64,000 bases of DNA from a virus (IMGVR_UViG_3300046533_000294:63386-127385); one strand, 5' to 3'. Numbered from the stretch's first letter, positions 1 through 64,000 are shown. Notes: generated from the letters alone by a model not told the origin. Made by a program: numbers and translations.

Positions 1-76
1 TCCTTCGTTTTGTTTTTATTTGGTTCTGTGTCTGCTGACACAAGCCGCTACACGTTGTCCTGAGTAGCAGCTTCTA

Positions 77-397
77 TCAGTTGACGATACTGTGATCCTT
101 GATGCTGATCCAGCCGCATTCGCCTTCAATACACATCACGATTCCTCGCAATGTCGGTCTGCTGTCAAGCCCTTCGCCGCCGCCATAGCGGTTGCTAGGA
201 TCGAAATCACTGATCCAGACACAGATTTCATATCCGAGTTGCTCGGCGTAACAGTAGAAGATGATCTGATCACCTTGGACACCAGCTACTGTCCAGTGAG
301 GGCTGACATATTCGCCTTCATACTGATTGGCGATCCAGTCAGCTTTGACTTCGCGGTCAGTTGCTGTCCAAACTTTTGCTATGAACTCTGGCTTCAT
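77..397 (-). CDS. hypothetical early protein (106 aa)
   Basis: Start moved from the ORF track to ATG at 397, preceded by GAAGGAGGG-CCA; the stop lies in the conserved hairpin at 36-79. Confidence 0.75.
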   Translation of the reverse strand: MKPEFIAKVWTATDREVKADWIANQYEGEYVSPHWTVAGVQGDQIIFYCYAEQLGYEICVWISDFDPSNRYGGGEGLDSRPTLRGIVMCIEGECGWISIKDHSIVN

Positions 398-462
398 TGG
401 CCCTCCTTCGTTTTTGTGTTCTGTAGTACAAGCCGCGTCGGTTGTCCACGACGCAGCTTCTG

Positions 463-561
463 CTACAGATGTCCGACTGCGCGCCCAATGAGTGCGCAGA
501 TGATGACGACGATTGGCGCAGCCGTGATATACGTTGGCCAAGCATCTTTCCACTTGTACAT
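463..561 (-). CDS. small membrane peptide (32 aa)
   Basis: MYKWKDAWPTYITAAPIVVIICALIGRAVGHL; SD AAGGAAGG upstream; one hydrophobic helix; stop at the base of hairpin 421-468. Confidence 0.6.
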   Translation of the reverse strand: MYKWKDAWPTYITAAPIVVIICALIGRAVGHL

Positions 562-635
562 GTGTACCTTCCTTTGTTTTTTATCGTTCAAGGCCGAGCG
601 GGTTGTCCTTCGCTCGACCTTCAACGCGCGGCTTG

Positions 636-974
636 TTACGCCGCGATATGCTTCGCACAGCGGTGAACTCGCTTGCCGTCTTTGAATAGCGACATGATCG
701 CGAGTGCTCCGCACTTCTCGCCTTTGACCGCTTGTCCGTTATACGTTGAGCCCGCAGGCCCGAGTTTTGTACGCTTCGTGCGCTTCTTCTTGAAGAACAC
801 TGTCGTCGTTTTGCCTACGAATGCGTCGCACGCTTCGGCGACTGCTAGCTCGCGGTCGATTGCGGGCGTAGCGGTTGCTCCGCTTATTCTTGAATCCCGG
901 CTTTGTCCCGGGCTTCTTGCGGACTTCGTCGATACCGGCCCTCTGCTTTTTGCCGGCTTTTTACGTTTTGCCAC
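636..974 (-). CDS. basic hypothetical early protein (112 aa)
   Basis: GTG preceded by the consensus GAAGGAGGGTCA; Lys/Arg-rich. Confidence 0.7.
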   Translation of the reverse strand: MAKRKKPAKSRGPVSTKSARSPGQSRDSRISGATATPAIDRELAVAEACDAFVGKTTTVFFKKKRTKRTKLGPAGSTYNGQAVKGEKCGALAIMSLFKDGKRVHRCAKHIAA

Positions 975-1150
975 TGACCCTCCTTCGGGGCTTATTGAAT
1001 TGCTCCTCGATTCGGATTATTCGGTTGAATCGAGGACGTGCGGAAGCGGGACGTACGCTTACACGGGGGTTTTTGACGGCGTGCTTATGCCTTGCCGCTT
1101 TTCCCGCTCGGGTGGTGCGTCCCTCCTCCTTCGGTCGCTTAGGCGCGACC

Positions 1151-1189
1151 GGGGAGGGGTCGAGAGAATCGGATTCTCTCGACCTCCCC
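1151..1189. repeat. inverted repeat GGTCGAGAGAATC-G-GATTCTCTCGACC just downstream of the 124 aa gene
   Basis: Perfect 13 bp stem at 1158-1184, extendable by GGGGA/TCCCC. Confidence 0.8.
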
Positions 1190-1202
1190 CGCTCGATCCC
1201 TG

Positions 1203-1577
1203 CTAGGCGCGAGCCTTACGATACGCGCCGGACGCGAGCCGTCCCGGTCGCTTCGCGGCTACCGCGTAGCCGCCGAGGCGGTCTACGTTCGCCCGGGTCG
1301 GGCGGAACCCGAAGACGATCGGGAGGGCGTACGCTCGGAGATCCGTCGGCGACTCGGCGAGTACCGCCCGAACGTCGGCCGCGCGTACGTCTTCGATCCG
1401 CTCGAACGAGCCGACCCGACTCGGGATTAGACCCGCGTCGCGGCGAGCCGCGTAAGAGATCTCGCGAGTCGACCACTTCTTCTCGCCGCCGTAAACGGCC
1501 GCGTCGATCTCGGCGTCGGTCTTTCCGGCCGCCGCGAGCTTCGCGATTTTGTTCTCGTTACTTTTACTTACGGACAT
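1203..1577 (-). CDS. first early gene, hypothetical protein (124 aa) inside the TG/CA-depleted zone
   Basis: SD GAAGGAGG then ATG; the protein has no Cys, His, Gln or internal Met and one Trp. Confidence 0.75.
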   Translation of the reverse strand: MSVSKSNENKIAKLAAAGKTDAEIDAAVYGGEKKWSTREISYAARRDAGLIPSRVGSFERIEDVRAADVRAVLAESPTDLRAYALPIVFGFRPTRANVDRLGGYAVAAKRPGRLASGAYRKARA

Positions 1578-1700
1578 TTCGTTCCTCCTTCGGAACTCCG
1601 GAATTGCCGTTCCGGTATCGGGAACCGCGGTACGCGGCTCGCGAGACGCGATACCGGAAATTGAAATCGGGAATCCGGTCGCGCCTCGCGAGCCGTCCGA

Positions 1701-1731
1701 GGTCGAGAGAATCGAATCGAATCTCTCGACC
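1701..1731. repeat. second copy of the GGTCGAGAGA...TCTCTCGACC inverted repeat, upstream of the 124 aa gene
   Basis: 10 bp stem; 14 nt identical to 1158-1171. Confidence 0.8.
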
Positions 1732-2229
1732 CCGGCGGCCCGCCGAAGGAAGGAAGGTCTACGGCTCGCGCGCCTACGCTCTAGAGCCCGGGCGCCGCCC
1801 CTATCTACGGGGGACGGCGACCCTACGCGCGTCCGATCGAGTCCCCCGGGCGGCTATAGGGCGGGCGGGGGAGGGGAAGCCGTAGACCGCCCCTCCGAAG
1901 CCCGCGCGTAGCGATCGCGCGGCTCCTCCGACTAGTACCGCTCGCCTCTCTCCTCGGCTCGACCGAGGGATAACGTCGGCGCCCGTCTCCGGCTCCCTAA
2001 GCCTATTAGGGGGTCGGACGGGAATCCGCGTAACCCTAAACCGAGATCCCCGCCACGTAGCCTCCCTAGGCTACGGGAGGGTGGAGGGTTGGATACTAGG
2101 GGGTCTAGAAAATCCCTGCTAATAGGGACTATTCAGTGATCGGACGGGACGGGCTAGACCCGCATCAATTAGCCCGAAAAATGTAGAAAAGGGACTCCGG
2201 CCACGTACCGGCAAACCTGAGGTGAAACA

Positions 2230-2440
2230 CAAAATTTGCTCAATTGCAATTGCTAAAAACAGTGTTAGAAACAAATTGATGTAAAAATCATGAAAACCAC
2301 CCCTTTTCCAGCTAAAAATCACAAAAATCATGAAAAATCACCCATCAATATGAAAAACATACAGAAAAATCCAAAATAAAAACCAATTCTGCAGAAAACC
2401 CCTGGAAATCAACACCGTTTTCCAAATAGAAAACGCACCA
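2230..2440. other. AT-rich segment with roughly phased A-tracts (candidate pac site or origin, bent DNA)
   Basis: Repeated AAAAATCA-like tracts about 10 bp apart (e.g. 2284, 2293, 2314, 2323, 2333, 2353); non-coding; lies between divergent transcription units. Confidence 0.5.
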
Positions 2441-2443
2441 ATT

Positions 2444-2670
2444 CACTTCATACGCGCGTACGCGCCCGCGACCCCTCCACGTTCTGCAGATTTTCTCCGC
2501 CTACGCGCGTACACGCCCGTACGGGAGGGCACTCTCGCGCGTAAGGCGGGCGCGGGCGTAGCGCGCGCGAACATGAGTTGTTAATAGAACTTAAATGCGC
2601 GCGCCCCCGCGCACCCGCCCCCGCGCGCGACACAAATAACAACTAAATGCGCGCGCGTACGTGCGCGTAA
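2444..2670. repeat. cluster of (TA)CGCGCGTA motifs
   Basis: Copies at 2451-2460, 2502-2511, 2536-2543 and 2652-2659. Confidence 0.7.
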
Positions 2671-2755
2671 GAGCGCGACCCCCATCCGACCCCCATCCGA
2701 CCCACCCCGCAGGTAGAATCACCCCACACTCCACACCCCACAAAGGAGGCGCACA

Positions 2756-2953
2756 ATGTCCACCACGCAGATCCAGCAAAGCAAGACACAAAACAAGGGA
2801 ACCTGCGACTTTCAATGGGGGCCGGGCTGCACCGCAAAGACATCCCCAGACCAGACTCACCTCTGCCAACTCGCAAGAGGACACACAGCCAACCAGTGCG
2901 AATGCTACTACTGCGGGCTGAAGCAGGTCAACGCCAGCCGCTCCCGAGTGTAA
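2756..2953 (+). CDS. Cys/His-rich small protein, probably metal-binding
   Basis: SD AAGGAGG; HLCQLARGH...CECYYCG. Confidence 0.7.
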   Translation: MSTTQIQQSKTQNKGTCDFQWGPGCTAKTSPDQTHLCQLARGHTANQCECYYCGLKQVNASRSRV

Positions 2954-3072
2954 CCCCCGACCCGACCCGAACCGAACCAAAACTCGGCAAGCGTCGGAGT
3001 CCGAAACGCGCTAGAGTCCCGAAATACGCCCCTCTGCCCCTCCACTCTGCCCCTCCACGGAAAGGAGTTCAC

Positions 3073-3438
3073 ACGAAAGCCCTAGATCGCCTTCATTGGC
3101 ACACTCACATCGACGGGCTCGACTCGATCGAGCGGCAGCTTCGCCAAATGCGAAAGGATCTACATCATATGAGCACACAGATGGACGAACTCAACACCGC
3201 GATTCAGAATCTCGTCTCTGACGCGCAAGCCAACTCCGATGCCGTCAATGCACTGATCGCCAAGATCGACGCCGTGGGCGTCACGGCGGATCTCTCGGAT
3301 GAGATCCAGGCCGTCAAGGATGCCAGCGCCAGCCTCGAAGCCAGCAAGGAGGCAGCCGACGCCGTGCTGAACCCGCCGGCAGCCCCGGCCGAAGTGCCGG
3401 CGACCGATCCCAACGCTCCAGAGGTCAACCCTCTGTAG
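3073..3438 (+). CDS. coiled-coil hypothetical protein (start uncertain: ACG at 3073 or ATG at 3169)
   Basis: Heptad-like acidic helix followed by a Pro/Ala tail; SD AAGGAG at 3062 and AAAGGA at 3153. Confidence 0.6.
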   Translation, partial: TKALDRLHWHTHIDGLDSIERQLRQMRKDLHHMSTQMDELNTAIQNLVSDAQANSDAVNALIAKIDAVGVTADLSDEIQAVKDASASLEASKEAADAVLNPPAAPAEVPATDPNAPEVNPL

Positions 3439-3536
3439 CCCAACACCAACACCAGGACTCACAATGTGGGGCGCGCACAGTAGGAGGGGCTGCGCGCCCC
3501 GCAACACGTAACAACAACAGAAAGGAAACAGGACGC

Positions 3537-3659
3537 ATGCCAGCCCGTAGTCAAGCACAAAGACGCTGGGCCTACGGCGTCAAAGGAGCGAAGTGGGCCA
3601 AGAAGCACCATTTCAATAACAAGGGCAAGCTGCCAGCCCGCTCAAGAAAGCGGAAGTAG
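3537..3659 (+). CDS. small basic protein (40 aa)
   Basis: Not in the ORF track; MPARSQAQRRWAYGVKGAKWAKKHHFNNKGKLPARSRKRK with SD AAAGGA. Confidence 0.6.
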   Translation: MPARSQAQRRWAYGVKGAKWAKKHHFNNKGKLPARSRKRK

Positions 3660-3662
3660 GCA

Positions 3663-4727
3663 GTGGCAGCAGTAGCCATGCCCAAATGGTGGGCCGACAA
3701 GAGACTCCGCAAAGAAGCTCTGGAGTTGAAGCTCGGACTCAGGAAACGGCCCAGCGACGTACCACACATTCCGGCGGGCAGCCCGGTGGACAGGGAACTG
3801 AACAAGTTCCAGAAGTGGGCGCTTTGGATCGCAGCTGGCAAGAATCCACAGACGCGCCCGAAGGACATCTGGAAAGCTGTACCTGACAAGATGTATTGGG
3901 ACGTTCTGACCCAGTACATTAAGCTGCACAGCACCCCGCCACCGCAAAAACCACCGATTCAGCCCAGCCTTCCACCTAGCAAGTGGAAGAACACGCCGTG
4001 GGTGGTCAAGCACGTACATACCAGCCACGGTTTGCGCAAGGACGACGGCGTCTGGACGATCGACCAGTTGATCGCCAGGGCCAAAACGGCCAAATGCCAA
4101 GCGATCATCTGCCAGATTGGTGGAGACACACCCGACCCAGACTGGGCAGAGAACGCCCGAGCACTCTACAAGGCCGGAAAAGCAGCAGGTCTGAGGATTG
4201 GGGCCTGGGGCCGGATGGACTACGTCAATTGGGAAACGGTCAAGGCCATGATCAAGAGCGTTCTGCCGTTGGACGGCGTTCTGGCTGATATCGAGGGTCG
4301 ATGTCAGGATCAGGCGCTACCCGAGAAGCTCGTCAAGGAGTTTCCCAACCTACCAATGGGGGTGATCGCTACCGGAGCAATTGATCAGTCTCTCGACGGC
4401 CTCTCTCCACCAGCAGTTGCTCAACGTTGGGGTGACCACTTCGACTTCGTGGGGCAGGACTACCACAAAGCCGACAACCCGATGACGCCTGATACTGGTG
4501 AGAACTTCGTCTACTGGCGCTCGACTGCCAAGGTCACCAGTGGGTTCAGGCATCTGCCCGAGGCGAAGGGGCGTTGGCACATTCCGGTGGTCATGCCGAG
4601 TGCCGAGACGTGTCCGCCGCTAGAGGCTCATCGTGCTTGGCTCAGGGACTACACGCCGCACTACGGCGTCTGGGACGGCGAGCTGGTGGAGGCCAATGGC
4701 GAGTGGGGCGTGTTCGCCAGTATTTAA
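3663..4727 (+). CDS. putative glycoside hydrolase (TIM-barrel), possible endolysin
   Basis: C-terminal beta/alpha pattern with a DGVLADIEG acidic motif resembling the GH25-type DxE; Pro-rich linker after the N-terminal domain. Confidence 0.45.
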   Translation: MAAVAMPKWWADKRLRKEALELKLGLRKRPSDVPHIPAGSPVDRELNKFQKWALWIAAGKNPQTRPKDIWKAVPDKMYWDVLTQYIKLHSTPPPQKPPIQPSLPPSKWKNTPWVVKHVHTSHGLRKDDGVWTIDQLIARAKTAKCQAIICQIGGDTPDPDWAENARALYKAGKAAGLRIGAWGRMDYVNWETVKAMIKSVLPLDGVLADIEGRCQDQALPEKLVKEFPNLPMGVIATGAIDQSLDGLSPPAVAQRWGDHFDFVGQDYHKADNPMTPDTGENFVYWRSTAKVTSGFRHLPEAKGRWHIPVVMPSAETCPPLEAHRAWLRDYTPHYGVWDGELVEANGEWGVFASI

Positions 4728-4752
4728 CATCTAACCAATGAAAGGAGAGCAG

Positions 4753-5412
4753 ATGCGAAAGATCATTGTGGCGCTGGCAGTGGCCGGTGCTACGTTCGGG
4801 ATCGCGACCGCAGTCAGCGCGAGCATCCCAAGCCCCAACGGCGTGTTTCATGGTTGTTATGCTCTGCACAACCAGACGACCGACAAGGGCGTTCTGCGCT
4901 TGGTCAACTTCGATCAAGGCGAGGGTTGCCGCTTCTATGAGGCACCAGTCGCGTGGAACAAGGCAGGCCCGACTGGCCCCAAGGGGGCAACAGGCCCGCC
5001 TGGCCCAAGAGGCCCAACCGGCAAGCCAGGCCCAACTGGCCCGAAAGGCCCCAAAGGAACAACTGGGCCGAAGGGTGCGACAGGCCCGCCAGGCCCGAAG
5101 GGCGTCACTGGTGCTCCGGGGCCAAAGGGCGCCACTGGTGCTCCTGGCCCCAAGGGTGCTACTGGGCCCAAAGGCCCGACAGGGATGAGAGGCCCAACCG
5201 GGCCCAAAGGCCCAACCGGCCCCAGAGGGCCAACGGGCACTGGTCAGCGTGGAGCGACTGGGCCAACAGGCCCAGGTGGGAAAGACGATGACGACAACTT
5301 CACCATCCTGCCGGTCTGCGAGAACACGTCGTCTGGTGAACTGCACGTCAGTCCGCCCCACAGCTGTACAGGCCAGGACGAGATCATCATCCATCTCGTG
5401 AAGGCACCATAA
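4753..5412 (+). CDS. secreted collagen-like protein
   Basis: N-terminal signal peptide [23 protein letters not shown]; about 35 Gly-X-Y triplets; Cys-containing flanking domains. Confidence 0.85.
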
Positions 5413-5519
5413 CTCGACAAGCTACCGAATTGATCTTCGGGTAGGATCGCGGGGCGTGAGACCCCTCGCGCACCGGGGGAGCGGGTTCCTAGATACGCAA
5501 AGGCCCGCTCCCCACTATA

Positions 5520-5756
5520 ATGATCAAATACTTGACCCCATACCAGCGTGACACTATCCGGGTCGCCATCGAGATCTACAACGGGTTGCCGCTCTGCTAT
5601 TGCGGCTCCAAGCACGTTATGCCTGGAAATCCAAACATTCAGGATCACGAGCTGCTGATATTGGCCGACGCGGCGGCGATTCTGAAGGAATGGGACGTTC
5701 AACCCGAACCGATCCCCAACCGGCCTGGCAAAATCAAGGTGAAAGGGTTAGCATGA
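5520..5756 (+). CDS. hypothetical protein
   Basis: 78 aa ORF coupled to the next gene by an ATGA overlap. Confidence 0.55.
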   Translation: MIKYLTPYQRDTIRVAIEIYNGLPLCYCGSKHVMPGNPNIQDHELLILADAAAILKEWDVQPEPIPNRPGKIKVKGLA

Positions 5757-5860
5757 GCGAGCGGGGTTGGTTCATAGTCGGTTTCATGACCGGTATGGGC
5801 ACATGTGGGATCATCTTGGCAATTGTGGTCGAAATCGCCCTCTACAGAGCAGTCGTTTGA
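5753..5860 (+). CDS. small membrane protein (35 aa)
   Basis: MSERGWFIVGFMTGMGTCGIILAIVVEIALYRAVV; overlaps its neighbours at both ends. Confidence 0.6.
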   Translation: MSERGWFIVGFMTGMGTCGIILAIVVEIALYRAVV

Positions 5861-6453
5861 TGGAAGGGCTATATGCGATCATGGCCATTGATCCGGGTGG
5901 ATCTACCGGCGTAGCCTGGGGCGTCTTTCACGATGAGGCCGAAACGGTGAAGGAAACCATCGACGGCAAGATCTGCACCGGGCAGCGCACTTATGAGGGC
6001 TACCCAAGGCAGCAGGTATATGACATTTGCTGTCTTTGGCGTCGTTTGTACATGGAATGGGTGTTCGGGCTGGGGATCAAGCCGGAAGACTGTCATATGG
6101 TGATCGAGGACATCATTGTGGGCCCGAATACACCACCCGGCAAGGATGTCAAGATAGCAATTGAGATTGGGCGTGGGATCTACTACTACAGGCTGGGCTC
6201 TGCACATGAGCACGAGCGTTGGAACTGCGGATGGGTGCCTCCGGTGCGAGTCAGCTGGCAAACGCCCTCCCAGGCCTCGGGATTTGCTCGCAAAGAGCGT
6301 CTCAAGGACTGGGGCGTATGGATTCGAGGCAAAGAGCACGAGCGGTCGGCGTGGAAGCACATTGCGTTGTACGTGGGTCGGCACATGGAAGCTCGTCGCG
6401 CCGCCTCGCGCGTATACGCGCGCGTACGCGCGACCCGAGCGCGAGCCCAGTAG
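5860..6453 (+). CDS. ruvC: RuvC-like Holliday junction resolvase
   Basis: AIDPGGSTGVA, VIED and HERSA motifs; start coupled as TGATG. Confidence 0.75.
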   Translation: MEGLYAIMAIDPGGSTGVAWGVFHDEAETVKETIDGKICTGQRTYEGYPRQQVYDICCLWRRLYMEWVFGLGIKPEDCHMVIEDIIVGPNTPPGKDVKIAIEIGRGIYYYRLGSAHEHERWNCGWVPPVRVSWQTPSQASGFARKERLKDWGVWIRGKEHERSAWKHIALYVGRHMEARRAASRVYARVRATRARAQ

Positions 6454-6500
6454 CCAAGCCGTTTCTACGCCCAGCCGCGATCCAGGGTAGGATCGCGGTC

Positions 6501-6704
6501 GTGATCTACCCCGGTATCACCGTGATGCCACGGCCCCCGGTCGCAACTCGACCGCCGGACTACCAACCCATCGCTCAGGGACTCGATCAGCAATACCCGC
6601 TGACTGGGACGTACGAGTGGTCTCCAGATCTGGACTGGTGGCACGATTGGCTCCACACCAGCGACATCAAATACCAGGCCCGCCCACCTTGTAGGCCGAT
6701 CTGA
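6501..6704 (+). CDS. Pro-rich hypothetical protein
   Basis: GTG after GGTAGGA; the stop overlaps the terS start. Confidence 0.4.
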   Translation: MIYPGITVMPRPPVATRPPDYQPIAQGLDQQYPLTGTYEWSPDLDWWHDWLHTSDIKYQARPPCRPI

Positions 6705-7516
6705 TGGCCAAAGTCGTCAAGACTCGCCGCAAGGGCAGAGGCGGCCACAACCCACCGCCCGAGCCGAGGCGTGGCCCGCGCCCCAGGAAGGGTCTCACCG
6801 CAGCGGTAGACAAAGGTGGGTTGGAGACCAAACTGAAGCCGAGAGATCGCAGCAAGCAGAAACTCTCAGCTGGACTCCCTGGCTTCCAAGCACAGGCAGC
6901 AACTGCTCTCGGCGGCAAGTGTAACGCTATGAAGCGAGATGGGGTGGGCCGGTGTACGCTGCCGGCAGGGTTCGGAACTGACCACCCTCAGATAGGCAGG
7001 TGTAAGTATCACTCTGGGAACACGCCTACCGGGAACAAGCATGCGATCGTGGAGCGCGCTCGGCTCATGGGCGCTCCGATCGACATGAACCCGGTAGAAG
7101 CCATCATTTGGTCGATCCGCATTACTGCCGGTGAGGTCAAGTGGCTCTCGGAGCAGATTGCGGCGCTCGACAAGAAGGATTGGCACGAGGACACCATCAT
7201 CGGCAAACAGATGCATCTGTACGTGCGAGAGCGGCGCGACCGCGTGGGCTTGCTCTACAAGATGGGGAACGACGCCATCAAGCTTGGCCTAGCAGAACGC
7301 GCCATCAAGATGGCCGAGATGTATGGGGTCGCTCTCAGCAGGTTCATCATGGGCGTTCTTGAAGATCTCCAGTTGACCGAGGAACAAGCTGTTAGAGTGC
7401 CCACGATCGTGCGCAAGCATCTGATAGCCTTGGAGGGCAATAAGCCGATCGGCGACGATCTAGCGACCATGACGATCGAGGGCAAGGCTGAGGAGGTCAA
7501 GCAATTAGTAGCCTGA
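6704..7516 (+). CDS. terminase small subunit (putative)
   Basis: C..C..AG.GTDHP..GRCKYH motif typical of actinophage TerS; immediately upstream of TerL. Confidence 0.7.
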   Translation: MAKVVKTRRKGRGGHNPPPEPRRGPRPRKGLTAAVDKGGLETKLKPRDRSKQKLSAGLPGFQAQAATALGGKCNAMKRDGVGRCTLPAGFGTDHPQIGRCKYHSGNTPTGNKHAIVERARLMGAPIDMNPVEAIIWSIRITAGEVKWLSEQIAALDKKDWHEDTIIGKQMHLYVRERRDRVGLLYKMGNDAIKLGLAERAIKMAEMYGVALSRFIMGVLEDLQLTEEQAVRVPTIVRKHLIALEGNKPIGDDLATMTIEGKAEEVKQLVA

Positions 7517-7578
7517 GTGAACTCATCAACCCTGCCGATCTCGGCAAGATCTCACTTCCAGCCGGCACCGCAGATGCG

Positions 7579-8997
7579 GTGCTTCGCTACATGTATCCCA
7601 AGCCGAGCGTCTACAGGTCGCAGCCTGCTGCCTGGATCCGCGACCGATGCGGTGCTCATGTCTGGAGCAAGCAGGAGGAGATCTGCGACTCGGTGGTGGA
7701 TAACAAGTACACGGCTGTGAAGGCATGCCACGGCCCTGGAAAGAGCTACATCGCCGGCAAGATCGCGGCCTGGTGGCTCGATCCTTCGGTTCACTCTCTC
7801 GGATCGGCTTTTGTTGTCACCACCGCCCCTAGTTGGCCGCAGGTGCAGACGATTCTCTGGCGCGAGATTCGACGAACGCACAGACAGGCCAACCTGTTCG
7901 GCCGCATCACGCTGGAATGTATGTGGCACATGGGCGAGGGCAGATCTGGTGAAGAGATCGTGGCTATGGGCCGCAAACCACAAGATTATGACGAGCAGGC
8001 GTTCCAAGGAATCCATGCGCAGTTCGTTCTGGTCATCATGGACGAGGCGTGCGGAATCCCTAAAGCTCTCTGGGACGCCGTGAAGTCGATCGTGACCAAC
8101 GACCAGTGTCGTGTCCTCGCGATCGGCAACCCGGACGACCCCGGCTCGGAGTTCGCAATGAACTGCAAGCCGGGGACGGATTGGAACGTCGTGCGTATCT
8201 CGGCGTTCGACACACCTGCCTTCACCGGCGAGGCTTGTCCGACAGAGGTCATGTCCCAGCTAACCAGTCCAGCGTGGGTGGACGAGCGCCGTCGCGACTG
8301 GGGTGAAGGCAGCAATCTCTGGATCTCCAAGGTGGAGGGAGAGTTTCCAGACGTCAGCGATGACTACCTGATCACGCCTAGCATGCTGACACGTGCGCAC
8401 GCTCTCGATTTGCCTGGGTTCGCTCATGGCCGATACGGGATGGACGTAGCTCGTATGGGCGACGACATGACCGCCATCTACCGCAATCGAGGCGGGCAGG
8501 TGCGACACATAGATAGCTGGGCGAAGCAGGACACGATGCAGAGCGCGGATCGGGCATACGAGTATCTTGCCAGGCACTTTCCCAAGATGGTACCAATGAA
8601 CGTGGACGGGATCGGTCTGGGCGCCGGAGTCTACGACCGGCTGCGGCAGCGTAGATGTGAGGTGGGCAACTTCGAGGGATCGGGCCGAGCCCTGAATCCG
8701 GCTAAGTTCAACAACCGCCGTTCGGAGATGTGGTGGACGTTCCGCAACTTGATGGAGGAGGGTGGCATCGACCTGGATCCCTTGGACACGCAGTTGTCCG
8801 AGGAGCTACAGACCATTAAGTGGTTCATCGACCTATCGGGTCGCATCTGTATCGAGACCAAGGAAGATGCCAAGAAACGAGGCGTCGCATCGCCGAACAG
8901 AGCTGACGCAGCGGCGATGAGCACAGTCGAGGCGGGCACGATCCTCAGGATGAACTCTGAGTCCATCTCTGGGTCGCTCTTGACAAAGGCAATGTAG
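7579..8997 (+). CDS. terL: terminase large subunit (true start may be CTG 7513 or ATT 7504)
   Basis: Walker A (CHGPGKS), Walker B (VIMDEA), nuclease GMDVARMGDD and SPNRADA motifs. Confidence 0.92.
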   Translation: MLRYMYPKPSVYRSQPAAWIRDRCGAHVWSKQEEICDSVVDNKYTAVKACHGPGKSYIAGKIAAWWLDPSVHSLGSAFVVTTAPSWPQVQTILWREIRRTHRQANLFGRITLECMWHMGEGRSGEEIVAMGRKPQDYDEQAFQGIHAQFVLVIMDEACGIPKALWDAVKSIVTNDQCRVLAIGNPDDPGSEFAMNCKPGTDWNVVRISAFDTPAFTGEACPTEVMSQLTSPAWVDERRRDWGEGSNLWISKVEGEFPDVSDDYLITPSMLTRAHALDLPGFAHGRYGMDVARMGDDMTAIYRNRGGQVRHIDSWAKQDTMQSADRAYEYLARHFPKMVPMNVDGIGLGAGVYDRLRQRRCEVGNFEGSGRALNPAKFNNRRSEMWWTFRNLMEEGGIDLDPLDTQLSEELQTIKWFIDLSGRICIETKEDAKKRGVASPNRADAAAMSTVEAGTILRMNSESISGSLLTKAM

Positions 8998-9005
8998 GGA
9001 GGGGC

Positions 9006-9827
9006 ATGGCAGTTCCAAACGTCAAATTCAATAGGATGGTCAAGGAGGGCATGAAGGGGAACGACGTCATTGCCCTCAAGATCTGTGCTAGTCGCGCAGG
9101 CTGCTGGCCCTGGGCTGAGTTCGACAACATCGCCCACAAGGAATTCATGATGGGCCGAGGCAAGACAAAGGGCACCAGTGGGCTCAGAGGACTCCAGCGC
9201 CTACTCAAGATCAACGCTGACGGCGTGTACGGGCCGGTCACGCACACCAAGTCTCTGCCCTTCAAGGTTCCGGGTGGACACCTACATGCTGGCGAGTACA
9301 TCTGGGACGGTCATGCTCAAGTGCTCTACAGCGGCGCCAGCACCAGCAGCGTCGTAGACAAGCAGAAAGCGATCGTCGCTGACGTCTGGAAATGGTGGCA
9401 ATGGATGATCGCGCACAAGGGCCAGATTCACTATGCGCAGACGCGACCGATGGGACAGCTAGCGGCGAAACACGAGCCACCGTTGCTGCCGTACTACGAA
9501 GACTGCTCATCGACGTTTATCTACTGCGCGTTCCTCGGTGGCGCGAAGTCTCCTGACATCGCCTACGGTTTCAGCGGCTACGGCAATACGGACTCCCTCA
9601 TCCGCTGCGGCATCCCGATCTCGGAGTCGCAGATCCCACAGTACATGCTGACGCACTACCTTGGGGTCATCTACGGCAGCAGCGTCTGGAGCACGCATCA
9701 CATTTCGGCCATCAAGTCTCCGACGCAGGTGGCCTCGATGGGCAGCGAGAGCGCACCTGAGTGGTGGAACTCGATCCATAGAGGCCCGGGAGCGATCGCA
9801 GGGATTCGAGCCTACTCAGTCTTGTAA
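9006..9827 (+). CDS. endolysin: peptidoglycan-binding domain plus NlpC/P60-like Cys peptidase
   Basis: ADGVYGPVT (PGBD); HYAQTRP...DCSS...GYGNTDSL...HH. Confidence 0.7.
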   Translation: MAVPNVKFNRMVKEGMKGNDVIALKICASRAGCWPWAEFDNIAHKEFMMGRGKTKGTSGLRGLQRLLKINADGVYGPVTHTKSLPFKVPGGHLHAGEYIWDGHAQVLYSGASTSSVVDKQKAIVADVWKWWQWMIAHKGQIHYAQTRPMGQLAAKHEPPLLPYYEDCSSTFIYCAFLGGAKSPDIAYGFSGYGNTDSLIRCGIPISESQIPQYMLTHYLGVIYGSSVWSTHHISAIKSPTQVASMGSESAPEWWNSIHRGPGAIAGIRAYSVL

Positions 9828-9831
9828 TGCG

Positions 9832-10026
9832 ATGTCTCTGCTCGAACCAGCCGAATACCAGGTCTTGTTCTTGACAGCAAACGGACACACAGCCAAAGAG
9901 ATCGGAAGGGCAACTGGTTGGCCCGAGGAGACTGTCAAATCTCTACTTCGATCAACAAGACGCAAGCTCGGAGCGAAGAACACTGTTAACGCCATCTGGA
10001 TCGCACTACAGAAGGGACTGCTGTAG
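9832..10026 (+). CDS. LuxR/GerE-type HTH protein (64 aa)
   Basis: LEPAEYQVLFLTANGHTAKEIG...EETVKSLLRSTRRKLGAKN matches the LuxR C-terminal pattern. Confidence 0.85.
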   Translation: MSLLEPAEYQVLFLTANGHTAKEIGRATGWPEETVKSLLRSTRRKLGAKNTVNAIWIALQKGLL

Positions 10027-10028
10027 CG

Positions 10029-11447
10029 ATGTCGTATTCAGCGCCACAGAAGCTCGGAGATCGAATCGGCGCGCCACCTACCGATCCTCTTGGCGTCGTT
10101 CTCCAGGGCACGTTGAGCCCTGCCGGGATGGCGCCATGGACTCAGTGGTACGACACTAGCGAGTACGTTCCAGAGCTGAAGTGGCCGCTGTCAATTGGCG
10201 TCTACAACCAGATGCGTACCGATCCTCAGCTGTCGGCTCTGTACAAGGGCACGACCCTTCCCATCCGTCGTTGGGATTGGTTCATTGTCCCGAACGGGGC
10301 CGACGAATCTACGGTGCGTGAGCTTCAGAAGGATCTCAACCTTCCCGTAGAAGGCGAGAAGCTGCTGGAGCAACCTTTGAGAGGCCGCTCTAAGAACAGG
10401 TTCCAGTTCATGGAGCACATGCGCCTGGCCATGCGGGCGCTCTTGTTCGGCTTTGCGTATTTCGAACAGCTGGGAACGATCACTCCGACGGATGCCCTCC
10501 CGGACGGTCGCTGGCAGCTACGCAAGTTGGCAGAGCGCCCGCAGAAGACTATTGATCAGTTCCTGGTCGCTGACGATGGAGGTTTGATCTCGATTCGACA
10601 GAACATCCGGCCGCTGAATCAAATAGGTAATTATCTCCAGCCCCTGGAGATTCCGATTGATCGCCTAGTTGGATACGTCTGGGAGCAGGAAGATGGTTCC
10701 TGGGTTGGTCGCAGCATGATGCGCGACTGTTACAAGAGCTGGGTCGTGAAGGATCGGCTGATCAGGATCGACGCCATCAACCACGAACGCGCTGGCGGTG
10801 TTCCGTATGTGACCGCTCAGCCCGGAGCGACGGCAGGAGAGATCGAGCAGCTTCACAACATGGCGCGCGACTTCAAGATCGGAGAGGCTGCCGGTGGAGC
10901 TGTTCCGTTCGGTGCTGCTCTGAACATCGCTCGCGCCGGTAACACGAACGTCGTAGAGTCGATCAAGTATCACGACGAGTCTATGGCGCGGAACTGGCTG
11001 CTGATGATGATGCAGCTCGGCATGACAACGTCGGGCTCGCGCGCTCTCGGCCGAACGTTCCATGACTTCTTTGCCCAGGGCCAAGACGCGATCGCGCAGT
11101 GGTTCGCTAGCGTGTTCAACTGTCATGTGGTCGAAGACTGGGTGGACTGGAACTATGGCGAGGATGTTGAGCAGGTGCCACTGCTTGGATTCAAGCCAGA
11201 CATCGACCTTGCCCTGTCGGAGATCTCCGGCCTGATTCAACAGGGCGCGATTGTCGTGGATAGAGATTTGGAAGACGCCCTGCGCAAGGAGACGGGGCTA
11301 CCTCCAAAAGCAGAGGGTGCACCTGACCCGACCTCGCAAGCAGAGATGGCAAAGCTGCAAAAACCTCCTCCTGGTAGTGGTGGTGCGGAGTCGGGTCAGG
11401 ATGCCCCCGGAAGTGGCACAAAGCCAGAAGGTGGGCAGGGCCAATGA
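10029..11447 (+). CDS. portal protein (Mu gp29/DUF935-like)
   Basis: Position and 472 aa size; ALLFGFAYFEQ and W..WNYG motifs. Confidence 0.85.
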   Translation: MSYSAPQKLGDRIGAPPTDPLGVVLQGTLSPAGMAPWTQWYDTSEYVPELKWPLSIGVYNQMRTDPQLSALYKGTTLPIRRWDWFIVPNGADESTVRELQKDLNLPVEGEKLLEQPLRGRSKNRFQFMEHMRLAMRALLFGFAYFEQLGTITPTDALPDGRWQLRKLAERPQKTIDQFLVADDGGLISIRQNIRPLNQIGNYLQPLEIPIDRLVGYVWEQEDGSWVGRSMMRDCYKSWVVKDRLIRIDAINHERAGGVPYVTAQPGATAGEIEQLHNMARDFKIGEAAGGAVPFGAALNIARAGNTNVVESIKYHDESMARNWLLMMMQLGMTTSGSRALGRTFHDFFAQGQDAIAQWFASVFNCHVVEDWVDWNYGEDVEQVPLLGFKPDIDLALSEISGLIQQGAIVVDRDLEDALRKETGLPPKAEGAPDPTSQAEMAKLQKPPPGSGGAESGQDAPGSGTKPEGGQGQ

Positions 11448-11532
11448 GGGTGGTCATCTCGGTCGGGGGCGCTCCCTCCCGGCTACTCTTTGCGGCTCTG
11501 CTCATATGTCCCAGCGACGAGAAGGAGGATTA

Positions 11533-11724
11533 ATGGCTGGGAAGATCGAAGGAGCAACAGGCAACATGTTTGGCGTCAAGGGTGGCGCCAAGAGGATTCC
11601 CACCGCCAGGTGGGAGACTAACAGCCCGGAAACGGGTGGCCCGCCCGAGACGAAGGGACGTGAAGGAGCCATGCTCAAGGCAGAGCTGGCCAAGTCCAAG
11701 GGCACTGGGTTGAAGGTTCCGTAG
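11533..11724 (+). CDS. small hypothetical protein
   Basis: SD GAAGGAGG then ATG at 11533. Confidence 0.6.
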   Translation: MAGKIEGATGNMFGVKGGAKRIPTARWETNSPETGGPPETKGREGAMLKAELAKSKGTGLKVP

Positions 11725-13257
11725 ATGACCTGGGTGCTGGAGAAGATCGAGGGCACGCCGTACACGCGCCTGAAAGGCGTGCCGCTGGTGGGGACTGGCA
11801 TCGACTACGTCATCTCGACGCACCCCGAGGGATTTACAATCTCGGAGGAAATGCTGGCAGATGCTGTGGCGGCTGTTGATGATCCAGCGATCGTGGAGCC
11901 TCGCATGAAGCTGGGGCATGACGATCCTCGCTTCGACAGCCCCGAGTTCGATGGGGAGCCTGCGGTGGGCAGGATAGAGAATCTGAGTCTGGGCAATAAC
12001 GGACAGACGATCTATGGTGATTATGTCACCTTCGACTGGCTCGCTCAGATGATCCCTCTTGCCTATCCCAACCGTTCCGTCGAAGCAGGTGCCGGTGTAC
12101 AGCCGATGTTCATCGAGAACCACGAGACTGTTACTGGCAAGAAGTACCGGATGGTTCTCACGGGAGTGGCGCTCCTGGGGATCGTCTGGCCGGGCTGCTC
12201 TACGCTGGAAGACTTGGAGTTGCTGTCTACCGGCGAGGGAGTTACCGTCAAGCAAGAGATCGAGGCTGCCATGAACATCGAGGACGTTCGTACTGCGTAC
12301 TACGAGCACCTTGAGGCCGAGGGTGGTGATACCTACTGGTGGTGGATCCGAGGAATGCGCCTCGACCCCAACGAGTTGGTCGTGGACGACGACGATGGTC
12401 ATCTGTTCCGTGTTCCGTTCACGGTAGAGAGTGACTATGTCGAGTTCGGGGATCCAGTCCAGGTGGTCGTAGACTACAAGGACGTTCCCGCAACGGTGGC
12501 GGCTGGTATCTACACCGAGGGTCTCATGCTCGGTGGCCGCCAGGGACAGGACACTTGTGTCTTGTTCTCAAGTAGGGCGGAATCCCGCCCAGAGTCCAAC
12601 GAAGGAGGACAGATGACACCAGAGCAGCGGAAGCAGCTCTGTGCCTCGCTGGGCCTCGCCGAGGATGCGGACAACGCAGCCATTCAGGCGAAGCTCCGTG
12701 AGGCAGAAATCCTCCAGGCCTCCACGGGCGAGGAGGAGCAGCCCGCAGGAGACGCCGACGACGACGACGCCGACGATGATGACGGCGACGACGGCGATGA
12801 GGAGGGGACAACTGCCGAGGCAGACCTGCCGGAGACGGTGACGGTCGAGGCAAGTGCTTTCAGGCAGATGCAGCATGATGCGGCTCTCGCGCGTCAGCTG
12901 CACGAGGAGAACATCGCAGGGAAGAACGAAGCGATCATGAAGGAAGCGGTGGCCAAGGGCAAGTTTGCCCCGGCCGTCGCCGCGTCTGTTCGTAAGCAGC
13001 TCGACAACCCTGGTACTCGCGATGCCACGATCAAGTGGATCGCCGAGTGTGCCGAGGGCGTCGTGCCGACCACCGCCATGGGCTCCAGCGCCGCTGGTGA
13101 AGAAGTCGAAGGCGGCGAGGTCAACGAGGGGCTGCCGTGGTTCGCTCGTGAGCACGCTCGCGCAGCGCGGATGGCTCAGGCCGACGCAGAGGGTAGGGTC
13201 ATGTCCGATGGCCGCTATGCCCGCGACGGTTCCATGGTCAAGGCGGGGGTCAACTGA
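11725..13257 (+). CDS. capsid maturation protease-scaffold fusion
   Basis: N-terminal Mu gpI-like protease (KLGHDD, PNRSVE, LTGVALLG) and an acidic helical C-terminus. Confidence 0.8.
   Translation: MTWVLEKIEGTPYTRLKGVPLVGTGIDYVISTHPEGFTISEEMLADAVAAVDDPAIVEPRMKLGHDDPRFDSPEFDGEPAVGRIENLSLGNNGQTIYGDYVTFDWLAQMIPLAYPNRSVEAGAGVQPMFIENHETVTGKKYRMVLTGVALLGIVWPGCSTLEDLELLSTGEGVTVKQEIEAAMNIEDVRTAYYEHLEAEGGDTYWWWIRGMRLDPNELVVDDDDGHLFRVPFTVESDYVEFGDPVQVVVDYKDVPATVAAGIYTEGLMLGGRQGQDTCVLFSSRAESRPESNEGGQMTPEQRKQLCASLGLAEDADNAAIQAKLREAEILQASTGEEEQPAGDADDDDADDDDGDDGDEEGTTAEADLPETVTVEASAFRQMQHDAALARQLHEENIAGKNEAIMKEAVAKGKFAPAVAASVRKQLDNPGTRDATIKWIAECAEGVVPTTAMGSSAAGEEVEGGEVNEGLPWFAREHARAARMAQADAEGRVMSDGRYARDGSMVKAGVN
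12613..13257 (+). CDS. nested scaffolding protein (internal start)
   Basis: In-frame ATG preceded by GAAGGAGG at 12601. Confidence 0.65.
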   Translation: MTPEQRKQLCASLGLAEDADNAAIQAKLREAEILQASTGEEEQPAGDADDDDADDDDGDDGDEEGTTAEADLPETVTVEASAFRQMQHDAALARQLHEENIAGKNEAIMKEAVAKGKFAPAVAASVRKQLDNPGTRDATIKWIAECAEGVVPTTAMGSSAAGEEVEGGEVNEGLPWFAREHARAARMAQADAEGRVMSDGRYARDGSMVKAGVN

Positions 13258-13724
13258 TGGCCAACGACTGCATCAAGATCAAGGAAGAAGGTGACGCGAT
13301 TACTTGTGAGGCCACTGCGGCCGTCACTGGTAAGCGTTTCGTCTACGTCTCCGGCGCGCGTACGTCTGGAGGCATCGGGGCAACCGGCACCGTGCCGGCG
13401 GGACAGCAGGGCGCTGGGCTGGTCGCGGATGCGACCGTGGACAAGTCCGCCGTCTACAAGGCGCAGAACGTTGGAGCAGGTCAGGCTGCCAAGCGCGCTC
13501 TTGGCGTGGCGGCGTTTGACGCTCCGATCGGAGGACTGTTCACAGTTCTCCGTGAGGGAATCCTGCCCATCACATGCGGAGCGGCCATCACGGCAGGCAG
13601 CGAAGTCGAGATCGACGCTCAGGGTCGTGTCATCAATATCGCGTCCGGCATCGCCGTCGGAGTCGCAATGGACACGCAGGCAACCGTCGGAGCAGACGCC
13701 GAGATCCTGCTCTACAACAGCTAG
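13257..13724 (+). CDS. head decoration/cement protein (DUF2190-like)
   Basis: GKRFV...ALGVAAFDA...AITAGSEV...GRVI; lies between scaffold and capsid. Confidence 0.75.
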   Translation: MANDCIKIKEEGDAITCEATAAVTGKRFVYVSGARTSGGIGATGTVPAGQQGAGLVADATVDKSAVYKAQNVGAGQAAKRALGVAAFDAPIGGLFTVLREGILPITCGAAITAGSEVEIDAQGRVINIASGIAVGVAMDTQATVGADAEILLYNS

Positions 13725-13741
13725 GAGGGGGTGAAACAGAT

Positions 13742-14698
13742 ATGAAGCACCAGGTACTTCCGAACGGGGCTGTGCTGCTCATCGAGGAGGAGATCGAGGC
13801 CAGCTACTTCCCCAATCCGACTGTCCACCCTCTCGGCCCGCCGACACTGACGGGAACAACATACACGGTGGACTGGGCGCTGAACAACCCTACGCGGGTG
13901 ACACAGTCGCTCATGGATCTCACCTTGCAGCGATTCTTCGCTGATCGCGTATTCACCAACGCAGGTGGGGTCACCGGCGGCGCGGTCATCTATGACGTGC
14001 TGCTCGTCAACGAGCTGTATCTCACGCGTGACTTCGAGATGATCGCCCCGGGAGCAGAGTTCCCGATCGTGACGTCTCAGCGAGTCGCACCGGCCGTGGC
14101 GCAGGTCGAGAAGTGGGGCGCCAAGTTCTACCTGACGGTGGAAGCCAGGGATCGCAACCAGATCTCCGTCTTCACGAAGCAGATCCGCCAGATGGCCAAC
14201 ACGCTCGTCCGCAAGATCAATCAGAGGGCTGTGGACACGCTGAACGCTGCGATCACGGCCTACACTCGTACCACGACTGGGAACAGCTGGTCTACGGTGG
14301 TCACGACCGGCGCATCTGCGTCGAACGCTCCATTGTGGCCAGCTCGTGACTTCGCCCGCATCACGCAGATGGCGGAGCAGGAGGAGTTGGGATACGACTT
14401 CGATCTGTGGCTCATGAACCCCACAGAGTATTTCAACCTCGCCACGATCTACGGCAACTTCCTCAACGACCTGCTCGCTTCAACGGGTTACGACATCTTC
14501 GTAACCAACCGTGTCGCTGCCGGCACGGCGTTCGCAATCTCGCAAGGCAACGTCGGCGAGATGCGTGTAGAGCAGCCTCTGATGACCGAGTCCTGGTACG
14601 AGGAGGAGACGCAGCGGTACTGGACACAGTCGAGCGTCCGGCCTCTGTGGTTTGTCGATCAACCGCACGCGATCATGAAGATCACGGGCCTCGCCTAG
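13742..14698 (+). CDS. major capsid protein
   Basis: 318 aa from ATG 13742 with SD GGAGGGGGTGA; position; HK97-like pattern (IAPGAEFP, WLMNP). Confidence 0.85.
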   Translation: MKHQVLPNGAVLLIEEEIEASYFPNPTVHPLGPPTLTGTTYTVDWALNNPTRVTQSLMDLTLQRFFADRVFTNAGGVTGGAVIYDVLLVNELYLTRDFEMIAPGAEFPIVTSQRVAPAVAQVEKWGAKFYLTVEARDRNQISVFTKQIRQMANTLVRKINQRAVDTLNAAITAYTRTTTGNSWSTVVTTGASASNAPLWPARDFARITQMAEQEELGYDFDLWLMNPTEYFNLATIYGNFLNDLLASTGYDIFVTNRVAAGTAFAISQGNVGEMRVEQPLMTESWYEEETQRYWTQSSVRPLWFVDQPHAIMKITGLA

Positions 14699-14712
14699 AA
14701 GGGGGTGACAAG

Positions 14713-15240
14713 ATGAGTGAAATGTCTGTGTACGGTAAGGATCTCCATCACGAGAGCCTTGCTGACTACGAGTCGCCAGACGACTACGCCAACCAGCCGG
14801 ACACGAGAACGATCAAGCATCTCATGTTCCCCTGGATGGTGGAGGCTCCAAACCCGACGCATGCAGACGGGCCCAACATCCTCAAGGAGCGCGTGGCTCA
14901 GCAAGGTGAAGTGGTCACGATCGAGGAGCTGGGGACGCTCGCGCTGGAGAAGGGTGAGCGTTTGGGATCGTTCTACACTGACGCAGAGCTAGCTGGCCCG
15001 CCGGTAGCAGCGCAGCTGACTGCTGGCGAGGAATCTAGCAACACGTCGGAATGGGGCGTGCCAGAGCTAGTCCAGTACATCGAGACCAACAAGCCCAACG
15101 TGGACGACACCGTTGCTCTCGCGCAGGGCGATCCTGAGGCAGCCAAGCGTGTCTTGGAGGCTGAGACCGAGGCAACTGATGGGGATCCACGTGCTGGCGT
15201 CACCAAGGGCCTGGCAGCGGTCATTGGAGACGGCTCGTAG
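14713..15240 (+). CDS. hypothetical head-associated protein
   Basis: ATG 14713 with SD GGGGGTGA; follows the capsid gene. Confidence 0.65.
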   Translation: MSEMSVYGKDLHHESLADYESPDDYANQPDTRTIKHLMFPWMVEAPNPTHADGPNILKERVAQQGEVVTIEELGTLALEKGERLGSFYTDAELAGPPVAAQLTAGEESSNTSEWGVPELVQYIETNKPNVDDTVALAQGDPEAAKRVLEAETEATDGDPRAGVTKGLAAVIGDGS

Positions 15241-15241
15241 T

Positions 15242-15275
15242 GGTGGTGGGCGGGTTTCGGCCCGCCCTCATCCAC
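15242..15275 (+). terminator. GC-rich hairpin after the head genes
   Basis: GGGCGGGT-TTCG-GCCCGCCC; no U-tract. Confidence 0.55.
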
Positions 15276-15293
15276 TCCGACTAGGAGAAGCCG

Positions 15294-15743
15294 ATGGCAG
15301 CCTCAGCCAAGTGGTACACAAACGCAGTTCTAGGCGTGTTCAGCTCGACGGCAGCCCGTCGGTTTGACTGGGTGAACGACACCATCAAGGTGACGCTTCA
15401 CACTTCTGCGTACGCCTACAGTCAGACAGCAAACACGTACTACAGCGATGTGACCAGCGAGCTAGCCACCGGCTCTGGATATACGGCTGGTGGCTACACA
15501 ATGGTCAACAAGACTCTCACCTACGACGCGGCCAGCAAGGAAGTCAGACTGGACGCCGACGATCCGCAGTGGACAGCGGCAACGTTCACGTTCCGTACCT
15601 ACGTGATCAGAAAAGACACGGGCACTCCGTCCACATCTCCGCTGCTCGGTTACGGAGATATGGGGGCTGACCAGTCCATTTCGGGCGGAACGTACACCCT
15701 GGTGGGAGATGCAACTGGGTGGCTGAAGGACGTGGTGTCATGA
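15294..15743 (+). CDS. virion structural protein, paralog 1
   Basis: AKWY...DTIKV.LH...GYTAGG...SP..GY.DMGADQS shared with the next gene. Confidence 0.7.
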   Translation: MAASAKWYTNAVLGVFSSTAARRFDWVNDTIKVTLHTSAYAYSQTANTYYSDVTSELATGSGYTAGGYTMVNKTLTYDAASKEVRLDADDPQWTAATFTFRTYVIRKDTGTPSTSPLLGYGDMGADQSISGGTYTLVGDATGWLKDVVS

Positions 15744-15759
15744 TCAGTGAGGAGGCAAC

Positions 15760-16200
15760 ATGGCTGTAACGGCCAAGTGGTATGGCAAGAATGTTCTGGA
15801 TCAGTGGGGTGCTGCTCCCGTCAACTGGACTTCGGACACGATCAAGGTGTCGCTACATTTGGTCGCCTACGTGCCGAACCAGGACACGGACGAGTTCTTC
15901 TCTGCCGCTACAAACGAGTTGACGACTGCTGGTGGCTACACAGCTGGCGGAGTTACACTTGCCGGCAAGTCAGTCTCGTACGATGCTCCGACAAACGAGG
16001 CACGGCTGATCGCCGGCAACGCATCCTGGGCATCCGCGACTTTTACATGCCGCATCGGGGTCGTCTACAAGTCCACGGGTGTGGCCGGCACTTCGCCGGT
16101 CATGGGGTACGTGGATATGGGTGCCGACCAGTCAGTCTCGTCGGGAACGTTCACCATCCAGTGGGACGCCACCGGCGTGCTCAAGGGAGTGGCAGCGTAA
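15760..16200 (+). CDS. virion structural protein, paralog 2
   Basis: Tandem paralog of 15294-15743; SD GAGGAGG. Confidence 0.7.
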   Translation: MAVTAKWYGKNVLDQWGAAPVNWTSDTIKVSLHLVAYVPNQDTDEFFSAATNELTTAGGYTAGGVTLAGKSVSYDAPTNEARLIAGNASWASATFTCRIGVVYKSTGVAGTSPVMGYVDMGADQSVSSGTFTIQWDATGVLKGVAA

Positions 16201-16203
16201 CCA

Positions 16204-16605
16204 ATGGCTCGGGCCGGAGCACCCAGCCAGCGAGGACACGTGGAGCGGCAGGGGCGGGATCTTACTGTGCTCGCTCCTGCCGCGACCTGGCCTCAGCATG
16301 TGGACATTCTGACGGCAGCTGATTTAACGCCGAAGGACATCATCGCGATGCAGGCAGCTGAGCTTCGACAGGTGAAGCAAGAGCTGGAAGTTCAGAAGAT
16401 CGCTGCTCAGACTATCACACGCTTCTGTATCTGTTGCATGTACGTGATTCAGCTCCACACCGGTGAAGAAGTTGTCGCTATCGAGCGAGAAATGTACGAG
16501 AAGTTCAGCGGTTCAGAGATCCAGATTGCTGAGTATCAAGCTGGCCCCGGCCCGGTATTCGGCAGGTTCATCGAGAAGTCACCCGATGTCAGGATTGGAG
16601 GGTAA
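16204..16605 (+). CDS. hypothetical protein
   Basis: 133 aa ORF in operon context. Confidence 0.55.
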   Translation: MARAGAPSQRGHVERQGRDLTVLAPAATWPQHVDILTAADLTPKDIIAMQAAELRQVKQELEVQKIAAQTITRFCICCMYVIQLHTGEEVVAIEREMYEKFSGSEIQIAEYQAGPGPVFGRFIEKSPDVRIGG

Positions 16606-16606
16606 A

Positions 16607-16942
16607 TTGTCTGAGTACGAAGTTATCATGGTACCACCTGAGGGACAGCCTCAGACGTTCACGGATACCAACGACGCGGACGGGTCAGAGATCGAGCGCC
16701 CGATGATTCGTATCTATCATCTGAACGCCAGCAGCGAGAACGCGGCACGTGTTATGTGCGAGCGGTCGGCGTTCGATCTTGCAACGCAAGAAGTTGCTGA
16801 GAAGGGCGGCTTCACGGACGAGCAGCAAGACGAGCAGATGGACGCTGTTCTGTCCAGTCAGTGGGTTATCCAGTCTGTCGAGCCGAAGGGCGGAGCGGCA
16901 CCGGCAGCAGCAGCAGCTGAGGAGCCGGCAGCGGCCGAGTAA
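16607..16942 (+). CDS. acidic hypothetical protein
   Basis: TTG start after GGAGGG, directly behind the previous stop. Confidence 0.55.
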   Translation: MSEYEVIMVPPEGQPQTFTDTNDADGSEIERPMIRIYHLNASSENAARVMCERSAFDLATQEVAEKGGFTDEQQDEQMDAVLSSQWVIQSVEPKGGAAPAAAAAEEPAAAE

Positions 16943-16979
16943 TGTTGCTCGCTCCCGCAACGGAGATGGGGCCGGTGGC

Positions 16980-19178
16980 ATGCCACCGAATCTGACCACC
17001 GGCCCTACCACTCCAGTCCTCGATAACTTCAATCGAGCGAATGGCGCTCTTGGCTCTGCATGGGCAGGCCCAGCCGGGCAGCTGTCCGACGATGTACCCA
17101 CAATAAACAACAACCAGGTATACCAGCAGGCAGATGGCAAGGCTGGTTCGGCCTACCTACAGGGCACTGTTTACGACTTCAATGCTGGCCCGGTCGAGTG
17201 TTTCATCGACATCCCGGTGTCTGGCTATCTTATCACTCAGATCATCGGTTACACATACGCGGTCGGCTATTACTATCGTCTTGTCAACGATTCGAGCAAC
17301 GGGTGGCTGCGGTTGGTGATCTGCCATGCTGGCACTGACAATGTTGTCCAGACGCTCAGCGGCGTATCAGTCACAGGCGGCGGCAAAATCTGGATGTGGG
17401 TCGAGCCGACGCCCAGTGGCCCAGGGCTCGACATCTATTGCATGTACAAGCAGTCGGGTGGAGCGTGGAATATGTGCTTCGCTAAGTACACCGACACAAG
17501 CCTGGTTAGGACGAGCGGCTACATCGGCTTGCGCCTTCAGGGCACATCGACTGTTACATCGTCAGCTGACAACTTTGGCGGTGGAGCCCTCTCGACATCG
17601 GCCACAGTCGTGTCTCCGGCAGCCAGCGTTTCAATGGGATCGGTCGCACCTGCATTTCGAGTAGACGACTCAGTGATAGCACCGCCTGCGACCGTTAGTG
17701 CGCAATCTATCGCACCCATGGTCTCGATTCCGAAAACAGTCGTAGCTCCGTATGCGAGCTTCAGCGCGCAGTCGGTAGCTCCTGCCATCTCGGGAACTGC
17801 GGTAGTTATCAGTCCGCCCGCGCTCTTTACCAGTGTAGCTGTTGCTCCAATCTCGGTGTTGTCTCCGATCGTACTCCCTGGTGCAGCAACTTGGACAGCT
17901 ACAGCTGTCTCGCCGGGCCTCGGGCGACAGATCATTAGCACGTCTGGAGTATTCACAGCGAGCATGAGTGCGCCTGGTACGGGCAACCTTCTGGTGCCGC
18001 CTGCTGCGTTCTGGATGGCATCTGCTGTCGCACCCGCTCCCACCATTTATATCCTGGCTGCTGTCGGGACATTCACGAGCAGCTCTGTCACGCCGGTAGT
18101 TGTGCAGGGCTTGTTCTCATTCCCGAACGCCTGCTTGTTGACAGTCGGCAGTGTCGCTCCGACCTTGAGCATCCTACAGACGGTGACAGTGCCTGCTTCG
18201 ATCTGGACGGCGAGCCCGATTGCTCCTCTTCTGGTGAAGACGTTGTTCCCGAATGTGGTGCTGTCGACGTTCTCGACTATCGCGCCTGCGCTTTCTATTG
18301 TTACGCCTATCACGGCAGCTCTGGTGACGTTCCGATCGGGAGCACCATCGTTCATCTCGGGCACGGGACAGTCGCTCGCGATTCCGCCTGCTACGTTCTC
18401 AGCCGCTGCTGTCGCCCCATCGACGTCAGTACTGGTAGTTGTGCCCTATGGATCGTTCACGGCGTCGATCGCTACGCCTGTGCTCGTCAATGTCTTGGCT
18501 GCCTCGTCTGCTATTATGACGCAGACAAGCGTGGCGCCTGTGCTGGCGAGAAGTCCGCTTGTGTTGATGCCGGCGCCAGTTACGACAATGATTGCTGGAG
18601 CGCCGAGCATTCTAACTGGTGTGGGAACGACAGCTCCAATCTTTACAGCGAGTGCGTCGCCACCATCCTTGTCCATTTCGCTCGCGCCCACAGCTCCGAC
18701 TTTCACAGCAGTTATTCCGGCTGTACAACTCGGACATACTATCGTTCCGTCGCCGATTCGGACGACGTTCACGAGTGCTGCTTCAATCCAGATGATTGTC
18801 CAGTTGCCGGTCGGAGTCTGGTCTGCGGCCATGACGACTCCCAGCGTCGCTCTCCAGGTGCCCGCTCCGGCCGGCAAGCTTACGATGTCGAGTATGACCA
18901 TTAGTATGGATGTTGAGAAGACAGTGTCTATGGACGTAGCGCGCTGGACGGCGCAGCTGCCAGCCCCTGCTTTGAGCATTATTCTCAAAAGTCCCGTTCC
19001 GATCTGGGTCGGTTCGCCGCAGAATCCCCAGATCGGACGGGGCTCGATCGCAGTGCCGGCCTACGTCAACTTCTCTGCGGTTGAGCCAGATGTGCAGCAA
19101 GAGAGCACAACGGCGGTCTACACGTATGTGCCGGGTGAAGTTGTCGAGTCGAATGCGTGGCCGATGTGGCAACACTAG
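16980..19178 (+). CDS. long virion protein: beta-sandwich/lectin-like head plus A/P/S/T/V repeats
   Basis: N-terminal DNFNRANG...DNFGGG domain, then many PPA.FTASSVAP-type repeats. Confidence 0.7.
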   Translation: MPPNLTTGPTTPVLDNFNRANGALGSAWAGPAGQLSDDVPTINNNQVYQQADGKAGSAYLQGTVYDFNAGPVECFIDIPVSGYLITQIIGYTYAVGYYYRLVNDSSNGWLRLVICHAGTDNVVQTLSGVSVTGGGKIWMWVEPTPSGPGLDIYCMYKQSGGAWNMCFAKYTDTSLVRTSGYIGLRLQGTSTVTSSADNFGGGALSTSATVVSPAASVSMGSVAPAFRVDDSVIAPPATVSAQSIAPMVSIPKTVVAPYASFSAQSVAPAISGTAVVISPPALFTSVAVAPISVLSPIVLPGAATWTATAVSPGLGRQIISTSGVFTASMSAPGTGNLLVPPAAFWMASAVAPAPTIYILAAVGTFTSSSVTPVVVQGLFSFPNACLLTVGSVAPTLSILQTVTVPASIWTASPIAPLLVKTLFPNVVLSTFSTIAPALSIVTPITAALVTFRSGAPSFISGTGQSLAIPPATFSAAAVAPSTSVLVVVPYGSFTASIATPVLVNVLAASSAIMTQTSVAPVLARSPLVLMPAPVTTMIAGAPSILTGVGTTAPIFTASASPPSLSISLAPTAPTFTAVIPAVQLGHTIVPSPIRTTFTSAASIQMIVQLPVGVWSAAMTTPSVALQVPAPAGKLTMSSMTISMDVEKTVSMDVARWTAQLPAPALSIILKSPVPIWVGSPQNPQIGRGSIAVPAYVNFSAVEPDVQQESTTAVYTYVPGEVVESNAWPMWQH

Positions 19179-21304
19179 TCTGGAACGAGGATTTCGAGAC
19201 GAACGCGATTGCCACGATCTTTCCTGGCGGTAACTCGAATGCCTCGATTGACACCGTTGTCTTCAAAACTGGAGCCAAATCGGCCAGGTTCAATGGTGAT
19301 CCTGCTTACGGACTCCACACTTGGACTTCTGGCCCCATCACTGTGTTCAAAGCTTGGATCTGTCTTGCGGCTATTCCGAGCCAGGGCATCGAATTGATGA
19401 CTTTGAACGGTGGCCCTCGTTTCGGTTACGACATAGCGTCAAACAAGTTCGGGTGGATCAATGGGACAGCACAAACGATGGATCGCCTATCTGCTGTTAC
19501 GCCGGTAGCTGGACAATGGTATCTCTTTGAGTTCCGTATTAACCAGTCCGCGAATCCGTGGGTGCTCGACTACCAGATCGACGGCGTTCCCCAGACACAG
19601 ATCACCTATGCTGTTGCTGCCTCAACAGTCAACGGGATCTATCTCGGGCACACAACTGGGTTCTCGGTGTTCGTCACCCTTAACTGCGATCTGGTGCAAG
19701 TATCTCAAACGGCGGCGGATTACCCGCTCAGCGTTGTCTCGAACACAATAGTCGCGCCACCAGCGACATTCACAGGCAGTTCTGTCGCTCCGGTGATAGC
19801 GAGAGATGCGACGGTTGTCGCTCCGCCGGCAGTCTTGACCGCTAGTTCGGTAGCACCAGGACTGGGCGGTGGAGTCATCACTCCACCCGGTACCTTCTCG
19901 GCGTCGTCCGTAGCTCCGACAGTATCCATCGCCATATCGAAGACGGTAGTTGCGCCACCTGCCACCTTCTCTGGCAGTTCGGTCGCACCCGTACTAACGA
20001 AGTCAATCCTGCTAACACCGCCAGCAGCGTTTTTCACAGCCGCACCTGTCGCACCAGTCCTGCTGATGATCATGATTACGCCACCTGCCGTATTCACGGC
20101 ATCTGCCGTAGCGCCCGTTCTGGGCAAGACTATGGTGCCTAATGCTGTGTTGACGACGTTCTCGGCGGTTGCGCCGCCCGTCACCTTCACCGCTTTGGTC
20201 GTAGCTCCGCCAGGCGTAACGACATTCTTGTCTGTCGCGGCTGGGCTCTCGCGCAGCAGTGTAGTCATCCCCAATGCAGCGACGGCGACATTTAGCTCGG
20301 TAGCGCCTCCGATCCAAACGTCGGTCTCACTGGTGGCAGCAGTCGCGACTTGGACGGCGGCTTCGGTGGCGCCCGCCCTGATCAAGACACAGATTGCTCC
20401 ACCAGCAACTTGGACAGCTACGGCTGTCGGCCCATCGGTTAGCTGGACAGCTCTGATCGTTAGTCCGCCTGGCGTCTTCACCGCCAATAGTGTAGGGCCA
20501 GCGATTCAGTCTGGCGCCGGTATCACTCTAGCTGTGACTGCTTGTCTCTTCACCGCCAAAGGAGTCGGGCCTGCTATCGCTACAGATTGGTTGATCGCAG
20601 TGCCGCCAGGGATCTGGACAGCAGCTGGAGTCGGGCCAATTGTTTTCATTCACTCGTTCTACCCTGCGCCTCCAGCAGTCTGGACGGCTGCTGCGGTTGC
20701 TCCTGGGATCTCGTATCCAGTTAGCGTTACTGTGCCGGCAGCCCCTGCAACCTTTACGGCGTCCGCTCCTACGGTATTCGCTGGGTCAGGCGTATTCTTA
20801 ATTGTACCGCCTGTGACAGCGAGTTACGCATCTGTAGCTCCGATCCTGCTTAGATCGAGCAGCGTCACCAGTCCGCCGGCATTGCTGACAATGTCTTCGA
20901 CTGCTCCGGGTCTGGCAGTCGGATCGGACAGGCTGATCGTGACGTCAGCGGCGACAACTACTTTCTCATCCGCATCTCCAGCTCTTACAACGGGAACAAT
21001 TGTCGGGGCGCCAGCCGCTGCTTGGCAGGCGACCGCTGTCTCTCCCCTGGTCGCTATGCGGCTGGCTTCCCCGGCAGGTATAGTCTCGTTCACCGCGAGC
21101 GCGCCGATCCCCGGCTCGCTCGTTTCTGTCACCGCCCCCATAGGACGAGTCATATTCAGTTCAAAGTCTCCAGTGATCATAGGCGTCAGCGTCGGAACAG
21201 AGTTCCAGTACACACAAGGAACCATCTGGCAGCACTCGATGACAAGTGGTGATGCGATGCAATCTCAGACCGGACGGATTGTTCAAACTCACGAGAGGTT
21301 CTGA
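19157..21304 (+). CDS. second long repeat-rich virion protein
   Basis: Globular ~190 aa N-terminus followed by the same PPATF.ASSVAP repeats. Confidence 0.7.
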   Translation: MADVATLVWNEDFETNAIATIFPGGNSNASIDTVVFKTGAKSARFNGDPAYGLHTWTSGPITVFKAWICLAAIPSQGIELMTLNGGPRFGYDIASNKFGWINGTAQTMDRLSAVTPVAGQWYLFEFRINQSANPWVLDYQIDGVPQTQITYAVAASTVNGIYLGHTTGFSVFVTLNCDLVQVSQTAADYPLSVVSNTIVAPPATFTGSSVAPVIARDATVVAPPAVLTASSVAPGLGGGVITPPGTFSASSVAPTVSIAISKTVVAPPATFSGSSVAPVLTKSILLTPPAAFFTAAPVAPVLLMIMITPPAVFTASAVAPVLGKTMVPNAVLTTFSAVAPPVTFTALVVAPPGVTTFLSVAAGLSRSSVVIPNAATATFSSVAPPIQTSVSLVAAVATWTAASVAPALIKTQIAPPATWTATAVGPSVSWTALIVSPPGVFTANSVGPAIQSGAGITLAVTACLFTAKGVGPAIATDWLIAVPPGIWTAAGVGPIVFIHSFYPAPPAVWTAAAVAPGISYPVSVTVPAAPATFTASAPTVFAGSGVFLIVPPVTASYASVAPILLRSSSVTSPPALLTMSSTAPGLAVGSDRLIVTSAATTTFSSASPALTTGTIVGAPAAAWQATAVSPLVAMRLASPAGIVSFTASAPIPGSLVSVTAPIGRVIFSSKSPVIIGVSVGTEFQYTQGTIWQHSMTSGDAMQSQTGRIVQTHERF

Positions 21305-22035
21305 TGCCTTACTCGATCACATTCGAGGACTACACCCCGCCGCCGAAGTTCGATGGGCTGTCATGGACTCAGATCCACATTGAGGAGGCACCGGCGGCAT
21401 CCGGGCCGTGGACTGAGATCGATGTGCAGCCCATCGTTCCACTTGATTCTGATCCGACAGAGCCAATGGCGCGTGCTTTCACGACGGACAACGCGACAAT
21501 CATTAACGGGTGGTATCAGATCATCTTCCATGACGCTGCTGCATCGACGGCAGTTCCAACGACCCCGATCCAGAATGCTCCCGTTGATACGATGCCGTAT
21601 CTGCCTACGCTGGCGGATCTTGGCGCACTCATGCACGCCCGGACGCAGGACAACATGGGGAACGAAGCCGCCACCTTCAACAACTTCACGCGTCCGACCG
21701 GGGATGAAGCCAACCGTCTTATCCTTCAGGCAGCCGACGATGTGACGACTGCGATCGACACCGACATCCCTTCAGGCGCGTATCGCTACGCGAAGCAAGC
21801 GGTCATCTATCGTGCGGCGATGCTGATCGAGCTAGGTTACTGGCCCGAGCAGATCAACACTGGCCGATCGCCTTACCCGCAGTATGCGGAGCTGTTCGAC
21901 GCTTTCTTCCTCAATCTACAGTCGGCAGTCAACCGCGAGCGCGAGGAATCCATAGAGGGCGAGGATGTAGGTAGTCCAGGCATGGCTGTCTACTCCTTCC
22001 CGCTGGGGCCATGTGCAGGGAGCATCCGCTGGTGA
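21304..22035 (+). CDS. head-to-tail adaptor (putative)
   Basis: C-terminal PT..D......R...TRPT...A...I..A...RAAMLIE..Y.PEQ pattern of actinophage adaptors. Confidence 0.65.
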   Translation: MPYSITFEDYTPPPKFDGLSWTQIHIEEAPAASGPWTEIDVQPIVPLDSDPTEPMARAFTTDNATIINGWYQIIFHDAAASTAVPTTPIQNAPVDTMPYLPTLADLGALMHARTQDNMGNEAATFNNFTRPTGDEANRLILQAADDVTTAIDTDIPSGAYRYAKQAVIYRAAMLIELGYWPEQINTGRSPYPQYAELFDAFFLNLQSAVNREREESIEGEDVGSPGMAVYSFPLGPCAGSIRW

Positions 22036-22688
22036 GCTACAACGACCTCACATACGCCAGGTTCGGCACCAACAAAGCGGAGATCGAGAAGATTGCCAAC
22101 AAGTACAGGCTGACTGCTAAGCAGGTCACGGACACAGCGCCTGTGATGAGAAGTATTGCGGACAACCTCCAGATCATCTTCAAGCGCAACTTCGAGTCGC
22201 AGGGGCGCCGCAAGGGTGGGTCGTGGCCAGCACTAAAACAAGAGACGATCAAGCACAAGCTTCGCCTAGTGGGGCAAGGAGGCGGGCATCGACTCCAGGG
22301 CGGTCGTGCCTTTGGTGGCGGATTCTTTATCCGTCCCAAGGGATCTTCTGGAATCACTGGCGTATTCAAGCCTACGGCTGGAGCCCTTCACGTCTATGAG
22401 CCTGTACGATTGACTGACAGGCTGTTCAACGCCGCAACGGGACAGACTTCTGAGACGGTGAAAGAGGTCACCAGATACAAGGCCATCGTGGGCGTCCAGG
22501 GCATTCCATATGCGAAGGTTCAACGTGATGGTGGAGGCAACAGCATCCCGGCTCGCAACTATATGATGGTTGACGAGGCCGACAGAATTGAGTTCCTCCA
22601 TCTCCTGGAGGATCACATCTTTTTGTACTACGCTGCTGGCTCCGGGTTCGTGCGACGGGCAAAGGGTCTGGGCGGGTATGTCTTCTAG
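22032..22688 (+). CDS. virion morphogenesis / tail completion protein (Mu gpG-like)
   Basis: NFESQG...WPALK.ET and IPARNYM motifs. Confidence 0.7.
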   Translation: MSYNDLTYARFGTNKAEIEKIANKYRLTAKQVTDTAPVMRSIADNLQIIFKRNFESQGRRKGGSWPALKQETIKHKLRLVGQGGGHRLQGGRAFGGGFFIRPKGSSGITGVFKPTAGALHVYEPVRLTDRLFNAATGQTSETVKEVTRYKAIVGVQGIPYAKVQRDGGGNSIPARNYMMVDEADRIEFLHLLEDHIFLYYAAGSGFVRRAKGLGGYVF

Positions 22689-23319
22689 TCCTGATATCTT
22701 TTCCGAGATCAAGGATGGTGCTCAACTTGAGGAAGCCATCATCGCGCATCTATCGGCCTGGATGCCTGTTTACTTGCGTGAGCTAGAGATTCAGCGCGGA
22801 TGGCCGAATGGCAAGCATCTGCCCAACGCAAGATCGTTCACAGTTTTCAGCCGTCTCGATCACTTCGATGAGCAGCAGCTACCAGCCGTTGTAGTATCTT
22901 CACCAGGGCTGGCTAGTGCGCCGAAGATGGAGGGTAGCGGCTCGTACACTGCAATCTGGAACGTCAATATTGCAGTCATCGTTTCGGCTAAGGATCAAGC
23001 ATCAACGAATACGTTGGCCAAGATATACGCGGCTGCTGTTCGAAGCATCATGGTGCAGAAGCCGAGTATCAGCGAGTTCGCCGTTCACAATGTCTGGACA
23101 AACGAGAGCTACGATGATCTCGGCAGCTCGGATGGAGAACGGACATTCGCTGTTGGGGTCGGGGAGTTCGCTGTAATGGTAGAAAATGTCGTCAACAAGA
23201 TGGGAGGCCCACGCACCTATCCATTCATCGAACCGCCCGACCCGGAGACGCAGCCTGGCAGCCAGTGGCCTGATGCCCAGGAAGTCATTGTCGAAGTTGA
23301 GAAGGAAGGGATCGCATGA
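22678..23319 (+). CDS. tail terminator (putative)
   Basis: Position before the sheath gene; LPAVVVSSPG motif. Confidence 0.55.
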   Translation: MSSSPDIFSEIKDGAQLEEAIIAHLSAWMPVYLRELEIQRGWPNGKHLPNARSFTVFSRLDHFDEQQLPAVVVSSPGLASAPKMEGSGSYTAIWNVNIAVIVSAKDQASTNTLAKIYAAAVRSIMVQKPSISEFAVHNVWTNESYDDLGSSDGERTFAVGVGEFAVMVENVVNKMGGPRTYPFIEPPDPETQPGSQWPDAQEVIVEVEKEGIA

Positions 23320-23501
23320 CGACAGTCAAGAACGTCGGCGCTCTGACTGACCTGGCCGATGGAAGTATCCTGGAGCCAGGGGCAACAAAGGACGTCACAG
23401 CGAAGTCGCTGGGCGATCCTTACAACCAGTGGCTGATCGAGGAGGGGCGCATCGAGGTCGTCTCCGAGGAGCCCAAGGCAAAGAAGGGTGGTGACAAATG
23501 A
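23316..23501 (+). CDS. small pre-sheath protein
   Basis: 61 aa, ATGA-coupled on both sides. Confidence 0.6.
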   Translation: MTTVKNVGALTDLADGSILEPGATKDVTAKSLGDPYNQWLIEEGRIEVVSEEPKAKKGGDK

Positions 23502-24946
23502 GCAGGCCAGGAGTTGAGATTGCTCTGCTGGAGCAGCCGCCAGCAAGGACTCCTCCAGTTGATACGGGCGTCTTCTTCGCCATCGGCCCGGCACAGATGG
23601 GGCCAACCAACGCACCAAGCTTCATCAGGAGCATGTCCGAGTTCCAACGCATCTACGGGGCTCGTGTGACCTACAGCTACTTGTGGGACGCGATCGACTG
23701 CTACTTCAAGGAGGGTGGGAGTCGAGCGTACATCAGTCGCGTTGTCGGCCCTGCCCCGATCAACGCTACTGTGGCGCTCAAGGACGCATCCAACGCCGCC
23801 ACGATGAACGTGACGGCGAACAGTCCTGGGGCCTGGGCGAACAGCTTGTCGGTGCAGATCACGGCCGGGTCGGTTGGCGGCACCTTTGTCGTCAACATTT
23901 TCCTCTCGGGCGTGCTCGTAGAAGTGTCGGGGGATCTCATTGATGTTCCGGCAGCCGTTAGCTGGTCGCAGTCGTCCGAGTACGTCGTGATCACGGATAT
24001 CACGGCCAGCTCTCTGGATCCAGCCGTCGTCGCGGCGACTGCTCTCGTCGGCGGAACAGATGACAACACGAACATCGTCGAGGATAACTGGACAACAGCC
24101 TACAACCTGTTCAGCAAAGGTCTGGGGCCAGGTCAGGTCGCCGCTCCGGGTCATACCTCGCAGGGCGGACAGACGGCGCTGCTCGCTCACGCCGATGCCA
24201 ACAACCGTGTCGCGCTCGTAGATGCGCTCGATTCGGGATCCAAGGCAACCCTCAAGTCGGCGGCTGCCGCGCTCCAGGGTGCGGTGCCAGGGAATCGTCA
24301 CGCAGCTCTGTTCGCTCCGTGGGCGATTGTTCCGGGCATCGTCGCCGGCACTACCCGCATCGTGCCGTGGTCGGCTATCGAGGCCGGCATCATCTCGCGG
24401 AACGATGCTCATCTCAGCCCCAACACGGCAGCTGCTGGGCTACAGAACGGCCAGAGCGTGTATGCGATCGGGCTCAGCCAGCCTCCGTTCAGCGACTCCG
24501 ACCGGCAGGATCTCAATGCTTCGTCGGTGAACATCGTTCGGGCGCTATTCAACGGCATCATGGCCTATGGGTTCCGTACCCTGGTTAACCCCGGCAGCGA
24601 TCCGAACTGGATCCCGTTCAGCAACAGTCGTCTCTTCATGGCGATTGTCGCCGAAGCGGATGCAATTGCCGAGCAGTATGTGTTCGATCAGATCGACGGC
24701 AAGGGCGTCACGTTCAAGGAGTTCGGCGGCAACCTGGCTGGGATGCTGGCCAGCTACTACAACGAGGGCTCGTTGTATGGCGATACGCCGGATGCTGCGT
24801 ATGCCGTGGATACCGGGTCAACAGTTAACACACCGGACACGATCTCCAACCTGGAGATCCATGCAGTGATCAGCGTCAAGATGAGCCCGTTCGGAGAACT
24901 GGTTCACATCGACATCGTCAAGAAGCTCGTCACGGACACAATCTGA
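23498..24946 (+). CDS. tail sheath protein
   Basis: MSRPGVEI...F.IGPAQMGP...S.SEF..IYG N-terminus; RVALVD and RLFMAI; 482 aa. Confidence 0.9.
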   Translation: MSRPGVEIALLEQPPARTPPVDTGVFFAIGPAQMGPTNAPSFIRSMSEFQRIYGARVTYSYLWDAIDCYFKEGGSRAYISRVVGPAPINATVALKDASNAATMNVTANSPGAWANSLSVQITAGSVGGTFVVNIFLSGVLVEVSGDLIDVPAAVSWSQSSEYVVITDITASSLDPAVVAATALVGGTDDNTNIVEDNWTTAYNLFSKGLGPGQVAAPGHTSQGGQTALLAHADANNRVALVDALDSGSKATLKSAAAALQGAVPGNRHAALFAPWAIVPGIVAGTTRIVPWSAIEAGIISRNDAHLSPNTAAAGLQNGQSVYAIGLSQPPFSDSDRQDLNASSVNIVRALFNGIMAYGFRTLVNPGSDPNWIPFSNSRLFMAIVAEADAIAEQYVFDQIDGKGVTFKEFGGNLAGMLASYYNEGSLYGDTPDAAYAVDTGSTVNTPDTISNLEIHAVISVKMSPFGELVHIDIVKKLVTDTI

Positions 24947-24963
24947 GAGAGGGGGTGAAGTAA

Positions 24964-25404
24964 ATGGCAGAATCCACTGGTGGGCCAACTCGCAAGGACA
25001 CCTACATCCTGAACGTCATCGTGAATGGTATCAGGCTGGGAGTGTTCGACAAGATGACCGGAGGAGATCTGGACTCCGACGAGTTCAAGTATTATCCCGG
25101 AGGCATGGTGCCGCCTGTCTCTCTCGGAGGCAAGGTCAACCCTGCCAACTTCGTCGTCTCGCGTCTGTATCGTCTAGCGCGCGACCACGATTACGTGCAG
25201 AAGCTCTACAACGGCGTCGGCAAGTACGACTGCAAGGTCATCAGACAACCATTGGACATCGACTCCAATCCGTACGGATCACCGATCGTCTGGAACGGTA
25301 CGCTCAAGCGCGTCACCGTTCCTGAAGTCGATTCAGAGTCCAGCGATCCAGGCCTGCTGGAGCTGGAGTTTACGCCGCAGGGCAACCCGCAGGTCAGCGG
25401 CTAA
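24964..25404 (+). CDS. tail tube protein (T4 gp19-like)
   Basis: GVFDKMTGG.LD....KYYPGG; follows the sheath gene. Confidence 0.85.
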   Translation: MAESTGGPTRKDTYILNVIVNGIRLGVFDKMTGGDLDSDEFKYYPGGMVPPVSLGGKVNPANFVVSRLYRLARDHDYVQKLYNGVGKYDCKVIRQPLDIDSNPYGSPIVWNGTLKRVTVPEVDSESSDPGLLELEFTPQGNPQVSG

Positions 25405-25426
25405 CGAGATACTGGGAGGGAGCGCC

Positions 25427-26014
25427 ATGCCATTGCCAGAAGATGAAACGAGGATCTATCATCAGCCGGAGCCAGGAGGCATGACTGAGCCTCTTGACCC
25501 CGAGGAACAAGAGCCGAATGGGCTTGTCTCGGACGGCGTGCAGCGGAACATCATGGATCAACTGCGCGCTGTCCGCGACGAGCAGACTGCCGGCGTTACC
25601 TGCTTCATCGCGGTGCCGGGCTATCGAGGACAACTGAAGGCAGAGTACGGAGTCCTGCCTACAAAAGAGATGAACAACATGGGCAGGAAAGTCGAACGAC
25701 AGTTCAGAGACGCCGCCGACCGGCAGCTGAATGGTCTCATCGATATCCTCATCTCTGCTTGTGAAGGATTGTTCTTCGTAGAGGAGGACGGCGGCTTGAC
25801 CGCCATCGACCCTGACAGCTCCGGGATTCCTCTCACCTACACCGACCACCGCACTGCGGGCTTCTTCAAGCTTGGGGAAGTATCCAGCGCCCGAGGATGT
25901 CTAATGGGCGTCTTCCTGAACAACGAGCCCAGCATTCTCGCTCACGGATTGAAGTTGAGTCGCTGGTACGAGGACACGTCGAAGGAAGTTGACGAGAGTT
26001 TCCTGGGGGAATAG
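25427..26014 (+). CDS. tail assembly chaperone
   Basis: Lies between tube and tape measure; ends in a slippery GGGGGAA. Confidence 0.75.
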   Translation: MPLPEDETRIYHQPEPGGMTEPLDPEEQEPNGLVSDGVQRNIMDQLRAVRDEQTAGVTCFIAVPGYRGQLKAEYGVLPTKEMNNMGRKVERQFRDAADRQLNGLIDILISACEGLFFVEEDGGLTAIDPDSSGIPLTYTDHRTAGFFKLGEVSSARGCLMGVFLNNEPSILAHGLKLSRWYEDTSKEVDESFLGE

Positions 26015-26217
26015 AAGCCAGCGATGAGATCACTCAAGCCGCACAAATACTCCTCGCTGGCGGAGATCCTCTGCGGTGGCTCAATGGGGAAGATGCGTTC
26101 GAGACAGGGATCATGTACCAGGTAGCTCTCAAGGCGATCGAGCTTCAACGCGAGATCCTTCATGAGGATCTCGCTCGTCGTACGGCAAATGCAGTATCGA
26201 GGATGTTCAAGAGATAG
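26005..26217 (+). CDS. -1 frameshift extension of the tail assembly chaperone
   Basis: GGGGGAA at 26005-26011; the -1 frame is open (GIEASDEITQ...RMFKR) to TAG 26215-26217, overlapping the tape measure start. Confidence 0.8.
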   Translation, partial: GGIEASDEITQAAQILLAGGDPLRWLNGEDAFETGIMYQVALKAIELQREILHEDLARRTANAVSRMFKR

Positions 26218-28412
26218 TGGCCATTGTCACTGATCAGATGGTTATCCAGACCCGGTTGGAGGGAGCTACCTCCGTTGCTGCCGGGCTGGATGCCATCGCG
26301 ATCGCGGAAGGTAAAGTCGCTGTTGGCGCTGAGGCGGCTCAGGCAGGGCTAGCCAAGACACAGCGGAAGGGTTTTCTGCTCATGCAGACGCTCTTCACTG
26401 CTCGTCGCGTCTTGTACGGATTCTCTCTCGCTCTGGGAACTGCGGTGGCTGGAACGGTTGCCCTCGGATTCCAGTTCGACTCCTTCAAGCAGCAGAGCAC
26501 GCTCGCGTTCACGTCGCTGTTAGGAAACGCTCAGGCTGCCAAGGATGAGATCTCGCTCCTCTTCAATATCGCTGCGAAGACACCGTTCACGTTCCAGAAT
26601 GTCACGGCTACGGCTCGACAGTTCTTGGCGTTCGGATTCTCGTTGAAGCAGACCAATCAGTATCTCAATGTCCTGGGCGATACCGTGTCTGCGTTCGGAC
26701 TCAGCGGTGATCAGATCTCTCACCTGGCAGTTGTCTTCGGACAGATCCACCAGTCCGGTCGTTTGCTCGGCCAGGACATGAGGCAGCTGGAGCAGGCCGG
26801 CATCCCGGTCTTCCCGGCTCTGCGCAAGGAGCTGGGTCTAACCCAGGCACAGATCCAGGCGTTCATGAAGGGTCAGCTGATCATCCCGAGCCAGTACGGC
26901 ATCCCGGCCATCATGAAGTATCTCCAGCAGAGGTTTGGAGGCATGGCCGCGATTCAAGCCAAGACGTTCCAGGGCGAGGCGTCTACCTTCAAGGACTACC
27001 TGGGTCAACTGATGGGCACTTTGGAGGAGAGCCTATTCAATCGAGCCACCAAGTCCCTGGGAGGAGTCAACGACGCTCTCACCAAGTTGACTAAGACTGC
27101 ACAGACCAAGGGCTTCACAGCGTTCATCAGCCAGCTCGACGGCATGCTCGGCCTTGGAGGCAAACTCGTATTCGCGGTGAATACGTTGAAGGATGCGTTC
27201 ATCACCTTCTACCGCTACGAGCGCATGGTATGGGGAGTATCCAAAGACCTAGCAAACATCCTCATATATATGTTCGTGCCTCTTTATTTAGTGTTCAAAG
27301 CAGTCGAATGGCTTGTGAACAACGGGCTCGTCCCTCTCAAGTATGTTCTCTACGTTGTTCTTGGCTCTTTGGTTGCCTGGAAAATCGCCATGATTTATGT
27401 CAGGATCGCTACCCTTCTGTGGGCAGCGGCAACGGGCATTGCAACATTCGCAATGTGGCTCCAGCAAGCAGCCATTGTGGCTGTGTTCGTGGCGACGGAG
27501 TTTCTGAACGTCGCACGCAAGGATGGAATCGCCTACGCTCTCTACACGATGGCGGTCAACATAGGTCTGGTCGGCGCGTACGAAGCAGTCACAGCCGCCG
27601 CCTCTTCAGCCGCCGCCGCAACCTGGGCGTTCACCATCGCGCTGCTCTCTAACCCGATCACGTGGGTTGTTCTGGGGACAATCGCGCTGATCGCAGTCTT
27701 CACGATCTTGATGGTCAAGGTCAAGGCGTTTCGAGAGTTCATGCTGCACTACGGAGGATTCATCATGCTATGGATCCCTGGCCTCCAGATCGTCGGCACT
27801 GTCCTGCTCATCATCGGATACTTCAAGCAGCTACAGGATGCGTTCGGCGGCACTGTGGACTTCATGAAGAATCACTGGAAGGACTTCATCTTGTTCTTCC
27901 TGACCTTCGGTGTTGGCAACCTGCTATACCACTTCTGGGATCCAATCGTCACCAACTTGACCATAGCTGTGAACTGGATCAAGGGAATCTTCAACGATCT
28001 CTTCAGTTGGATCACGTCACATGCCAAGGACGCTCTCGATCCTCGCAACTGGATCCCATTCGGCCTCGGATCTCTAGTCGGTGGCAAGGGCAAAGTCGGT
28101 TTCAGTTGGAAGGATCTGCTCAAGATCGGCTTGCCAGGCCCGCTCTCTGGCATCTTTGCTGATGGTGGAGTCACTCCTCATCGAGGCTACGCAGTCGTAG
28201 GCGAGAAAGGCCCAGAGCTAGTCTGGTTGCCTGGTGGCTCTCACGTCCGGCCACTCGCGCCGGTTCCTGACACGGGCGCTTTCCAGCAGCTGCCCGCCGC
28301 AGGGCAGGCAGGGCCACGCGAGCTGACGATTCACGTTCCAGTCCACCTCAATGATGGCGTCCTTGGCAACACGTTCGCCAAGTTGATGCTTGACCAGATG
28401 GCGAGGGCATAG
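26217..28412 (+). CDS. tape measure protein
   Basis: 731 aa helical protein with a TMP core (AAKTPFTF, GRLLGQD.RQL) and hydrophobic segments. Confidence 0.9.
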   Translation: MAIVTDQMVIQTRLEGATSVAAGLDAIAIAEGKVAVGAEAAQAGLAKTQRKGFLLMQTLFTARRVLYGFSLALGTAVAGTVALGFQFDSFKQQSTLAFTSLLGNAQAAKDEISLLFNIAAKTPFTFQNVTATARQFLAFGFSLKQTNQYLNVLGDTVSAFGLSGDQISHLAVVFGQIHQSGRLLGQDMRQLEQAGIPVFPALRKELGLTQAQIQAFMKGQLIIPSQYGIPAIMKYLQQRFGGMAAIQAKTFQGEASTFKDYLGQLMGTLEESLFNRATKSLGGVNDALTKLTKTAQTKGFTAFISQLDGMLGLGGKLVFAVNTLKDAFITFYRYERMVWGVSKDLANILIYMFVPLYLVFKAVEWLVNNGLVPLKYVLYVVLGSLVAWKIAMIYVRIATLLWAAATGIATFAMWLQQAAIVAVFVATEFLNVARKDGIAYALYTMAVNIGLVGAYEAVTAAASSAAAATWAFTIALLSNPITWVVLGTIALIAVFTILMVKVKAFREFMLHYGGFIMLWIPGLQIVGTVLLIIGYFKQLQDAFGGTVDFMKNHWKDFILFFLTFGVGNLLYHFWDPIVTNLTIAVNWIKGIFNDLFSWITSHAKDALDPRNWIPFGLGSLVGGKGKVGFSWKDLLKIGLPGPLSGIFADGGVTPHRGYAVVGEKGPELVWLPGGSHVRPLAPVPDTGAFQQLPAAGQAGPRELTIHVPVHLNDGVLGNTFAKLMLDQMARA

Positions 28413-29137
28413 TGCCGACTCCGCAGCAATACGTTACGATCCGATCTGCTAGCGGTTCTGTCTCGGCTCTGCTGGACGATACAACGCCGACAATCACGGA
28501 TGGATACGGTGGCTGGCAGGAAGTACAGCGCGCTCGCCGAACGGCCTACGTTGATTGGCCTGGCAAGAATGCACTCAAGATGCAGATCGGCATTGTATTC
28601 GACGGTTTCCAGAACGACACCGACGTGTCGGGAAGAATCAAAACTCTGGAGAGCATGGCGCTTCCTGTCGATGGCACGCTCGCTCCTCCTCACGTCACAA
28701 TCGCGGGATTCGTTCCTCACACCGATCTCACCTGGGTGATCAGTTCGATCACTTGGGGCGAGTCTGACCGCAACGAGAAGGGCATCTTGATCAGACAGAA
28801 GATGACCATTCTTTTCTGGCAGTTCGTTCCTGAGGACATCATCGTGAAGTCGCTCGCCAGCCAGTCTCGAACGAAAGCCAAGTCCAAGAACACGGCCCAA
28901 GCGGGCAGCGCCAATCGCAAATTTACCCTTTCCACGTTCGGGTATCAGCCCGACTCCTCTACGACTGCTACCGCCACGACGCTCTACATTGCCAAGGCCG
29001 GAGACACATTGAACTCCATCGCAGCGAAGCAGCTTGGCGACTACAAACGGTGGACAGAAATCGCCGACTTGAACAACTTGACTAACCCATTCACTCCGTT
29101 CAAGGGCGGCGAGAAGATCAAGGTGCCGATCCGCTGA
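28412..29137 (+). CDS. LysM-domain baseplate/tail initiator protein
   Basis: C-terminal YIAKAGDTLNSIA...IADLNNL..P...GEKIKVP. Confidence 0.85.
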   Translation: MPTPQQYVTIRSASGSVSALLDDTTPTITDGYGGWQEVQRARRTAYVDWPGKNALKMQIGIVFDGFQNDTDVSGRIKTLESMALPVDGTLAPPHVTIAGFVPHTDLTWVISSITWGESDRNEKGILIRQKMTILFWQFVPEDIIVKSLASQSRTKAKSKNTAQAGSANRKFTLSTFGYQPDSSTTATATTLYIAKAGDTLNSIAAKQLGDYKRWTEIADLNNLTNPFTPFKGGEKIKVPIR

Positions 29138-31329
29138 TGCCTAAAAACGTCCCCATCACCCCCAACTCTCCGGTAGATCGCGGCGCAGGATCTAAGCCTG
29201 CTGACGGCTGGGGGATGGCCGCTGATCTCGGCGAGCTATGGGTTTGGGTCGAGGGCAACAAAATCGAGAACATCCGTGAACGAGTCATAGATGACGGCGC
29301 CAAAATCAATCTAACTATCGACGGCGCACATACTGTGAAGGTATCTCTGGATGACTACGATCGAAAGATCCTGCTGGGGAAGAACATCATCAGACACAAG
29401 TCACAGATCTTTGTCCAGAGTCGGTGGTGGACTCTTGTTCAAGGTAGCAAGAATGGCGACCAGCTCGATCTCACATTCGAGGACGCCCACACCGCCAATT
29501 TGCGCACGTACGGTAAGCTGCTCCTGCTCCCGAAAGCATGGGGTAGCCGTTGTCAGTTCGTCTGGCGCCTCGTTCTGGAGGCAGCCTCGACTGATAAGAG
29601 CCTCAACTATGAAGCTCCGTGCGCTGGTCAAAATATCCCACAGAAGTTGGTGGATTCCGTGCTAGGGCTTCAGCAACCAGTGTCTCCGTATATCCGCGAT
29701 CCTTTCGTTCATGCTAAGCCGAAGACCAAGGCTAATATCAAGATCAAGAGCGCCACTCCTAGCGCCCAACAGATCGACAACATCAACATCATCATGGATG
29801 TCTGTTCCAGCATGAACGTCCGGCGTAAGGTCGCAGTTGCCGTGATCATGATCGGGATCGAGGAGTCTAGTCTTCACAACTATGACTGGGATCAAGGCCC
29901 GACATCGGCAGCTCCAGGCCTCGATTCCGGTGGGCTCTTCCCAGCGGGCCTAGTCGGTCATCGAGGCATCTGGCAGCAAGATCCACGCTACTACCCAGCA
30001 AGCAGAGACGTCAGGAAAGACGCCATCGGCGCTACAGGGCAGCTCGATGGGAAGTACAAGAAGGGCGCGGTGACACTTGGGCACCAGTACGACCTGTCCT
30101 ATCCGAACATCTCCGTCAACGAGTTGGCCGACAAGATACAGAATGAAGAGGGTTACTGGTTTGGTGGAAAGGCAGGTCAGTATCGGATCGAGGCAGAGCG
30201 TATTGTTACGGCCTGGGGGTGGTCAGGCGGAGACATTCGGACGCAGCTGCCTGATCCCAAGACTACGGCGGATGCTACCAAGAACAGTGGCCAGGCCCCA
30301 ATCGCGATCCCTCCAGGATTCACGCCAACTACCACAGGCGGAGGTAACAATACTCAGTGGCACCGTGGAGCGCCCAAGGGCAAGAAGGGCGTTCGCCGGT
30401 TCGAGAACGAAAACAGTTGGTCATGCATTCAGCGGATGGCGAGCGAGGTCAACTGGTATACTTTCATGCTGGGTGACTATCTCGTATTCGCTCCAGGCGA
30501 CTGGCTCTTTGCCAAGAAAGTTGACTACATCTTCAAAGAGTTTGACAAGGGTGTCGGCTACATCGACTTCGACTACGACGTCAACAAGAAGAACGCCACG
30601 TGTACGATCCACACCAGGATCGAGGAGTGGCCGGTGGATCCAGGGAATGTCATCACGCTCGAAGATATGGGCATCGTAGACGGAAACTGGTTGGTGAGCG
30701 CGTACGAACGCAGCCTGTTCAGTCATGAGGTCACCGTCACCTGCGTCAAGCCCAAGCCCGCGTTCCCCGAGCCGAGCACCAAGAGCAACATCTTTACTCC
30801 TGGAGCCACTGGTGGAGAGATCAATCCTCCGGCCAAGAGCCCGGTTGTCAAAGAGGACATTCGTACCAAGATCGCTGCCTGGGCGCTCAGCGGAGCGAAA
30901 GGCCCGCCGCCGTTCTATGGTGACTATAGCGGTGGATATCGAGGCAAGATGGGGAACTGGCCGGAGCGGATGGACTGCTCCGACTTCGTGGCGCAGTGCT
31001 ACGCTTGGGGCGCCAACTTCGTCAAGAAGTACGACCCCAACCAAAACAACTGGGGCGACGGGAACACCGCAACTCTCTACGCTCATGGCAAGACGATACC
31101 GCTGGCCAACGCCCAGAAAGCCGACATCGTGATCTGGTCTGCTGGTCAGGCTGTAGGAGGCAGCGCTGAGCACGCAGCCATCTTCGTGGAGGACTGGCAC
31201 GGAGCAGATACTCAGATGGTTAGCCACGGCGGATCGACTCCAGGCCCAAACCAGCTAGGGTTCGGAGATGAGAACAAGTACCACGTTCTGCGTGGAGCTA
31301 ACCCGACGGTCAAGAACTACATCGACTAA
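29137..31329 (+). CDS. baseplate hub protein with lysozyme-like and NlpC/P60 hydrolase domains
   Basis: Hub-type N- and C-terminal segments; IGIEESS...GIWQQ insert; C-terminal DCSDFV...GNTATLY...HAAIF. Confidence 0.75.
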   Translation: MPKNVPITPNSPVDRGAGSKPADGWGMAADLGELWVWVEGNKIENIRERVIDDGAKINLTIDGAHTVKVSLDDYDRKILLGKNIIRHKSQIFVQSRWWTLVQGSKNGDQLDLTFEDAHTANLRTYGKLLLLPKAWGSRCQFVWRLVLEAASTDKSLNYEAPCAGQNIPQKLVDSVLGLQQPVSPYIRDPFVHAKPKTKANIKIKSATPSAQQIDNINIIMDVCSSMNVRRKVAVAVIMIGIEESSLHNYDWDQGPTSAAPGLDSGGLFPAGLVGHRGIWQQDPRYYPASRDVRKDAIGATGQLDGKYKKGAVTLGHQYDLSYPNISVNELADKIQNEEGYWFGGKAGQYRIEAERIVTAWGWSGGDIRTQLPDPKTTADATKNSGQAPIAIPPGFTPTTTGGGNNTQWHRGAPKGKKGVRRFENENSWSCIQRMASEVNWYTFMLGDYLVFAPGDWLFAKKVDYIFKEFDKGVGYIDFDYDVNKKNATCTIHTRIEEWPVDPGNVITLEDMGIVDGNWLVSAYERSLFSHEVTVTCVKPKPAFPEPSTKSNIFTPGATGGEINPPAKSPVVKEDIRTKIAAWALSGAKGPPPFYGDYSGGYRGKMGNWPERMDCSDFVAQCYAWGANFVKKYDPNQNNWGDGNTATLYAHGKTIPLANAQKADIVIWSAGQAVGGSAEHAAIFVEDWHGADTQMVSHGGSTPGPNQLGFGDENKYHVLRGANPTVKNYID

Positions 31330-32210
31330 TGCCACAGACCCAGCAACTTGCAGAACTGCTGAAGCCTGAGAACCAGGAGATCCTCGACTTCAGTGGCTCG
31401 TGGTATTCAGAAGTCGCAGCAGACGTTACTGACTTCAGTGACCCGATGTGGATCATCATTCCAGAGTTCGACAGCGCTCACGTCTGGGGGCCATGTATCT
31501 GGCAGAGCCGTGATGCTAACACGCTGCCTCAACAGGGTGATCTCGCGCTCGCCACTTTCGACAATCGCAGGAACATCTGGGTGCCAAGCTGGTGGCCCTT
31601 CACCGACAATACCAGTGCAGATGTCAAGCCACCGAAGACTAGCTCCAAATATCCGACTCCCAAGCCTCCGGCCGGTGGGATTCTCAAGTCTGTTGGCGGC
31701 CATCCAGTCGAGCAGCGGATTCAAAAAGGCGCAGGCCAAGGCGGGGGTGCAGGCATTACCGTTACGTCGTCTGTTCAGCGCGGCGTCATCCACGACACCG
31801 AGGGCGCTGGCGACTACAATGGACAGATCGAGTTCATGGCGTCGGCGTACTTCCCCAACTTTGCGATCGGGACAGACAACGGCCAGGTACGCATCACTCA
31901 GTTCGAGCCGATCGGAGTCTCGTCTGACGCGACGGCAGCTCATGACTTCGAGATCATGTGTCAGATCGAGATCATAGCGCCGAACGGAGCAGCGAACTAT
32001 ACGATTGGGCAGTGGCGTAGCTGGCTAACTCCGATCAAGGATGCGCTTCAAGGACTCATGGCTGCGAGCGGAGTGCCGATGACCTATCGTGGCGCTCCAG
32101 CGAATCGCGGACAGAACTGGGCTCAGTCTGGGTGGTTCGGACATATTGATGTTCCTGACAATGACCACACCGATCCGGGAACAGGTTTCCCATGGGGTGA
32201 TTATCTATGA
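31329..32210 (+). CDS. baseplate spike fused to an amidase_2-like domain
   Basis: OB-like IIIPEF...PQQGD.AL..FD; C-terminal VIHDTEG...GHIDVPDNDHTDPG zinc amidase motifs. Confidence 0.7.
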   Translation: MPQTQQLAELLKPENQEILDFSGSWYSEVAADVTDFSDPMWIIIPEFDSAHVWGPCIWQSRDANTLPQQGDLALATFDNRRNIWVPSWWPFTDNTSADVKPPKTSSKYPTPKPPAGGILKSVGGHPVEQRIQKGAGQGGGAGITVTSSVQRGVIHDTEGAGDYNGQIEFMASAYFPNFAIGTDNGQVRITQFEPIGVSSDATAAHDFEIMCQIEIIAPNGAANYTIGQWRSWLTPIKDALQGLMAASGVPMTYRGAPANRGQNWAQSGWFGHIDVPDNDHTDPGTGFPWGDYL

Positions 32211-32560
32211 GAAGCAGCGATGCGTTAACTCCTCACATCTCGATCCCGTTCACAATGATCGCATGGGGAGCTGGAGGGGTGGACGTGAATGAGCAGGACT
32301 CGCTCGATGACGTCTATGACTGCGTTCAAGCGGTCATTCGCTGCCCGGAGGGATACCGACCGGAACTGATGGCGTTTGGGATCACAGACCAGACGTTTTC
32401 CCAGAGCGAAATTGACCTAAGCGAGATCGCAGACAAGGTGCGAGTCTGGGAACCTCGGTCGGATGCCCTCTATTCCCAGTCCCTGAGCGGAATCACGCTG
32501 CTAGACGATCTTGTCAAAGTGAGAGTCGCTAGACTCCAGACCGGAGGATCCAGTGCCTAG
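32207..32560 (+). CDS. baseplate wedge protein (gp25/gpW-like)
   Basis: P.G.RPEL..FG...WEPR; position. Confidence 0.75.
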   Translation: MRSSDALTPHISIPFTMIAWGAGGVDVNEQDSLDDVYDCVQAVIRCPEGYRPELMAFGITDQTFSQSEIDLSEIADKVRVWEPRSDALYSQSLSGITLLDDLVKVRVARLQTGGSSA

Positions 32561-34031
32561 CTATCTCAGCCCACCAATTGAGACTGATCCGCAGATTCTC
32601 GCGCAGGATTGCTTTGATTTTCTCCAGACGGAATACCCTGGGTGGATTCCTGCCGAGGGCAACTTTGAAGTATGGCTGATCGAGGCGATGGCCCGAATGA
32701 TCGGGCAGCTACGAGACATCACTAGCCTCGTTCCTACCGCCATCTTCAAGTATTTCGGCAAGACATTGATGGGCATTCTTCCCATCGAGCCGTCGAACGC
32801 GAGCGGGACTAGCACCTGGACGATGATTGATGACTTGGGTTACACGATCCCTGCTGGGACTCAGCTCCAGATCCGTGACAGCGCCGGCAACTACTTCCCG
32901 TTCCAGACCAATGTTGATGTAGTTGTAGCTCCTGGCAGCACCGTTACGGATACGGGTGGCGTCTCTCTCACGGCCGTCTTCGAGGGTGCAGCCAGCTCGG
33001 GACTCAGTGGCGATGGCGAACTGCTAGACATCCTGCCCTTCATCGACAGCGTCACCATCGAGGGAGAGACGACGGGTGGACAGGACGGACAGACTGACGA
33101 CGAATACCTCAACCACCTAGTCGAGCAGCTACAGCTGATGGCGCCGCGTCCGATCCTCGCGCCGGATTTCGCCGCGATGGCTAAGAACATTGCTGGCGTT
33201 TGGCGCGCGGTCGCTATCGACGGGCTCATGCCCTCGGTGAATGAGGTACAGCGTGTTGCCATCGACGCTACCGGCGGAACGTTCACGCTGACCTTCGGCG
33301 GGCAAACGACAACGGCGCTCGCGTTCAACGTCACGGCGGCTGCTCTCCAATCGGCGCTAGCGGCTCTCTCCAGCATTGGCCCCAACAACGTCTCGGTAAC
33401 GGGTGGGCCCGGCAATGCCGGCGCAACGACTCCATATCTGGTCACGTTCCAGGGAACGTTGGGTGCCTCCAACGTAGCACAAATGACGTCGAACGGGACG
33501 CTGTTGACGGGTAGCCTCCATACCGTTACCGTGACGACTGTCCAGGCGGGAGCAGCTACACAGTACAACATCGAGCGGTATGTGACAGTCTTTCCGGTGG
33601 ACGAGTTCGGGCAGCCGGTTGCTGGCAACGTCAGGTTGACTCTAGCAGCCTACCTTGATAGTCTGCGTGAAGTCAACTTCGTTGTCCCGGTAGTCGATCC
33701 TCAATATCAGATGTTCGATGTCCAGACGACGATAGTTGCGTTGCCCGGTACGGACAAGGTCGCGCTCCAAGCAGCGGTGGTAGGATCACTTCAGACCTAC
33801 CTCGATCCTTCCAAGTGGGGAGTCCCTGCTTCCGACTCTCAGGAGTGGCAGAACGACACTCACCTACGCTACTTGGAAGTTGCTCAAGTCATCAACAACG
33901 TACTCGGTGTGAACTACATTGTCAGTTTGACAACGGCGATTCACAATGCATCGCCTAACGTCGTAGACATCACGATGCCAGGGGACGTAGCTCTGCCGCT
34001 TGCTGGCTCGATCGTGGTGACGGTGAACTAG
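32553..34031 (+). CDS. baseplate J-like protein
   Basis: IPAGTQL...FQT, GGQDGQTDDEY and GVWRA motifs. Confidence 0.85.
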   Translation: MPSYLSPPIETDPQILAQDCFDFLQTEYPGWIPAEGNFEVWLIEAMARMIGQLRDITSLVPTAIFKYFGKTLMGILPIEPSNASGTSTWTMIDDLGYTIPAGTQLQIRDSAGNYFPFQTNVDVVVAPGSTVTDTGGVSLTAVFEGAASSGLSGDGELLDILPFIDSVTIEGETTGGQDGQTDDEYLNHLVEQLQLMAPRPILAPDFAAMAKNIAGVWRAVAIDGLMPSVNEVQRVAIDATGGTFTLTFGGQTTTALAFNVTAAALQSALAALSSIGPNNVSVTGGPGNAGATTPYLVTFQGTLGASNVAQMTSNGTLLTGSLHTVTVTTVQAGAATQYNIERYVTVFPVDEFGQPVAGNVRLTLAAYLDSLREVNFVVPVVDPQYQMFDVQTTIVALPGTDKVALQAAVVGSLQTYLDPSKWGVPASDSQEWQNDTHLRYLEVAQVINNVLGVNYIVSLTTAIHNASPNVVDITMPGDVALPLAGSIVVTVN

Positions 34032-35581
34032 TGCCTCCGCCAGGCTCATCGCCAAGCACTCCCATCAGGGACAGCTTCAATCGAGCTGACTCTAGCTCGC
34101 TTGGATCGGCCTGGTCTTCTCCTGCGATCGGTTCCGGTGAGAGTTCTTGCCGCATCCTCAACAACCAGTGCCGACCTCAGGGACAGAGCGGGCCATCCTC
34201 TAGTTACTTGAACACGATCTTTGGCCCTACTCAAGAAGCATACTGCACGGGCCTGGGCAGCGGCAGCGTCGTTCAGGTGATCGTTGGCCTCACCGCCGTA
34301 GGGTATGCATATCGACTCGTGAATGACCAGCCGGCTGGGCAGATGCGCATAGTGAGATCTATCAACGGCAATGATACGACGGTCGCGAACTACACCACCG
34401 GCCAGGCTGCTCCTCCTGGAGGAGGCATGTGGTTGTACATGGAGCCGTTCGGCTCGAACGGGGTGACGCTCTACGCTTACCAGAGTGATGATGGGATCAC
34501 CTGGACGCAGGTGCTCCAGGTATCGGACACTGGCCTGGGATCAATCCCATCCGGTTATACGGGACTGCGACTGACGACTAACGGCCAGTGCGACAACTTC
34601 GGCGGCGGAACGGTAGGCGTTCAGGGGCAAGCGGTTCCAGCGGTAGCTACAGCAAGCTCGCTCCTAGCTACGGGCACCAAGAGTTTTGGTGGACAGGGAT
34701 CACCAGGCGTCGCAACAGCAGTCTCGCCAGGCGCGAATCCAAGGATGGCGCCGGTCACTGTTGCGGCGACTACGACGGCAGGAGCGTTGCCTGCTAAGAG
34801 CAAGATGGTGGTGAACACGACGTTCGGTGTTATTACGTCAGCGTCAGTATGTGCCACCGGATCTACCAGCGTTCCGGCCTATCCGCCAATTGCTCCTCCA
34901 ACGCCACCGCCACCGCCTCCGCCGCCAGATCCGCGAGACGTACCGGCGCTCGATGGGCCGTTCACCTATCTTATGTACAATGCTTTGCTCCCTCTCGCGT
35001 GGGCTGACGAGGATCTCGGCTGGCCAATGCTCAACTTCTTCAAGTCGATTGCTTACATCGTCCACGAGCCGTACGCGCTGGCCGTCGATCCGGGCTGGCA
35101 GCTCGTCGTGGACATCGACAACGTCCCATCGAAGTTTCTGGATTGGCTGGCACAGTTCGTTGGCATTCCAACGATCACGTTCCGCAATCTATCCAACGAC
35201 ATCAAGCGCGCCCAGATCGTAGATGCTCCAGGCTGGCATCGTGGAACGCGCGATCGAATGGTGAAGGCTGCTCAGTCCCAGCTCACCGGGAACAAGAACG
35301 TGTTTGTGTACGAGCGATATGACCCGAACTTCCCCGGACAGGATCGGGCATACCACATCACATTCATCACCTACGCGAGTGAGACACCAAACTCCGCAGC
35401 TCTACTGGCAGCACTGACGGCTGCTAAGCCGGGTGGGCTACAGATGACGCTGCTATCGAGAGCCGGACAGATTTGGATGTGGCTCCGAGATCACTATCCA
35501 CCAACAACCCAGCGGACATGGGCAAACGCTCGGTCAGACTATACTGACTGGGAACATGCACGTGACGTGACGTACTACTAG
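34031..35581 (+). CDS. lectin-like domain fused to a baseplate wedge (P2 gpI-like) protein
   Basis: N-terminus paralogous to 16980; poly-Pro linker; C-terminal P.KFLDWLAQFVG...RGT. Confidence 0.7.
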   Translation: MPPPGSSPSTPIRDSFNRADSSSLGSAWSSPAIGSGESSCRILNNQCRPQGQSGPSSSYLNTIFGPTQEAYCTGLGSGSVVQVIVGLTAVGYAYRLVNDQPAGQMRIVRSINGNDTTVANYTTGQAAPPGGGMWLYMEPFGSNGVTLYAYQSDDGITWTQVLQVSDTGLGSIPSGYTGLRLTTNGQCDNFGGGTVGVQGQAVPAVATASSLLATGTKSFGGQGSPGVATAVSPGANPRMAPVTVAATTTAGALPAKSKMVVNTTFGVITSASVCATGSTSVPAYPPIAPPTPPPPPPPPDPRDVPALDGPFTYLMYNALLPLAWADEDLGWPMLNFFKSIAYIVHEPYALAVDPGWQLVVDIDNVPSKFLDWLAQFVGIPTITFRNLSNDIKRAQIVDAPGWHRGTRDRMVKAAQSQLTGNKNVFVYERYDPNFPGQDRAYHITFITYASETPNSAALLAALTAAKPGGLQMTLLSRAGQIWMWLRDHYPPTTQRTWANARSDYTDWEHARDVTYY

Positions 35582-35589
35582 GAGGGACA

Positions 35590-36804
35590 GTGGGATCAGT
35601 TACAGCTCGACTCCAGCTGCCCTACCCCGCGCTGACTGACACGGCAGACGGGCCAGCGGCGTTCCAGGCGCTCGCGCTCGCGCTCGACAGAGCTGCCATC
35701 GATGATCAAGGTGCGTTCAGCGCGAGGCCGGTCAGCACGCCAGCTCAGCCAGGAATCAAAGGACGCTACTATTGGGCCACCGACCAGGGCATTCTCTACC
35801 GAGACAACGGTACGGGATACGACCCTGTCACGATCTCTGCTCCAGTAGATGGTGACTCAGATGTTCCAAGCCTGCGCACGATGGGATCGGGCAGCCACCA
35901 AGCCTGCGCAGGTGACGATCCTCGGCTGAGCGACCAGCGCGTTCCGCTCGACAACTCCGTCACTGGCGTGAAGGTTCATACGAGCCTGAAGCCGTCTGGT
36001 GGGGCCAGTGCCGCAACTGAGGCGCTGCGTGCTCTCGGCTCGGATGCCGGACTAGCAGCTCCTGGGATTCACGCCGCGTATCACCGGCCGTCGTTCAATG
36101 GCGGAGTCTCGCCGATCGACTACACCCTTGTCAATATGTTTGGCACCAAGAATCAGCGGGTGTTGCGCGACCCGGCGACGGCATCGAGTCTAACCTGGTA
36201 CGAGACAGACACCGGCGACTTCTACGGATCAGACGGCACGCAGTGGATCCGTATCATCCAGCATTCGATCCAAGGGCCAACGTATATGCCCATTGCCAAC
36301 TTCCCTCCAGCTGGGGCGACGGATGGGCAGGAGATCTATATTGTCATCAACTCTCGTACCGTCTGGCACGTTCGCTACGACGCGGCCGAGTCCTCCCAGT
36401 ACAAGTGGAAGTGCATTGGTCGGCAGGAGCCGATGTATGCTTCTGCCAGCGGAAGCATACCACTCCCGGCCAGCGCGCAAGCGGTAGCGCAGGTTCAGTT
36501 GCCGCGCTCAGGTGAGTATCGGTTGGACGCCGGTGGTGTCTTCGATCGAGCGGCGGCAGCGTCGGGTGGTTGTCACATCAACCTTGGAACGGGTATTGGT
36601 GGCATCCAGGGAGTCCAGGGGGAAGGTTGGCTGGATGCGACCGGCGGCCACACAGCGCAAACCGTTGAAGTGTCCAACGACTTCGCTGCGGCGGGCACTG
36701 GCCAGTCAGCAGCAGCCTACGCCTACGGAACCAACACCGATGGCACGAGCCCCGTCAACGTTATCAAGGCCTGGGTGAAGGCGTTTCCCATGAGGCTCTC
36801 GTGA
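35590..36804 (+). CDS. tail fibre protein
   Basis: T.RL.LPYP N-terminus, repeated YWATDQG/YETDTG motifs, follows the baseplate genes. Confidence 0.7.
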   Translation: MGSVTARLQLPYPALTDTADGPAAFQALALALDRAAIDDQGAFSARPVSTPAQPGIKGRYYWATDQGILYRDNGTGYDPVTISAPVDGDSDVPSLRTMGSGSHQACAGDDPRLSDQRVPLDNSVTGVKVHTSLKPSGGASAATEALRALGSDAGLAAPGIHAAYHRPSFNGGVSPIDYTLVNMFGTKNQRVLRDPATASSLTWYETDTGDFYGSDGTQWIRIIQHSIQGPTYMPIANFPPAGATDGQEIYIVINSRTVWHVRYDAAESSQYKWKCIGRQEPMYASASGSIPLPASAQAVAQVQLPRSGEYRLDAGGVFDRAAAASGGCHINLGTGIGGIQGVQGEGWLDATGGHTAQTVEVSNDFAAAGTGQSAAAYAYGTNTDGTSPVNVIKAWVKAFPMRLS

Positions 36805-37046
36805 ACGACGTTCAGATCCCCGAGGATCATCCCAACAGGATCCAGCGCGCGACTGACGCGGCCAGTGGTGGCGGCGTTGGCATTCTAGTCGTCTGGGTCG
36901 CATCTCTGTTTGGTGCTGATCTTCCACCTGCCGCCGCAGCGACGCTGACGACTTTCATCATCATAGCTGCTGCCGCTCTTGGCAGGAACGGCATCCGTGG
37001 TCTAGCCGTCAAGCTCTGGCGCGGCGCAAACGGAGACAGCAAATGA
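36801..37046 (+). CDS. holin (putative, two transmembrane helices)
   Basis: 81 aa with two hydrophobic helices and a basic C-terminus. Confidence 0.6.
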   Translation: MNDVQIPEDHPNRIQRATDAASGGGVGILVVWVASLFGADLPPAAAATLTTFIIIAAAALGRNGIRGLAVKLWRGANGDSK

Positions 37047-37249
37047 TACGAGGAGAGAGAACAGACCGCCCGTTGCCCGATCCTGATACGCCGATCCCAA
37101 CGGTCAGCAAGACAATCGGCAAGGCGGTTAAACGAGCTACCGGAGAGCGCAGAGTTGGGGATGATCTGCTGCTGTCGGACATTCGGCTGTTGAACAAGAT
37201 CTTCAACGGTAGCAGTCTCTACAACAAGGGAAGGTTCAACGGCCACTAA
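37043..37249 (+). CDS. hypothetical protein
   Basis: ATGA-coupled last gene of the plus arm. Confidence 0.5.
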   Translation: MIRGERTDRPLPDPDTPIPTVSKTIGKAVKRATGERRVGDDLLLSDIRLLNKIFNGSSLYNKGRFNGH

Positions 37250-37566
37250 CGCATCTTGGAATATCTAGTGTGACGGCCGCAAGTACAGCCAGGAGAGCAT
37301 TTGGCCCCTTTGTTCCAGGCAGCTCCTCCTTTTCTCGGCCAATCATCTAACTTGCAATGGCATGATTTGCATAGTTCAATGTAGTCATCAATATTGCGTT
37401 GATACTGGTGATCCTTATTTGCCCACTCGGTGTACCCTTTCTTGTCACAGCTAGTGCATCTTCCTGTCTTCTTCTTGCGACGTTTGACCCAGTGATGGAC
37501 AGCAACCTTTCCGGCCTTGTCGCCTTTCCATCCTACGTTATTATCGTTTTTTTGATTGTTATTCAT
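37246..37566 (-). CDS. HNH endonuclease
   Basis: WKGD....VHHWV...CTSC...EWAN....R..DDY.ELCKSCH; AT-richer than its flanks. Confidence 0.8.
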   Translation of the reverse strand: MNNNQKNDNNVGWKGDKAGKVAVHHWVKRRKKKTGRCTSCDKKGYTEWANKDHQYQRNIDDYIELCKSCHCKLDDWPRKGGAAWNKGAKCSPGCTCGRHTRYSKMR

Positions 37567-38024
37567 CTCATCGCGTACGCCATGAGGTTCAGCTCGTTGT
37601 TGATGCGAGTGACGGCGGGCTTGGCGTAGGTGGTGTCGGGTTTCTTGAGTCCCCAAGTAGCTATGTAGGTTCGACGGGCGGTGAGGTAGGATTGCTCCTC
37701 CTCCCACCATTTGTCCCAGATCAGGCTGGCGCCTTCAACTTTATCCGCGTCGGTGAGCGGTCGCCAGCTGACCTTGTTTGGATCCTTTTCACTCCACCCG
37801 ATTAGCTGCTGTCGCAGAACATGGAGAACACGCCGGCATCTGCGCTTGTCCAGTGCAAGCTCGTCGGATGTGGCATCGCCGCCCAGCCGTCTTGGTATCT
37901 CAATAGCCACCATGACGTAGCAGGCAGCAGTCTGGATCCGCGCGATCTCCTCTTGCGAGAAGCTCTCGCCGGTTAACGTCGTGTCTACCGTCAACGACGG
38001 CTCGAACCATTCCTCTAGGAACAT
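37563..38024 (-). CDS. hypothetical protein (153 aa)
   Basis: SD AGGAGG then ATG at 38024. Confidence 0.65.
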   Translation of the reverse strand: MFLEEWFEPSLTVDTTLTGESFSQEEIARIQTAACYVMVAIEIPRRLGGDATSDELALDKRRCRRVLHVLRQQLIGWSEKDPNKVSWRPLTDADKVEGASLIWDKWWEEEQSYLTARRTYIATWGLKKPDTTYAKPAVTRINNELNLMAYAMR

Positions 38025-38131
38025 CCTGCAGCCTCCTGCAATTCGTATAAGTCTAGGACATCGTATCCCTTGCCCCCTACCCTCGGAGAATTGCAGGGGC
38101 CATGCAGCAAATTGCAGGGCGGTCTCACGGC

Positions 38132-38569
38132 CTATTCCTCGGCCCCGCAGCCCCGTTCGGCTGCCCAGGCCTGCCACCGCTCCTGCGACCAGTTGGGATT
38201 CGGGATCACGTGGATCTCATTGCCGAGCATGTCGGCCAGACTCATAGCTGTCAAGATCTTGTCGGCCATGTGGAGATTGGTGTACTTGGTCTCTCGGAGT
38301 AGGATCTTGCGAACGATTCTGGGATCAATCCCTGCTAGCTCTCCAACGACCGATGTGAACGAGTATTGAGATCGAGGATTCAACTCGTCAATATGTTGCC
38401 GCTCCCACTCGTCGGATGCCCGACGGAGGACTGTTTCTAGCTCCTCCGTCGGGACAACCTGGGGATCGGACTGAGCATAGTTGGGCTCCCACCCGTTCGC
38501 CAGCTGTTTCGAGATACGATGGGTGCGCTGATAGTGAGCAGCTCCACTCTGATACCCGTCCGTCTTCAT
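38132..38569 (-). CDS. HTH DNA-binding protein (putative)
   Basis: GELAGIDPRIVRKILLRETKY...ADKILTAM resembles an XRE-like HTH. Confidence 0.55.
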   Translation of the reverse strand: MKTDGYQSGAAHYQRTHRISKQLANGWEPNYAQSDPQVVPTEELETVLRRASDEWERQHIDELNPRSQYSFTSVVGELAGIDPRIVRKILLRETKYTNLHMADKILTAMSLADMLGNEIHVIPNPNWSQERWQAWAAERGCGAEE

Positions 38570-38573
38570 GGCG

Positions 38574-38660
38574 CTAGGGCCGCTTTATGAATCCTAGAAA
38601 CATTACAACAGCGATGATCCCAACCTCAATGAGCAGAATCCATGACTGCGTATTGGTCAT
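38574..38660 (-). CDS. membrane peptide (28 aa)
   Basis: MTNTQSWILLIEVGIIAVVMFLGFIKRP; ATGA overlap with thyX. Confidence 0.55.
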   Translation of the reverse strand: MTNTQSWILLIEVGIIAVVMFLGFIKRP

Positions 38661-39565
38661 ACGATTCTCAACTCCTTCTTTGGCTTGAAGCGCCGGTTCT
38701 CCTCGATGGCATAGGGGAAGTCGCATTGACCCTCGACTTTCTCCCAGCCCTGGAACTCGCACATATGAGTCTTCTCGCAGGTGATCTTGATGTACGGCTC
38801 CAGCCAGGGGTGAGCCTCAACTAGCAGCTTGCCCATCTCGCGGAAGCAGTACACGATCTCATGCTGGAACATCGTACACGCCCGGTAGGCGTACGTGGCG
38901 ATGAACTCCCGGAGCGGGTACTCGCACTGGATGTAGTTGGTGGTTCCTTCCGGCAGGATGTAGCGAGCGTCCTGGTAGCTTACGTCGTGGAGGCAGGCCA
39001 CCCGGTACGCCTCGTGCGCTGCCGCGAGCGCCTTCAGGTAGGCGTCACGGACAGGGATCGGAGCACGCCAGATCGACTCTGGCATTCGAGCTTGGGGCTG
39101 TGTTCCATACCAGGTAGCTCGCTGGCTCTGCTGGTGGAACCCGGCCTTGCGCGTTCGGACAAGCTGGTGAGTACAGCACCGACTTACGCCGGTGATCTCG
39201 AAGACGACAACCTGGGTCTCCAGGGAGGATTGTAGTCCTCCCCGGAGCATTTCGTCCCAGTCCGCCATCTCACCAGGATCGTTGATGTCGATTCCCGTAG
39301 TCGCCCGGAGTGCACGGCTCTGAACGGCACGGAAGTCTTCCTCATTGATTCCTTGCACGAGACGCACCTGGATGTCGTCTACACCAATCGAGATCTTCGC
39401 GTTGTTGAACGGACTATTGTGAGTCCCTTCCTGGTTCTTGGAATGGCGGTTGAAGGCCACATCCCTCCCCAGAGGAGTCTCGTGATAGTCCATGGACGCT
39501 CGGCTCGGGTGGTAGTAGGCGTACTCCTGGTCAACTGTCTCGATGTAGATGAGATGCGGATCCAT
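38657..39565 (-). CDS. thyX: ThyX-like flavin-dependent thymidylate synthase (divergent motif)
   Basis: VFEITGVSRCCTHQLVRTRKAGFHQQSQR and DARYILP; the RHRx7S motif appears as RTRx7S. Confidence 0.8.
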   Translation of the reverse strand: MDPHLIYIETVDQEYAYYHPSRASMDYHETPLGRDVAFNRHSKNQEGTHNSPFNNAKISIGVDDIQVRLVQGINEEDFRAVQSRALRATTGIDINDPGEMADWDEMLRGGLQSSLETQVVVFEITGVSRCCTHQLVRTRKAGFHQQSQRATWYGTQPQARMPESIWRAPIPVRDAYLKALAAAHEAYRVACLHDVSYQDARYILPEGTTNYIQCEYPLREFIATYAYRACTMFQHEIVYCFREMGKLLVEAHPWLEPYIKITCEKTHMCEFQGWEKVEGQCDFPYAIEENRRFKPKKELRIV

Positions 39566-39567
39566 CG

Positions 39568-39966
39568 CTAGCCCTTCTGGCTGACGATGTTCTTACCTGC
39601 CTTCGACTTTATGAAAGCAGCTTGCGCTGAAGCGTCGAGTTTCTTGGGGACAACCCTTTTGATCACTGGTGCCGGCGCGGCCACGAGTCGAACGGCTGCC
39701 TTACGTGCCTTGCTATCTGCCGCTGCCGTCTGCTCGACGCCACCGAACCCGGTGTATGTCTCGCCCTTCTTGTACATCTGGCCCTTGGTTCGAGGCGCTG
39801 TGTACCGCCAAGAGATCCTACAGATCCCCGGCATGCTGAAGTCGTAGCCGTCGGAGATCTCCTCTTCTGCGATCTGGGCGAGCGCGTCCATGACGTTCTT
39901 GGACAGTTTCGGTTTGACGCCGGTCAGCTCCTCGACGGCTTGTGCCAACTCATTTTTGCTCAGCAC
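39568..39966 (-). CDS. HU/IHF-like DNA-binding protein
   Basis: MLSKNELAQAVEELTG...MDAL...I......PGI....RYTAPR. Confidence 0.8.
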   Translation of the reverse strand: MLSKNELAQAVEELTGVKPKLSKNVMDALAQIAEEEISDGYDFSMPGICRISWRYTAPRTKGQMYKKGETYTGFGGVEQTAAADSKARKAAVRLVAAPAPVIKRVVPKKLDASAQAAFIKSKAGKNIVSQKG

Positions 39967-39988
39967 CTTTGCTCCCTTCTTGGTTCTT

Positions 39989-40333
39989 CTAGGGCGCTCG
40001 ACTCAACCAGTAGAGATAGCCGCCGTGTAGGTAGCAGCCATTCCCTCCCAGGCCGATGCGCCGAATTACACGATACTGCTGCCAAGGCGTCGCATTGTAC
40101 GCCTCGGATGGGTAGCCGGGATAGCGGTACTGATCCCACGATCCGTTGGCAAACCCGAAGGCACCTTGATACGACCCACTGTTGTGCCTCCAGTTCAGCT
40201 GCGTCTCGCACATCCCGACCGCCCAGTACAGCTTTGGCAGCCAGCTTGGACGCGGTGGTACCCTGTACGTGCTCGCTGTTGCGACTGTCGTGAGGGCGAA
40301 CCCCACGATGATCATGGCGGCGAGTCGCCTCAT
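39989..40333 (-). CDS. secreted Rpf-like (resuscitation-promoting factor) transglycosylase
   Basis: Signal peptide plus CET..NW..NSG.YQGAFGF...W...Y...A..ATPWQQ lysozyme-like core. Confidence 0.75.
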   Translation of the reverse strand: MRRLAAMIIVGFALTTVATASTYRVPPRPSWLPKLYWAVGMCETQLNWRHNSGSYQGAFGFANGSWDQYRYPGYPSEAYNATPWQQYRVIRRIGLGGNGCYLHGGYLYWLSRAP

Positions 40334-40356
40334 TGACCTCCAGTGTCTGCTGGTCG

Positions 40357-43300
40357 CTACGCATCGGGGTCTATTACCCACATCTTGCTTGCCCTGACCT
40401 CGCGCGCAGCACGGAATCCAGGCTTCACGCCTTGAACTACTACAACGTCCTTGTTCAGGCGCAGGCCCCAAAGAGCCTTTCGGAAACCAGGATACTTGTA
40501 GCGGTCTACACGGATCGACACCAGCTCGGTGCCGTCATAGCCTGCCGCGATCATCCACTCGTTTAGATCCGGCCGGTCTATAGACTCGGGGTCAACTTCG
40601 ACTCCACGAGCCTTGTTGATCTCGAAAATGTCCCGAAGGTTGCGCTGGACGACCACACCTATCCAGGTCACTTCCGTGTCGCGCCCACGCTCGTATGGAA
40701 CTTCGAGCGCGGTATGGGTTGGCTCCGGGAGGCCCAATCTGGGCATGTCGGTCTTGACCTTCTGGATGAGATTATCCAGGGTGTAGATTCCGAACACGTC
40801 CGGTTGGCTAACCCAATCTTGTATCGAGGCCGATGTCTTCGGCCCGAATCCTTTGATGCGCTCGATCTCGCCCCACTCCGTGAGCCCCATCTCATCTCGT
40901 CCCTCAATCAGAGCTTGTGCCTTCGACTCTCCGATGCCAGGAATCTGGAGCAGCCCGCCGTGGAGCGTCCGATTCTGGTCGTTATATGTCCAAGTCATTT
41001 CAGCCGTATCAAAGTGTGGAGCCTCAATCAAGAAGCTATGGTTGACGGCGTCGCGGAGGGCGACCGTCTCTGGATCAATCTTGGCCTTGGAGACAGCCGA
41101 GGCTTTCGTGTTGCCGCGCGAGCCGGATGTGTTAGCCGAGGAGCGTGCCGACACGCCACGGAGTAGCCACTTGTACCAGGTTCCTTGGTGATGGACTTTG
41201 AAGTGTCCGTCCCACCAGGCGATGTACCCGTAGGAGATCGTGTGAGCTGCGTTAAATGCGTACGAACCGGCAGTGATGCAGTCACCCCAAATTGCTCGCG
41301 CCGTCTGCTCGTCCATCTCCGGTACGTCCATTCGCTCGTGAAGCGTCTGCGCTCCTTCCCAGAAGCGATGCCACTGCCTCTGGAACTCCTGGTCGCCTAG
41401 CTTCTTGGAAATGATGCGACGGATGTGAGCGGCGTGAGTCCAGTCAAAGTTTCCGATCTCACGGACAATGCGCAGAATTTGTTCCTGGTAGATGATCTGA
41501 TAATAAGTATCTGCCGTGATGGATGCAAGAGCAGGATGTGATACTGTGGGCTTAACGAGACCACGCTTGATGTCGATGTACGACTGAGCAGATCCGTTAT
41601 GGAGCGGGCCAGGTCGAGCAAGCGCGGTGATGTCGCATACCTCTCGAAAGCTGTCAGGCTTGAGAGCGCCGCTAATGCTTCGTACAGCTCGTCCCTCATA
41701 CTGAAAGATACCTGTGACGTCGTTAGCCCTGAACAATGATATGACATCCTCGTCCTCCGTCGGGATGGTGTACAGGTAGCTGGTGGGCTCGCCGATGTCG
41801 CGGCAGCATCCCGCGAGCCGATCCATCGCGTTCAGCCTGAGGTAGTCGAGCTTGAGGAGTCCGAGATATTCTGCATCGTACTTATCAAGGCCAACAACTT
41901 TACGCACTCGTCCTTTGACAACTCGGGTGACAACGCTACACACATCTGTGATGGGCCCATTGGATACCACAACACCCGCAGCGTGTACCCCGAATCCCTT
42001 TGCATTGCCCTCAAGGCGCGTCGCCGTCGCCAGCGCTGGATACTCAACCAGAACCTTTGACGCCTGCTCGAACTGCTCAAATGTATCTTCAATCGTGGCG
42101 CTAGCGCGAAGATCTCCTGAGGATCGTTCGATGAGGACATCCTTCACCTTCTCTACTTCATAGATTGGAATGTTGTAGACACGGGCGATATCGTCGAGGG
42201 CCAACTTGCTCTTATACATTGTAAACGTCCCAACGTCGCTGACGCAATCGCGACCATAGCGGGCGATGAGGTAGTCCACAACTTCGTGTCGTCTCTCCGC
42301 CTCGAAATCCACGTCGATGTCAGGTAGATCCTGCCGCGAGATGTCAATGAACCTCTCAAATACAAGATGGTCAAAGAGCATTGGATTGACCTCAGTGATG
42401 CGGAGTAGCCAACACGCCAGTGAGGCGGCGGCAGATCCGCGTGCCGGGCCAACCGCAATTCCGCTGTCTTTCGCCCAGCGTAGAGAGTCGCTAACAACGA
42501 GGAAATAATCAATAAAGTCCTTCTCCTCGATGATCCCCATTTCATAGCGCAGCCTTTCCGCGTACCGCTCGCGCTCGCGGCGCGGCAGCTTGTGGCACTT
42601 GCGCTCTCGCCACCCCTGCCTCAACCACTCCCGCCAGGTCGCTTTGGAATCTTTCGTCGGATATCGGAGCATAGGCAACTTGGGCAGTTCTACTTTGCAC
42701 CGTTGTGCGATCTGTTCCGTGTTGAGGATGGCATCAATCGCTTGCTTGCGGGGCACACCCGTGGCTACGAGCTTACGCAGAATCGTGTTGTCGTTCGGGG
42801 CCACGCACAGGTCGGCGTTATAGCCCCAGCCACGGATCTGCTCCTCCAGCGTCTGCTGCTTGCCCGGCCGGACGTTATGGAGCACCTGTTGTAGCTCCTT
42901 CTCGGTCGGCATCGTGTAGTGGCAGTCGAGCGTTACCACGAGCGGGATGTCTGTCTCGCGGGAGATGCGAGCTAGAGCTTCATTAGCCAGGCACGTTTCC
43001 TTGAGTTCAGGAAATGCCTGAACCTCGATGTAATAGGAATCGCCAAAAGTACGGGCGAACCGTCTAGCCACATTTCGAGCCCTTTGGTAGGATGCGTCGC
43101 CAGCATCAATTCCTTTCCCTCCCATGAGTGAGGTGAAGAGCAAACTACTTTGGCAACCACTAAGAACGATGAGGCCATTGCCTCTGGTGGCAAGCATACT
43201 TCCTGATACAGTGGGCTGATGGTAGAATCCTTCATTGTTAGCCTCCGTGACGAGCCGAAGTAGGTTGCGATATCCCTCCTGCGTCTCGGCTAGGACGGTA

Positions 43301-43551
43301 AGATGATTCTTGGACTGCGCGCGGTGATCTTCATCTATGGGCCCGCAGTAGAACTCGCATCCGAAGATGGACTGGACTCCTTCCTTACGCGCAGCCTGCT
43401 CAAACTTTGCATGAGAGAATACATTTCCGTGTTCAGTGAGGGCGAGGCTACCCATGCCAAGCTCAGTTGCCCTCCGCACGTGCGCTTCGGGCAGCGCATA
43501 TCCATCCAGGAAACTGTAGGTGGAATGATGATGGAGACTGGCAAACCGCAT
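40357..43551 (-). CDS. dnaE: DNA polymerase III alpha subunit (C-family)
   Basis: PHP domain (SLHHHSTYSFLDG), GPARGSAAASL, catalytic PDIDVD, HAAGVVV, SYAFNAAH. Confidence 0.95.
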   Translation of the reverse strand: MRFASLHHHSTYSFLDGYALPEAHVRRATELGMGSLALTEHGNVFSHAKFEQAARKEGVQSIFGCEFYCGPIDEDHRAQSKNHLTVLAETQEGYRNLLRLVTEANNEGFYHQPTVSGSMLATRGNGLIVLSGCQSSLLFTSLMGGKGIDAGDASYQRARNVARRFARTFGDSYYIEVQAFPELKETCLANEALARISRETDIPLVVTLDCHYTMPTEKELQQVLHNVRPGKQQTLEEQIRGWGYNADLCVAPNDNTILRKLVATGVPRKQAIDAILNTEQIAQRCKVELPKLPMLRYPTKDSKATWREWLRQGWRERKCHKLPRRERERYAERLRYEMGIIEEKDFIDYFLVVSDSLRWAKDSGIAVGPARGSAAASLACWLLRITEVNPMLFDHLVFERFIDISRQDLPDIDVDFEAERRHEVVDYLIARYGRDCVSDVGTFTMYKSKLALDDIARVYNIPIYEVEKVKDVLIERSSGDLRASATIEDTFEQFEQASKVLVEYPALATATRLEGNAKGFGVHAAGVVVSNGPITDVCSVVTRVVKGRVRKVVGLDKYDAEYLGLLKLDYLRLNAMDRLAGCCRDIGEPTSYLYTIPTEDEDVISLFRANDVTGIFQYEGRAVRSISGALKPDSFREVCDITALARPGPLHNGSAQSYIDIKRGLVKPTVSHPALASITADTYYQIIYQEQILRIVREIGNFDWTHAAHIRRIISKKLGDQEFQRQWHRFWEGAQTLHERMDVPEMDEQTARAIWGDCITAGSYAFNAAHTISYGYIAWWDGHFKVHHQGTWYKWLLRGVSARSSANTSGSRGNTKASAVSKAKIDPETVALRDAVNHSFLIEAPHFDTAEMTWTYNDQNRTLHGGLLQIPGIGESKAQALIEGRDEMGLTEWGEIERIKGFGPKTSASIQDWVSQPDVFGIYTLDNLIQKVKTDMPRLGLPEPTHTALEVPYERGRDTEVTWIGVVVQRNLRDIFEINKARGVEVDPESIDRPDLNEWMIAAGYDGTELVSIRVDRYKYPGFRKALWGLRLNKDVVVVQGVKPGFRAAREVRASKMWVIDPDA

Positions 43552-43711
43552 CTCTCGCACGCTCCGATGTACGCGGGCAGTTCTCTTGTCTCTTCTGACG
43601 AGGACTGGCTGTTCTCCATTGGAACATTCCTCCTTGTGCCGATCGCGCCCGCTGAACGCGCTGATACCTGAGTCGCTCAGCGACTTCTTAAAGTCGCGCT
43701 GGACAATGTTG

Positions 43712-44005
43712 CTAGATTTCTTCGCCATAATGCACCCAGTTGTCGAGGATATTGTCTGCTTTGGTCTTCCCGTCAACAACGAGCATAACGCGGATCTCTC
43801 CGTGATAGCTCACGCGCGTGATCTCGGTGACTTCATCCGTGTCCTCCCAGCGCCGGTCTTCGGGTTGATAGACAATCATTGCGATGCCAGTCTTCCCCTC
43901 GTGATCGATCGTTGCATATCTCTCGGCCAGGATCTTGCATGGACGGCCGCTATGAGTGATCATGAAGTAGAGCTGGAGCTGCTTTCTGAAGTCAGACTTT
44001 TTCAA
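43712..44005 (-). CDS. hypothetical protein
   Basis: 97 aa ORF in the operon. Confidence 0.6.
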   Translation of the reverse strand: MKKSDFRKQLQLYFMITHSGRPCKILAERYATIDHEGKTGIAMIVYQPEDRRWEDTDEVTEITRVSYHGEIRVMLVVDGKTKADNILDNWVHYGEEI

Positions 44006-44528
44006 GTTGACTCACTACAACCAAATTACGATCGTTCAGGCCCATGATGATGGAAAATCTTTCCTTGAGTTTCCAGTCTCTCGGCATCGAGCCGTCGTAG
44101 TATTGGTTGTCCAGAAGATTGCGCCACGTCTCGACTGTCCAGAACGTCTTGTGATCGAGATCCTGGTAGGCGAGCTGTCCTCCATACCACGGCACAACGA
44201 CGTTGAGGAATCCTCCCCAATGCAGTACGCGCTCGATCTCGCGCAGCATGAAGAGCAAATCGGGCAAAGAGAGATGCTCCAAGAAGTGCAAGGCAAACAC
44301 AGTGTCCACGGATTCATCTGCGTGGTCGGGCAGATGCGGAGCGCGCCATCCATTCTCCAAACTCAGGTTGTCCGCATTGTAAATGTACTTGTATCCAGCC
44401 CCGAGATTGAGCACTTTGTTATCCCTCAACGATACTTGATACTCCGGTACGACGCGATCCATCCCGACGGCGAACAGATCGGTGAGCGAGAGTGGCTGCG
44501 TCCAATGCGTGATCTCTAGGTCGGCCAT
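43992..44528 (-). CDS. class I SAM-dependent methyltransferase
   Basis: VLNLGAG motif I; SVD.VFALHFLEHL; LREIERVL..GG; YQDLDHK. Confidence 0.8.
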   Translation of the reverse strand: MADLEITHWTQPLSLTDLFAVGMDRVVPEYQVSLRDNKVLNLGAGYKYIYNADNLSLENGWRAPHLPDHADESVDTVFALHFLEHLSLPDLLFMLREIERVLHWGGFLNVVVPWYGGQLAYQDLDHKTFWTVETWRNLLDNQYYDGSMPRDWKLKERFSIIMGLNDRNLVVVSQLEKV

Positions 44529-44860
44529 GGCCACTTCCCATTCTTGTTCCCCGATGTGATCTGGACGTGAGCGAAGATCGCGTAGTTGACGATGTCAAGC
44601 AGCTCGGCGCGCGCCTCGTCGTGATCTGCTTGGTCAGCCATGACGTTGGTAAACAGTCGTTCAGCTTTCGCGAACAGCTCGAATACCATGCCCTTGGCCC
44701 CTGACCGGCGCCAAACGTCGGGACGCTTTGCCTGCCGGTCGTGCATCACCGCCCAGGATCGCAGTAGAACGTCGATCCATTCTTTCTCGGTGTGCGTGAG
44801 TGTCCCGGTGATATTGAACGATGGAGTCTCAGTAGTTTTGCTCGCTGCGGAATCCATCAT
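44516..44860 (-). CDS. DUF1599/Nmad1-like (MazG-superfamily) nucleotide-modification-associated protein
   Basis: All-helical; DVWRRSG..G...K..RL...ELLDIVNYA. Confidence 0.6.
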   Translation of the reverse strand: MMDSAASKTTETPSFNITGTLTHTEKEWIDVLLRSWAVMHDRQAKRPDVWRRSGAKGMVFELFAKAERLFTNVMADQADHDEARAELLDIVNYAIFAHVQITSGNKNGKWPWPT

Positions 44861-45645
44861 CGCATTCCTCCGGCCAGCTCGATCTGCGAACCGCTCGCGT
44901 GGGCTAGGTTCGGCTCGCATACGAGCTTCTCAACCCAGACCGCGACATCATTCCGATGGAGAAATCCCATCGATGGCTCATCACTCGCCCAATATGCCTC
45001 AGCATCCTCGTCGTGTTCCATTTCCCGATAACGTGCGATTCCGTCGATAGTCTCCTCAGTCATTGGTGTATTCACGACGTTGCCAGGATGAACGGTGAAG
45101 ACGCGGTAGCCCTTCGGCCCTAGTTCCCAGGCCATACACCGGCTGAAGTGCGCCAGGCCTGCCTTCGCCGCGCAGTATGGAGCCGAGGCGTTCAATACCT
45201 TCGTGTACGCCATCGAGCCGATGTAGACGATGTGCTTCAACCAAGGCGTATGTAGCGTAGTCCGAACAAACTGCTGCGTCGCGACCATCGGACAGAGCAG
45301 CGTGTCGTGGAGAACTTCCACCTGGTCATCAAGCATGTAGTTCTCGAACCAGTCCAGATGCGTAGTCGCGGCGCAGATGATGAGAGTGTCGATCGCTCCG
45401 GGGTCGCCCTGCCCCGCTTCGGTGAGGAAGTCAATACATTGATCTGGGAACCAGCAGTTGTGAGACTTCTTGTTGGTGCCGGCGACACTGAGCCATTCCT
45501 CGCGAGCGAATAGCCGCTCTGCGATCGCTTCGCCAATGTTCCCAGGCGAGACGCCGATGATCGCGCCGTGGCGGATCTCGGGATACGACACGTCGTGGGC
45601 CTCCATCTGGGTCTTCACGTACTCGTCATGCAGCTGACTCTTCAC
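44857..45645 (-). CDS. short-chain dehydrogenase/reductase (SDR)
   Basis: Rossmann G..GNIG; IVYIGS...YCAAKAGL (YxxxK); VHPG...TPM. Confidence 0.85.
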   Translation of the reverse strand: MKSQLHDEYVKTQMEAHDVSYPEIRHGAIIGVSPGNIGEAIAERLFAREEWLSVAGTNKKSHNCWFPDQCIDFLTEAGQGDPGAIDTLIICAATTHLDWFENYMLDDQVEVLHDTLLCPMVATQQFVRTTLHTPWLKHIVYIGSMAYTKVLNASAPYCAAKAGLAHFSRCMAWELGPKGYRVFTVHPGNVVNTPMTEETIDGIARYREMEHDEDAEAYWASDEPSMGFLHRNDVAVWVEKLVCEPNLAHASGSQIELAGGMR

Positions 45646-46312
45646 GGGCGCTCCCCCATTCGGTCAACCTAGTTTTGAGGTGCTTCGTTGCCATCTGAGC
45701 ACCACCCAGATTTGGTACACCGTTCGCGTGTCGGTTCCAATGCGTGCAAACAAGGAACGGAACTTCAATACCGAATACGCGAGACGCCGAGGTATACATC
45801 TCGATCAGATCCTCGTAAACGGCAATAACGCGACTTTTGTCGATTCTCTCGGCCAACGCCTCATATTTGTCCTCGTCGTAGATCAACCCAGTGTACGGCA
45901 CATTGTTGCGGCGCAACCACTCGCGCGTATCCGGGTCGATGTTATCCATCCGCAGAAATGGCCTAGTGGTCGTGACCCAGACCTCGCAACCCATCACTGC
46001 TGCATCGCGGGCGAATCGAGTCATCGATGGGAATGGAGGCATTGAACGCTTCATACCGCCCTGGCGATATGCCAGTTTACAATCCCACCAGGATCGGTAA
46101 TCTACATCGAATGCTTGCATAAACCACTCGCTGAACTTGCCGTGGCCAGAATAGCCCCACCAGTCACCACCAGATTTGCCGAAGTAGTTCACAGCGAAGT
46201 GAAGTAGGTGTTCGTGGTAGTCGCCCATCGTGCCATCGATGTCGATAGCGACGACAGGCTTCACCACCTCAGAGCATTGAGAGCAGAGCACGTCTCGCCT
46301 CCGTGTAGACAT
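45626..46312 (-). CDS. HAD-family phosphatase (5'-nucleotidase-like)
   Basis: VAIDIDGT motif I, VTTTRP and VYED. Confidence 0.8.
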   Translation of the reverse strand: MSTRRRDVLCSQCSEVVKPVVAIDIDGTMGDYHEHLLHFAVNYFGKSGGDWWGYSGHGKFSEWFMQAFDVDYRSWWDCKLAYRQGGMKRSMPPFPSMTRFARDAAVMGCEVWVTTTRPFLRMDNIDPDTREWLRRNNVPYTGLIYDEDKYEALAERIDKSRVIAVYEDLIEMYTSASRVFGIEVPFLVCTHWNRHANGVPNLGGAQMATKHLKTRLTEWGSAREESAA

Positions 46313-47030
46313 GATGGGTCAGTACGCCTTTCTGCCATGCACCAAATCTCCCAGCCCAGAGAACGGTCGGCCAGCAGTTACAGTTATTCCCCGTCGGCTT
46401 GAAGCCGGACGCGAGCCCGTTGAATGGCGGCTCGGTCGCGTATTCATAGCTGAGGTTGTAGTCAATCTGACTCATCCGGTACCATGGGTGATTCGGATCA
46501 CCGGAGTAGGTCATGATAGTTTCACCGCTACAGTCACCTAGAGGCCGATTCCTGATCCAGATTGGCTGAGATCTGAATGTATGATAGACCGGCTGGAGGC
46601 AGTAACTGTCCTTGGGAGCGGTACATATGACCAGATCGTGCCTGGCAATCACCCATTCGAGCTGAACGCGGTCGATCCGCCGCGTGACCATCTGTTTCTT
46701 GTACATCTCCCAGGCTTGCTCGTACGTCTTGCGCAGAGACCACATTGGGAAGGTTCCCTCATCGAAGTGATCCCAACTCACTGGGTGGGACTCGTCGCCG
46801 TAGACCTTCCGAGCGTAGCCCTCTTTGGTTCCCCACTTGCTGATGACGATCTCCGCATCTGGCTTTCGGCCGGTCAGTTGTGGGATCGGCGAGTGGAGAT
46901 ACATCGCGCCGGTCATCACTGATGGCTTCTTCCAGATTGTATAGATCTTCGCCTTGACCCCGAGCTGAGCAGCCGCGTGTGCTGCTAATAGCCCGGATGG
47001 CCCACATCCGATGATCGCTACCTTAGTCAC
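46269..47030 (-). CDS. FAD-dependent oxidoreductase/mutase (UDP-galactopyranose mutase-like fold)
   Basis: KVAIIGCGPSGL..A dinucleotide-binding motif; PWYR and GRFGAW C-terminal motifs. Confidence 0.7.
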   Translation of the reverse strand: MTKVAIIGCGPSGLLAAHAAAQLGVKAKIYTIWKKPSVMTGAMYLHSPIPQLTGRKPDAEIVISKWGTKEGYARKVYGDESHPVSWDHFDEGTFPMWSLRKTYEQAWEMYKKQMVTRRIDRVQLEWVIARHDLVICTAPKDSYCLQPVYHTFRSQPIWIRNRPLGDCSGETIMTYSGDPNHPWYRMSQIDYNLSYEYATEPPFNGLASGFKPTGNNCNCWPTVLWAGRFGAWQKGVLTHHVYTEARRALLSML

Positions 47031-47299
47031 ACCAACTCCTTCGCTGCGTGTCTACCGGCGACGAGGCCGACCAGGAAGAAGTGCATGATCAAGGTATTGA
47101 TTGCTGGCTCTATCACCGGATCTATCGTCTTCCAAGCAGGATACTGTCGCTTAACAATACTAACACGTCGGTTGAGTAGATTATCGAACGCCTCGCGCTC
47201 GACTTCCAGATAGGTGAGCTGCCGACCGTAGTCCGGCGCACCGGCGTACGCCACTTGGAGCACCGTCTCTGCCCGCGCTAGGGCTTCCGCGTTGATCAT
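47027..47299 (-). CDS. hypothetical protein
   Basis: 90 aa, coupled to its neighbours. Confidence 0.6.
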   Translation of the reverse strand: MINAEALARAETVLQVAYAGAPDYGRQLTYLEVEREAFDNLLNRRVSIVKRQYPAWKTIDPVIEPAINTLIMHFFLVGLVAGRHAAKELV

Positions 47300-50070
47300 T
47301 TATGCTCCCTCAGGATTGTGTGTAGTGTAGGCTCCACCCGGATGTCTCCGCCATCTTTGCGAACCATCCGCGCACTCCACAACTTGTTTATCTTCGCGTT
47401 GGCATCCTCCCTAGTCGTGTTCAGAATCTCCTCGATGTCTTGTCGTCTGAAGGTTGCGTTCGATCGAAGGAATTTGGCCAAGTCTCGGTTTGCTAGCAGA
47501 TACTTGCGCATCATATCTCGGTTGTTCTCAGCCTCGCGCCGATCCTCGAACACTTCATCGGAGCGGTCGCGGTAGCCGAACGTAGGCATCGAGTAGATAT
47601 GGTGTAACAGAGCAACGGCGTCGTGGACGTGCTCGTGCTTCACCATGATCTTCTCGTTCGTCTCGTCCGTGCTGAACGTCCTAGCGGCGAGCGCGGTAGA
47701 GATGCGAGCAATCTTCTCGCGTATGTCAGCGGCTTGGACTAGCGGTGGATCCTCGATGTACGCCTTGCCCACGAGCGTCGCTGTATCCAGGGCTGCCTTC
47801 TCTGCGCCTGGAGTCCAGACAATTTGCTCGGGCTTTCGCGTCCAGCACCACATGAGTAAGTTGTGGCACATCTCGGCGCTGTACTTCAACTCGCCCTGCT
47901 CAGTCGCGACGTTGTACTGCTCGATTGGAATATCGTGCATCGTCACGGCCATCGCTATATCGAAGCGGGCGATGTCTTCCATCGCACCGATCAGCGGGCG
48001 CAGCGCGTCTACGCCGTAAGTGAACTGGCCCATGTTACCTCCGTTGCGCGGGTTGGCGAGCCAGATCATCCTCGTCCGGGCGTGCGTCGCCTCCTGCTGG
48101 ATCTTGGAGATTCGCACTACACCGTCGTTGCGCAGATCGGACATGTGGCCAATATCTTCGTATGAGAGCGCGGAGATCTCGTCTACTACAACCGCTCGAC
48201 GGTCGTTGAGCGGAATGACACCCCATGTAACAACCCATTCCTTTCCGCCAAGCTGCTGCAAACCGCCAACAAGTCCTGCATAAGACGCAGATTCTCCACC
48301 GACGATCTCACCTGCACCGTAGTGACGGAGGAGCTGCCTTGCTGCCTCGGATTTTCCAGTTCGAGTGTCACCGTATACACAACTCTGGAGCCATCCCCGT
48401 CGGATGAGTTTACCGTTGAACTTGAACGAAAGTACAGAATGAAGCGTGAGATCAAAGATCGCATGCATCTCCCATCGGCCAGTGATACGGGTTACGTGGT
48501 CGCCCATCGCCTGTGCGATCTCTCTCAGCTTCCTGACGGGTCGCTGCTTCCCTCGGGGCTGGAATCGGCGTAGCTCACTAGCAGCTGTGCTACCCAATTC
48601 AAAATTGTCCAGAGAGGTTGATACAGGAGAGAGTTCCCAAGATAGAAACTCGTTTCTTTGATCTCTTGGGTTCGGATGAAGCGCCCCAAGCGCAGTGACA
48701 GTGTTATTGGGGAGAGTGTCGTGTCTTCCAACGCTAATGATGCGTAGAGTCTTGTATGACCCTGCCTCCTGACTGTCAGAGTGATCGAGCGACGGGCGGG
48801 CATAGAGAACCTCCACGGATTGATATTCCTTCGGTTCGATGACTAGCTTGTTACACTTGACCGCTCCGTACTCCATCCTGATCGCGTCCCAAAGCTGCTG
48901 CTGACTCGCGTCAATCAGGGCCAGTATCGTAGGGCTGTCGCCGTCTATCGTGACCTCAACCTGCCCGCCAGCAGGCTTCATAGGGCAAAACTGGCACTTG
49001 ATCCCAGCGTCACGCGTACACGTGAGCTGAGCTGTGCGCGGCACGGTGTAACCCGGCTCTTTTTTGCCCTTAATGGTCACGATTAGATTGACAGGCTTCG
49101 CGATTCGTTTCGCGTCACTACTGTCCAGCACCGAGATAGTCTCTGGCCCTGATTCACTCGACTCAGTTTTCTGTTCCCACGGCTGGGCGTCTCGGAGCAG
49201 CCGCTCGAAGTCGTCACGGTCGTGCTCCATCCAGAAGTCAGACAGATCCTTGCCGTGTTTCTCAGTCAGCTCGTACGGTAGAACAACAACACGGACGTCA
49301 CAAACGCGAGAGAGAGCACGAGCCACGACCCGGTTAGCATCCACGCCAGTATCATCGCGGTCATGGCAGAGGTAGACCAACTTGTCCCTGAAAGCCTCAT
49401 TCCATTCCTGCTTCCACATCTTGGCTGATCCGGTCTTGGTGACCGCTGGATAGCCCGCCTGAATAGTTGCGAGTGCATCCCACTCCCCTTCACAGACGAT
49501 GATCGTGTCGTAGATGAGCTGGCTAGCCGGATAGAGAACTGGAGTATTGCGTCCGACCAAGCCCCAGATCTTCGTGTCGCCTCGCGGGCGAGGCGTATAC
49601 CGGCGGATGTTCAGCAGCTCTCCGTCAGCCGCGTAGACAGGGATCGTGTAGACGTGTTTGTCCCGATCCCACCCGATGTGGAACTGCTTGAGCGTGTCCG
49701 ACGTTAATCCACGCAGCCCTACGATCTCGTCTCGGGCCGCGTCCTCATCGAGCAGGTTCGCTGCCCAGGCGTCGGCCATTGCCTCTGACACGGCCTCTCG
49801 TCGGCGAGGGTTGGCTCCGTTCTTGCGAACGCGGGCTGCGGCCTGACTGTTGGGTGTGATCCACCGGGACTTCATCCCGATCAGATCCTTCACCGTACAG
49901 CCGCCGCAGCCCGCTTGGCAGTAGAACTGAGCAGAGTACACGTTGATCGACGCCGAGCGTTTCGTATCCGCATGTAGCGGACACAGCAAGTACCACTCGC
50001 CGTCCTCGCGCGGCCCATCCGTGACAAAGTAGTCTCGGAGTAGCCTGATCTGCCCGTTCTTAATCGGCAT
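47296..50070 (-). CDS. primase-helicase (Zn finger + TOPRIM + MCM-like AAA+)
   Basis: CPLH.D...C..GC, IVCEGEWDA, GDTRTGKS and VVVDE motifs. Confidence 0.9.
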   Translation of the reverse strand: MPIKNGQIRLLRDYFVTDGPREDGEWYLLCPLHADTKRSASINVYSAQFYCQAGCGGCTVKDLIGMKSRWITPNSQAAARVRKNGANPRRREAVSEAMADAWAANLLDEDAARDEIVGLRGLTSDTLKQFHIGWDRDKHVYTIPVYAADGELLNIRRYTPRPRGDTKIWGLVGRNTPVLYPASQLIYDTIIVCEGEWDALATIQAGYPAVTKTGSAKMWKQEWNEAFRDKLVYLCHDRDDTGVDANRVVARALSRVCDVRVVVLPYELTEKHGKDLSDFWMEHDRDDFERLLRDAQPWEQKTESSESGPETISVLDSSDAKRIAKPVNLIVTIKGKKEPGYTVPRTAQLTCTRDAGIKCQFCPMKPAGGQVEVTIDGDSPTILALIDASQQQLWDAIRMEYGAVKCNKLVIEPKEYQSVEVLYARPSLDHSDSQEAGSYKTLRIISVGRHDTLPNNTVTALGALHPNPRDQRNEFLSWELSPVSTSLDNFELGSTAASELRRFQPRGKQRPVRKLREIAQAMGDHVTRITGRWEMHAIFDLTLHSVLSFKFNGKLIRRGWLQSCVYGDTRTGKSEAARQLLRHYGAGEIVGGESASYAGLVGGLQQLGGKEWVVTWGVIPLNDRRAVVVDEISALSYEDIGHMSDLRNDGVVRISKIQQEATHARTRMIWLANPRNGGNMGQFTYGVDALRPLIGAMEDIARFDIAMAVTMHDIPIEQYNVATEQGELKYSAEMCHNLLMWCWTRKPEQIVWTPGAEKAALDTATLVGKAYIEDPPLVQAADIREKIARISTALAARTFSTDETNEKIMVKHEHVHDAVALLHHIYSMPTFGYRDRSDEVFEDRREAENNRDMMRKYLLANRDLAKFLRSNATFRRQDIEEILNTTREDANAKINKLWSARMVRKDGGDIRVEPTLHTILREHK

Positions 50071-50079
50071 TACTAATTG

Positions 50080-50862
50080 CTAGAAGGGCTCTTCATTGTC
50101 GTCCGCGCGGAGCGCGGCGATGTAGTTGGCCTTGGTAGCCTTGGCGCCCTTCTTGAGGGAGAGATCGCGCTTGCCGAACTCCTCCTTCAAATCACCGACT
50201 GGCCACTCGTCGTAGTCGTCGGTGTCCTCGGCACGGATCGCCTCGCGGATGTCGTCGTCCGACATCTTTGTGGTGACCTTGATCTCCAGCCCTTCGGACT
50301 TGATGTGCTTCTTCAGCTCAGCCCGATCCATCTCATCGAGGGGGTCGGCCTCGGCCTCAGGCTCCTCCTCCTCCTCAACTTCTTCTTCCTCCTCCTCAGG
50401 CTCGTCCTCTTCAGTCTCCTCCTCCTCGTCAACTTCCTCCTCGTCAGTTTCCTCCTCGTCCTCGTCCTCCTCATCGGCCTCGTCGTCCTTGGCCTTGAGC
50501 CAGGTCTTCAGCCGGGCCTTGTACGCGCCGTCGTACTCGTCCTTTGTGACCTGGACGCGACACTCCTTGCCCACGAGCTTCTTGGGATCGAGCGATCCCT
50601 TCGCGGGCAGTCCGAGCGCGTCCGTGAACTCGCGCAGCTTCCATGCCGTCGCGTCGTACAGACCGATGTACGAGTGGAGCGGAGCGAATCCGTCGCCGAC
50701 CGAGACGGTGACATGGAAGTCACCTTTGCCCTCGATCTTGGTACCGTCGGACTTCTCTGTCCGGTGCTCGACGGCCGTGATCTTGGCCTTGTAGATCTTC
50801 GGCGGTGCTTGCTCGCCGGCACCTGACTCGACATCGCTGACGTCGTACCTAATTGCTGGCAA
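50080..50862 (-). CDS. single-stranded DNA-binding protein (DUF669-like) with an acidic tract
   Basis: TTG after AGGAGG; OB-like N-terminus ending L.GK.C.V.V..DEY.G; poly-E/D linker; two short helical repeats. Confidence 0.65.
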   Translation of the reverse strand: MPAIRYDVSDVESGAGEQAPPKIYKAKITAVEHRTEKSDGTKIEGKGDFHVTVSVGDGFAPLHSYIGLYDATAWKLREFTDALGLPAKGSLDPKKLVGKECRVQVTKDEYDGAYKARLKTWLKAKDDEADEEDEDEEETDEEEVDEEEETEEDEPEEEEEEVEEEEEPEAEADPLDEMDRAELKKHIKSEGLEIKVTTKMSDDDIREAIRAEDTDDYDEWPVGDLKEEFGKRDLSLKKGAKATKANYIAALRADDNEEPF

Positions 50863-51649
50863 CTGTGTTCCTCCTACGTCTGGTAGTGGTGGGCGCACTT
50901 TCGCGCGCCTGCTTGATTGCTGCTTCTAGCTTTGGTACAGTCAGGTCGATTACCTGACCACTTGGAAAGGCATGGAACTGATCCTTTCCGTAGAACGCAG
51001 TGTTGCCTTTGAAACGTGTCTTGGTGTATTGCTCTCCTTTCCGCTTCTTCGAGTCGTGGACTGTCTGGTAGCCAACCATCTGCATGTAGCCAGCGATCCG
51101 CTGTGGCATACCTTTGCCCTGGATCCACGGCATCATGCGCTCGGTGTATTGTGGGCCCATTTCCTCATCCGGCTCTCCTTCTTGGACTTCCATCCAGAAC
51201 TGGTGAGCCGTGATGCCGAGATGGAACAGATCGCAGCCCATCATGAACCTCACCCATTCTGCGATTCTGCCCATGTTGACGCCGTAGTCGCCCTTGTCCC
51301 AGAAAGCGGTAGCGCGACGCGGGTTGCGTGCCTTCGCTACATCGAAGATGTCGTCCATGCCGACATCCTGCCAGCATGAGATCGAGTCGAGCCAGATCCA
51401 TTCGTACGCATTGCCCTCGTGTCGAGCCCACGCAAGAACCTCGTTCATCCCCGACCAGTCCTTCACCAGCCAGTGATCCGCACCGCTATTCTTGATCGCG
51501 TCCAGGTGCTCGACGTACGGATGAACGATGAGCGTGTTCGCACCACCGCTTCCCGCGAGCGTCGTCTTGCGCGCGCCTGGATCTCCATAGACCAGGATGC
51601 GGTAGTGTTTGCTGGCCGTGATGGGCTGGATGTCGGCGGGCTTAGCCAT
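50849..51649 (-). CDS. Sak4-like / AAA_24 ATPase (recombinase)
   Basis: ILVYGDPGARKTT, IWLDSIS and GITAH; lies between exonuclease and SSB. Confidence 0.8.
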   Translation of the reverse strand: MAKPADIQPITASKHYRILVYGDPGARKTTLAGSGGANTLIVHPYVEHLDAIKNSGADHWLVKDWSGMNEVLAWARHEGNAYEWIWLDSISCWQDVGMDDIFDVAKARNPRRATAFWDKGDYGVNMGRIAEWVRFMMGCDLFHLGITAHQFWMEVQEGEPDEEMGPQYTERMMPWIQGKGMPQRIAGYMQMVGYQTVHDSKKRKGEQYTKTRFKGNTAFYGKDQFHAFPSGQVIDLTVPKLEAAIKQARESAPTTTRRRRNTVASN

Positions 51650-51797
51650 TCTTCACCTCCCTTCCCATCTTGTCGTAGACTTCCTCGGCAGTTACCGATC
51701 TGCGGCACATCGGGCAGTAATAGAACATCATCGACACGCTTAGCCACGCCGGTCGGCGACATTCCATACATACCACCGGATGATTCTGGAAAGTCAC
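51642..51797 (-). CDS. small Zn-finger protein
   Basis: CMEC...CPMC; GTGA coupling. Confidence 0.6.
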   Translation of the reverse strand: MTFQNHPVVCMECRRPAWLSVSMMFYYCPMCRRSVTAEEVYDKMGREVKNG

Positions 51798-52138
51798 GGC
51801 TCCCACAGTAGCGATCTCCATACCCGCAATGGTCTGCGATGGCATGGAACGCGAGTAGATTGCCTAGTTTCATTAGTGGGCTCGCACCAGCCGCGAGCTG
51901 CTGCCTTGGCCATCACCGCACCCATAGCTCGCGGCTCGCGCGCTGGCCCGATCTTCCGATCGGCGTGCCAGCGTACGGCGTCCGTTGTGAACAGTTCACG
52001 ACGTTCACAGATATCATGCACGAATGGCAAGACCGATCGAATCCAGATGACGTTGTTGATCCCGACCCGCTCGATCGCCTCGTCACGTGCCTCGATTGAG
52101 GCAGCCCGATTATTTGCAAGGTAAAATTCAGTTTTCAT
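51794..52138 (-). CDS. hypothetical phage protein
   Basis: 114 aa; PRAMGAVM..AA..G...HRRP..VWRS. Confidence 0.7.
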   Translation of the reverse strand: MKTEFYLANNRAASIEARDEAIERVGINNVIWIRSVLPFVHDICERRELFTTDAVRWHADRKIGPAREPRAMGAVMAKAAARGWCEPTNETRQSTRVPCHRRPLRVWRSLLWEP

Positions 52139-52287
52139 CCTATAGCAATTCTCGCCTTGCGTCGTGTCTTCTTGACCGACTTCAAGCTACAATATCGACA
52201 CCGCCTCTCGCCCTTCACGACCAGCTCGGGCCTCTTGGCCCACGGGCGTAGCTTCGCGCAGCTCGGGCAATCGACGTAGTACGTCAT
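52135..52287 (-). CDS. small Zn-finger protein
   Basis: CPSC...CRYC; ATGA coupling. Confidence 0.6.
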   Translation of the reverse strand: MTYYVDCPSCAKLRPWAKRPELVVKGERRCRYCSLKSVKKTRRKARIAIG

Positions 52288-52514
52288 GACGTTGTCTGTA
52301 CCAGCTCGTAGCCGCCGACGCAGAGCAGGAACACGATCGTGAGTAGCCCGATCGCGACGAGAGCAATCCCTGCCCATTCTGCCGCGAACAGGAGCAGAGA
52401 GCCGGGCCGCGCTCTCATCGTGTTGATCAGACTGAGCTGCTCTGGTGGCTCTGGACGCGGGAAGACTTCTGTCTTGCCCTCGGACACCCAGCCTGGAGGG
52501 TCGATCTCGCTCAT
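52284..52514 (-). CDS. membrane protein
   Basis: C-terminal hydrophobic helix; ATG overlaps the exonuclease stop. Confidence 0.55.
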   Translation of the reverse strand: MSEIDPPGWVSEGKTEVFPRPEPPEQLSLINTMRARPGSLLLFAAEWAGIALVAIGLLTIVFLLCVGGYELVQTTS

Positions 52515-53512
52515 CTCTGCTCCGCTGCAATAACCTCGTGCTCCGCGTACGGATTCCAGATCTGTGTAGTTGATTCCATTAAGTCCTCCCAGTCGGTCTG
52601 GATCTCGTGGGCCTCGCAAATGTCGAACATGCTACATCCCTGACAAGTCCACTTCGTTGCGTTCTTGTAAATGAGGTCGCTGTCCTCGTGAAAAATCCAG
52701 GCGCTCTGAGTGGCGGCATGGATCTGCGCCCATTGTTTCTGGACGCGCTCATAAACGGAGTCGCGGTCTTTGTCGTCTCGGAACACCGGCTTGCGATCGA
52801 AATAGGGTGCCGGCTGCTTGCCAGAGATCGAGCCGTCCTTGTTGAGGTAGTTACCGCCGTTGTCCCTCGGGCGATCGTCGGGTGGCGCCTTACGAAGGAA
52901 GTTGAAGAGCAGTCCAGAGATCTGCGTACTCCGAGGGATCAGCTTCGCGCGATAGATGGCCTCGCGTCCGAATGTCCAGTACGCGCCCGCCTGCTCGTCA
53001 AGGAGAAGCCAGCGAGGGTGACGTTCAATACCGCCCGTCGTCTTGTGATCTGGCATCCAAATTTTCGCGGTTGGAAGGTGGCGCCAAACTCCGTCCACGA
53101 CGCCGGTGTAGACAAACGGGATCGCGTGCTTGACGCGTATGCTGAACGGATACTCGGTCGCGAGAACTTCCCACTCATCGTCTGCGCCGTAGTAATCGAC
53201 ATAGTTGGTGAGCATCGCTGGGCCTAGCTCGGCAGCGTTGGCCCAGATCTCGTCCTCTTCAACCTTGAAGCCAAACTCACCGGCGGCTTTCGCATCTGCC
53301 TCGTATAGGCGCTCGAAAGTCAACGCTGGTTTCGGCCCACGCTTCTTGCCCGGCTTGTAGTACGCAGCGAGCGCGCCGTGAATGAGGGTGCCGAAGCGCA
53401 GCGGCGGTCTGTCGATATTCGGCCGACGCGCGAGAACGTAGTTCAGGTACCACAGCCAACGACACCGTTCAAAAGTTGTTCTTTCCGACGTTCTGAGACG
53501 CGGAATGGTCAA
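52511..53512 (-). CDS. PD-(D/E)XK exonuclease (RecB/Cas4-like)
   Basis: S....F..C...W, FGTLIH, G.VDG..., DHKT, Q...Y and C..C....IC. Confidence 0.85.
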   Translation of the reverse strand: MTIPRLRTSERTTFERCRWLWYLNYVLARRPNIDRPPLRFGTLIHGALAAYYKPGKKRGPKPALTFERLYEADAKAAGEFGFKVEEDEIWANAAELGPAMLTNYVDYYGADDEWEVLATEYPFSIRVKHAIPFVYTGVVDGVWRHLPTAKIWMPDHKTTGGIERHPRWLLLDEQAGAYWTFGREAIYRAKLIPRSTQISGLLFNFLRKAPPDDRPRDNGGNYLNKDGSISGKQPAPYFDRKPVFRDDKDRDSVYERVQKQWAQIHAATQSAWIFHEDSDLIYKNATKWTCQGCSMFDICEAHEIQTDWEDLMESTTQIWNPYAEHEVIAAEQR

Positions 53513-53639
53513 GGGCGCTCCCTCCAATAATTGTTGCCGGCACGAGCGGCGAGGCTCGTATCGGGGAGACTACTACCGATTCACTCCCTTCGGATGCCGA
53601 GTTTAATGCCGAGAACTGATCTTTCGATTAGCAGGGATT

Positions 53640-53830
53640 TCAGAATTGTATACGCGCGCGGGCGCGGTTTTAGTCTTTGTATTGTATCGCGCGCCTACGG
53701 CCGCGCGCGACCCCTACCCGATTGATCCTCCCCTACGCGCGTATACGCGCGCACGTACGCCCCTACTAGCGAAGATCAAACTAGTGATTTCTTCCCGGGC
53801 GGGGGCGTACGCGCGCGTATGAAGTGTGTT
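53640..53830 (-). promoter_or_regulatory. intergenic regulatory region with CGCGCGTA palindromes and two TACAAT -10 boxes on the minus strand
   Basis: Minus strand CGCGCGTA-TACAAT and GCGCGA-TACAAT; palindromes at 53736-53751 and 53808-53819. Confidence 0.55.
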
Positions 53831-53852
53831 TTCTGTTGCCGGGTGAATTGAT

Positions 53853-55721
53853 TTACAGTTGCTTCATCGCGATACGATGTACATCCAGCAGGATCTCGTT
53901 CAGCCGACGCTTGTCGGCAGTCGTGTCCTGGATGTATTGCTCGATTGTATCTTTCGAGCGGTAGTAGTAGCAAGTGACTTGATGGATACGCGAGATCCTG
54001 TGAATCCGGTCTTCCAATTGCTCCTGGTCGTCCGGGTTCCAGGTCTCATCCAGGATGTGGCAGGTATCGGCTTTGTCCAGCGTGATCGAAACGCCTCCGG
54101 CCGTTGTCGTCATACAGACGACTCTCGGGCCGGCACCTTTCTGGAATTGCTGCTGGACTTTCACTCGTTCCTTGCCTTTGGTATCTCCGGTGATCTTCGC
54201 CACTGGGATGCCCTGCTTCTCTAACCAAGCAGCTACCATGTCCACCATTTCTCGGAACTGGCTGGCGATAATGGTCTGGGCGTCACCTTCAGGATCGTCT
54301 GGGTCAATCCCGATCTCGTTCAGCTTCTGGAGCAGTTGTGGCAACTTTCCAGAGTCCTCAGTCGGGATTAGTTTCTGCTTGACGACGATCCCCTCACCCA
54401 GGCAGTCTTCGCATCCGTGTAGCATGCCCTCATTCTTCTTGTGCTTGCATGCTACCTCGTACTCGTGGACGAGACAGACTGCGTTGGCGAACTGCTTCAA
54501 CCGCAGGTACTCCGTCAGGATGTTGGTGGCAGACAGGTGCAGATCCTCGATGCGGATTTCGGCAGCTCGCGCAAATTCGCGATACTGCTTGTTCTGCTTC
54601 GGGGTCATATCACACATGACTTCCACCTGCTGCTTCGGAGGCAGCTGGCTCGCGACTTCCGACTTGAGACGGCGCACGAGGTATGGCGCATGAAAAGCAT
54701 AGAAAGCCTCTTCAATGCCGGGCTTCAGGCCCATGATGATCTTGTGGTTCCTGAAACCCTCCTCGATCACCAGCCACTGTTCAGCCCACTTCCACTTCGA
54801 GCTAAACCTGTCGGGGTCGATGAAGTTCAGCGCCGACCAGAGCTTAATTGGCTTGCCACCCATGGGCGTACCGCTCATAGGTATGCGTTTCTGGCCGTTA
54901 GGCCGTATCATGGCTTTTGCTAGCTTGGAGAACTGAGACGAGCCCTCGCAGAGTCCCGTCTTGTGGTACTCGTCGATGGTGATGCTCGTCCAGTTAGCTT
55001 CCATGAACACGTCTCGCCACGACTTCGAGCGTAGCATGCTCGCGGTCGTGACGAAAGCGTATCCTCCATAGACTCCCATGGCTTCCATGATCTGCTCAGG
55101 CAGCGCGTTGCGCTCCTTCGCAGATGTCTCGCTGTAGAGCGTGAACACCGGGATCTCGGTGAACCGCTCCAGTTCAAGTCGCCAGACAGTCTCCAGAGCA
55201 GTCTTCGGTGCAATGATCAAGTGCTCTCCGCGTTCCATCTGAGCCTCGTGGATCGCACCGATGACTTCGATGGTTTTCCCGAGGCCCATCTGGTTCAGGT
55301 TGCCGGCGTTAGTCGCCGCCAGGAACGCGATGTCTGCCCGCTGGTACGGTCGATCGGGCCAGTTCTCAGTCCCGTCGCCTGCGATTAGCTCAACGATACC
55401 AGGAACTGTGACCGGACAGTACACCAGCTCCGCATCCTCTGCGAGCGCGAGGCCCGACAGGTTCCGCTCACGTTGAACCTCGTCCCTGCCCCACTGGAGC
55501 AGGTTCGGGCCCAGCACGAGCTGTTGCTGGAACAGATGACGCAGGATGCGGCCAGTCGGCAGATCGAGAGGCACTGTCCAAGCCGGGCCACCTTTCTCAG
55601 GTGGAACGAACCGGCTGTTGGGCACCTTGAACTTGATGGTGTCCTTGATACGGACTTCATAGCTGAACCGGAGCCAGATACGTTTCCCATCTGGCGAGAG
55701 TTCAGCGGTGATTTTACTCAC
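53853..55721 (-). CDS. SNF2-family helicase
   Basis: QMGLGKT, DEYH, SGTP and Q.EDRIHRI; GTG after GAAGGAGGGTCA. Confidence 0.9.
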   Translation of the reverse strand: MSKITAELSPDGKRIWLRFSYEVRIKDTIKFKVPNSRFVPPEKGGPAWTVPLDLPTGRILRHLFQQQLVLGPNLLQWGRDEVQRERNLSGLALAEDAELVYCPVTVPGIVELIAGDGTENWPDRPYQRADIAFLAATNAGNLNQMGLGKTIEVIGAIHEAQMERGEHLIIAPKTALETVWRLELERFTEIPVFTLYSETSAKERNALPEQIMEAMGVYGGYAFVTTASMLRSKSWRDVFMEANWTSITIDEYHKTGLCEGSSQFSKLAKAMIRPNGQKRIPMSGTPMGGKPIKLWSALNFIDPDRFSSKWKWAEQWLVIEEGFRNHKIIMGLKPGIEEAFYAFHAPYLVRRLKSEVASQLPPKQQVEVMCDMTPKQNKQYREFARAAEIRIEDLHLSATNILTEYLRLKQFANAVCLVHEYEVACKHKKNEGMLHGCEDCLGEGIVVKQKLIPTEDSGKLPQLLQKLNEIGIDPDDPEGDAQTIIASQFREMVDMVAAWLEKQGIPVAKITGDTKGKERVKVQQQFQKGAGPRVVCMTTTAGGVSITLDKADTCHILDETWNPDDQEQLEDRIHRISRIHQVTCYYYRSKDTIEQYIQDTTADKRRLNEILLDVHRIAMKQL

Positions 55722-55844
55722 CTGACCCTCCTTCTCATTGGAGCTTCTGCTCCACGAGGCGGGGTGGGACACGGGTTCACCTAGAGTGTCCTCAGGCAGT
55801 GCCCGTTACGGCCGTATTGCCCATCCCCTCCCGCCTCGTGCAGC

Positions 55845-55881
55845 AGGAGCATAGGGCGGGCCGAAGCCCGCCCACTGCTCA
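55845..55881 (-). terminator. hairpin GGGCGGGC-TTCG-GCCCGCCC
   Basis: cUUCGg tetraloop directly after the stop at 55879. Confidence 0.5.
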
Positions 55882-56250
55882 CTTCCTGATTTGGCTCCGT
55901 CGCCGGGTCTTGGATACAACTTTGACGCCAGAGCGTGGTTGCTCGGGCAGTCTGTTGTTCCGAACGTCCTGAACGATCGCTTTTATCTGAGCGTCAGTAA
56001 GTCCTTTGATCCCGACCACATCCTCCAGCCCAACCGTTCGCATGTTCGTGTGGATCTCACGTCCTCGATCCACCATTCGGTCAGAGTAAAACTGGACGAG
56101 TGGCTGCTTTCGGAAGCCTGATGACGTCTGGCCAGCAGGCAGGAAGCGTATGTACTTGGCGCAGAACACTTCGTTATTGAACGTGATGGAAGTTTCTTCA
56201 TCAATGTTCATGAGTTCGCTCCGAGTACGCACGCTCCTGCCTTCTAGCAA
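55879..56250 (-). CDS. hypothetical protein (start uncertain)
   Basis: ORF; alternative ATG at 56211. Confidence 0.55.
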   Translation of the reverse strand: MLEGRSVRTRSELMNIDEETSITFNNEVFCAKYIRFLPAGQTSSGFRKQPLVQFYSDRMVDRGREIHTNMRTVGLEDVVGIKGLTDAQIKAIVQDVRNNRLPEQPRSGVKVVSKTRRRSQIRK

Positions 56251-56282
56251 CGCCTTCAGCTCATCATCGATGTCGATGTGAA

Positions 56283-56798
56283 CTAAGGGCGCGTTGGGAG
56301 AGACGACCTCCGACGCACCTTGACATCCGGCTTGGGCCGATTCTTGCTGCCCTTGGGACGACCGGGGCCACGCTTCGCCGCTGCGGCCGCTGCCTTGGTC
56401 TCCTTGGCAGTCGGCTTCCTGGCAGGCTTGCCGTCGGCCGGCACGCCGTCGGGACGCTTGCCCCTGCCCGTGTAGGACTTGGACATGTCCCCACCGTTCT
56501 CCACGAACATTGCCTGAACTTCCGGCACTGTGGAGCCGGTGTAGGCCGCGATGCGCTCCCAGCGCAGTCCACGATCACGAGCCTTGTTGATGTTAGCGGC
56601 TGTGAGCTTGAACTTCAGAGCTGGGTCGATCACCGCCTCGGCAACGTAGAGATACCGGGCCGCCATCGGCCTCGCGACCTTGAGAGCCGACTGCAGCGCG
56701 TCGAACTTGGCGCTGTCCTTGGCGTCTCTCAGCGGCTTGACGATCTTCACCGCTTTCGTGACCAGAGCTGGCTCCAGCTCTGCTGCGATCCTGGCCAT
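56283..56798 (-). CDS. HTH plus AT-hook DNA-binding protein
   Basis: ARDRGLRWERIAAYTG (HTH); YTGRGKRP; KRGPGRPKGSKN. Confidence 0.7.
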   Translation of the reverse strand: MARIAAELEPALVTKAVKIVKPLRDAKDSAKFDALQSALKVARPMAARYLYVAEAVIDPALKFKLTAANINKARDRGLRWERIAAYTGSTVPEVQAMFVENGGDMSKSYTGRGKRPDGVPADGKPARKPTAKETKAAAAAAKRGPGRPKGSKNRPKPDVKVRRRSSLPTRP

Positions 56799-56843
56799 GG
56801 ATCCCTCCTTCGGTAGTGGTGGATTTCAGCCACTTAGTATGAT

Positions 56844-56872
56844 ACTATACAAGTGGCGGGATGGCTAGCCAA
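56844..56872 (-). promoter_or_regulatory. sigma70/SigA-type promoter
   Basis: TTGGCT-17 bp-TATAGT on the minus strand, upstream of the AT-hook gene. Confidence 0.6.
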
Positions 56873-56920
56873 CCATCCCGGCCGAAACCCTTTGATTACC
56901 AGGGGTTTCGACCGGCATGG

Positions 56921-57253
56921 TTATCTCGACAACTCCTTGAGCGCCCATGCTGCGCCTTCAGCGAAGCTCTCGACCTGGTAGCCTGCTGCCACGACCGGCT
57001 CGCCCTTGTAGAGCAGGTACTGGCGAGTCGTGAGCGTTCGCTCGCGCTGGTTGTACGGCTCTTGTGCGAGACGGACAACCGTGAGATCGCCGTTGTCGAT
57101 CTGGAGCAGCTTCGGGTGTTCCTTGGCGACATGGATGCAGGCCTGGTTGTGAGTATCGAACTTGATCTTGCAGGCCTCACATAGCTTCATCTGCACGACC
57201 TTGAGCCCTGGAAACTCGAATGACTGAACCCAGCCAGCTTCTTCCTTGAGCAT
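56921..57253 (-). CDS. hypothetical early protein
   Basis: GAAGGAGGGTCA-ATG. Confidence 0.7.
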   Translation of the reverse strand: MLKEEAGWVQSFEFPGLKVVQMKLCEACKIKFDTHNQACIHVAKEHPKLLQIDNGDLTVVRLAQEPYNQRERTLTTRQYLLYKGEPVVAAGYQVESFAEGAAWALKELSR

Positions 57254-57313
57254 TGACCCTCCTTCTGGAGTTCTGATGAACTCCGAGCCTACCCTAGTGG
57301 GTAGACTCGCAGC

Positions 57314-57826
57314 TCACTTGAGGCTGCTGTACGCTGCCTTGAACCAGTTCATCGCCGTGCCCGTGTCGAGGCTGGAGTCGTTGTACTCGATGATGAGCGA
57401 CTCCAGCTGCTCGATGCTGTAGCCCTTGATGTCATCGTTGCTGATATGTTGGTCTTCGTACTCGTCGCCTCTGTATTCTGTCGTCACGGGTCGAGCATCG
57501 ACAGGGATCGCCAACGCGAGTGCAAGCAGCGACTTCTCCAGTGCCTTCAATCTGGCCTTGGGGTAGTTCTGGTCGCCTCTGAAGTAGACCGACGGGTTGT
57601 TGATCGACGGGCAGTATGCCATCAAACCCGAATCGTAGTCGTCAGACTTCGCGATGACGACACGCGCGAGCTTCGAGTTGATGACCGCGAGGCCGACGGC
57701 ACAACCATCTGGCTTCTTGTTTCCGTTGGCTTCTGCTTCCTGCATCAGCTCGCCACAGAGCCAGTGTCCGGCCCTGATGTCCAGGATGGACTCCTCCAGG
57801 ACGACCTTGGCTGTCATTCTCGGCAT
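57314..57826 (-). CDS. hypothetical protein, paralog of 60533-61222 (DUF6197-like)
   Basis: W.CG.L...NG.KKP.GCA.GL, LALAIP and YND...WF motifs shared. Confidence 0.7.
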   Translation of the reverse strand: MPRMTAKVVLEESILDIRAGHWLCGELMQEAEANGNKKPDGCAVGLAVINSKLARVVIAKSDDYDSGLMAYCPSINNPSVYFRGDQNYPKARLKALEKSLLALALAIPVDARPVTTEYRGDEYEDQHISNDDIKGYSIEQLESLIIEYNDSSLDTGTAMNWFKAAYSSLK

Positions 57827-57967
57827 TGACCCTCCTTCGTTACGGTACTCTCATGAGCACCGGGCCTGCCCCGAAGGACAGACCCGCTGATCACTTTCGC
57901 CAACGCTCCCGAATAATTAGCCACATTATGCGGAACCAACGCGGCGATAGGAAGATTGGCGGTTGTG

Positions 57968-58228
57968 TCACTTGCTGTGCACCACCATGACCAGGCGTTC
58001 GATCGGGATGCTGGCCTGCTTGCCCTTTGCAGGGCCGTTCTTGGGCCAGAACTTCACCCAACGATTCTCATGCTCGTCGTTGAAGAACTCGACGGGCTTG
58101 AATCGGTCAGTGCCGGTTGTAGGTCTCATTTTGGCGATCGAATAGATGGCGTTGTCGCCTGCTTCCTCGACCACGATCGCCTCGATGTTGTACAAGACGA
58201 CGTTCTCCTGTTCCTGCTGTACGACCAT
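57968..58228 (-). CDS. hypothetical protein
   Basis: 86 aa, TAATG coupling. Confidence 0.6.
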   Translation of the reverse strand: MVVQQEQENVVLYNIEAIVVEEAGDNAIYSIAKMRPTTGTDRFKPVEFFNDEHENRWVKFWPKNGPAKGKQASIPIERLVMVVHSK

Positions 58229-58476
58229 TATGCCTCCGTGAACTGGTGAGTCGCCACGGGCTCGGTGCTATCCGGGTCGAACAATTCGACTCCGATGTCA
58301 CCGCTCTCGTGGCGATGGATGAATAAGCCGAAGATCACACGGTTGTCGATCTTGAAGATGAGGTCGTGCTCCCAATCCATCATTTCTGGTAACACCGGAA
58401 GCTGGATCGCAGCTGTGACATCAGCCTCATCATACGGAACGACTTTGATCTTGAGGAGCTTCGGCGGATTCGTCAC
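58228..58476 (-). CDS. hypothetical protein
   Basis: 82 aa; frame continues from the consensus RBS at ~58487. Confidence 0.6.
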   Translation of the reverse strand: MTNPPKLLKIKVVPYDEADVTAAIQLPVLPEMMDWEHDLIFKIDNRVIFGLFIHRHESGDIGVELFDPDSTEPVATHQFTEA

Positions 58477-58556
58477 TTCAGCATGACCCTCCTTCGCTGT
58501 ACTCGGAGTCGGGTGACTCCAGCCCCCGGTGACCGCAGAGACACCGGGAGCTGCAA

Positions 58557-58781
58557 CTACCCGACCTGCTGTACGGGGTAGTGCGGCTTGATGTGCTTGT
58601 TGATATAGCTGCCGACGCTTCGAGCGTTAGCAGCCACAACGGCACGTTGGTATGGCACGCCTGTGTAGGCGTACGTCTTGTCGCTCTTGTACGTGACGTA
58701 CATGATGCTCTTGTCACTGTCCCAAGAGATCGACTTGACATTGCTGGAATGAGGAACTGGAATCGGCCTTGGTGTACTCAT
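58557..58781 (-). CDS. KTSC-domain protein
   Basis: SSNVKSISWD....YV.YK....Y.Y.GVP........SVGSYINKHIK. Confidence 0.85.
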   Translation of the reverse strand: MSTPRPIPVPHSSNVKSISWDSDKSIMYVTYKSDKTYAYTGVPYQRAVVAANARSVGSYINKHIKPHYPVQQVG

Positions 58782-58861
58782 GGCGTCACCAGCTCGATCG
58801 CGTCCTTGACATGATGAAGCAGAACGAGGATCTCGAACAGCAGAAGATACACGTGTCTCAT
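58778..58861 (-). CDS. hydrophobic peptide (27 aa)
   Basis: MRHVYLLLFEILVLLHHVKDAIELVTP; ATGA overlaps at both ends. Confidence 0.5.
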   Translation of the reverse strand: MRHVYLLLFEILVLLHHVKDAIELVTP

Positions 58862-59055
58862 TTCGCACGCGCTTCCCCGGCCATGAACCGCTTGGCTGCT
58901 TCCTTTGGCTTCATCCCCACCATGTACCAGTCGTGCAACAGATCTTCGTCGCACTCGTCGCGCATGGTCAGGTAGATTTCACCCGTTTCAGCCTCGCGCA
59001 TCTTGCTGACTTGATCGCCGAAGCGATCGCTCCAGTGAGTGAACGTGTAGCTCAT
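58858..59055 (-). CDS. hypothetical protein
   Basis: 65 aa, coupled. Confidence 0.6.
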   Translation of the reverse strand: MSYTFTHWSDRFGDQVSKMREAETGEIYLTMRDECDEDLLHDWYMVGMKPKEAAKRFMAGEARAK

Positions 59056-59186
59056 GATGCGTACTTCCTTCTCTTCAACTCAGAGAGGATCGCAGGCATG
59101 AACGTTTTGGGCACGTTCCCTGTTCTGACTAGGCCGAGGATCTCATCGAGCGAGAGTCGCCGCAGATACCAGCGAAACTCGTTCAT
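59052..59186 (-). CDS. hypothetical protein (44 aa)
   Basis: MNEFRWYLRRLSLDEILGLVRTG...; ATGA overlaps on both sides. Confidence 0.55.
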   Translation of the reverse strand: MNEFRWYLRRLSLDEILGLVRTGNVPKTFMPAILSELKRRKYAS

Positions 59187-59386
59187 GTGATCACCTTGTT
59201 GGCCTTCAGCAGATCCACGATCGTCTGGCGGTCGGCGTTGACGTTGCCAGTACGAGCGAGCCAGAGACAGTAATCGATGATCTCTCCTCGGTTCTTGTAC
59301 TCAACGCTGAAGATCTCCTTGTTGCTGGCGGTCTTCACCGTCACGACGTGTCCGACACGAGTCACGCTGATGTTCACTTGCGCCAT
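59183..59386 (-). CDS. hypothetical protein
   Basis: 67 aa, coupled. Confidence 0.6.
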   Translation of the reverse strand: MAQVNISVTRVGHVVTVKTASNKEIFSVEYKNRGEIIDYCLWLARTGNVNADRQTIVDLLKANKVIT

Positions 59387-59916
59387 CACCAACCCTCTTT
59401 CGCTGCGCAGATCGGGCCGATGCCTCTTGCTCGACTCTGCTCATCGGTGAGAGTCCGTCCGCAAATCCCGCACTTGCCCAGCTCACGCCCGTAGCGCATG
59501 CTGGCTTCTGCCGGATTCTTGGAGATCTCGGTCATGATGGACTTCTTGTGCTCCGTGTTTTTGATCGGATAACGCTCATCCGAAGCACGGACGTTCAGGA
59601 AGGTGTAGCCTGCCCACTTGCCCTCAGTCGGCTTGTCTACGTGGTAGAACTTCAGGACATCGTCCATCGGATCGACCACGGCATACCTGCCGGCCGGGAC
59701 ATCAGGCCAATCTCTACTGACCTGCTTCTTGGGACATGCCTTTAGCCCGTCGATGATTCGACTGGCCTCACCCTTGGTGAGCTTCCGTCCACCGAGATGG
59801 ACTCGGGCAATGAACTCAGCCTGCTCATCCGACATCTCGTGTTTCTGTGAGAGGTCGTGGATGAACTCTAGCTGGCTCTCCGATGCTGGATCCTCTGTCC
59901 AGGCTGTCGTTGCCAT
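59386..59916 (-). CDS. DUF6011-like protein
   Basis: C-terminal CGICGRTLTD..SRARGIGP.C; consensus RBS. Confidence 0.75.
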   Translation of the reverse strand: MATTAWTEDPASESQLEFIHDLSQKHEMSDEQAEFIARVHLGGRKLTKGEASRIIDGLKACPKKQVSRDWPDVPAGRYAVVDPMDDVLKFYHVDKPTEGKWAGYTFLNVRASDERYPIKNTEHKKSIMTEISKNPAEASMRYGRELGKCGICGRTLTDEQSRARGIGPICAAKEGW

Positions 59917-59990
59917 ACTCCCCTCCTTCGTGGTTGATGCTCGGCTGAGCACCGAGCCTACCCGTCGTGTCGGACGGACAGACTCGCTGA

Positions 59991-60194
59991 TCAGGTTGGC
60001 TCGTAGATGAATGGTTCGTCTCCGAAGTTGCCCACCCACTTGTCGGGGCTGAGCAGCTTCGGGTACCAGATGTCAACCATCAGCTCGCAGCCCGCGTCCG
60101 TGTTATCGAACTTGAGCTTGAACATCGGGTTGCCCTTGGTGTCAGCAACGATGATCTCTGACTCGTCCTGATGGAGAGTAACTATCTGTGGCAT
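59991..60194 (-). CDS. hypothetical protein
   Basis: 67 aa; TGATG coupling; stop inside a hairpin. Confidence 0.6.
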   Translation of the reverse strand: MPQIVTLHQDESEIIVADTKGNPMFKLKFDNTDAGCELMVDIWYPKLLSPDKWVGNFGDEPFIYEPT

Positions 60195-60469
60195 CAGAAC
60201 ACGCTGATGATCATGGCGCTGTCTTCCACAACGCCGTCTCGGTGGAGCGAATCGACTTTCAGGATCACTCTGATGCCATCGTCGTGAAGACTCGGGGTGA
60301 CCTTGAAGATCTTTTCGCTCTCTGAATCCGCGATGAAGAACGAGCCGCGATCGCTCTTCGCATCGTCGCTGATCCATGCCAGCATGAGCGTCGGCTGCGC
60401 TTCGTCGTGAAACGAGATCGTCTCAAGATCGTCGTTGACCGTGAACTTGTCTGATCTGACTTCGTCCAT
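60194..60469 (-). CDS. acidic hypothetical protein
   Basis: GAAGGAGGGTCA-ATG. Confidence 0.7.
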   Translation of the reverse strand: MDEVRSDKFTVNDDLETISFHDEAQPTLMLAWISDDAKSDRGSFFIADSESEKIFKVTPSLHDDGIRVILKVDSLHRDGVVEDSAMIISVF

Positions 60470-60532
60470 TGACCCTCCTTCTGGTGTTCTGTCTGAACAC
60501 CGAGCCCATCCTTGTTGGGATGGACTCGCTGG

Positions 60533-61222
60533 TCAGGCGTCGCCCTCGTACATCTCGACCAAAGCGTCTTCGGTGTCGCTGTTGGTCGGGTAGCACTGCT
60601 GACAAGACGGATCTTCACAGCCGTCCTCGTCCTGCATCCACGTCGAGGCCTGCTTGCCGGCGGATCGGCGCAGACGTGCGATGCCGATGGCGTTGCAGAA
60701 CCACGACGCTGCATCGCCTCTCGTGATGTCGTCGTCGTTGTAGGCGACAACGCAGTCGGCAGCTCCTGAAACGTCGTGAGGGATGTTATCCGCCCACTTG
60801 TCGTACGCCTCATCGACTTCGTTGTACCAGCCAGCCTTACTGACGGTGATCTCTTTCGGGATCGCCAGCGCGAGGCATACGATCGCCTCTGCTGTCGTTG
60901 AAGTCGCGTACAGATCGCTCTGCTCGAAGATGCCCTGGACTTCGTACTGTCCAGTCGGCACGTCCTTGCCGATCTCGTTGTCCCACAGCCTCACTACTCT
61001 GGTAGAGAAGCTAGCCAGACCGCCGTTCATGCCGATCAGGCCGAGAGCGCAGCCCTCGGGCTTCTTATGCCCGTTGAGCACACAGGCTCGCGTGAGCGTG
61101 CCGCAGATCCAGCTCCAGGGGATGTCGTTGTACGACAGCTCCAGGATCTCAACTGCGTCATCACCCACACGATCGAGTGCGAACTCCAGCACGCCCGGTG
61201 ACGTCTCGATCAATGGTGGCAT
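60533..61222 (-). CDS. hypothetical protein, paralog of 57314-57826
   Basis: Shared motifs; consensus RBS. Confidence 0.7.
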   Translation of the reverse strand: MPPLIETSPGVLEFALDRVGDDAVEILELSYNDIPWSWICGTLTRACVLNGHKKPEGCALGLIGMNGGLASFSTRVVRLWDNEIGKDVPTGQYEVQGIFEQSDLYATSTTAEAIVCLALAIPKEITVSKAGWYNEVDEAYDKWADNIPHDVSGAADCVVAYNDDDITRGDAASWFCNAIGIARLRRSAGKQASTWMQDEDGCEDPSCQQCYPTNSDTEDALVEMYEGDA

Positions 61223-61300
61223 AACCCTCCTTCGGTTGTTGTTACTGGTGCCTGGTGAGCACCGAGCCTATCCGATCCATCGGACGGACAGACTCGCTAC

Positions 61301-61444
61301 TCACTTCCTTTGCTCTTTCTCGCAGTCGTCGCAGATTCCAGACACGACGTTGCTACCACGAGCCTGAGCCATGGCCAGGTCGTGGCCGGTGACTTGGACG
61401 TACTTGATCTTGTGGCAAACGGTGCAGTAGCCAACGAGTCTCAT
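61301..61444 (-). CDS. small Zn-binding protein (47 aa)
   Basis: CTVCH...CDDC; not in the ORF track; stop inside a hairpin. Confidence 0.6.
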   Translation of the reverse strand: MRLVGYCTVCHKIKYVQVTGHDLAMAQARGSNVVSGICDDCEKEQRK

Positions 61445-61677
61445 CCCGGGCACTCGCTTTCGAGATGAACGAGATCGAGATCACCTTGGCTATCAAGAGC
61501 ATCGTAGTGCCTCAGCCCGTGTTTAATGGGCACGCGAACCCGGTTGGGCTCACGCTTCCATGTCTGCACTTGACCATTCACCTTCCAGCGTTGGCAAGTG
61601 CCATCGCTGTTCCTGTTGATGTCGTGGTGAAGGATCTGGCCACGCTTCAGGCTTTTTGCTTGCTCCAACGTGATCAT
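61441..61677 (-). CDS. hypothetical protein
   Basis: 78 aa from ATG 61677, coupled. Confidence 0.65.
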   Translation of the reverse strand: MITLEQAKSLKRGQILHHDINRNSDGTCQRWKVNGQVQTWKREPNRVRVPIKHGLRHYDALDSQGDLDLVHLESECPG

Positions 61678-61910
61678 GTCGACACCTGGCCTTGGGGCGA
61701 GATGCCGCCATAAATCGGCTGGCCATGATCCGTCCAGTGCATCGTGAAGCACAGATAGTTGTCTGGCAGATCGAGTCCGCCTTTCTGAACAACCACGTTT
61801 TCAAGTTTCGGATTGTTCAGGATAACATCAATGCTGTGCTTCTGTGCAGTCGTCATGGTGTTGAATGCCTCTTGCGTCATCTTGACCTTGATCACTTGTG
61901 TGACCTCCAT
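61674..61910 (-). CDS. hypothetical protein
   Basis: 78 aa. Confidence 0.6.
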   Translation of the reverse strand: MEVTQVIKVKMTQEAFNTMTTAQKHSIDVILNNPKLENVVVQKGGLDLPDNYLCFTMHWTDHGQPIYGGISPQGQVST

Positions 61911-62275
61911 GCGACGATTCTGTCTCCGGGCATGAACACGACTGGCTTTTCCATCTGTGAATGAAGGAAGCGATGCTTGTGCTTAACAACTTGCTCGCCC
62001 TTCTCCACCAGGCCACAATCACCCTCGATGTAGTACACACCGAATTGGAAAGTGACATAGTGCTCGAACTCTTGCCCTGACCACTTCGATCCGAGCTTGT
62101 TGTCTGGATCGAATGTCCAGGTGCCGAGGTCAGCGAACTTCTTGCCAGTCTGATATTCCCGGTCAGCATCTTCGTCCATGTAGGCCACGGTGTAGCAGAA
62201 GTCAAGCATCTGCTGATCCCAGATGAGATCCTTGCGACGCTTGCCTTTTCGCTCCACATAGATGTTGAGTGGCAT
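61892..62275 (-). CDS. hypothetical protein
   Basis: 127 aa after a GAAGGAGGG RBS. Confidence 0.65.
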   Translation of the reverse strand: MPLNIYVERKGKRRKDLIWDQQMLDFCYTVAYMDEDADREYQTGKKFADLGTWTFDPDNKLGSKWSGQEFEHYVTFQFGVYYIEGDCGLVEKGEQVVKHKHRFLHSQMEKPVVFMPGDRIVAWRSHK

Positions 62276-62348
62276 TTTGCTGGCCCTCCTTCGTGGCGTC
62301 TTATGAACACCGGCCCCACAGATCGTAGCTGACCTGTGGAGCCGCTAT

Positions 62349-62573
62349 TCACTCTTCACTACCTGGTTGATCTCGAACGATGTACAGCTTCGGCTTTGAA
62401 GCCTTGGGAACTGGAATCCGCTTGGGCGTAATCGGCTTCGACTTCACTGGTTCGTTCCCGTCAAAGAACACGGTCTTGACTACCTTGTTATGTCTCGACC
62501 ACCAGCCGAGAATGAAACACAGTATGAGAATCGAGCCGGGAATGTCGATGAAGATGAACTTCACGACACTCAC
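62349..62573 (-). CDS. membrane protein (74 aa)
   Basis: GTG overlaps the stop of an 11-codon minigene; N-terminal hydrophobic helix. Confidence 0.55.
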   Translation of the reverse strand: MSVVKFIFIDIPGSILILCFILGWWSRHNKVVKTVFFDGNEPVKSKPITPKRIPVPKASKPKLYIVRDQPGSEE

Positions 62574-62673
62574 CTTCGATCGGTTCTGTTCCCCAGTCGT
62601 ATCATTTGACCCTCCTTCGGATGATGCTCGGATGAGCACCCGCCAACACACTCTGCGATGTGCCAGCGGCTGA

Positions 62674-62916
62674 TCAGTTGCGTACCCGAACAGCGATGTA
62701 GTCGCGCAGCTTTCCGTTCTTGTTTAGGATCGTGGCTGTCCAGTCTTTGGCGTCACTGTAGTCCGTTTTGCGCTGTCGAATGATCGCTTGCCTGTTCCCC
62801 GCGTAAGCACGCAGGGCATGAAGTGCGGTCGGTGCTTCGACTTCCGCTACTTTGCGGAACTGGTTGTGGGTTCTGCCGTCGTACCACGTTCTGATCTCGA
62901 ACTTGCCTACTGTCAT
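62674..62916 (-). CDS. hypothetical protein
   Basis: 80 aa, ATGA coupling. Confidence 0.6.
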   Translation of the reverse strand: MTVGKFEIRTWYDGRTHNQFRKVAEVEAPTALHALRAYAGNRQAIIRQRKTDYSDAKDWTATILNKNGKLRDYIAVRVRN

Positions 62917-63281
62917 CGGAGCAATACCTCCGGGCCGAACCAGATGTGGTTCATGACGCCGACGAGTCGATGAGAGATCTTGTGTGCCATCCATGAGTCG
63001 CGGTTGGGATTGTCTTCTTCGATGCCGGCGTTCTCTGCCTCGATCTCGATGTTGTCTGTGATCGGAATCAGGATCTGCTTCATGACGTCCTTGGGACATG
63101 CTTCCCAGATGCAGCATGGGTTGCCCCACTTGGCGTCTTCGATCGCAACACGCTCTGCGAGCTTAGGCGTGAGCCCGCGCTCGTGAGCGCACTCCGAGCA
63201 GATCCACGTTCTGACATCGTCGCCTGCGACACCTGTCGTCATCATGGACTGTGGGCAGTCGAAACAGCTTACAATTGCCAT
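62913..63281 (-). CDS. Zn-ribbon-containing hypothetical protein
   Basis: CFDC...CSEC; consensus RBS. Confidence 0.65.
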   Translation of the reverse strand: MAIVSCFDCPQSMMTTGVAGDDVRTWICSECAHERGLTPKLAERVAIEDAKWGNPCCIWEACPKDVMKQILIPITDNIEIEAENAGIEEDNPNRDSWMAHKISHRLVGVMNHIWFGPEVLLR

Positions 63282-63342
63282 GTTCCCTCCTTCGTTTGAT
63301 GAACACCGACAGGCCGGGGGACAACTCCCGGCCCGCCGCTGG

Positions 63343-63696
63343 TCACCGTTTGTATGGCGACAGCGCTTTGACGCGTTGGAGATACTCGGGTGCGTCGTGA
63401 AGCTGTGTGTCCGGTTCGTCACAGGTGTCGAACTGATCGAACTTGTCGATGAGGGCCCACTCGCCAGCTTCACCCATGTAGATGTAGCCGACGAATCTGC
63501 CGTCAATCTTGTACACGTAGCACTCGAAGCCTGTGTCGATGTGAGGATAGTCGCCACCGATGTCTTTGGCTGTTCGTTCTGCTACGCCATTGAGATCAGC
63601 ACGAAACTGCTCCTCAGTCATTTCTCGTCCTGGTACTGGTTGTGGCGGATTCTCCTTGCGGAACTTCACAAGGAAATCTGCTTGCTCCTCGTTCAT
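63343..63696 (-). CDS. hypothetical protein
   Basis: GAAGGAGGGTC-ATG; stop inside a hairpin. Confidence 0.7.
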   Translation of the reverse strand: MNEEQADFLVKFRKENPPQPVPGREMTEEQFRADLNGVAERTAKDIGGDYPHIDTGFECYVYKIDGRFVGYIYMGEAGEWALIDKFDQFDTCDEPDTQLHDAPEYLQRVKALSPYKR

Positions 63697-63774
63697 GACC
63701 CTCCTTCTGTTGGTGATGAACACCGGCCCCGCCATGTCGAACGTCCCTGATCTCCATGACGGAGCCACTGGTCA

Positions 63775-63999
63775 CTACCCCAGTTCTTTGTTCAACCTGT
63801 TCGTCTTGCTGGACATGATCGCGCCTAGTGTACCTGGCGCGTGCTTCGGCTCCTCATCTTTCGTGATCCAGATCTGAGCCTGCCCAACACCGAGGCTGTC
63901 GAACGCACGGTACAGCTTCCAGTGATCCTCACATCCGTGAGCCCACGGGCCAAACCGCGTCTTGAAGTCGTACGGGCCTGGCGTCTTCGTGCCCTCCTG
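63775..63999 (-). CDS. partial hypothetical protein (5' end outside the window)
   Basis: Open frame ...QEGTKTPGPYDFK...NKELG* running off the window edge. Confidence 0.55.
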   Translation of the reverse strand, partial: QEGTKTPGPYDFKTRFGPWAHGCEDHWKLYRAFDSLGVGQAQIWITKDEEPKHAPGTLGAIMSSKTNRLNKELG

Positions 64000-64000
64000 A

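Follow-up and report, generated by a model that had tools for sequence, protein, structure and literature searches.

An mRNA module with an invariant G.G mismatch and two mutually exclusive hairpins recurs between early genes of a phage

The early genes of the phage analysed here are separated by repeated RNA modules, each built on a long hairpin with an invariant G.G mismatch, whose 3' side can alternatively form a small second hairpin (hairpin 2). Both structures are under selection and fold only on the mRNA strand. The explanation that we favour, with somewhat less than even confidence, is processing or stabilisation of the early mRNA at these modules by a host enzyme of the RNase III type, with the cut downstream piece refolding into a protected 5' end. 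The source is an uncultured soil phage, probably of an actinobacterial host. The window, that is, the whole stretch of 64,000 nucleotides, is part of a 129.8-kb record which consists of two related genomes joined end to end (copy A and copy B). Within the window there are nine canonical elements, a variant, and three elements of another subtype (Table 1). An earlier reading of the sequence alone had counted ten elements at 57277-63774, and these are the nine canonical copies and the variant (labelled B1-B10, with B3 as the variant). Its three further elements at 36-626 were also found, but they form subtype 2, share a conserved GGACAAC loop and belong to the other genome copy, copy A. In the whole record, the canonical copies number 21; every one is on the gene strand and within one of two early-gene arrays. 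With the variant and subtype-2 elements included, each genome carries 10-14 modules. The gene strand is the minus strand throughout 55.7-64 kb and 1-1000, where the elements sit between genes, and the neighbouring ORFs at all copies are small and co-directional, with neither promoter nor terminator in between. Six related metagenomic phages carry about 18 further copies. The joined genomes, the two subtypes, hairpin 2 and a U.G wobble in the long hairpin are additions to the sequence-only reading.

Table 1. Modules of the window and their parts (RBS, ribosome site; empty cells, no value given).
Element	Position	Strand	RBS	Features
B1, canonical hairpin 1	57277..57316	-	57257-57265	UGA is stop of 170-aa ORF; E 9e-13, z -7.5; position 6 U-A, G.G next; hairpin 2 ~57267-57284; ATG 57251-57253
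B2, canonical hairpin 1	57854..57893	-	57830-57838	cUUCGg loop; 8-bp hairpin 2
B3, variant hairpin	58507..58565 (core 58514-58559)	-	58487-58495	stop UAG; G.G, 4 bp, U.G; additional outer stem; own hairpin 2 GGAGUC/GACUCC; -41 kcal/mol, z -6.6
B4, canonical hairpin 1	59946..59993	-	59921-59929	
B5, canonical hairpin 1	60494..60535	-	60473-60481	hairpin 2 GGUGUUC/GAACACC; E 6e-14
B6, canonical hairpin 1	61256..61303	-	61225-61233	
B7, canonical hairpin 1	62304..62351	-	62284-62292	
B8, canonical hairpin 1	62633..62676	-	62610-62618	identical to copy-A counterpart
B9, canonical hairpin 1	63300..63345	-	63285-63293	no position-12 U.G; no clear hairpin 2; loop holds GUUGUCC, complement of subtype-2 loop
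B10, canonical hairpin 1	63717..63774	-	63699-63707	longest upper stem of all
Subtype-2 hairpin, copy A	36..79	-		UGA at base; G.G, AAGC, U.G; GGACAAC loop; own hairpin 2
Subtype-2 hairpin, copy A	422..467	-	401-409	G.G and extra C.A mismatch; GGACAAC loop
Subtype-2 hairpin, copy A	585..626	-		no UGA at base; G.G, 4 bp, U.G; GGACAAC loop

Each canonical hairpin begins with a 6-bp lower stem, continues with the G.G mismatch and ends in an upper stem of 11-17 bp, giving 16-21 bp in total; the shortest upper stem (11 bp) corresponds to about one helical turn. Counted from the base, pairs 1-3 are invariant (UGA/UCA), pair 4 is frequently unpaired, pair 6 is A-U or U-A, and position 7 is G.G in every copy. 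A U.G wobble occupies pair 12, five pairs above the G.G, in 19 of the 21 canonical copies, while pairs 10-11 and all pairs from 14 upwards vary freely in sequence with pairing kept. The hairpin ends read UGAnnAG and GUGYUCA. The G.G, claimed earlier for all 13 window copies, was seen in each of them, in the approximately 18 copies of the relatives, and in 39/39 matches of the covariance model. Paired cells amounted to 95.8%, against 73.2% in shuffled alignments, none of 500 of which reached the observed value, and 29-42% in slid-alignment controls; changes on both sides were found at 12-13 of 17 pairs, and the folding z-scores ranged from -3.3 to -8.9. Moreover, the sense fold was better than the antisense fold in 22/22 copies (mean difference 10.2 kcal/mol), and G.U accounted for 56 of the 401 pairs (14%). 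The long hairpin is a structure selected on the transcribed strand and not a DNA palindrome. The covarying stems, the G-U pairs favouring the transcribed strand, the A-T to T-A exchange beside the G-G (U-A in B1) and the cUUCGg loop of B2, all pointed out in the sequence-only reading, are borne out. The covariance model and Rfam search proposed there gave strong covariation and no Rfam family: nothing matched at gathering score in the window, and nothing relevant appeared at E up to 5 in 57-64 kb.

Stable GC-rich hairpins right behind stop codons might be taken for transcription terminators or attenuators, and terminators without U-tails have a precedent in the early region of actinophage phiC31 (Ingham et al., 1995, as listed in PMC3993855). 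This reading is nevertheless highly improbable. No U-tract follows the stems (mean 1.2, maximum 3 U in the next 9 nt), and a terminator scan flagged none of the modules; canonical intrinsic terminators, which had been named as a possible refutation of the processing idea, are thus rejected. Mycobacterial RNA polymerase, according to the title of the same source, requires a U-tract at intrinsic terminators (PMC3993855). The 6-22 nt before the next Shine-Dalgarno sequence (SD) are too short for a promoter, and everything downstream in the array would hence stay silent if termination were efficient. Finally, neither the conserved G.G nor the conserved lower stem would be necessary for termination.

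Essentially all canonical copies have UGA at the base of the stem, where it serves as stop codon of the ORF upstream. A stop codon in this place had usually been seen in the earlier reading as well. In B10, the base UGA is instead a second in-frame stop right behind UAG, the real stop, and the subtype-2 copy at 585-626 has no UGA at its base; in B2, the ORF ending at the stem (57891-58061) overlaps an 86-aa gene and may not be real, which makes the stop assignment less sure. On the other side, the ribosome site GAAGGAGGG is located 6-22 nt 3' of each canonical hairpin, ahead of the next start codon. The window has 14 occurrences of it, where 0.6 would be expected, in agreement with the conserved ribosome-site sequence noticed before, and 32 of its 33 sites lie in the early arrays. 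Bacterial SECIS elements or stop-codon readthrough were also considered and rejected: in the 11 copies computed, the next start stands in frame 0, 1 or 2 relative to the UGA without preference, and in-frame stops are present in five.

The 7 nt just downstream of the stem can alternatively capture its lower 3' strand together with the mismatched G and form hairpin 2 before GAAGGAGGG; the two hairpins are mutually exclusive. Hairpin 2 has at least 6 bp in 16 of the 21 canonical copies, and it was found in 12/12 relatives' copies examined. Of its cells, 79.7% are paired (32-43% in slid controls). Changes affecting both sides were seen in 21 cells, compared with 9.5 in shuffles, and no shuffle out of 500 reached 21. 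At position 6, changes in the 5' arm go along with changes in the 3' arm and in the hairpin-2 partner, and in every subtype hairpin 2 starts at the mismatched G itself or 1-2 nt above it. The energy difference between the folds ranges from -7.7 to +2.8 kcal/mol, and for 9/21 copies it is the alternative that has minimum energy.

Such an arrangement may also work as a ribosome-actuated junction switch that needs no cleavage. With the stop codon as 5' base of the long hairpin, a ribosome terminating on UGA must open the lower stem, and the 3' strand could then snap into hairpin 2; the next cistron would in this way be informed of upstream translation, its initiation being coupled to it or insulated from it, or else following ribosomes would terminate more easily. 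The constant UGA at canonical stems, when other genes also use TAA or TAG, the near-equal energies of the folds and the three-way covariation would fit this mechanism. In B1 and two copy-A copies, moreover, closure of the long hairpin leaves the hairpin-2 partner CUCC free, and GGAG of the SD can then pair with it. In most copies, however, the SD is unpaired in both folds, so that no read-out is evident; hairpin 2 is absent from some copies, and the frame from UGA to the next start shows no relation in the 11 copies computed. A switch of this kind is considered unlikely.

In the processing reading that we favour, the modules would act in cis on a long early polycistronic mRNA, in the order UGA, 6-bp lower stem, G.G, 11-17-bp upper stem, 7-nt segment, GAAGGAGGG and next start. 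A host double-strand-specific endonuclease of the RNase III type would recognise the long hairpin, roughly 18-22 bp in size, and cut at or beside the G.G. The upper hairpin would stay on the upstream piece as a 3' block against exonucleases, and the downstream piece, having lost its partner strand, would refold to place hairpin 2 at the new 5' end, where together with the very strong ribosome site it may shield the RNA from 5'-end-dependent decay. The early transcript would thereby be split into cassettes, each separately stable and translated, and the module sequences might serve, as a by-product or second function, as short homology patches for cassette exchange between related phages. No RNase III or dsRBD gene is encoded by the phage, which points to a host enzyme. 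The earlier proposal of T7-like processing or protection sites is partly supported: the anatomy (6-bp stem, mismatch, 11-17-bp stem, intercistronic position, early array) agrees with it. As in T7-type RNase III signals, the elements lie between cistrons of an early polycistronic mRNA and form irregular hairpins of about two turns with an internal non-Watson-Crick element. An invariant G.G is not known to be among the determinants of RNase III, and with a loop-to-G.G distance that varies between 11 and 17 bp, the mismatch and not the loop would have to serve the enzyme as its reference point. The five canonical copies without a convincing hairpin 2 count against processing, and near-equal fold energies are also compatible with a switch needing no cut.

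The constancy of the G.G, and nearly that of the U.G, across three subtypes otherwise different in sequence may alternatively reflect binding of a phage-encoded protein, e.g., a factor for early-gene shut-off or activation like T4 RegA or RegB, that recognises G.G, 4 bp and U.G. The apical loops of subtype 1 are free in sequence, which would leave the stem as the place of recognition. The near confinement of the 9-nt SD to early genes would also agree with such a factor. However, several relatives' copies lose the U.G and keep the G.G, and the scanned proteins yielded no RNA-binding or nuclease domain, although this is weak evidence because most early proteins are orphans. On balance, a protein-binding role appears quite improbable. 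Somewhat easier to accept, though still speculative, is that the module represents a new class of two-state RNA junction: the G.G-marked long hairpin would be the target of a nuclease or protein, and a terminating ribosome, or a cut, would flip it via strand displacement into two abutting hairpins with the unpaired G as toehold. The stability and translation of each cassette would then depend on events at the preceding cistron, and the module would be a general, so far undescribed device of "operon punctuation".

The modules also mark rearrangements. When the two genome copies were compared, 8/20 ends of homology blocks lay no more than 10 nt from a module (p ~0.004 by permutation, with modules covering 14% of the array), and breakpoints lie inside hairpins. 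The upper stem of B4 is nearly identical to those of B6 and of copy A, with flanks that are unrelated in each case; one hairpin type thus occupies three unrelated contexts, and one extra cassette of copy A has hairpins at both bounds. The frequent position of block ends at modules fits cassette shuffling, and the suggestion of gene shuffling in the sequence-only reading has gained support. The same data could indicate that the elements are primarily DNA-level recombination sites, either structure-specific like attC or homology patches like PeSL elements. Yet in any phage, mosaic joints sit at gene borders, since selection removes those formed elsewhere, and joints in contigs from other samples merely repeat the copy-A arrangement. 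The sense-strand fold with its many G.U pairs and the close coupling to hairpin 2 and the SD point to RNA, and no tyrosine recombinase (PF00589) or Y1/HUH transposase (PF01797) matched in the 129.8-kb record. A primary role in recombination is judged decidedly improbable. Integron attC sites were rejected on the missing PF00589 and on the ends, which read UGAnnAG/GUGYUCA and not R/L boxes (core GTTRRRY and inverse).

Several known systems share some features with the modules. REP/BIME elements of enterobacteria are imperfect palindromes right after stop codons in operons, act as RNA 3' barriers and have a conserved stem mismatch. The modules resemble them in the post-stop palindrome and the mismatch; REPs, however, are chromosomal, linked to RAYT enzymes and without a coupled second hairpin or SD, and a REP with RAYT was rejected as PF01797 had no match in the record. 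In cluster K mycobacteriophages, the SD-containing SAS motif stands at starts of non-structural genes, often after an inverted repeat (ESAS); the arms of this repeat are conserved in sequence, and mRNA hairpins were little supported in the authors' analysis (PMC3203893). The likeness is a conserved SD motif at gene starts in an actinophage. Identity was rejected: the 13-nt SAS consensus GGGATAGGAGCCC differs from GAAGGAGGG, and the 17-nt inverted repeats are uncompensated, whereas the inner stems of the modules vary with compensation. In T4-type phages, PeSL (promoter-early stem-loop) elements are composite motifs that recur between small accessory genes of the early class, where insertions, deletions and replacements occur (PMC2839356, PMC4122927). 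The modules likewise mark indels and replacements; PeSL elements, however, combine a terminator with an early promoter, whereas the modules, without promoter or U-tract, conserve an RNA fold and a ribosome site. With 6-22 nt to the SD and no promoter-like site at the modules, identity with PeSL was rejected.

Two further parallels concern RNA processing. For phage SP82, RNase III sites of B. subtilis in early mRNA (Panganiban and Whiteley, 1983, as listed in PMC4838370) and stabilisation of the mRNA by a strong SD (Hue et al., 1995, as cited in PMC7509114) have been recorded. SP82 resembles the modules in that hairpins with conserved sequence recur between the early genes, and in having a Gram-positive host; phage, host phylum and sequence are different, and a 5' hairpin is additionally proposed for the modules. 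Hue and coworkers reportedly described in 1995 a polypurine 5' stabiliser, a very strong SD downstream of the cut that stabilises the downstream SP82 RNA. In T7, RNase III is said, following work of Dunn and Studier in 1983, to cut the early mRNA at irregular intercistronic hairpins. The modules have no sequence or Rfam relationship to these signals, and they differ in the single G.G mismatch in place of an asymmetric internal loop, in the stop codon within the stem, in the overlapping alternative hairpin and in the 10-14 copies per genome; cleavage is here a prediction. Like the modules, however, the T7 signals R0.3, R0.5, R1, R1.1 and R1.3 are intercistronic and multicopy on one early polycistronic message, and both are irregular hairpins in which an internal non-Watson-Crick element separates a lower stem from an upper one of about one turn, with a ribosome site soon after. 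The T7 signals depend on a host enzyme, and the same dependence is proposed for the modules.

The genes at 55.7-64 kb and at 1-1,000 of the window are small, mostly orphans and all on the - strand. A loose pattern combined with folding identified 21 canonical hairpins (subtype 1) in the whole record, likewise all on the - strand, and these are divided between the two related genomes that make up the record, with 11 in copy A and ten in copy B (nine of them within the window). When the variant and subtype-2 copies are counted, each genome carries 10-14. The sequence-only reading had listed ten elements at 57277-63774, nine of which are canonical and one is a variant, and three more at 36-626, which exist but belong to a separate subtype (subtype 2) with a conserved GGACAAC loop, represented by three copies in the first 626 bases of the window and four counterparts past its end. 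Despite their different sequences, the variant and subtype 2 have the succession of G.G, four pairs and U.G in common with the canonical copies, and the G-G mismatch, proposed as invariant, is present in all of them. The upper stem of the long hairpin is never shorter than 11 bp.

Pair positions of the canonical hairpin, counted from its base, and location of the non-canonical hairpins
Feature	Window position	Strand	Observation
Variant hairpin	58514-58559	-	sequence unlike canonical, geometry alike
Subtype-2 hairpins	36-79, 422-467, 585-626
Pair positions 1-3			UGA/UCA, invariant
Pair position 4			unpaired in about half of the copies
Pair position 5			C-G, U-G or U-A
Pair position 6			A-U; U-A in three copies
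Pair position 7			G.G in every copy
Pair positions 8-9			mostly C-G, G-C
Pair positions 10-11			free variation, pairing kept
Pair position 12			U.G wobble in 19/21 copies
Pair position 13			mostly C-G
Pair positions 14 onward			free variation, pairing kept

The hairpins are a genuine feature with solid statistical support. When the 21 copies were aligned with MAFFT, standard pairs made up 95.8% of cells vs 73.2% in shuffles, 12 of the 17 pairs were changed on both sides, and none of 500 shuffles matched the observed value on any of five measures; sliding the partner by 1-3 columns brought the pairing down to 29-42%. Every element folded far better than its shuffles (z from -3.3 to -8.9), the mRNA-sense fold was stronger than the antisense one in 22/22 cases, by 10.2 kcal/mol on average, and G.U pairs accounted for 56 of 401. 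The covariation, z-scores, sense-strand advantage and G.U pairs therefore indicate a structure of the transcribed strand, which bears out the compensatory changes and strand restriction first noticed in the sequence-only reading.

The surroundings of each hairpin are equally regular. The UGA at its base terminates the upstream ORF, as had been described, with one exception at 63717-63774, where the true stop is a UAG immediately preceding the UGA, and one doubtful case at 57854-57893, where the sole ORF ending on the UGA overlaps an 86-aa gene and is possibly not real. The motif GAAGGAGG follows 6-22 nt (median 11) 3' of the hairpin. Use of the 9-nt ribosome site GAAGGAGGG is nearly exclusive to the genes that open an early cassette: the 9-mer occurs 33 times in the record, always on the - strand and never on the + strand, and 32 of these copies fall within the two early arrays. 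Structural genes and genes inside cassettes have weaker ribosome sites, and the genes between two hairpins overlap one another at ATGA or GTGA junctions. From this ORF layout, a cassette opens with a strong ribosome site, continues with one to five coupled genes and closes with a UGA and its hairpin. Readthrough, selenocysteine insertion and bypass were rejected, since in the 11 copies computed the next start favours none of the three frames and stops occur in frame.

The nine bases 3' of the hairpin contain 1.2 U on average and three at most, without a U-tract, and terminator and promoter scans flagged no module. Together with the short spacing to the ribosome site, this indicates that the modules are neither canonical terminators nor promoters, and the simple intrinsic terminators that the sequence-only reading had kept in mind do not fit. 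Terminators working without a U-tract are very improbable, because no promoter follows and the array would be silenced.

Two further intergenic regions on the - strand are conserved in copy A. The first, at 56812-56920 before a 171-aa gene, has no canonical module; it contains a GC hairpin (CGGGATGG...CCATCCCG), a second palindrome (CCACTT...AAGTGG) and the region's best promoter-like match (TTGGCT, 17 nt, TATAGT), and is perhaps an internal promoter or operator. The second, at 57894-57967, is a spacer of about 75 nt, richer in AT, that separates hairpin 57854-57893 from the stop of the 86-aa gene. In it lie a possible micro-ORF of 11 codons, which terminates at the UGA of that hairpin, and a terminator-like site at 57920-57945, the only one in the array with a T-run. 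Among ten early-array proteins scanned, the only family match was a 176-aa protein (59386-59916, - strand) with a C-terminal DUF6011 (PHROG 636, function unknown). The subtype-2 loop is the exact complement of the GUUGUCC loop in hairpin 63300-63345, and is also complementary to the loops of the copy-A counterpart of that hairpin and of a hairpin that precedes the helicase gene in copy A. A related phage retains the GUUGUCC loop on a different stem. The complementarity could reflect kissing of the loops or a protein site that they share.

A second hairpin, which is an addition to the sequence-only reading, competes with the first. The 3' strand of the lower stem, GGUGYUC, which comprises the mismatched G and the G above it, is complementary to a GARYRCC segment four or five bases further 3'. 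The small hairpin so formed measures 6-8 bp in this record and up to 10 bp in one relative, and it is found in 16 of the 21 copies of the record, in all 12 relatives' copies examined, in the variant and at one subtype-2 locus. In an alignment of 35 copies, those without the small hairpin included, 79.7% of its cells were paired vs 32-43% when slid, and 21 cells showed two-sided changes vs 9.5 +/- 3.0 in shuffles, a value reached in 0/500 shuffles. At position 6 three partners change together (5' A, 3' U and downstream A in 23 copies; U, A and U in four), and a mismatch between the 5' and 3' arms was never seen, while position 4, frequently mismatched in the long hairpin, retains its pair in the small one. 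The lower stem of the long hairpin and the small hairpin are mutually exclusive. Since pairing and covariation support each of two exclusive folds, both helices are under selection, and the module is either a switch or a before-and-after pair of structures. The computed energy gap between the folds ranges from -7.7 to +2.8 kcal/mol, and the upper stem with the abutting small hairpin is the minimum-energy fold in 9/21 copies. Masking of the ribosome site by the downstream partner was dismissed as a general feature, as it was seen in three copies only. The near-equal energies and the stop codon built into the stem would suit a switch driven by the ribosome without cleavage; nevertheless, in most copies neither fold occludes the ribosome site, and we consider such a switch unlikely.

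The reading we favour, at somewhat less than even chances, is that the modules may be processing and stabilising sites on early mRNA. A host RNase III-type enzyme would cut the 3' side at or just above the G.G. The upstream piece would be left with the upper hairpin at its 3' end, and the downstream piece would carry GGUGYUC at its extreme 5' end, with the partner strand gone. This freed end would fold into the small hairpin directly before the strong ribosome site, and the two could shield the downstream piece from 5'-end-dependent decay, against which a 5' hairpin with a strong ribosome site is protective in many bacteria. The proposed cut would account for the start of the small hairpin at the mismatched G, or 1-2 nt above it, in all subtypes, and refolding of the cut downstream strand would account for the three-segment covariation. 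As searches of the phage for an RNase III domain and a dsRBD gave none, the enzyme would be the host's. A G.G is not known to be an RNase III determinant. The invariant G.G and U.G would also fit a binding site for a phage RNA-binding protein; however, no candidate protein was found, Pfam and PHROG scans of 28 proteins having returned no RNA-related domain, and we consider such a site quite unlikely.

The virus record itself is a single IMG/VR contig of 129,757 bp, of which the window covers 63,386-127,385. Self-comparison resolves it into two collinear genomes of about 65 kb placed head to tail, with a block-wise identity of 73-93%, where copy A occupies 1 to about 65,089 and copy B the remainder; up to about position 1,700 the window carries the right end of copy A, and from there on it is copy B. 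A complete related record of 64,370 bp supports a unit genome of about 65 kb. Contigs with the copy-A arrangement are present in the same samples. Either two co-occurring strains were joined in error to give the 129,757-bp record, or it is a real heterodimer. The proteins identified include a Mu-type portal, a capsid protein, DnaE, a primase-helicase, an SNF2 helicase and a PD-(D/E)XK nuclease. The isolated phages nearest in helicase and DnaE, whose hosts are Arthrobacter, Streptomyces and Microbacterium, show only 32-42% amino-acid identity, and megablast against isolated phages gave no nucleotide match. The DNA runs containing the sequence are soil and rhizosphere metagenomes, a search for RNA runs with it gave none, and we infer that the host is probably actinobacterial.

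Comparison of the two copies shows where cassettes were exchanged. In 8 of 20 cases, a homology block ends no more than 10 nt from a module (permutation p about 0.004; modules with a 10-nt margin cover 14% of the array). Two breakpoints are inside hairpins: at 59946-59993 the downstream gene and the small hairpin are common to both copies and the upper stem and upstream gene differ, and at 61256-61303 the upstream gene is common and the remainder differs. Moreover, where copy B has a single hairpin, copy A has two that flank an additional small cassette, and one upper-stem sequence recurs at three sites with unrelated flanks on both sides. The modules are therefore joints of a mosaic, a pattern consistent with homologous exchange in the lower arms, of which 10-15 nt are conserved, and in the ribosome sites. 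In any phage, however, selection leaves joints at gene borders, and a search of the record for a tyrosine recombinase and a Y1 transposase found none. The suggestion of gene shuffling gains support from the position of the block ends, but the joints are no proof that recombination is the modules' purpose, and DNA recombination as their primary role is improbable. Contigs from four other soil and rhizosphere runs have several joints that coincide with or adjoin a hairpin or the ribosome site; these are not independent events, because each traced joint reproduces the copy-A arrangement.

The suggested covariance-model search was carried out with a model built from the 21 canonical copies. Its matches in the record were exactly those copies, on the gene strand, within the two arrays and nowhere else. 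Further matches were obtained in six related metagenomic phages (helicase identity 49-79%), upstream of the SNF2 helicase and on the gene strand. With these relatives, 38 distinct copies gave 96.4% pairing and 13/17 pairs changed on both sides, in an alignment that was fitted to the model and is thus biased towards structure; G.G was present in 39/39 model matches. A more distant relative (L129, 44% helicase identity) has its own version with UGA, lower stem and G.G. A broader covariance model (R2) found no copies in relatives with helicase identity below about 49%, the subtype-2 pattern gave no convincing copies in three relatives' records, and a scan of viral contigs for the 3' arm with the ribosome site yielded only single, chance-like matches. 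Rfam returned no match, even at E up to 5. The element is an RNA family with strong covariation, not yet described and absent from Rfam.

Very little is known about early takeover gene expression in phages that infect Actinobacteria. If the two-state model is true, the array would show how one long transcript is split into units with their own stability and translation, and would provide a compact natural part, insulating or processing, for expressing polycistronic messages in high-GC Gram-positive bacteria. The invariant single mismatch is an obvious mutational handle. The modules also keep a record, at base-pair resolution, of where related soil phages exchange accessory gene cassettes.

The general kind of element, intercistronic processing and stability elements of phage early mRNA, is already known. 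RNase III signals reportedly lie between the early genes of T7, as Dunn and Studier are said to have described in 1983, and a strong ribosome site is said to be a stabiliser in SP82 mRNA (attributed to Hue and colleagues, 1995). Like the T7 early-gene signals, the present hairpins have an internal non-Watson-Crick element that separates a lower stem from an upper one, which here is at least 11 bp long. The early mRNA of Bacillus phage SP82 reportedly contains repeated, conserved RNase III sites (Panganiban and Whiteley 1983, listed in PMC4838370). In the function that we infer, the module most resembles the processing sites of T7 and SP82, with which it has no sequence in common. It evolves like PeSLs, for which homologous exchange at conserved motifs is proposed (PMC2839356, PMC4122927), but the promoter and terminator that define PeSLs are absent here. 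It belongs to neither family. In the SAS/ESAS repeats of Cluster K mycobacteriophages (PMC3203893), the inverted repeats are not compensated, unlike the stems of this phage. The nearest isolate checked, Streptomyces phage Gibson, lacks the element and has a different arrangement of hairpins followed by promoter-like motifs; its early-gene hairpins (record 50000-69439) precede a recurring AAAGAATCTT...TAG motif, and these units look like terminator-promoter units. What is particular to this phage is the unusual two-state RNA design, with an invariant G.G, a stop codon in the stem, demonstrated competition of the helices, two subtypes in one array and a high copy number.
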